15,228 nucleotides of DNA, taken from positions 1 through 15,228 of the forward strand of contig NJBF01000058.1 in NCBI GenBank assembly GCA_003144275.1. Direction: 5' to 3'. Positions 1 to 15,228 of the stretch are shown here, in pieces. The first letter of the stretch is position 1, and each line of letters opens with the position of its first letter. The position numbers and the translations under genes were made by a program. Below the pieces are notes generated by a model. That model was not told the DNA's origin. It searched no databases and saw nothing but the letters and a program-made list of their open reading frames with translations. The DNA comes from Candidatus Heimdallarchaeota archaeon B3_Heim (GTDB taxonomy: Archaea > Asgardarchaeota > Heimdallarchaeia > Hodarchaeales > Hodarchaeaceae).

Positions 1-188
1 AGAATTATCTTAATTCTTCCTAAGATGTGTTCGTGTTCTGTCTGGCCTCAATTCCTAACCCCCACTCTTTAACTAAAAAAAAATTTCTAGTGCAGATGAG
101 GCGCACGCCTTTTAATGTCTGTTATATTTATCTTAAGGATGCCCCGACCTTTGCTCAAAAGCATAAATTATTTCTCGTATAGAATTTG

Positions 189-323
189 TCATTTTCTTCC
201 CCGAAACATAACTGGTACCGCTATAGCGCTTAAACTGAACCCCACTAATAAAATACGAAAGCCAGAGGTTCCTCCACTATCAGAATCACCTGACCTTGTT
301 TTGATCAAACAAATATCATCATC
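189..323 (-). pseudogene. Start-less C-terminal remnant of a surface protein with a PGF-CTERM-like sorting tail
   Basis: Manual minus-strand translation gives DDDICLIKTRSGDSDSGGTSGFRILLVGFSLSAIAVPVMFRGRK*: Gly/Ser linker, TSGF, hydrophobic helix, basic tail. An in-frame TAA lies immediately upstream (324-326) and there is no ATG before the tail. Confidence 0.6.
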
Positions 324-341
324 TTAGTGATGGGAAAAACT

Positions 342-1166
342 CTATTTCTTCTTTCCGATCATTTGAAGGTGTCCTGCGAAATTAATGAGTGATTTAGTAG
401 TACAGTATTCCAGTTCAACCTTTAGAAGTTCTTTCCTCGCCTCAGGATCTTTTTCTAGTTCTTGCATCACTTTTTCATCTACTTGGTGCAGAAACACTGG
501 TGCACCAACGACTTCAACTACTTCTAGGCCTGCATAATCAAAATATTCAGCCAGTTCCTCCCAAGTCAAATTATATTGTGGAAATCCAAATTCAACAGAC
601 ACATTTGTACGAAGAAGTTTTCGAGCTGCTTCTATTTGTTTCGCTTCAATGAATTCAGGAACTCTTCTAAACTTAGTATCCAATGACACAACAACATAGG
701 TCCCTCGCTTGGCTACTCTTCCTAATTCTAGTATCGCATTTCGTGGGGCCATGCACAATGAAACTGCGTCATACTGAGAAAAGACATAGTCAAAGGTGTT
801 TTCTTGGAAAGAATCCTTCATGTCAGTAATATCTGCTTTAATGAATTGAGCATTATGTTTTAATGAAAGCTTCCCCAGCCGTTTTTTTGCTTCATCTAAC
901 ATGCCTTGGGAGAGATCTGATATCACAATGTTCCTATAATCCAATTCAATGAATTTCTGAGCCCAATTTCCGTCACCACCACCCGCGTCAAGAATTAATG
1001 CGTTTGTATCTCTGGGAGCGTACTTTTGAAGATAATGCCAGGTGATATCATCTGCAAAACTCATTGCAGTCCTCGCTACCTCATCATAAATGGAGGGCTT
1101 AAATTCACCCGTAGAGTATCCCTCCGCATATTTATCAAAGATTTCTTCGACTTTTTTCTTAGGCAT
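342..1166 (-). CDS. Class I SAM-dependent methyltransferase (Methyltransf_11/25-like)
   Basis: 274 aa. Motif I ILDAGGGDG, acidic end of strand 2 (VISDLSQGML), ADITDM, FDYVFS. Substrate unknown. Confidence 0.9.
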   Translation of the reverse strand: MPKKKVEEIFDKYAEGYSTGEFKPSIYDEVARTAMSFADDITWHYLQKYAPRDTNALILDAGGGDGNWAQKFIELDYRNIVISDLSQGMLDEAKKRLGKLSLKHNAQFIKADITDMKDSFQENTFDYVFSQYDAVSLCMAPRNAILELGRVAKRGTYVVVSLDTKFRRVPEFIEAKQIEAARKLLRTNVSVEFGFPQYNLTWEELAEYFDYAGLEVVEVVGAPVFLHQVDEKVMQELEKDPEARKELLKVELEYCTTKSLINFAGHLQMIGKKK

Positions 1167-1315
1167 TATACTACCTTCAAATAACCAATGAGAGAATTCT
1201 TTTCCCTACTAAATTTATTTATTGTTTTTTATCCTGAAGTATATATCAAGTAATCTTACCTGGATTATCTAAAATGATGAAAAGGGATTAAAGGGAACGA
1301 TTACTGATTGAGTCA

Positions 1316-3226
1316 TTAAAGCATAATAAAAAGTATTGCGAGTATAGCTGGGATGATCAATGATACAATTGGCCCATATTTCACTAGATTGGCAAAAATA
1401 TTTGTCTTTTTTGATTCAGAGAGTCTGTTTTTAGAATAATTAATATCTGTATAGGTTCCTTCTTTGCAGTATTTGAGGAAGACTTTTCTTACTTTTTCAA
1501 GGTGTTTTATTTCTTCTTTAGTTGTCATAACTTCAAATAAAATTCCTCTGGCCCTTCTAATTACTAAAAATAAGGATACAAAAGTAGAAACTATTAGTAA
1601 GATGAGGGTGGCAGATGAAAAATCCATGCTAAACTTCTTCTTAATGGATTCCATAAAATAACCAGTAGAGGTAGGAGTTCCATTCGTAGACGTGAATGGA
1701 TCGTGAAAATCCTCCTCAGAAATCCAATCAAAGTTTTTGAATAGAATCATTAATCCTGAAAAAACAAGAAAGGGATTAATGATAGCAGAAAGATCCATAA
1801 AAAACCTAATTAAAGACTCTACCCAAGGAGGTAGTACAAAAAAAGATTGTATAGTATTAATTAATTCCTGAACAAAATAACCAACTTCTGGTGGAATTAG
1901 AGCTAACAAGTTGGGTAAAACAATATCAAAAAACCACGGAAAAACAATTGGAGCCGTAAAGGCAATAGATAAACTGACTGTTTGGAAAAAAGTCCTTAAC
2001 AAGAAAAATAACACTCTTTTTGAAAAATGCTTTTCTTTCACATTAAGATTATTGCTTTCATTATTACTTTTAAGATCATCTTTTGATTGTTCTTGTACAA
2101 TTTCTTTCTCCTTGATATGATTCCAGTCAAGTCCTCTTTTATAATTTGAAATGGGGTTAAGGTAAGCGAGTTTAGCTAAAAAAAGTTTGTTTCCTGTATA
2201 TGGTTCTGTGAATCCCTTTTTTTTTCCCAATTTTCTCTTCCAAATTTCTGTATAAGATAACCACGGGGTAGGTACTCGAACAGTAAGATGATTAGGCTTA
2301 GTAATAAAGGTTTCAGGTAAATATCCCATGATTTCACCATCAACCTGATATAAACATTTCTTTTTTGGAGAATCCACATGAATGGACCCCCCCTCAAACG
2401 TTTCAACACTGCTATGGGTGAGATGATTACCCTCATAAATGGTAGAAAAAAATCTCACGAGGGTGAGTCGACGCATTTTTCGCACGGTAGTGGCAGAGAA
2501 TTTACCATCGGTTACTTCTGCATCAGGACAGATATGCATTCCACCTCCATATCGTTTTCCATTACCTATGGCCAACAACATTCTTCGTCCCTCTATCGTC
2601 TGTTCTCCATCTATGCGAATTAATAGATCGTAAGGCTTGAATTTGGCCAGAGTTTTTCCAAGAGCTAATTGATAACTTCTTGACCTTAAAAATCTTAGCG
2701 ATCCTTTATTTTCCCGATTTGCTACTTCTGCATCAAATCCCATGGAAGCTACTCCACAAAAGTAGCGCTCTGCTGTTTCACAGTACCCTACATCGAAAGT
2801 TTTATTTTGACCTTCAACTAGGCATTGTATGGCAGCTTCTAAATCTCCTTCTGGTATCCCGTAGGCAGTAGCTGCGTCTCCAGTCCCAACAGGAATTACA
2901 GAAAAAATTCCTGTCTTATCTGCTTTTAAAATACCATTTAGTACCTCATTTGCTGTTCCATCCCCTCCTACGGAGCAAATTATCTTGTAGCCCTCATTAA
3001 CTCGGGTTCTTGCGATTTCAATTGCATGTTGAGGAGCCGAAGTAAATTCAAAATCATATTCCAAATTGTAATTGTCTATTAATGGCTTAATTTGATCCTC
3101 CCAAATCGTTTTCACGCGTCCTCCAGCAGCGACAGGATTAATTACTAGAAAAACCTCTTTCTTTTTTGATTTAACCCTGTCAATTTCTTGTGTTACTAGG
3201 TCAGAGGGAGTTGTATCAGGAGTCAT
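1316..3226 (-). CDS. Diacylglycerol/lipid kinase family (DAGK/YegS/BmrU-like) domain, aa ~22-320, fused to an unknown multi-pass membrane domain, aa ~405-636
   Basis: INPVAAGG, VGGDGTANEVLNG, GMGFDA-like ASMGFDAEVA, GNGKRYGGG and QVDGE motifs. C-terminal third has about 4 hydrophobic segments. The fusion may be a frameshift artefact (see findings). Confidence 0.85.
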   Translation of the reverse strand: MTPDTTPSDLVTQEIDRVKSKKKEVFLVINPVAAGGRVKTIWEDQIKPLIDNYNLEYDFEFTSAPQHAIEIARTRVNEGYKIICSVGGDGTANEVLNGILKADKTGIFSVIPVGTGDAATAYGIPEGDLEAAIQCLVEGQNKTFDVGYCETAERYFCGVASMGFDAEVANRENKGSLRFLRSRSYQLALGKTLAKFKPYDLLIRIDGEQTIEGRRMLLAIGNGKRYGGGMHICPDAEVTDGKFSATTVRKMRRLTLVRFFSTIYEGNHLTHSSVETFEGGSIHVDSPKKKCLYQVDGEIMGYLPETFITKPNHLTVRVPTPWLSYTEIWKRKLGKKKGFTEPYTGNKLFLAKLAYLNPISNYKRGLDWNHIKEKEIVQEQSKDDLKSNNESNNLNVKEKHFSKRVLFFLLRTFFQTVSLSIAFTAPIVFPWFFDIVLPNLLALIPPEVGYFVQELINTIQSFFVLPPWVESLIRFFMDLSAIINPFLVFSGLMILFKNFDWISEEDFHDPFTSTNGTPTSTGYFMESIKKKFSMDFSSATLILLIVSTFVSLFLVIRRARGILFEVMTTKEEIKHLEKVRKVFLKYCKEGTYTDINYSKNRLSESKKTNIFANLVKYGPIVSLIIPAILAILFIML

Positions 3227-3425
3227 GTTCCATCAATTCTGAAAAGTAAAAGAGTGTTTATTTAAAAATTCTATCTTTCTTCCGCAGTTTTGACTACACC
3301 GTAATAATTTCTTTTTAATAATAAAATTTATTGAATTAATTGCCCTTCCTAGATTTATTATTAGCTTAAAGTCCAATCCCATCGGAATATTAATTAACAT
3401 CTTTTTACTTACTTTAGACAATTTC

Positions 3426-3437
3426 AAATATAAAAAA
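3426..3437 (+). promoter_or_regulatory. Putative archaeal TATA box for the membrane-protein gene
   Basis: AAATATAAAAAA about 22-33 nt upstream of ATG 3459, the spacing expected for a leaderless or short-leader archaeal transcript. Confidence 0.45.
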
Positions 3438-3458
3438 ATCAGTAATAGAGTGTTTAAA

Positions 3459-4076
3459 ATGTCAAGTGAAGAAAAATCTTCGGAAAGAAGTAGCAAAGTA
3501 TTTTGGAGAGATCTGGCAGTTAGATATTGGGTTTATGTAGTGATATTTGGAGTGATCGGAATTGGGGCTATTATCGGATTCATTCTAACATTGGATTGGT
3601 ACATCAACACTTCACCAGTTGGTGGTAAAGGGACATGGACATTCAATCAATTTTCAATGGGAACTGGATTAGAATTCGCTATCTTCCTCTTTCTATATAT
3701 GTTGGTAATTGTTGGAGTGCCAACATTAGCCGCAGCGGGAATCGTGACAGGTTTACTTTGGTTTGTAATCTTTGATACAGAACTAAAAGAAGAAATTAAA
3801 TTACGAAACAAGAAAGATGAAGAACGCAGGAAAAAGTTCGGAAAAACAAGCGAAGGTGGCGGAATTTTCGGTTTTTTAATGTTTGTAGGTGTGTGTATAT
3901 ATATCACCCTTGACGGACATTGGATGACTGAATTTGGTAGCCTGAACTTTAGGTATTTTGTCGATGCATGGATCGCTGTCTTCCTATGGGTCTTGGTCAT
4001 TTTCTGCATCGGAGGAGGATTAGGAATTATCTGGTTTGTTAAAAAATATGAACCTAGTGCTAACCAGGCATCCTAA
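3459..4076 (+). CDS. Uncharacterised archaeal multi-pass membrane protein
   Basis: About 205 aa with 4 hydrophobic segments and a charged central loop (KEEIKLRNKKDEERRKK). ATG 3459 preferred over GTG 3450 given the TATA spacing. Confidence 0.8.
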   Translation: MSSEEKSSERSSKVFWRDLAVRYWVYVVIFGVIGIGAIIGFILTLDWYINTSPVGGKGTWTFNQFSMGTGLEFAIFLFLYMLVIVGVPTLAAAGIVTGLLWFVIFDTELKEEIKLRNKKDEERRKKFGKTSEGGGIFGFLMFVGVCIYITLDGHWMTEFGSLNFRYFVDAWIAVFLWVLVIFCIGGGLGIIWFVKKYEPSANQAS

Positions 4077-4081
4077 AATCC

Positions 4082-4098
4082 TTTTTCTCTTTTTTTTA
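4082..4098 (+). terminator. Oligo-T tract, putative archaeal terminator
   Basis: TTTTTCTCTTTTTTTTA directly after stop 4076. Confidence 0.5.
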
Positions 4099-4139
4099 TC
4101 ATGTCAAATAAGCAGTATCACCACCATTGAGGTGAAAGC

Positions 4140-4238
4140 TTACTCTCCAGTGGAAGTCACTTCCAGGTAGAGTTCCCGATATGTCAAGCGAGAGTTTGCT
4201 AATAGTTTTTGCTGAATTAGTAAGTCAATTTTATCCAT
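4140..4238 (-). pseudogene. Truncated Lrp/AsnC-type HTH regulator (N-terminal remnant)
   Basis: ATG at 4238 reads MDKIDLLIQQKLLANSRLTYREL then YLEVTSTGE*. The first 23 aa fit the Lrp/AsnC start pattern (MDxxDxxIxxxLxxNxRxxyxEL) and stop before the recognition helix. GTAGGAG at 4254-4260 and TTTTTTAAAA at 4261-4270 lie upstream. Confidence 0.7.
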
Positions 4239-4307
4239 AATCCTTACGTAAATCTCCTACTTTTAAAAAATTTATGTATAATTCAGACATTGCTTGTTGA
4301 TTAACGA

Positions 4308-4616
4308 TCACGTCGATTGCCATCTTTTTAGGGTCGGTAGGAGAGATCTTAGATAACTTCTTGCTTCATCTATGGTAATATTAAGATTTGCTACCGTAGT
4401 GGGTCTATTTTTCTCTATCATTTCCACGCTCATTTTTTCGATCATTTCTTTCATTGTAAATTCTTCAGTAAATTTACCTTCTTGATAACACACTTCGCAA
4501 TAATCATCACTTATCGATCCATCTGCTTCTGATCCTTTATCAGTCGCATCCAGAGAACAAGCGCAACTCTGGCAAAGAGGTTCCTCCGAAATGATTTTTT
4601 TATCTAATCCATCCAT
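4308..4616 (-). CDS. Putative zinc ribbon domain protein (Zn_ribbon_2-like)
   Basis: CQSC...G(S)EADGS.SDDYCxxCYQxGxFT...TMxEMIE...LPTLKRW, the characteristic family pattern. Confidence 0.88.
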   Translation of the reverse strand: MDGLDKKIISEEPLCQSCACSLDATDKGSEADGSISDDYCEVCYQEGKFTEEFTMKEMIEKMSVEMIEKNRPTTVANLNITIDEARSYLRSLLPTLKRWQST

Positions 4617-4736
4617 TTAGCTGTACAACTCGTTGAATATCAAAAAACCTGTAAATCTGCCCTGGTTAAGTATTTCCTAATTTCCCAAAGAAATTCTTAT
4701 TATTAGATCGTTTTTTTCTTATCTATTTTTGCCTTC

Positions 4737-5417
4737 TTATACAGATTTGGAAGCAATTGTAGACGAATTAAATCCTTTATGTATAAGCCATACTGCTAGA
4801 ACTACTTCATTCACGATTATTGGGATAGCCAAAATGGCTGTCGATAGCGGATCAAAGACGAACATACTTAAAGGGACTCGTGTTAGCAACAATGTGGCTC
4901 CAATAAGACCCCAGACTGATAACCATCGAGGAAGGAGTTTTGATTGGTACAACAAATAATAAAACATCAGAGCAGCCAGGCAATAGGGAATGTTTTCCAG
5001 AACACTGACCCAATCAGATAATGCTATTAATAAAGTGCCTGAAGTTTGAAAATAGGAAGCGACTGGAGCTTCTGCGGTTACATATTCCCGACTCAATGTC
5101 AAAAGTAAGAGCGGACTGATTGCCATAATAGCATCGCTAAAGCCCTCAAAAATCCTGGCACCAACGTACCCAAGAGCTAAACTTTCATTATGCTTTTTAA
5201 AGATTGGAAACATCATGATTGGAATGCTAACAACTGAAGCGGTTAAAACTAACATCAGAAGCACTCCTATCAGCACATTGTTTTCATTTGTAGAAAAAGC
5301 AACAAGATAATCAGGTGCAATTGGAGAGCCTAAAAATACACCACTTAGCAGAGACGAACCCAATGCAGTTAGAAATAATACTCCCACAATTCGAGCTGTT
5401 CTTTTCTCTGAATTCGT
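4737..5417 (-). CDS. DUF4386 family membrane protein; start extended to an ACG at 5417
   Basis: About 6 TM segments with GYVGARIFE and LLPRWLSVWGLIG motifs. Frame is open 10 codons above the GTG at 5387 (ACG-NSEKRTARI-VGVLF), matching the family-type N-terminus. AGGAGG lies 8 nt upstream of the ACG. Confidence 0.82.
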   Translation of the reverse strand, partial: TNSEKRTARIVGVLFLTALGSSLLSGVFLGSPIAPDYLVAFSTNENNVLIGVLLMLVLTASVVSIPIMMFPIFKKHNESLALGYVGARIFEGFSDAIMAISPLLLLTLSREYVTAEAPVASYFQTSGTLLIALSDWVSVLENIPYCLAALMFYYLLYQSKLLPRWLSVWGLIGATLLLTRVPLSMFVFDPLSTAILAIPIIVNEVVLAVWLIHKGFNSSTIASKSV

Positions 5418-5420
5418 TGA

Positions 5421-6377
5421 TTATTCCTCCTGTGTCACGGTGATAACTACATGGCCCTTCTTACGACCTGTTTCAACATACCTGTGAGCTTCAACAATTT
5501 GTTCTAAGGGAAAATGTTTGTCAATGACTGCTTTTATTGATCCAGCCTCAATAAGTTCCTTCATCTCCTTGACTAAAGGTGGAATATGATCAGTACTCGA
5601 CCCACCAGAATTCTTATCAGAGTTAAGATAGATTCCTGTCTTCTTTAGAGCCCTTTTAGCTTGAGACTTTTCAAGCCTGTCTACTGCATCAAAGATAACA
5701 TCATAAGTCTCACTACCTTCCCAAAAATTCTCTTTCTTGTAATCGATGACCTTATCGGCTCCTAGAGATTTTACCATTTCTAAATTAGTCGTACTGCAAA
5801 CTCCAGTGACTTCTGCACCAAAGGATTTGCAAAGTTGGACTGCATAAGTACCAATACTCCCAGAAGCGCCATTTATAAGAATTTTTTGTCCTGGTTTGAT
5901 ATTTGCTTGTTTAAGAATATATAATGCGGTAACGCCCCCAGTAGTAGCTCCAGCGGCAGCCTCTTCAAAGGTCATATTTGAAGGTTTGATTGCGATCGCC
6001 CCATCTTCAGGCATGCACACATACTCGGCATAGGATGAGGCAGTCCAAAAACTACCTGCCATAACTGGGTCTCCTTTCTTATATAGTGTTACATCTTTGC
6101 CTACAGCTTCAACTACTCCCGAGAGCTCCATCCCGAGTGCAACTTTTTTTGGTTTTCTAATACCTATTATCAGTCGTGCTAAGAGCCATTGTGCGCGAGG
6201 AACATCGAATTTTCGCATACGCACATCCCCTACATGGACTGTTGTGAAATAATTTTTGATGAGTACTTCATTGTCCTTAGGAACTGGTTTGTCTACCTCT
6301 TTGAGCTGGAGAACTTCTGGGCCTCCGTATTTTGTACAAATAACTGCTCGCATTTTCTTATTATCCATTTTTTTCAC
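5421..6377 (-). CDS. NAD(P)-dependent oxidoreductase, MDR superfamily (zinc-independent, quinone oxidoreductase-like)
   Basis: [36 protein letters not shown] (Rossmann), [23 protein letters not shown]. No structural Zn Cys cluster. Alternative starts are ATG 6368 and ATG 6353. Confidence 0.92.
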
Positions 6378-6773
6378 GTTATTAATCTGATAAGCTAGTA
6401 CTTTTTCTCAATATTATTTGTTCATTAAAAAAGGTTTGCAACTTTAATAATTTGAAACTGATTAATTTTTGATTATTTCTTGTTTCATGAAATAGTTTAC
6501 TCGACCTAAATAAGGTAGATTCTCAGTGTTTGGAGGAAAAGCTTATAGGGAAGGAGTGGCTTAAAATAGGAAGTTCTAGTCGCTCCAGTCTACTTTGGGA
6601 TCTATGGGTACATCGATAGACACTTCCTCATCAACTGTTGGGAATGGGCCTTACAGCAGTGAAATTATCTTTAGACAAATCATTATGTGGAGTATAAATG
6701 ATAGAAGTGGGTTTGTACTTTTTCACGAGTGCAGGAGAGTGAATAGAACTGATTGGTCCAGTTTAGTTGTAAT

Positions 6774-6780
6774 AGGAGGA
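6774..6780 (+). promoter_or_regulatory. Shine-Dalgarno site
   Basis: AGGAGGA 8 nt upstream of ATG 6789. Confidence 0.7.
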
Positions 6781-6788
6781 TTTAAACT

Positions 6789-7061
6789 ATGAAGTATATT
6801 GTATTTTGGGAATTTGAAGCAAAAGATTTTGAAAAAAGTGTGCAAAAATATGCAAATCTACCAGAAGGAATGGAGCTAAAATCGCTTAGTGAAAATTATG
6901 TTGTCCTGGGTGAAACGCGAGGCTTTCAATTACTTGAAACCGATAATCCAGTTGACATCGCAAAGCTGGCACTGTATTATGCCCCTGAGACGGATTTCAC
7001 AGTTCAACCCATCATCGAAGCCAAACAGGTTATGGACACGTTTGAACAACTAAAGACCTGA
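6789..7061 (+). CDS. Small DUF3303/GYD-like ferredoxin-fold protein
   Basis: 90 aa: MKYIVFWEF...GETRGFQLLETDNP...LALYYAPETDFTVQPII. Strong SD upstream and terminator downstream. Confidence 0.75.
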   Translation: MKYIVFWEFEAKDFEKSVQKYANLPEGMELKSLSENYVVLGETRGFQLLETDNPVDIAKLALYYAPETDFTVQPIIEAKQVMDTFEQLKT

Positions 7062-7070
7062 TCTAGTTGT

Positions 7071-7108
7071 AAAAAAGGCCACTAGAAGGTCCTTTTTCCT
7101 TTTTTTCT
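7071..7108. terminator. Hairpin with A-tract and T-tract between convergent genes; possibly bidirectional
   Basis: AAAAAAGGCC-ACTAGAA-GGTCCTTTTT followed by CCTTTTTTT, 9 nt after stop 7061. Confidence 0.65.
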
Positions 7109-7324
7109 CCTCATGCGGGGTAGTTTTATTTTACCGAAATCTTCTCATTTGTTGAATAAATGAGGTATTGAGCTTTCCTCTTGAAAATATGTGACCCCAT
7201 ACAAACAGAGTCAGAGAAGTCTCCGGTTATTTGTCTTTAGATTCTCCATCCTCCCAGTAACGAGTTATTATTTCTATTGATCTGCGAATTCTTTCTCCTC
7301 ACCAGAGGACGTTGGCTGTGTATT

Positions 7325-9646
7325 TTAGACAGGAACTTTCTGTACCACATCAAATTTTGAAAATCTTATACAGATTCTTTCAACGGGGATCCCGGGAATG
7401 ATTATTTGGCCAGGAACTATTTCAACCGTATCTGTTTCTGAGGTGGATTCCTGATCTCCATTCCTATCATTATCATTATTTGTGGCAATTACTTCTATCA
7501 TGTGTACGCCAACTATCGCGGGAACTGGGATCTCATAGGAGTAAGAGGAAACGCCATTTAAAACCTGATAAACAATTTCCCCCCCATCAACAAGTATTAG
7601 GACTTCACCAATTCCAGATCCCAGCTCTTCCACATTTACATGCCAATAACCAGGATCAACATCGGTACCTAACCCGAAATATTGAATAGCAATCGCGGGT
7701 GCTAGTGTATAATCGTCGATAATTGAGATGGAGCCTTGAGCGGAAGAAATAAATCCATTGTTGTCTTCGGCTGTGATTTCTAATTGATAATCGTCAGGAG
7801 TATTGGTGAGATGTAAACTATCAAAAATAATTTCATTGTCAGAATATGTCGCTATGACTTCACCATTTAGTGTAACCGTTGCATGTGAAATTCCACTTTC
7901 ATCAGTGATCTGCCAGTCAAAGCTGACCCCTCCTAGCGCATCCTCGTCAGAGATCGTTATACTAGACGGAGAAATATAAATTACTGGAGGATCTACATCT
8001 GACTGACTAACCTCAACCGTAGCTATTTCTGAAGCGGATTGTTGGTCTCCATCCCAATCAGTATCATTATTTGTGACAAAAACCTCTATCGTATGAACCA
8101 TCACTGATCCGGGGACTTCAATTTCGAGATATGAAATGGATTGTTGACCATTCAGATTCTGATCATGAATAACTATGTCTCCATTGATTAAAATTTGCAC
8201 TTCATCTATGCCTGATTCTACATCTCCAATTAGAACATACCACCAACCAGGATCAACATCAGTTCCTGAACCAATATACTGAATTACGATTGATGGTGCC
8301 GTTGTATCATCATCAACAATTGAAATGGTGCTTTGAGCTGAAGAAACTAAACCAATATTGTCTACGGCGGTGATTTCTACTAGATAATCCCCAGGAGTAT
8401 TTGCTAACAGATAGGAATCTGAAATACTTTCATCGATATTATATGATGCTATGACTTCCCCATTTACCTTGACTGTTGCTTGTAAAATTCCACTTTCATC
8501 GGTGATCTCCCAGTCAAGTAAGAGTCCTCCTATCGCATTCCCATCAGAGATTGTTACAGTAGGTATTGAAATAAAAATTACTGGAGGATCTACATCGGAA
8601 TGACTAATTTCAACCGTATCTGCTTCTGAAGTGGATTCCTGATCGCCAACCCAATCATTATCATTATTTGTTGCAGTAACTTCTAAAGAATAAATTCCTG
8701 ATGATACAGGAACATAAATTTCGAGATATAAGATAGATTGTTGACCACCTAAGTTTTCATGAAGGTATTCATATTCATTGATTAAAATAACAACTTCCTC
8801 GATGCCAGAATCGAGATCCTCTATGTAGATATCCCACCAACCAGGATCAAAATGAGTTCCTGAACCGACATAATAAATGTCAATTGTTGGTGCAGTTGTA
8901 TCATCGTCGGTAATTGAAATAGTGCTTTGAGCGGAAGAAACTAAACCATTGTTGTCTACGGCGGTGATTTCTACTAAATAATCCCCAGGAGTATTCGCTA
9001 AAAGATAAGAATCTGAAATGCTATCAATGTCAGTATAAGAGGCTATGACTTCACAATTTAACTCGACTGTTGCGTCTGAAATTCCACTAGCATCGGTGAT
9101 CTCCCAGTCAAGTACGAACCCTCCTATCGCATCCCCGTCAGTAATTATTTGGTCAGGCGTTAAAATTATAACTGGAGGATCTATATCTGGAGTAGTTAAC
9201 GCTTCTATCTTAGCCAAGATGTTGTCACAATCAACACCAAATTCTGCTTGTAACTCCTCGTTGATTACCCAAGATGTAGTTAATTTAGGTTTAATATCTT
9301 GGACCATTTTATCGTAAGCGGCTTCAGAATTATTCTTTGCGACTTGTCTCTTTAGGACATTTAATTTAATAAGCATTACAAATTTACGTATTGAGGTGGG
9401 TCGTTTCCATGCACTACCTGGGCTATCCTGAATTTTCTCCTTTAATGCATTGATTACTTCAATTATACTTACCAATGCTGGATCATCAACACTATCTGAA
9501 GGTTTTCTTCTGCCTTCATGTCTAGGGTAGTTACTTAACGAAGAAATTGAGGGGACAAGTAACTGAAGGCCTAATATCACAATAATTGAGATCTTTCCAA
9601 TTTTTACTCTCTTCAAATCATTCACTTCTCTCAAGAAATGTTTCAT
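7325..9646 (-). CDS. Secreted acidic surface protein: signal/anchor, helical N-domain, three tandem two-module (Ig-like) repeats
   Basis: Basic n-region plus hydrophobic stretch (KRVKIGKISIIVILGLQLLVPSISS). Highly acidic, beta-strand-patterned repeats. Alternative start TTG 9616 follows GAGAAGTGA. Confidence 0.85.
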   Translation of the reverse strand: MKHFLREVNDLKRVKIGKISIIVILGLQLLVPSISSLSNYPRHEGRRKPSDSVDDPALVSIIEVINALKEKIQDSPGSAWKRPTSIRKFVMLIKLNVLKRQVAKNNSEAAYDKMVQDIKPKLTTSWVINEELQAEFGVDCDNILAKIEALTTPDIDPPVIILTPDQIITDGDAIGGFVLDWEITDASGISDATVELNCEVIASYTDIDSISDSYLLANTPGDYLVEITAVDNNGLVSSAQSTISITDDDTTAPTIDIYYVGSGTHFDPGWWDIYIEDLDSGIEEVVILINEYEYLHENLGGQQSILYLEIYVPVSSGIYSLEVTATNNDNDWVGDQESTSEADTVEISHSDVDPPVIFISIPTVTISDGNAIGGLLLDWEITDESGILQATVKVNGEVIASYNIDESISDSYLLANTPGDYLVEITAVDNIGLVSSAQSTISIVDDDTTAPSIVIQYIGSGTDVDPGWWYVLIGDVESGIDEVQILINGDIVIHDQNLNGQQSISYLEIEVPGSVMVHTIEVFVTNNDTDWDGDQQSASEIATVEVSQSDVDPPVIYISPSSITISDEDALGGVSFDWQITDESGISHATVTLNGEVIATYSDNEIIFDSLHLTNTPDDYQLEITAEDNNGFISSAQGSISIIDDYTLAPAIAIQYFGLGTDVDPGYWHVNVEELGSGIGEVLILVDGGEIVYQVLNGVSSYSYEIPVPAIVGVHMIEVIATNNDNDRNGDQESTSETDTVEIVPGQIIIPGIPVERICIRFSKFDVVQKVPV
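7418..9187 (-). repeat. Three intragenic tandem repeats, periods 591 and 597 nt
   Basis: Units begin at D(I/V)DPPVI codons at 9187, 8596 and 7999. Each contains LDWEITDxSGI, TPxDYxxEITAxDNxG, DDxTxAP, GxGTxxDPGxW and NNDxDxxGDQ. Confidence 0.95.
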
Positions 9647-9899
9647 ATACTCCAGTAACAGTTTTATTTAGCGAGAGGATTTAAAAAGTTTTACACGGAT
9701 ACGAACCTCGGTTATACGCTGTAAAGTCCTCTATTTTGTTGTTCCTGTGAACCGTAAATTAAATTCAGACCGAATTTGTTTTCAGCTTGTGTCAGTTGCT
9801 TCAATCTTCTTCTCAGACAAATTTATTCTCCCTAATAAGGCAAAAATCTTACCTTTCGATCCATTTTTTCGTTTCCAATTCCGGAAAAGAAGCTGATCT

Positions 9900-10757
9900 C
9901 TAACTTAGAGCAAGAAAATTCACTATTAACGAAATGGTGATCAGTAATAACATACCCATGGTAAGTTTTCTGGTTTTATGGACATACTCAATGTCATTAT
10001 GCTGGTTTATTAGCTTAAAAATGGGAACTAACACTAGCAATATAATAACATCTACTCCCCAGAAGAGAAGTGGAAATGAAACCCCTGTGATGAATAAAAT
10101 TCCATGATATAAGATGAAACTTAGTAAATAAAGACTAATCACTACCCAAGCGGCCTTTCTGGTGCCAAACACGACAGGGATGGTATTTTTCTCATTTTTT
10201 CCGTCCCCTTCCACGTCTGCTATGTCTTTATGCATTTCAAACGTGACTACCACGATGAATATTAACAGGAAGAATAATAGAATCTCAATTGATATCTTTT
10301 CTGGATTGGTCGCAAATACACCAACAAGTAGTGCGGATGAAATCCCGAATGAGGTCAGTATATTTTTCACTAAGAGTATATTTTTTAATTGCCACGAATA
10401 CAGCACAGATAAAATAGCTACACTTGCGGAAAGGAGAAATGAATAAAGGCTTAAGTAGAAAGCTAGTATTAACCCAAATATTGTTTCTAAACTGAATAGG
10501 ACTTTAGCTTCATTCACTGAAATTCCTTTTCTAGGAATGGGTCGATTAGGCTTTTCAAAAATATCAATCTCGCGATCCATAATATCATTTATTGTATTAG
10601 TACTGGCAGAGATGAAAAAACCTACCAAAAAACCAAAAATTAGACCCAACCTCAATGTTGGGCCTGTGGATGCGATAATCATCCCAAAAATGACGACTAG
10701 GCCCACTATTATGGAAGCTTTGAGGCGTGCTAAATCTGTTATTGCTCTTAATTCCAT
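9900..10757 (-). CDS. UbiA-family prenyltransferase, DGGGP synthase-like
   Basis: NDIMDREID...KPNRPIP (NDxxDxxxD) and HKDIADVEGD (KDxxDxxGD) Asp-rich motifs, about 8 TM segments. Exact substrate uncertain. Confidence 0.9.
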   Translation of the reverse strand: MELRAITDLARLKASIIVGLVVIFGMIIASTGPTLRLGLIFGFLVGFFISASTNTINDIMDREIDIFEKPNRPIPRKGISVNEAKVLFSLETIFGLILAFYLSLYSFLLSASVAILSVLYSWQLKNILLVKNILTSFGISSALLVGVFATNPEKISIEILLFFLLIFIVVVTFEMHKDIADVEGDGKNEKNTIPVVFGTRKAAWVVISLYLLSFILYHGILFITGVSFPLLFWGVDVIILLVLVPIFKLINQHNDIEYVHKTRKLTMGMLLLITISLIVNFLALS

Positions 10758-11006
10758 CCAAATTCACTGTACAGAAAAATATCCTTCAATTGTCGAGGAA
10801 AATTTGCTTTATTTTAATCAATTGATATCCATTTAACGTATATTTGATCGTAAGAACTATAAAAAGCGCGATTCGGATTGTTTTTTCACTCTCTTTTCTA
10901 ACCTGGAGTAGATTTTCTTGACATTCACTAAACAGGACTGAAATTTTGTGGGATTAACGTAATTGCAATAGAGAGAAAAATAATGACGGAAAGAAATATC
11001 CACTCA

Positions 11007-12512
11007 CTACATTTCTCGACCGAGGATTACAAACACAATAAATCGTAGTAAGAATATACCAAGACCCATGAGTATGATTATGAGGGTATAGTTTCTTTTA
11101 ACCATTTGTCTCCTTTCCGACATTTCCAGTTGATTGCTTGATTCAAAGTCAAATCTCACAAAACCTGGTGATCTTACTCCCTGTAACAGCTGATAATAAC
11201 TTATTATTATCAGTGCTAAGAGGATTATCCCCACTCCCGCTCCTAGAGGATTAAAGAGATCCGCAACAAAAGCTATTATTCCAATGAGGATATATTTTTG
11301 TGGGATTTCCTTTTCCTGTTGATTTTCAACACTTAAACCATGTATGTGCAATACTAATTTACTAAAACCTATGTACAATCCTAGGAAGATTCCACCATAG
11401 ATGATTGCTTGAGTGATCCATGATAATGGGTCAAAAAATAAGGAGTCCATTTGTCGGGGTGGGGAAAAGAAGTATCCGATTCCCCCGACGGGTATATATT
11501 GCTCGGTGATTACATCCAACCTGAATTGACCTAGAAAAAAAGCTATCACAGATCTGGAATTTTCACGACCGCTAGCGTTCCATATGAGTAGACTGGTAAA
11601 TCGGATCACCGCAAGGACGGTTGTTGTAAGCACAAGTGGAATTACTGGGTTACGTATTTTTCTAGCTGGCTCTAACGATTCTGGTTGGATCGTACTTGTT
11701 TTTATAATTTCCAAAAACACGACCAAGAAGAAAAATATTCCAGCAAGACAAACAGAGAGGATTGATAACGATGGTAAGTTCAATTTATGGGCTGGATTCG
11801 TACTATACCGAAAAAATAAGTTTCCAAATGCAGCAATTGGTCCTTCTTCTCCAACCCAGTAAAGAAAGGCCAAAACTATTCCTCGTCCCGAGGTAACACC
11901 ATTAGGCCCTTCTAAAATATTGTTTGGAGCGAACAGTCCTTGAAAGATCCGTAATCCAACGCCTCCTGCAATAAACATCGATATTCCTGAACCTAATCCC
12001 CATCCCCTGTTAACAATTTCGTCTAAAAGAACAATCAGAACTCCCACAATTGTCAGTTGTATGATGATAAATGATTGAGTGGTAATATCCAGACCCGATC
12101 CAAATATTCCTGAAAATGTTATTAGTAGAGCCATGACTATCGTAATGAGGAAACTAAGAAGGATCCTCAGTATATTATATCGATTTCGCTCTTCTTGATT
12201 TGCTATATCCATTTTAATAATGTTCATTCGGATTAACGTATACATTGTTAATCCTGCTATTAGTACGGGCAAAATCCCCAGTTCGGCAAGTGATCCATGC
12301 AATGAGGCACTAATCATTCGGATGAATGCAAAGGGATCACCTTCTCCTAAGTTTACGCCGAGTAGGGGAACCGCAGTGAATAATTGATACAGAAAAAATA
12401 TTGCTATAGTTACCACACATTTCGTAGTAAAATCTAATTTTTCCACTGGTCTTTTTATTTCTATTTTGTTTGAAAATCTAGATTTAATCCCCTCTTCATC
12501 TCTCGTCGTCAT
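11007..12512 (-). CDS. secY: Divergent SecY/Sec61alpha paralog with truncated cytoplasmic loops and an extra C-terminal TM helix
   Basis: IEIKRP.....F..K, DPF..IRMISAS..GSLAELGILP, LDEIVNRGWGLGSGISMFIAGG, GGIGYFFSPP, ADLFNPLGAGVGIILL. Ten SecY-like TMs plus one more. No ribosomal-protein operon context. Confidence 0.9.
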   Translation of the reverse strand: MTTRDEEGIKSRFSNKIEIKRPVEKLDFTTKCVVTIAIFFLYQLFTAVPLLGVNLGEGDPFAFIRMISASLHGSLAELGILPVLIAGLTMYTLIRMNIIKMDIANQEERNRYNILRILLSFLITIVMALLITFSGIFGSGLDITTQSFIIIQLTIVGVLIVLLDEIVNRGWGLGSGISMFIAGGVGLRIFQGLFAPNNILEGPNGVTSGRGIVLAFLYWVGEEGPIAAFGNLFFRYSTNPAHKLNLPSLSILSVCLAGIFFFLVVFLEIIKTSTIQPESLEPARKIRNPVIPLVLTTTVLAVIRFTSLLIWNASGRENSRSVIAFFLGQFRLDVITEQYIPVGGIGYFFSPPRQMDSLFFDPLSWITQAIIYGGIFLGLYIGFSKLVLHIHGLSVENQQEKEIPQKYILIGIIAFVADLFNPLGAGVGIILLALIIISYYQLLQGVRSPGFVRFDFESSNQLEMSERRQMVKRNYTLIIILMGLGIFLLRFIVFVILGREM

Positions 12513-12647
12513 ATCTTCTTCCTCATTTCCTCGTATTTTGTTGATAAATTCGTTTTGTTTCTGATCTGATGATCTGGGTTTAGAATTTTTGTTTGTTATT
12601 TTGTGATTTTTTCTAATCTACGATTCTAATCACACGGTTATCTGGTT

Positions 12648-12662
12648 TTTTATATATTTAAT
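12648..12662 (-). promoter_or_regulatory. Putative TATA box upstream of the SecY paralog
   Basis: Minus strand TTAAATATATAAAAA, about 135 nt upstream of ATG 12512. Confidence 0.4.
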
Positions 12663-12748
12663 AATTATGGTGCAAATTTTTGACAATAAAAGAGGAGAAA
12701 AGAGGGCATCATCTTCAGGGGGGAATCCTGTTAATAACAACTGATGAC

Positions 12749-13570
12749 TTAATTGAGATAATCTTTGTAACTAGTTGAAATTGATAAATCTCTCATTTGG
12801 TGTTCAATGACTTTGTGATTTTTTAAGATTTTAATATAATAAGAGATTAAGGCCTTGTGAATGCCTAAATTTGTGCACAAATCCTTTTGAGTGGTAATGG
12901 TTGGATTTTCATTTAGACATTGCAGTATTTCTAAGATGTGTTTATTTTGAATTAAGGAATATAGTAATTTTGCCTCGGTTGTCCATTGTTGCTTCAAATC
13001 AAAATGATGTTTTGATTTTCCTAATACGAGAGAATCTATCTCATCTTCTCGTTCTAATATCTGGATCCAATATTGTGCTGAACCCATAGCAATGTCGGCT
13101 GCTCGAGTGATCCCGCGTAAAGTAATTCCTGGAGTGTTCGTTATTGTCATCATAATTAATTCACGATTATTTCCCCCTTCTTTCCAATCTTGTGATGAAC
13201 GAACTAGTTTGTATAATTCATATGCCAACGGCCCCAATGTCATTGCTGTGAGACTAGATATTTGCTCAAATCGACCTTGCAGGCGTTCAATTAAAATTCT
13301 TGATTTCACAGATTGAATTACAGGGGATACTGTCATTTGGGGATGATTCATATCGTGAAGAAATTCTCTCACCTCCAACTGTTGATAGAGTCCACTGGTT
13401 ATGTCTATATTTGGAAACAATCCTGTCGCTGGGGAGTCCCTGTGTTGAGTAATGATATTGGTTGGACTTATTCCAAAGAAAGTAAAAATCGAGAGTGTAA
13501 GCAAAAGAATTGCAATTACTCCTCTACAATAACGCCAGTTTACCCTTTGCCGAATTATCAACGCCCTCAT
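12749..13570 (-). CDS. Tandem winged helix-turn-helix regulator (COG3398-like) with N-terminal TM/signal segment
   Basis: NRELIMMTITNTPGITLRGITRAADIAMGSAQYWIQILE (wHTH1) and ILEILQCLNENP...QKDLCTNLGIHKALISYYIKIL (wHTH2). Hydrophobic aa 18-34. Confidence 0.82.
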   Translation of the reverse strand: MRALIIRQRVNWRYCRGVIAILLLTLSIFTFFGISPTNIITQHRDSPATGLFPNIDITSGLYQQLEVREFLHDMNHPQMTVSPVIQSVKSRILIERLQGRFEQISSLTAMTLGPLAYELYKLVRSSQDWKEGGNNRELIMMTITNTPGITLRGITRAADIAMGSAQYWIQILEREDEIDSLVLGKSKHHFDLKQQWTTEAKLLYSLIQNKHILEILQCLNENPTITTQKDLCTNLGIHKALISYYIKILKNHKVIEHQMRDLSISTSYKDYLN

Positions 13571-13792
13571 AAGTTAACGGGTTTTTCCCCTTTTTATGCC
13601 TTTCTTCCTGATCGTTGATTGTCAAAAAATTGTATTACAGGTCTGATAAAATTAGTTACTTGGCGGAGGCTTTGTGTTGATGATTATACGGTATTCCCCA
13701 TCTGTAAAGTTGATTCTAGGATAGTGGAAAATCAAGAAAACGAATCATACGTTTGATCTTTCTCTCCTAACGGCCTCTTCCTCGCTTTCTCT

Positions 13793-14974
13793 TTATGTAT
13801 AAATTATGCATCCCTTTTCTTTCAGGAGAGTAAACCAGGATGGGATGGTTTTCAGTTGATTCCATCTCAAATCAAGTTTTTCAAGTTGGGGCAGGGAACC
13901 CATACTCGCTGGGAGGGAATGGAATCGGTTACCCCGTAAATCTATGTGAATTAGCTGATTTAAGCCTGACCAATCCTCTGGTAGTTTTTGGACCTTATTT
14001 ACCCGCAGATCAACCACTCTAAGTTCGTGAAGCTGATTGATAGTCTTTGGCAATTCTGTAATCTTATTCCCCTTCAGATACAGGTATTTTAATTTTCTAA
14101 GATTGCCTATACCACGGGGGAGTGTTTCAAGTTCATTATTTTGTGCGTGTAATTCTAATAAATTTTTGAGGTTCCCTAGTGTCTCTGGTAGAGTTTTTAT
14201 TTGGTTACCATACAATCTAAACTCAATTAAATTCGTAAGCTTCCCTATGCTCTCTGGTAATCTAGTAATTTTATTCTCGCTTATATTCAAATAGCGTAGA
14301 TTAGCTAATGTAGTAAGTGAGGGGGGAATCGATCGTAGATGACTATCGGCTACATACAAAAACTCCAAGGATTGTAACTGACTTATAGATTGAGGTATTT
14401 CTTCTAGTTTCCCATGGGCGATATCTAGGACTATTAGATCTTTTAAGTTACCTAACGATTTCGGTAACGTTGTATACGTATTTCCATCAAGATATAAATT
14501 GGTTAATCCCGTTAGGGTTCCAATCTTCTCACTTATTTCTTCTAATTGATTTCCTCCTCCTATATCTAATTCATTTAAATTTGTTAACCGCCATAACCCC
14601 TCAGGTAAGCTGGTTATTCGATTATTTCGCAATTTTAAATGTTTAAGGTTGGTTAGTCCACTTGTGCTCGCTGGGAGGCTTCTAAGTTGATTATCACTAG
14701 CAATTAGTTCTTCAAGTTCTTTCAGGTTCCCCAGAGTCTCGGGAAGCTCTGTAACCTTATTACTCGATATATTCAAATATTTCAAGTTACCTAACTTCAT
14801 AATACTCTCAGGTAATTGTGTGAAGTTACAGTGTTTGAGTGTTAGGCCAGTTACCTTTCCGTTTTCCTCATAAAATCCTACATCAACGCCAATGAGATCC
14901 TGGGGGGAAGCAACGTTCTTAAAGGGCTGATTTATGTGATCTCTTAGTTTCTCAATTATTTGACTAGGATTCAT
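13793..14974 (-). CDS. Stand-alone leucine-rich repeat protein (15 repeats of 23-24 aa)
   Basis: Repeats of LxxLxLxxNxLxxLPxxIxxLxx from aa 41 to about 385, with short N- and C-caps and no additional domain. Confidence 0.95.
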   Translation of the reverse strand: MNPSQIIEKLRDHINQPFKNVASPQDLIGVDVGFYEENGKVTGLTLKHCNFTQLPESIMKLGNLKYLNISSNKVTELPETLGNLKELEELIASDNQLRSLPASTSGLTNLKHLKLRNNRITSLPEGLWRLTNLNELDIGGGNQLEEISEKIGTLTGLTNLYLDGNTYTTLPKSLGNLKDLIVLDIAHGKLEEIPQSISQLQSLEFLYVADSHLRSIPPSLTTLANLRYLNISENKITRLPESIGKLTNLIEFRLYGNQIKTLPETLGNLKNLLELHAQNNELETLPRGIGNLRKLKYLYLKGNKITELPKTINQLHELRVVDLRVNKVQKLPEDWSGLNQLIHIDLRGNRFHSLPASMGSLPQLEKLDLRWNQLKTIPSWFTLLKEKGCIIYT

Positions 14975-15011
14975 AAGAGAGATTTTGGCTTCTTTAAATT
15001 TAACCTTTCCT

Positions 15012-15197
15012 CCAAATCATACAAATACATACCGTTCTGAAAGACTTACCTAAATAGGACAGCTAGGAATAATTGGGAAAAATTATTCTTAACTATCTTT
15101 GGCGCTGTTCTTCCTGATTCAGCGACGCGAGCCTGCATGAATGCAGGTCTTACCGCCTCTCCACAGGCGTTTAAGGTCTCCGCGGAACTCTCGGCGA
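15012..15197 (-). ncRNA. Putative TnpB omegaRNA (reRNA) scaffold plus ~20-nt guide from flanking DNA
   Basis: GC-rich core 15111-15190 with hairpin CCTGCAT-TC-ATGCAGG (15132-15147) and CCTG/CAGG pairing. Perfect 8-bp hairpin GAATAATT/AATTATTC (15067-15088). Predicted guide TATGTATTTGTATGATTTGG (15031-15012). Boundaries approximate. Confidence 0.6.
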
Positions 15198-15228
15198 CAG
15201 AAAATACATATGACTTTCCTGATTGATT
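15032..15228 (-). mobile_element. Right end of an IS607- or IS200/IS605-family (TnpB-type) element, truncated by the window edge
   Basis: Minus strand GAGACCTTAAACGCCTGTGGAG..GTAAGACC..GGC..TCGCTGAATCAGGAA, subterminal hairpin, end ...TAGGTAAGTCTTTCAGAACGG. Translates as AESSAETLNACGEAVRP, a typical TnpB tail. The frame is open from 15228 to TAA at 15046, but no RuvC or Zn-finger motif is visible in the window. Confidence 0.75.

Follow-up and report, generated by a model that had tools for sequence, protein, structure and literature searches.

The window, the 15,228-nucleotide stretch of Candidatus Heimdallarchaeota archaeon B3_Heim DNA analysed here, carries on its minus strand a gene for a divergent SecY/Sec61α protein, together with a set of candidate control elements and an upstream neighbour. 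The features discussed below are the following.

11007–12512, minus strand: open reading frame of 501 residues, a loop-less SecY paralog fused to SecE (P0001, 'SecY2::SecE2')
11010–11174, minus strand: C-terminal extension, residues 447–501, assigned as SecE/Sec61γ-derived from BLASTP, HMM and hhalign comparisons
11010–11072, minus strand: predicted transmembrane helix TM11, residues 481–501, part of the C-terminal extension
11148–11162, minus strand: F(V/A)RFD motif in the cytosolic linker, with F and D invariant
11301–11339, minus strand: remnant of loop 8/9, residues 392–404 (G392–P404, GLSVENQQEKEIP), with 28 residues deleted and the PGWRRS motif gone
11601–11603, minus strand: codon of R304 in the lateral-gate helix TM7, where Arg is invariant in the clade and the canonical residue is Tyr
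11637–11711, minus strand: remnant of loop 6/7, residues 268–292 (E268–P292, EIIKTSTIQPESLEPARKIRNPVIP), 7 residues shorter and with YPIKLLYVSN gone
12303–12338, minus strand: plug helix TM2a, residues 59–70 (DPFAFIRMISAS; Pfam Plug_translocon, 21.4 bits)
12520–12524, minus strand: Shine-Dalgarno-like GAGGA, 8 nt ahead of the ATG
12655–12662, minus strand: TATA-like box ATTAAATA, ~146 nt upstream of the ATG
12668–12686, minus strand: operator-like element TTGTCAAA-N3-TTGCACCA, directly upstream of the TATA-like box, genome-unique and conserved
12749–13570, minus strand: upstream neighbour of 273 residues, with an N-terminal TM helix and Pfam matches to HTH_HVO_0163_N and HTH_24/MarR

P0001 is a divergent member of the SecY/Sec61α family. 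It scores 66.8 bits against PF00344 in a six-frame search (cut-off 32.2), and hmmscan of the protein at E ≤ 0.01 returns the plug domain alone. The NCBIfam SecY equivalog level is missed (NF006341, 145.5 bits; cut-off 300), and the TIGR00967 score of 75.9 bits is below the cut-off of 253.6. The AF2 model of P0001 (pLDDT 81.7, pTM 0.85) finds its best Foldseek matches in Sec61α, with TM values of 0.74–0.79 (E = 8.5e-21 and TM 0.74/0.79 for 7tm3 Sec61α); the values for Methanocaldococcus jannaschii SecY (1rhz) are 0.63/0.72. In this model the 10-TM channel fold with its two halves is retained.

The genome is 94% complete and also encodes a canonical SecY on another contig, as the sequence-only reading of the window had anticipated, so P0001 is not the sole SecY.

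G000:C88:76039-77574, minus strand: canonical SecY of 511 residues (PF00344, 216 bits)

The canonical gene is flanked by an MFS transporter gene and a gene for a 687-residue protein, and lies outside any ribosomal-protein cluster, the location that reading had taken as the rule for archaeal secY. A Ribophorin I identity for the gene divergent from canonical secY was considered and rejected, as it finds no Pfam support at E ≤ 0.01. The genome holds just one SecE and one Sec61β. Searches of it gave no SecA_DEAD match over the cut-off (best 17.5 bits versus 24.6), hence no SecA or SecA2, and Sec62 was likewise not found.

P0001 is 44% identical to the canonical SecY of its own genome, and the pairwise alignment is broken by a single gap in each loop, of 24 residues in loop 8/9 and of 7 in loop 6/7. 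Across 86 aligned sequences, the length of loop 8/9 is 18 residues in 13/13 loop-less proteins and 46 in 73/73 canonical ones, with net charges of +0.4 and +3.6, respectively, and loop 6/7 measures 22–24 versus 28–30 residues. The motifs PG[WFY]RRS and Y[KR]G.RS.YPIKLLYVSN are missing from all 13 loop-less proteins. Relative to human Sec61α, ~26 residues are missing (query 402–409 versus chain 394–427). Both alignments bear out the earlier claim that the two loops have been lost, at exactly the positions given for them, and alignment to canonical SecY restores neither. Loops 6/7 and 8/9, with their basic Arg motifs, form the docking site of the ribosome, FtsY/SRP receptor, SecA and Sec63. To our knowledge all characterised SecY/Sec61 proteins retain both, because every known delivering or driving partner docks there.

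The C-terminal extension comprises 55 residues, the final 21 of which align end to end with the genome's only SecE. By BLASTP, 11/21 are identical and 18/21 similar (E = 2e-6), and both proteins reach their C-terminus in the shared ending ...LGRE[LM]. An HMM built from 12 extensions recovers SecE as the top non-self match among the 31,050 ORFs from a six-frame translation of the genome (E = 0.0011), and hhalign of the extension against SecE gives E = 2.8e-5 at a probability of 74%. The match is short (21–30 residues) and hydrophobic, which we count against the explanation favoured below. The Pfam SecE family (PF00584) did not match any of six extensions at E ≤ 10, and other Pfam families gave nothing meaningful on the extension. 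The AF2 model contains a single long helix of 32 residues at 467–498, with moderate confidence for TM11 (pLDDT 64–74). The AKKPDRSEV segment of canonical SecE (the conserved K-P-D/hinge region that follows the amphipathic helix) is without counterpart in the extension, which has F(V/A)RFD there instead. By homology, the extension is a fused SecE/Sec61γ linker and TM helix, giving what would be a single-chain translocon core. TM11 probably occupies the SecE site, as suggested by homology and by topology, since the chain enters it from the cytosolic side after TM10. In two other species (G016 and G001), where the sister SecY2 is unfused, secE2 is a gene of its own ~45 nt upstream. We know of no natural SecE fusion to SecY, and a literature search for natural SecY–SecE fusions found no description. 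The sequence-only reading was correct about the loops but omitted this fusion, the most defining feature of the protein, along with the dedicated promoter and the winged-helix (wHTH) neighbour described below.

A protein altered in this way might still be coupled to the ribosome and serve specialised substrates in the manner of Ssh1, with new surfaces (the F(V/A)RFD linker, for example) docking the ribosome or the SRP receptor. The linker does offer a new, conserved cytosolic motif, ~4 basic residues are left in the loop 6/7 remnants, and Ssh1 and Sec61A2, the Sec61 paralogs known from eukaryotes, act co-translationally. However, F(V/A)RFD is acidic and aromatic, not basic; all three canonical ribosome contacts, namely the two loops and the N-terminal helix of SecE, are altered together; the net charge of loop 8/9 drops from +3.6 to +0.4; and the loop 6/7 remnant evolves at a dN/dS of ~1.0 (segment 241–300, G000 versus G013). 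We consider continued ribosome coupling improbable.

The channel motifs, by contrast with the loops, have been kept, as the sequence-only reading held. Plug residues D59, P60, R65 and S70 are conserved across the loop-less and canonical sets. Alignment with human Sec61α identifies the six pore-ring positions as I80, L84, I177, I181, V294 and L431, all of them aliphatic, and R65, E165 and W171 are invariant. The lateral gate is different. Its polar cluster positions, which we take to be T86, Q127 and N300 in human Sec61α, are occupied in canonical relatives by T (73 sequences), by E (66) or Q (5), and by D (61) or N (12). The corresponding residues in the loop-less clade are I (5), T (5) or L (3); M (5), G (5) or L (3); and L (4), V (3), I (3), T (2) or A (1). 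The loop-less clade has thus lost the polar cluster, with the canonical T/E/D replaced by hydrophobic residues. Three further substitutions, G81L, S432L and S434L, adjoin pore-ring positions and are fixed in the clade.

The increased hydrophobicity of gate and pore would be just as compatible with a protein that is sealed and does not conduct. Such a SecY derivative would act as a scaffold, holdase or membrane sensor and translocate no polypeptide; variants of the idea make it a decoy for a SecY-targeting toxin, inhibitor or virus, a partner through which the membrane-anchored wHTH protein is controlled, or a subunit paired with canonical SecY. If the protein were no more than a scaffold, keeping the plug, the aliphatic ring and invariant R65, E165 and W171 would be costly. 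A dedicated SecE also persists, whether fused or adjacent, which argues that a clamp-dependent channel architecture still matters.

The region upstream of the gene is conserved among paralog loci. GAGGAA ahead of the ATG is shared by G000, G013, L054, L057 and L097, and the TATA-like box, which reads A(T/A)TAAA(T/A/G) across the aligned upstream regions, is a putative promoter element. The operator-like element is the sole match in the 3.95-Mb genome at ≤1 mismatch. It is exact in four paralog loci, has 1–5 mismatches in L097, L057, L058, G016 and G001, and is conserved at 9/11 loci; G000 and G013 differ in it by an indel of 1 nt, which shows that it is not coding. An Rfam scan of 10700–13800, which includes the long leader, returned no known RNA family. 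Homologues of the wHTH gene adjoin the SecY paralog in 8/11 loci, and the double-wHTH protein is predicted to be a membrane-anchored regulator of the paralog. Its N-terminal TM helix would, by the positive-inside rule, place the HTH domains outside the cell, a poor fit to a DNA-binding role. A complex prediction for the paralog and the wHTH protein, run without controls, scored 0.00, a value that carries no weight for or against binding. Only one metatranscriptome run shared words with this DNA, and its two 151-nt contigs fall on the wHTH gene (13139–13413) and none on the SecY paralog, an absence of coverage to which no meaning attaches.

The wider genomic context of the paralog varies between loci. 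One copy (G018 C277) has a gene for a TPR protein 33 nt upstream, a paralog of the glycosylation enzyme STT3/AglB lies within the G016 locus, and ABC/FtsX exporters are found close to wHTH genes, as they are in resistance modules; TTGTACYA boxes occur in the C82 ABC/FtsX intergenic region. Toxin, immunity and viral genes are not a recurring feature of the paralog neighbourhoods, and no integrase or viral genes were seen near the paralog.

The loop-less proteins form a clade of 13 members of 495–506 residues with support of 100, and share 33–81% identity with P0001. Support is 100 for the fused clade and 99 for the fused and unfused forms together. All 13 ORFs are intact. Five pairs give dN/dS values of 0.40 (0.29–0.57), 0.28 (0.18–0.48), 0.28, 0.30 and 0.25, with bootstrap upper bounds of ≤0.57, against 0.02–0.2 for canonical SecY. 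The clade is under purifying selection, yet clearly relaxed relative to canonical SecY. Several segments of the paralog reach 0.8–1.0, and the TM5–hinge–TM6 segment lies at 0.04–0.13 and shares 82–90% identity with the canonical copy. The idea that this identity (residues 161–260) stems from recent gene conversion was rejected: third-position identity there is just 0.45–0.6, which points to constraint. Branch lengths are 0.65–5 for the paralog versus 0.01–0.05, and it evolves >10 times faster than the canonical translocon. Between otherwise close strains, dS exceeds 1 at residues ~320–410, suggesting recombination or diversifying pressure. One genome (G018) contains three copies.

Among 22 genomes of the genus, three carry the fused form and two the unfused form. 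A search of 1.84 billion representatives yielded three full-length 50%-identity clusters and one distant C-terminally extended form, and no more. The family is limited to a few species and so is not a general Asgard feature. The genomes come from marine-sediment and cold-seep samples. DNA sequencing runs contain related strains at 90–99% identity. The paralog clade lies inside Hodarchaeales SecY, branching after the split from family f2. A 43-sequence tree nests the duplication within the G000/G013/G018/G003/G020 subclade (96/100), but such a recent nested duplication is unsupported by a 51-sequence tree, where the paralog clade is sister to all canonical copies of the genus (84). A separate origin of the unfused paralogs of G016 and G001 is not rejected by the AU test (p = 0.55); a single origin of both forms is favoured because they share the promoter and the wHTH neighbour and have a clade support of 99. 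A literature search found no published description of Asgard or archaeal SecY paralogs of this kind.

Relaxed constraint, long branches, the patchy distribution, the variable genomic context, the lack of RNA evidence and an in-frame TAG in the unfused copy of G001 could be taken as signs of a duplicate that is decaying or selfish, either redundant and on its way to loss or carried as mobile-element cargo, with no cellular role. Against this stand 13 intact ORFs of near-constant length over a broad range of identity, dN/dS significantly below 1 in all five pairs, residues that are invariant specifically within the clade, a conserved promoter, Shine-Dalgarno sequence and predicted regulator, and neighbourhoods where integrase and viral genes were not seen. 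Decay, a possibility that the sequence-only reading had raised against itself, is highly improbable; the loop-less copies are a conserved clade (dN/dS 0.25–0.40). The very rapid evolution, the segment of elevated dS, the triplicate copies of G018 and the exporters near wHTH genes are points in favour of the non-conducting derivative introduced above, together with its hydrophobic gate. That the neighbourhoods have no recurrent toxin, immunity or viral genes speaks against it, as do the retained channel residues and SecE, and we judge it unlikely.

It is well supported that a functional SecY paralog, unable to dock ribosomes canonically, coexists with the canonical SecY. To this extent the proposal of a ribosome-independent translocon beside canonical SecY stands, and the roles suggested for it (export, insertase, retro-translocation) are conjectural. 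On balance we favour an accessory SecYE channel made of a single chain, expressed conditionally and incapable of ribosome docking. TM11 would provide in cis the clamp on both SecY halves that SecE supplies in trans, making the unit independent of the housekeeping SecE. The wHTH protein would bind the TTGTCAAA-N3-TTGYACCA element and activate the paralog gene in response to a particular state of the envelope or membrane. Running in parallel to the canonical co-translational SecYE-β, the channel would take substrates without a docked ribosome, either for post-translational export or for insertion of hydrophobic segments; insertion is the likelier of the two because the gate and pore surroundings are more hydrophobic. 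We know of no motor for post-translational translocation in archaea, and this counts against the accessory-channel explanation. The stronger proposition, that Hodarchaeales evolved a self-contained, ribosome-independent, single-chain Sec61α-γ translocon under its own transcriptional switch, is put forward tentatively, as a possibility that we would not yet expect to hold.

The paralog shares with the archaeal SecYE-β and Sec61 αγβ complexes its fold with two halves of 5 TM helices each, its plug and the six aliphatic positions of the pore ring, as well as an associated SecE-type C-terminal TM helix. It differs from them in its truncated loops 6/7 and 8/9 without basic motifs, its hydrophobic gate cluster, the covalent attachment of SecE at the C-terminus as TM11, and its own putatively regulated promoter. 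As in bacterial SecA2/SecY2 and plastid SCY2/SECA2, a second, divergent and lineage-restricted SecY occurs at its own locus beside the housekeeping one, and the glycosylation enzyme at one paralog locus (G016) is a further point of resemblance. The partner ATPase of bacterial SecY2 docks on the cytosolic loops. In the archaeal case these loops are gone and the genome is without SecA or SecA2; the tree indicates that the paralog arose independently within Hodarchaeales and does not share descent with bacterial SecY2. Yeast Ssh1 and mammalian Sec61A2 are likewise lineage-specific Sec61α duplicates beside an essential copy, and Ssh1 has its own β-subunit paralog. Unlike the paralog, both retain the ribosome-binding loops, act co-translationally and are not fused to Sec61γ (the Ssh1–ribosome structure, 2ww9, is listed among the Foldseek matches). 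The Sec61–Sec62/63/71/72 complex provides a working analogy only, as a Sec61 channel without a docked ribosome; the TPR neighbour recalls Sec72 at one locus only. That complex keeps loops 6/7 and 8/9, which Sec63 binds, and its Sec62 has no counterpart found in the paralog genome.

Hodarchaeales are the archaea placed nearest to eukaryotes, and no prokaryotic translocon is more closely related to Sec61 than theirs. A selected family that lacks both loops, has SecE hard-wired and carries a re-tuned gate poses the question of how substrates reach and cross such a channel without the known partners, and of how post-translational translocation works in archaea. The genome-unique operator-like element and the adjoining wHTH gene form a testable one-gene regulon, and a compact single-chain SecYE has potential use in structural and reconstitution work. 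If the stronger proposition of a self-contained, ribosome-independent translocon is true, no accessory Sec channel would have been known from archaea before this one, and it could be a natural model of Sec61 uncoupled from the ribosome, for post-translational insertion or export or for membrane-protein extraction.

P0001, the product of the SecY paralog gene, is encoded on contig C62 (the window) of the B3_Heim genome G000, which spans 3.95 Mb at 94% completeness. The features that bear on this locus are:

1316-3226 (-), DAGK/YegS-type lipid kinase carrying a long multi-TM region as a C-terminal fusion
7325-9646 (-), 773-aa surface protein of three ~190-aa repeats
9900-10757, UbiA prenyltransferase, directly downstream of the SecY paralog at this locus only
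11007-12512 (-), ORF of 501 aa, the SecY paralog P0001
146-175 nt upstream of the paralog ATG, non-coding element TTGTCAAA-N3-TTGCACCA
G000:C88:76039-77574 (locus L053 10040-11575), canonical secY, with an MFS transporter gene on one side and a divergently oriented 687-aa gene on the other

P0001 is a SecY/Sec61α homologue. Its PF00344 profile score is 66.8 bits (cut-off 32.2) and the plug domain is found by Pfam, with an NCBIfam SecY equivalog score (145 bits) far under the cut-off of 300. The best solved match by sequence is eukaryotic Sec61α (126 bits). A confident AlphaFold2 model built with 86 homologues (pLDDT 81.7, pTM 0.85) superposes on the Sec61α/SecY structures 7tm3 (TM 0.74/0.79) and 1rhz (TM 0.63/0.72). 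Relatives recovered in protein searches carry the label Hodarchaeales.

The sequence-only reading held that both ribosome-docking loops, 8/9 and 6/7, had been lost while the channel motifs were kept. That observation holds: the peptides it cited correspond exactly to aa 392-404 and aa 268-292, and alignment with canonical SecY does not bring the loops back. Pairwise alignment with the canonical SecY of the genome (44% identity) opens a single large gap at loop 8/9 and a second one, of 7 residues, at loop 6/7. In an alignment of 13 loop-less and 73 canonical proteins, loop 8/9 is 18 residues long in 13/13 loop-less sequences versus 46 in 73/73 canonical ones, with a net charge of +0.4 versus +3.6; loop 6/7 has 22-24 versus 28-30 residues, and the PG[WFY]RRS and YPIKLLYVSN motifs are missing from the loop-less proteins. 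All canonical cytosolic docking elements are gone; a paralog still coupled to ribosomes, through new surfaces, seems quite improbable. The plug and six pore-ring positions, mapped by alignment with human Sec61α, are conserved in P0001. Fixed clade-specific substitutions include G81L, Y304R, S432L and S434L, and in the loop-less clade hydrophobic residues take the place of the T/E/D gate residues of canonical SecY, which correspond to human T86/Q127/N300. The gate and pore surroundings are more hydrophobic, which would fit a paralog that is sealed, conducts nothing and serves as a decoy, scaffold or sensor; given the retained channel core, we regard this as unlikely.

A canonical secY was located elsewhere in the genome, on C88 (511 aa, PF00344 216 bits). 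The premise that this gene would lie in a ribosomal-protein cluster proved wrong for G000, where it is outside the spc cluster or any other of that kind. The neighbouring 687-aa gene gave no ribophorin match in Pfam at E<=0.01. Duplication of SecY has recurred in this genus: many species (G009, G017, G014, G011, G007, G012 and G002; loci L040, L023, L041, L039, L044, L042 and L046) carry a further canonical-like SecY that retains both loops, with branch lengths of 0.02-0.35 and a supported clade of G009_b, G017_C19 and G014_C229. In genome G015 the SecY frame is present as two pieces ~540 kb apart (G015:C1:1156365-1157159 and 619311-619985) that cover N-terminal residues 1-261 and C-terminal residues 188-394. 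Genome G005 (contamination ~7%) carries a second, very divergent SecY on C312 that falls phylogenetically outside the genus.

Searches of 41 related genomes, a 5.8-billion-protein collection and 1.84 billion cluster representatives yielded 13 distinct loop-less proteins (495-506 aa, 33-81% identity to P0001), all sharing the same deletions and C-terminal extension. The representative library holds only three full-length 50%-identity clusters and one distant C-terminally extended form, P0137. Among genus representatives the fused form is carried by G000, G013 and G018, the last with three loop-less copies. The 13 are monophyletic in two trees (support 100/98 and 100). The paralog clade arose within this family or genus, after the lineage had diverged from family f2 (98-99 support), and is placed inside the G000 subclade in one tree and as sister to all genus canonical copies in another.

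Loop-less SecY is a family and not a single decaying copy. dN/dS is 0.40 between the G000 and G013 paralogs (bootstrap 0.29-0.57), 0.28 for P0007 versus P0009 (0.18-0.48) and 0.25-0.30 in three deeper pairs, compared with 0.02-0.04 for canonical pairs (about 0.2 for the closest). The gene is under purifying selection, and decay or a selfish element is a very remote prospect with deletions shared by 13 proteins and no dN/dS near 1 for the gene. The constraint varies along the protein, with dN/dS of 0.04-0.13 and 82-90% identity to the canonical copy over TM5, the external hinge and TM6 (aa 151-240), and a dN/dS of about 1 in the loop 6/7 remnant. A segment at aa ~320-410 (window 11285-11556), comprising the external loop 7/8 hairpin, TM8 and the loop 8/9 remnant, has dN of about 0.3 and dS >1 against the G013-type allele, which elsewhere has dS of 0.07-0.4 and is 80% identical; a metagenome contig carries 273 unlike letters in its place. 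The pattern resembles that of recombining paralog alleles or of a hypervariable cassette.

Beyond TM10 the paralog continues for ~55 residues, with a linker bearing the motif F(V/A)RFD (F and D invariant) and a long helix modelled at aa 467-498. The only SecE/Sec61γ of the genome (68 aa, on C88, adjoining a Spt5/NusG-like gene) ends in ...ILGFIAFVIRFIIFVLLGREL, and P0001 in ...LMGLGIFLLRFIVFVILGREM; the two terminate at the same aligned position, with 11/21 residues identical and 18/21 similar (BLASTP, E=2e-6). When an HMM made from 12 extensions was run over all 31,050 six-frame ORFs of the genome, SecE was the top-ranked hit apart from the gene itself (E=0.0011); profile-profile comparison gave E=2.8e-5. 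The orientation also fits, as SecE runs from cytosol to outside and a helix after TM10 would too. Judged by sequence, the extension is a SecE fused in cis.

Genomes G016 and G001 encode a divergent unfused SecY2, its loops degenerate rather than deleted, with a separate secE2 ~45 nt upstream. Because P0092 and this unfused group together form the sister lineage of the fused clade (support 99), the lineage appears to have evolved a SecY2/SecE2 pair of which one branch became a single chain. The G001 copy (L045, G001:C6, ~4065-5555(-)), 73% identical to that of G016, contains one in-frame TAG, which could reflect a pseudogene, sequencing error or recoding. In G016 (L048, C8) the gene immediately downstream of the secE2-secY2-wHTH cluster is an STT3/AglB oligosaccharyltransferase paralog (914-3085(-)), with none found in the syntenic stretch of G001.

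The paralog has a predicted dedicated promoter. The TTGTCAAA-N3-TTGCACCA element is followed by a TATA-like box, ATTAAATA, and a Shine-Dalgarno-like GAGGA precedes the start codon. The element occurs only once in the G000 genome and is conserved upstream of 9/11 SecY2 loci, among them the operons with unfused secE2 and secY2. A wHTH protein of 207-273 aa, with two winged-helix domains (HTH_HVO_0163_N and HTH_24/MarR) and, in most copies, an N-terminal TM segment, is adjacent in 8/11 loci; it is a predicted regulator, and the element its putative operator. On G000:C82, within 95059-98570, a paralog of it (41% identical) is divergent from an ABC ATPase and a 608-aa FtsX-type permease, and two TTGTACYA boxes resembling the half-site upstream of SecY paralogs stand in the shared intergenic region; ABC/FtsX genes also lie close to three SecY2 loci. 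Two 151-nt sediment metatranscriptome contigs match the wHTH gene (window 13139-13413, 97-98% identity), which hints weakly at transcription of this gene or of a close relative. Locus L052 (G018:C277) has neither wHTH gene nor operator; a 580-aa TPR-repeat gene (2241-3983(+)) ends 33 nt ahead of its fused paralog and is probably co-transcribed with it. A DUF6259 gene adjoins this paralog and also that of P0005 (L057).

Neither SecA nor Sec62 was found in the genome, and our literature search found no account of archaeal accessory SecY paralogs, loop-less SecY proteins or natural SecY-SecE fusions. We propose that the paralog is an autonomous single-chain SecYE, expressed under certain conditions, that would receive its substrates with no ribosome docked and would more likely insert or handle hydrophobic segments than carry out bulk secretion. 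The loop-less SecY family is mechanistically provocative, though narrowly distributed.

Follow-up and report, generated by a model that had tools for sequence, protein, structure and literature searches.

A Hodarchaeales SecY paralog with its lineage's Sec61gamma/SecE end fused behind TM10, a probable self-clamping channel

Our main result concerns a divergent SecY/Sec61alpha paralog, P0001, encoded in a 15,228-nucleotide stretch of DNA from Candidatus Heimdallarchaeota archaeon B3_Heim (the window). We consider it rather probable that this Hodarchaeales protein carries the end of its own lineage's Sec61gamma/SecE fused behind TM10, and that it uses this eleventh helix to clamp itself in cis. 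The C-terminal part of the lineage's Sec61gamma/SecE would have been joined in frame behind the paralog's TM10. The basic linker of about 22 residues would remain inside the cell, past the cytoplasmic end of TM10, and the 31-residue helix would span the membrane in-to-out like SecE, packing on the hinge side (the back) of the channel. So packed, it would hold both channel halves together in cis. The paralog channel would then always have its own clamp, 1:1, without drawing on the single housekeeping Sec61gamma, and the clamp interface would be free to diverge along with the fast-evolving core.

The SecY core and the segment behind it

P0001 is the product of a second gene copy, and the same genome also has an ordinary secY and secE. 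The archaeal SecY model of NCBIfam matches it with 145 bits (E 2.8e-42), far under the 300-bit equivalog cutoff, and Pfam SecY (PF00344) does so with 66.8 bits in a genome search, where the cutoff is 32.2. Sec61alpha in the PDB is matched with E 1e-35, and P0001 shares 44% identity with P0003, the genome's housekeeping SecY. The AlphaFold2 (AF2) model of P0001, from an 87-row alignment (mean pLDDT 83.4, pTM 0.86), has the Sec61alpha fold, with the ten SecY helices and a plug helix at residues 65-68. A Foldseek search with this model gives 7tm3_1 as the best match (E 8e-21), the top matches being Sec61alpha/SecY.

Table 1. Features of the paralog gene and its neighbour in the window; residue numbers are those of P0001
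Feature	Residues	Nucleotides	Strand	Basis or remark
Divergent SecY/Sec61alpha paralog P0001 with fused C-terminal SecE-like helix	501 aa	11007..12512	(-)	ORF
TM10 of the SecY core, final helix common with ordinary SecY	427-444	11181..11234	(-)	AF2
Cytoplasmic linker, 22 aa, polar	445-466	11115..11180	(-)	AF2 coil, pLDDT 55-70
Linker motif F[VA]RFD	451-455	11148-11162	(-)	clade-conserved
Eleventh helix, 31 residues	467-497	11022..11114	(-)	AF2, pLDDT about 70-76
SecE-matching segment LMGLGIFLLRFIVFVILGREM	481-501	11010..11072	(-)	BLASTP, window scan, hhalign
Upstream membrane-anchored regulator, HTH_HVO_0163_N and winged-helix domains		12749..13570	(-)	Pfam

Identity between paralog and housekeeping SecY is highest in two regions, the plug with 0.6-0.67 and the hinge with 0.65-0.73, and drops to 0.08 in L6/7 and 0.16 in L8/9. 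Aligned with human Sec61alpha, on residue numbers that we take to be those of its pore ring, the corresponding positions of P0001 (I80, L84, I177, I181, V294 and L431) are hydrophobic in all six cases. The cytoplasmic loops 6/7 and 8/9 of SecY/Sec61alpha are the docking sites for the ribosome (or SecA). In P0001, L6/7 is without the YKGIRSTYPIKLLY block and shorter by about 7 residues, and L8/9 is shorter by about 28 residues than in housekeeping SecY and human Sec61alpha. Judged by these alignments, P0001 is a channel that has lost both ribosome-docking loops and kept the plug, the pore ring and the hinge.

TM10 of P0001 aligns with TM10 of human Sec61alpha and of the housekeeping SecY. The initial annotation had placed an additional segment past this helix, and its coordinates prove exact: codon 444 begins at 11183, and the stop codon occupies 11007-11009 of the minus strand. 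TM10 ends at residue 444, and a 22-aa linker and a 31-residue helix follow. The linker sequence that it quoted, MSERRQMVKRNY, is present in the translation, as are a hydrophobic stretch, LIIILMGLGIFLLRFIVFVILG, and a terminal GREM before the stop. The eleventh helix begins with a basic cytoplasmic part, RRQMVKRNY, followed by the membrane span, and six K/R fall within residues 445-475. TM10 of SecY has its end in the cytoplasm, and we therefore infer that the eleventh helix runs in-to-out, as in SecE. A SecY-SecE fusion is thus topologically feasible, as the annotation had supposed, with a cytoplasmic TM10 end, a basic linker and a helix oriented like that of SecE.

The segment is absent from P0003 and from all other housekeeping Heimdall/Hodarchaeales SecYs, which end soon past TM10, and the F[VA]RFD motif of the linker has no counterpart in housekeeping SecY. 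No SecE-type amphipathic helix is predicted in P0001, where AF2 models residues 445-466 as coil. In the AF2 model of a relative, P0012, a helix of 9 residues (459-467) is followed by a break at EFKPIK and by a membrane helix of 25 residues (474-498) with pLDDT of about 88.

Match of the tail to the lineage's own Sec61gamma/SecE

The proposal that the tail is SecE-like is borne out at the sequence level once the lineage's own SecE is taken as the reference: BLASTP, a scan of sequence windows and hhalign show it to be homologous to, and co-terminal with, the membrane-helix end of that protein. Specifically, the tail aligns with the genome's own 68-aa Sec61gamma/SecE at 11 of 21 identical and 18 of 21 positive positions (BLASTP, E 2e-6), and the match runs to both C-termini, each of which ends at its stop codon. 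When the tail's last 21 aa are scanned without gaps against the 2,462,051 21-residue windows of the genome's six-frame ORFs, the best non-self window is SecE with a score of 66, the runner-up scoring 40; among the 56,221 ORF ends SecE also ranks top, with the next at 33. Composition-preserving shuffles give z = 6.4, and 0 of 200,000 attain the SecE score. A tail HMM run against the genome ORFs likewise puts SecE first behind self, and hhalign of the tail profile with the SecE profile returns Prob 93.8% and E 1.8e-7 over 22 columns (Prob 73.8 in another run). Sec61beta or another small subunit as the source of the tail was considered and rejected, SecE being the sole outlier in the genome-wide scan.

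We also searched the tail profile in 24 genomes of the order. In three of them (G006, G004 and G005) the Sec61gamma gene, which adjoins spt5, is the sole match at E ≤ 0.01 besides SecY paralogs (E 7e-6, 3.7e-4 and 6.2e-4, respectively). SecE varies at its C-terminal end, and the tail agrees with the form LIRF[IV]IFVILGREL, typical of one Hodarchaeales SecE subgroup; other Heimdall SecE end types, such as LIRLVIFGLILQNPV, do not match it. The partner protein is a true Sec61gamma, because the lineage SecE profile matches human Sec61gamma (E 1.9e-7) and M. jannaschii SecE (E about 2e-5). The near-invariant tail arginine R490 aligns with SecE R54, itself aligned with human Sec61gamma K55.

The part of P0001 recognisable as SecE is only the last 21-22 residues. 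The most conserved parts of SecE (the amphipathic helix, KKPDRSEV and IKITAAGMAILG) are not recognisable in P0001, and similarity to the SecE segment SFYKRALRIL is absent from the tail. The initial annotation had found no evident KP hinge; this stands for P0001 itself, which reads ERRQMVKR, but not for its relatives, 7 of 14 of which have a proline at the aligned position (EFKP, EFEP, DRKP, TKTP). When tail and SecE are aligned globally by hhalign, the relatives' K-P is in register with KKPDRSE of SecE, given a 6-residue deletion; this alignment is poor (Prob 5.6) and served solely for the register. The relatives' tails point to a SecE-derived stretch starting at the K-P hinge.

General models of SecE miss the tail. 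Pfam SecE (PF00584), the kind of curated profile against which the annotation had proposed a check, has no match to any of three tail cuts at E ≤ 10 and none to the tail in the genome search. Nor is the claimed likeness to the SecE of M. jannaschii detectable: searched against the PDB, the tail profile finds no SecE/Sec61gamma chain at E ≤ 10. An acetylcholine-receptor match in that search (E 3.8) is spurious, and a match of the tail to the synaptobrevin membrane-anchor family of Pfam (15.4 bits, cutoff 26.4) was taken as such. A clade-wide SecE HMM gives the isolated tail 14.3 bits (E 0.09 at Z = 56,221), and full-length P0001 is absent from its 187 hits among all genome ORFs. Against 1.84 billion representatives the tail profile matches 4 clusters, all of them SecY paralogs, and no free-standing, pre-fusion SecE-like protein; the SecE profile finds one 138-aa protein among longer proteins and no other fused form, which is weak evidence. 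The case shows that short fused subunits escape curated family models.

The paralog clade and the placement of the helix

The fifteen paralogs group in a single clade (SH-aLRT 100, stem length 0.91, tip branches up to 1.6) nested among the housekeeping Heimdall/Hodarchaeales SecYs. The eleventh helix is found in 15 of 15 members, as the annotation would have it for close homologs, and it is therefore not due to chance. The fusion is shown to be old and to have arisen once, and the tail to be under purifying selection. The mean pairwise identity is 0.54 in the C-terminal half of the tail and 0.48 over the whole protein, and reaches 0.85 in F[VA]RFD among 12 paralogs. Reading frames of 496-505 aa are intact in 13 full-length copies, which are 43-81% identical. 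The tail end is degenerate in P0008, the L019 copy and P0014, so the tail-end motif appears dispensable. At the DNA level the tail and the 3' end of secE are 57% identical with synonymous differences present, which excludes a recent conversion or an assembly chimera as the origin of the tail. The distribution is patchy: of 24 genomes in the order, 3 have intact copies, and G002 has a broken remnant. Close to this remnant lies a 12-residue tblastn match, which on inspection proved not to be SecE.

Gene neighbourhoods vary across the clade except for the regulator gene, which alone recurs. In 5 of 8 contexts (the window, L025, L005/L006, L009/L010 and L022) a homolog of it adjoins the paralog, and no motor or substrate gene is identifiable among the neighbours. 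One near-identical 151-nt contig occurs in an RNA library, and in sequencing runs the gene's words are found at shares of at most 0.17. A scan for sigma-70 promoters and terminators was uninformative; the host is an archaeon.

On the back of SecY, SecE lies diagonally and touches TM1, 5, 6 and 10. For the paralog, the placement of the helix was modelled by a split-chain complex prediction of the core (residues 1-447) with the tail (448-501). The score is 0.46 (runs 0.40, 0.57 and 0.46), and the best control with unrelated partners scores 0.00; the runs share at least 50% of contacts, with a partner pLDDT of at least 53. In the calibration, 58 of 80 solved complexes attain the mark, against 2 of 110 mismatched pairs, but in the range up to 0.60 only 7 of the 80 solved complexes do so, together with both mismatches. 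The support is weak. Resemblance to solved SecYE complexes may contribute to the score.

An eleventh helix of SecE descent need not clamp the channel to which it is attached. It could dock in trans, or sit elsewhere with a free Sec61gamma recruited, which we regard as unlikely; in the trans variant it might enter another SecY, be it the housekeeping one or a paralog, and so bring about oligomers or compete with free Sec61gamma. The homology between tail and SecE speaks to descent, not position, and conservation in the tail is strongest where the helix ends on the outside, a stretch conserved also in the subgroup's housekeeping SecE. Paralog and housekeeping SecY share 65-73% identity in the hinge region, so the tail could in principle fit either channel, and the split-chain prediction that would place it in its own is weak. 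However, a 22-residue linker straight after TM10 should entropically favour intramolecular packing, the pLDDT of 70-88 for the tail helix in monomer models suggests a defined packed position, and the unrelated-partner controls of the split-chain prediction scored nothing.

If instead the extra helix were a generic membrane anchor, its likeness to SecE would be due to convergence or composition. Such helices do cross-match, as the weak synaptobrevin-anchor match illustrates, the HMMER scores are marginal, and both Pfam SecE and the SecE chains of the PDB miss the tail. This reading is nevertheless already disfavoured, and very improbable in our estimate, given that in 2.46 million windows only the genome's SecE stands out (66 vs 40) and no shuffle equals it, that the matches in tail and SecE both stop exactly at the stop codon, that the matched SecE is a lineage-specific variant, that the relatives' K-P hinge is in register, and that the tail profile, in three further genomes, matches nothing but Sec61gamma and SecY paralogs at E ≤ 0.01. 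The intact frames of the full-length copies argue in turn against a decaying, functionless duplicate with a tail left over from rearrangement, as do the conserved plug, pore ring and hinge, the conservation of FVRFD and of the tail's C-terminal half beyond the protein average, the recurrent regulator gene and, weakly, the contig in the RNA library. We hold decay to be highly unlikely in spite of the very long branches, the patchy distribution, the remnant in G002 and the loss of both ribosome loops.

Possible role and relation to known translocons

For a paralog that clamps itself in cis, the most likely role on sequence grounds is that of a separately controlled, ribosome-independent channel for the export or insertion of a subset of substrates, a role drawn from the kept plug, pore ring and hinge together with the lost docking segments of L6/7 and L8/9. 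A more specific version, in which the channel without a docked ribosome would be switched on by the adjacent membrane-anchored regulator and serve as a dedicated post-translational route for export or membrane insertion, is possible, and we put it forward tentatively and with some doubt. We know of no post-translational Sec motor in archaea, from which SecA is to our knowledge absent.

The subunits SecY and SecE are universally conserved as two distinct proteins, and holding the channel halves together is generally ascribed to SecE. A natural covalent SecY-SecE would be an evolutionary test of this clamp idea, and structural and synthetic studies would find in the paralog a ready-made, minimal translocon in one chain. 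With its Asgard host and lost ribosome loops, it also bears on the rise of specialised or ribosome-independent translocons by duplication, and on post-translational export in archaea. We found no report of a natural SecY-SecE fusion in the literature searched, and we read this covalent channel without both ribosome-docking loops as an apparently unreported natural fusion.

The archaeal SecYE-beta/Sec61 heterotrimer (M. jannaschii 1RHZ, mammalian Sec61) has the same ten-helix fold, plug, pore ring and hinge as the paralog, and the eleventh helix is homologous to the membrane helix of the Sec61gamma/SecE of the paralog's own lineage and shares its probable in-to-out orientation. In the paralog, however, a single chain comprises alpha and the gamma-derived helix, the long amphipathic cytoplasmic helix of SecE is not recognisable, L6/7 lacks about 7 residues and L8/9 about 28, and the gene is a second copy. 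In yeast, Ssh1 (2WW9) is likewise a Sec61alpha paralog alongside an essential one. It differs in that ribosomes bind to it and its gamma subunit, Sss1, is a free protein shared in trans, whereas the Hodarchaeales paralog has its gamma helix covalently attached and lacks the ribosome loops.

A further parallel is the accessory SecY2 channel of Gram-positive bacteria, which with SecA2 and Asp4/Asp5 exports special substrates post-translationally (PMC5076819). It too is a second, divergent SecY with dedicated equivalents of the small subunits, the housekeeping SecE/SecG not being shared, but it is bacterial, its small subunits are separate, and a SecA2 motor and a glycosylated adhesin substrate are encoded alongside (PMC5076819). 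Covalent joining of a partner to SecY is otherwise found in laboratory-made constructs, namely a SecY-SecA fusion (PMC5562318) and single-chain SecY dimers (PMC3432775), and these make one-chain translocon designs such as that of the paralog plausible.

An additional helix in a divergent SecY

By its sequence, the paralog (P0001) is a divergent SecY of the archaeal or eukaryote type. It scores 66.8 bits with PF00344 in the genome search, its best solved relatives are Sec61alpha chains (E 1e-35), and it reaches 145 bits with the NCBIfam archaeal SecY model, whose equivalog cutoff of 300 bits lies far above. Judged by how databases label the closest homologs, the genome (3.9 Mb assembly, 94% complete) belongs to the Hodarchaeales (Heimdallarchaeia, Asgard). 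It also encodes an ordinary SecY (P0003, 511 aa), 44% identical to the paralog, and a single ordinary Sec61gamma/SecE, whose 68-aa ORF (65 aa if counted from the second Met) lies just upstream of spt5/nusG. Identity to the housekeeping SecY peaks at the plug and TM2 (0.6-0.67) and again from the end of TM5 through the hinge to the beginning of TM6 (0.65-0.73), and drops to 0.08 in loop 6/7 and 0.16 in loop 8/9, where the paralogs are shorter by ~7 and ~28 residues respectively and conserved blocks are gone. The positions aligned with the pore ring of human Sec61alpha, which we take to be I81, V85, I179, I183, I292 and L449, are I80, L84, I177, I181, V294 and L431. To judge from these comparisons, the protein looks like a working channel that has lost ribosome docking. 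Conservation between paralogs and housekeeping SecYs forms a mosaic, marked by aa 161-250 of P0001: the end of TM5, the hinge loop and the beginning of TM6 are 65-73% identical (~90% between P0001 and P0003), and the rest 8-45%. The hinge of SecY is the place where SecE is expected to clamp.

AlphaFold2 (87-row alignment; mean pLDDT 83.4, pTM 0.86) predicts ten SecY helices, of which TM10 spans residues 427-444, followed by coil at 445-466 (pLDDT 55-70) and one 31-residue helix at 467-497 (pLDDT ~70-76); Foldseek with this model confirmed the Sec61alpha/SecY fold. Housekeeping SecYs finish shortly past TM10. The extra helix and polar linker described in the initial annotation are indeed present, and its coordinates for this segment were exact: on the minus strand, codon 444 starts at 11183 and the stop codon occupies 11007-11009. 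The six K/R of the linker fit a cytoplasmic location, in which case the eleventh helix must cross in-to-out, as SecE does, so that the proposed SecY-SecE fusion is topologically feasible. For the relative P0012, AlphaFold2 predicts a membrane helix (474-498, pLDDT ~88) that is separated from a short helix before it (459-467) by a break at EFKPIK, which in the model is a SecE-like helix-hinge-helix.

Coordinates of the paralog, its neighbours and related features
Feature	Location	Positions	Strand	Remarks
SecY paralog P0001	window	11007-12512	-	ORF, 501 aa; tail at 3' end
Mosaic conservation in P0001	window	11763-12032		
RNA-library contig match	window	11080-11230		TM10, linker, start of TM11
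Membrane-anchored regulator	window	12749-13570	-	N-terminal TM, HTH_HVO_0163_N and second winged helix (Pfam)
UbiA-family prenyltransferase	window	9900-10757	-	downstream of paralog; syntenic only in closest relative
LRR protein	window	13793-14974	-	upstream of paralog; syntenic only in closest relative
Regulator homolog	L025	1396-2217		
Regulator homolog	L005	7184-7762		
Regulator homolog	L009	7095-7841		
Regulator homolog	L022	7705-8292		
Tailed copy, G006	L022	6037-7557	-	
Tailed copy, G006	L023	5501-6988	+	
Tailed copy, G006	L024	5516-7024	+	
Paralog remnant, G002	L014 (G002:C12)	~1498-2129		
DUF6259 protein	L008	5553-7565	-	
DUF6259 protein	L024	7017-8402	-	

Homology of the eleventh helix to the end of SecE

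The final 21 residues of the tail, LMGLGIFLLRFIVFVILGREM, align gap-free to the final 21 of SecE, ILGFIAFVIRFIIFVLLGREL, 11 positions being identical and 18 positive (BLASTP E 2e-6), and each of the two runs up to its stop codon. As a control for hydrophobic composition, the tail was scored against every 21-residue window in the six-frame ORFs of the genome: among 2,462,051 windows SecE scored 66 and the runner-up 40. Against 56,221 ORF ends the second-best score was 33, and 0 of 200,000 tail shuffles attained 66 (z = 6.4). An HMM built from 14 tails places the SecE ORF at the top of the genome search after self, and the profile-profile comparison suggested earlier bears the likeness out, hhalign of the tail against the SecE of its own lineage giving Prob 93.8 and E 1.8e-7 over 22 co-terminal columns. 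When the tail profile was searched against the 24 genomes of the order, the sole match at E <= 0.01 besides SecY paralogs was the Sec61gamma gene in G006, G004 and G005, with per-genome E values of 7e-6, 3.7e-4 and 6.2e-4 respectively. The SecE profile matches human Sec61gamma (E 1.9e-7) and M. jannaschii SecE (~2e-5), and on these matches can be taken as genuine Sec61gamma/SecE. The tail is homologous to SecE, and we regard derivation of the eleventh helix from SecE as very probable.

The curated Pfam SecE model has no match on the tail, and no PDB chain of SecE or Sec61gamma is matched by the tail profile, so the resemblance to M. jannaschii SecE noted in the initial annotation is not statistically detectable; the M. 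jannaschii string quoted there is itself correct. What the tail resembles is the variable, lineage-specific end of SecE: one Hodarchaeales subgroup finishes in LIRF[IV]IFVILGREL, an exact 11-residue string is common to the tail and the SecE of one relative, and other Heimdall SecEs have different C-terminal ends, a pattern that places the origin of the fusion inside this lineage. The near-invariant tail Arg (R490) aligns with SecE R54, in turn aligned with human Sec61gamma K55. That a K-P hinge is not evident holds for P0001 but not across the clade, where 7 of 14 tails carry K-P (e.g., EFKPIKE), in register with SecE KKPDRSE in a global profile alignment given a six-residue helix deletion. 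Neither the long amphipathic helix of SecE nor IKITAAGMAILG, the block of SecE that is conserved best, can be recognised in the tails.

Single origin, conservation and gene context

In a quick LG+G4 tree, made with tails removed and carrying a long-branch caveat, the 15 paralogs (14 homologs from metagenomes and genomes and an extra copy in G006; 13 full-length) fall into a single clade (SH-aLRT 100) whose long stem (0.91) arises within the housekeeping Heimdall/Hodarchaeales SecYs, themselves on very short branches. Because the eleventh helix is present in all 15 members, with degenerate ends in three, the fusion occurred once, after a secY duplication inside the lineage. Within the clade, conservation is 0.54 in the C-terminal half of the tail and 0.85 in the linker motif F[VA]RFD, against a protein mean of 0.48. 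At the DNA level the tail shares just 57% identity with the secE 3' end, and shared codons differ synonymously; it is therefore the protein sequence that has been kept alike, and recent gene conversion or an assembly chimera as the source of the tail is ruled out. In a sediment metatranscriptome RNA library, a contig of 151 nt with one synonymous difference shows the TM10-linker-TM11 junction to be contiguous in independent data. The contig is a weak hint of transcription; DNA carry-over in the library is possible.

A search of 1.84 billion representative proteins shows how rare the tail is, with only four clusters carrying it, all of them SecY paralogs. Of the order's 24 genomes, 3 have intact copies, and G006 has three copies. 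The GRE ending is absent from P0008 and the L023 copy of G006, and P0008 also lacks the Arg, so the tail motif is relaxed in some copies. A broken remnant in G002 matches P0012 aa 289-383 and 409-495 in two frames (tblastn), and the sole ORF left there has 74 aa, with TM10-like and TM11-like segments.

The membrane-anchored regulator is the sole recurrent neighbour of the paralog, which it adjoins in 5 of 8 contexts from both subclades and may control; the two genes are co-oriented in some contexts and divergent in one. The UbiA and LRR genes recur only in G007, where the paralog is 80% identical (L018; L025 334-1173); contexts of more distant relatives lack them. Neither a motor gene nor a substrate gene was evident near the paralog in the contexts examined. 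A DUF6259 protein flanks P0007 and P0008, both without an HTH neighbour, and in the L005, L009 and L022 contexts genes for FtsX-type ABC transporters occur at distances of 0-5 kb.

A possible clamp in cis and its analogues

The eleventh helix could occupy the SecE position in cis and clamp the two channel halves. Each channel would then necessarily come with its own clamp, 1:1, and would not depend on the one Sec61gamma of the housekeeping system. Taken as a whole, the proposal that a SecE-derived helix clamps its own SecY seems to us rather probable. A complex prediction with the chain split into core (1-447) and tail (448-501) scored 0.46 (runs 0.40, 0.57 and 0.46), compared with 0.00 for the best control; the runs agree in at least 50% of contacts, with partner pLDDT at least 53. 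Among the pairs used to calibrate the tool, 58 of 80 solved complexes and 2 of 110 mismatched ones attained its mark, and scores of 0.60 or below comprised only 7 of those 80 complexes and both mismatches. The prediction lends the clamp weak support, to which resemblance to SecYE complexes of solved structure may contribute.

Full-text literature searches found neither a naturally occurring fusion of SecY with SecE nor any account of this paralog; a SecY paralog carrying a SecE-derived helix in one chain would appear to be new. Its nearest counterparts are the canonical SecYE-beta/Sec61 trimer, the accessory SecY2 system of bacteria, which has SecE- and SecG-like proteins of its own in Asp4/Asp5 (PMC5076819), the Ssh1 protein of yeast, and covalent SecY constructs made by engineering (PMC5562318, PMC3432775).
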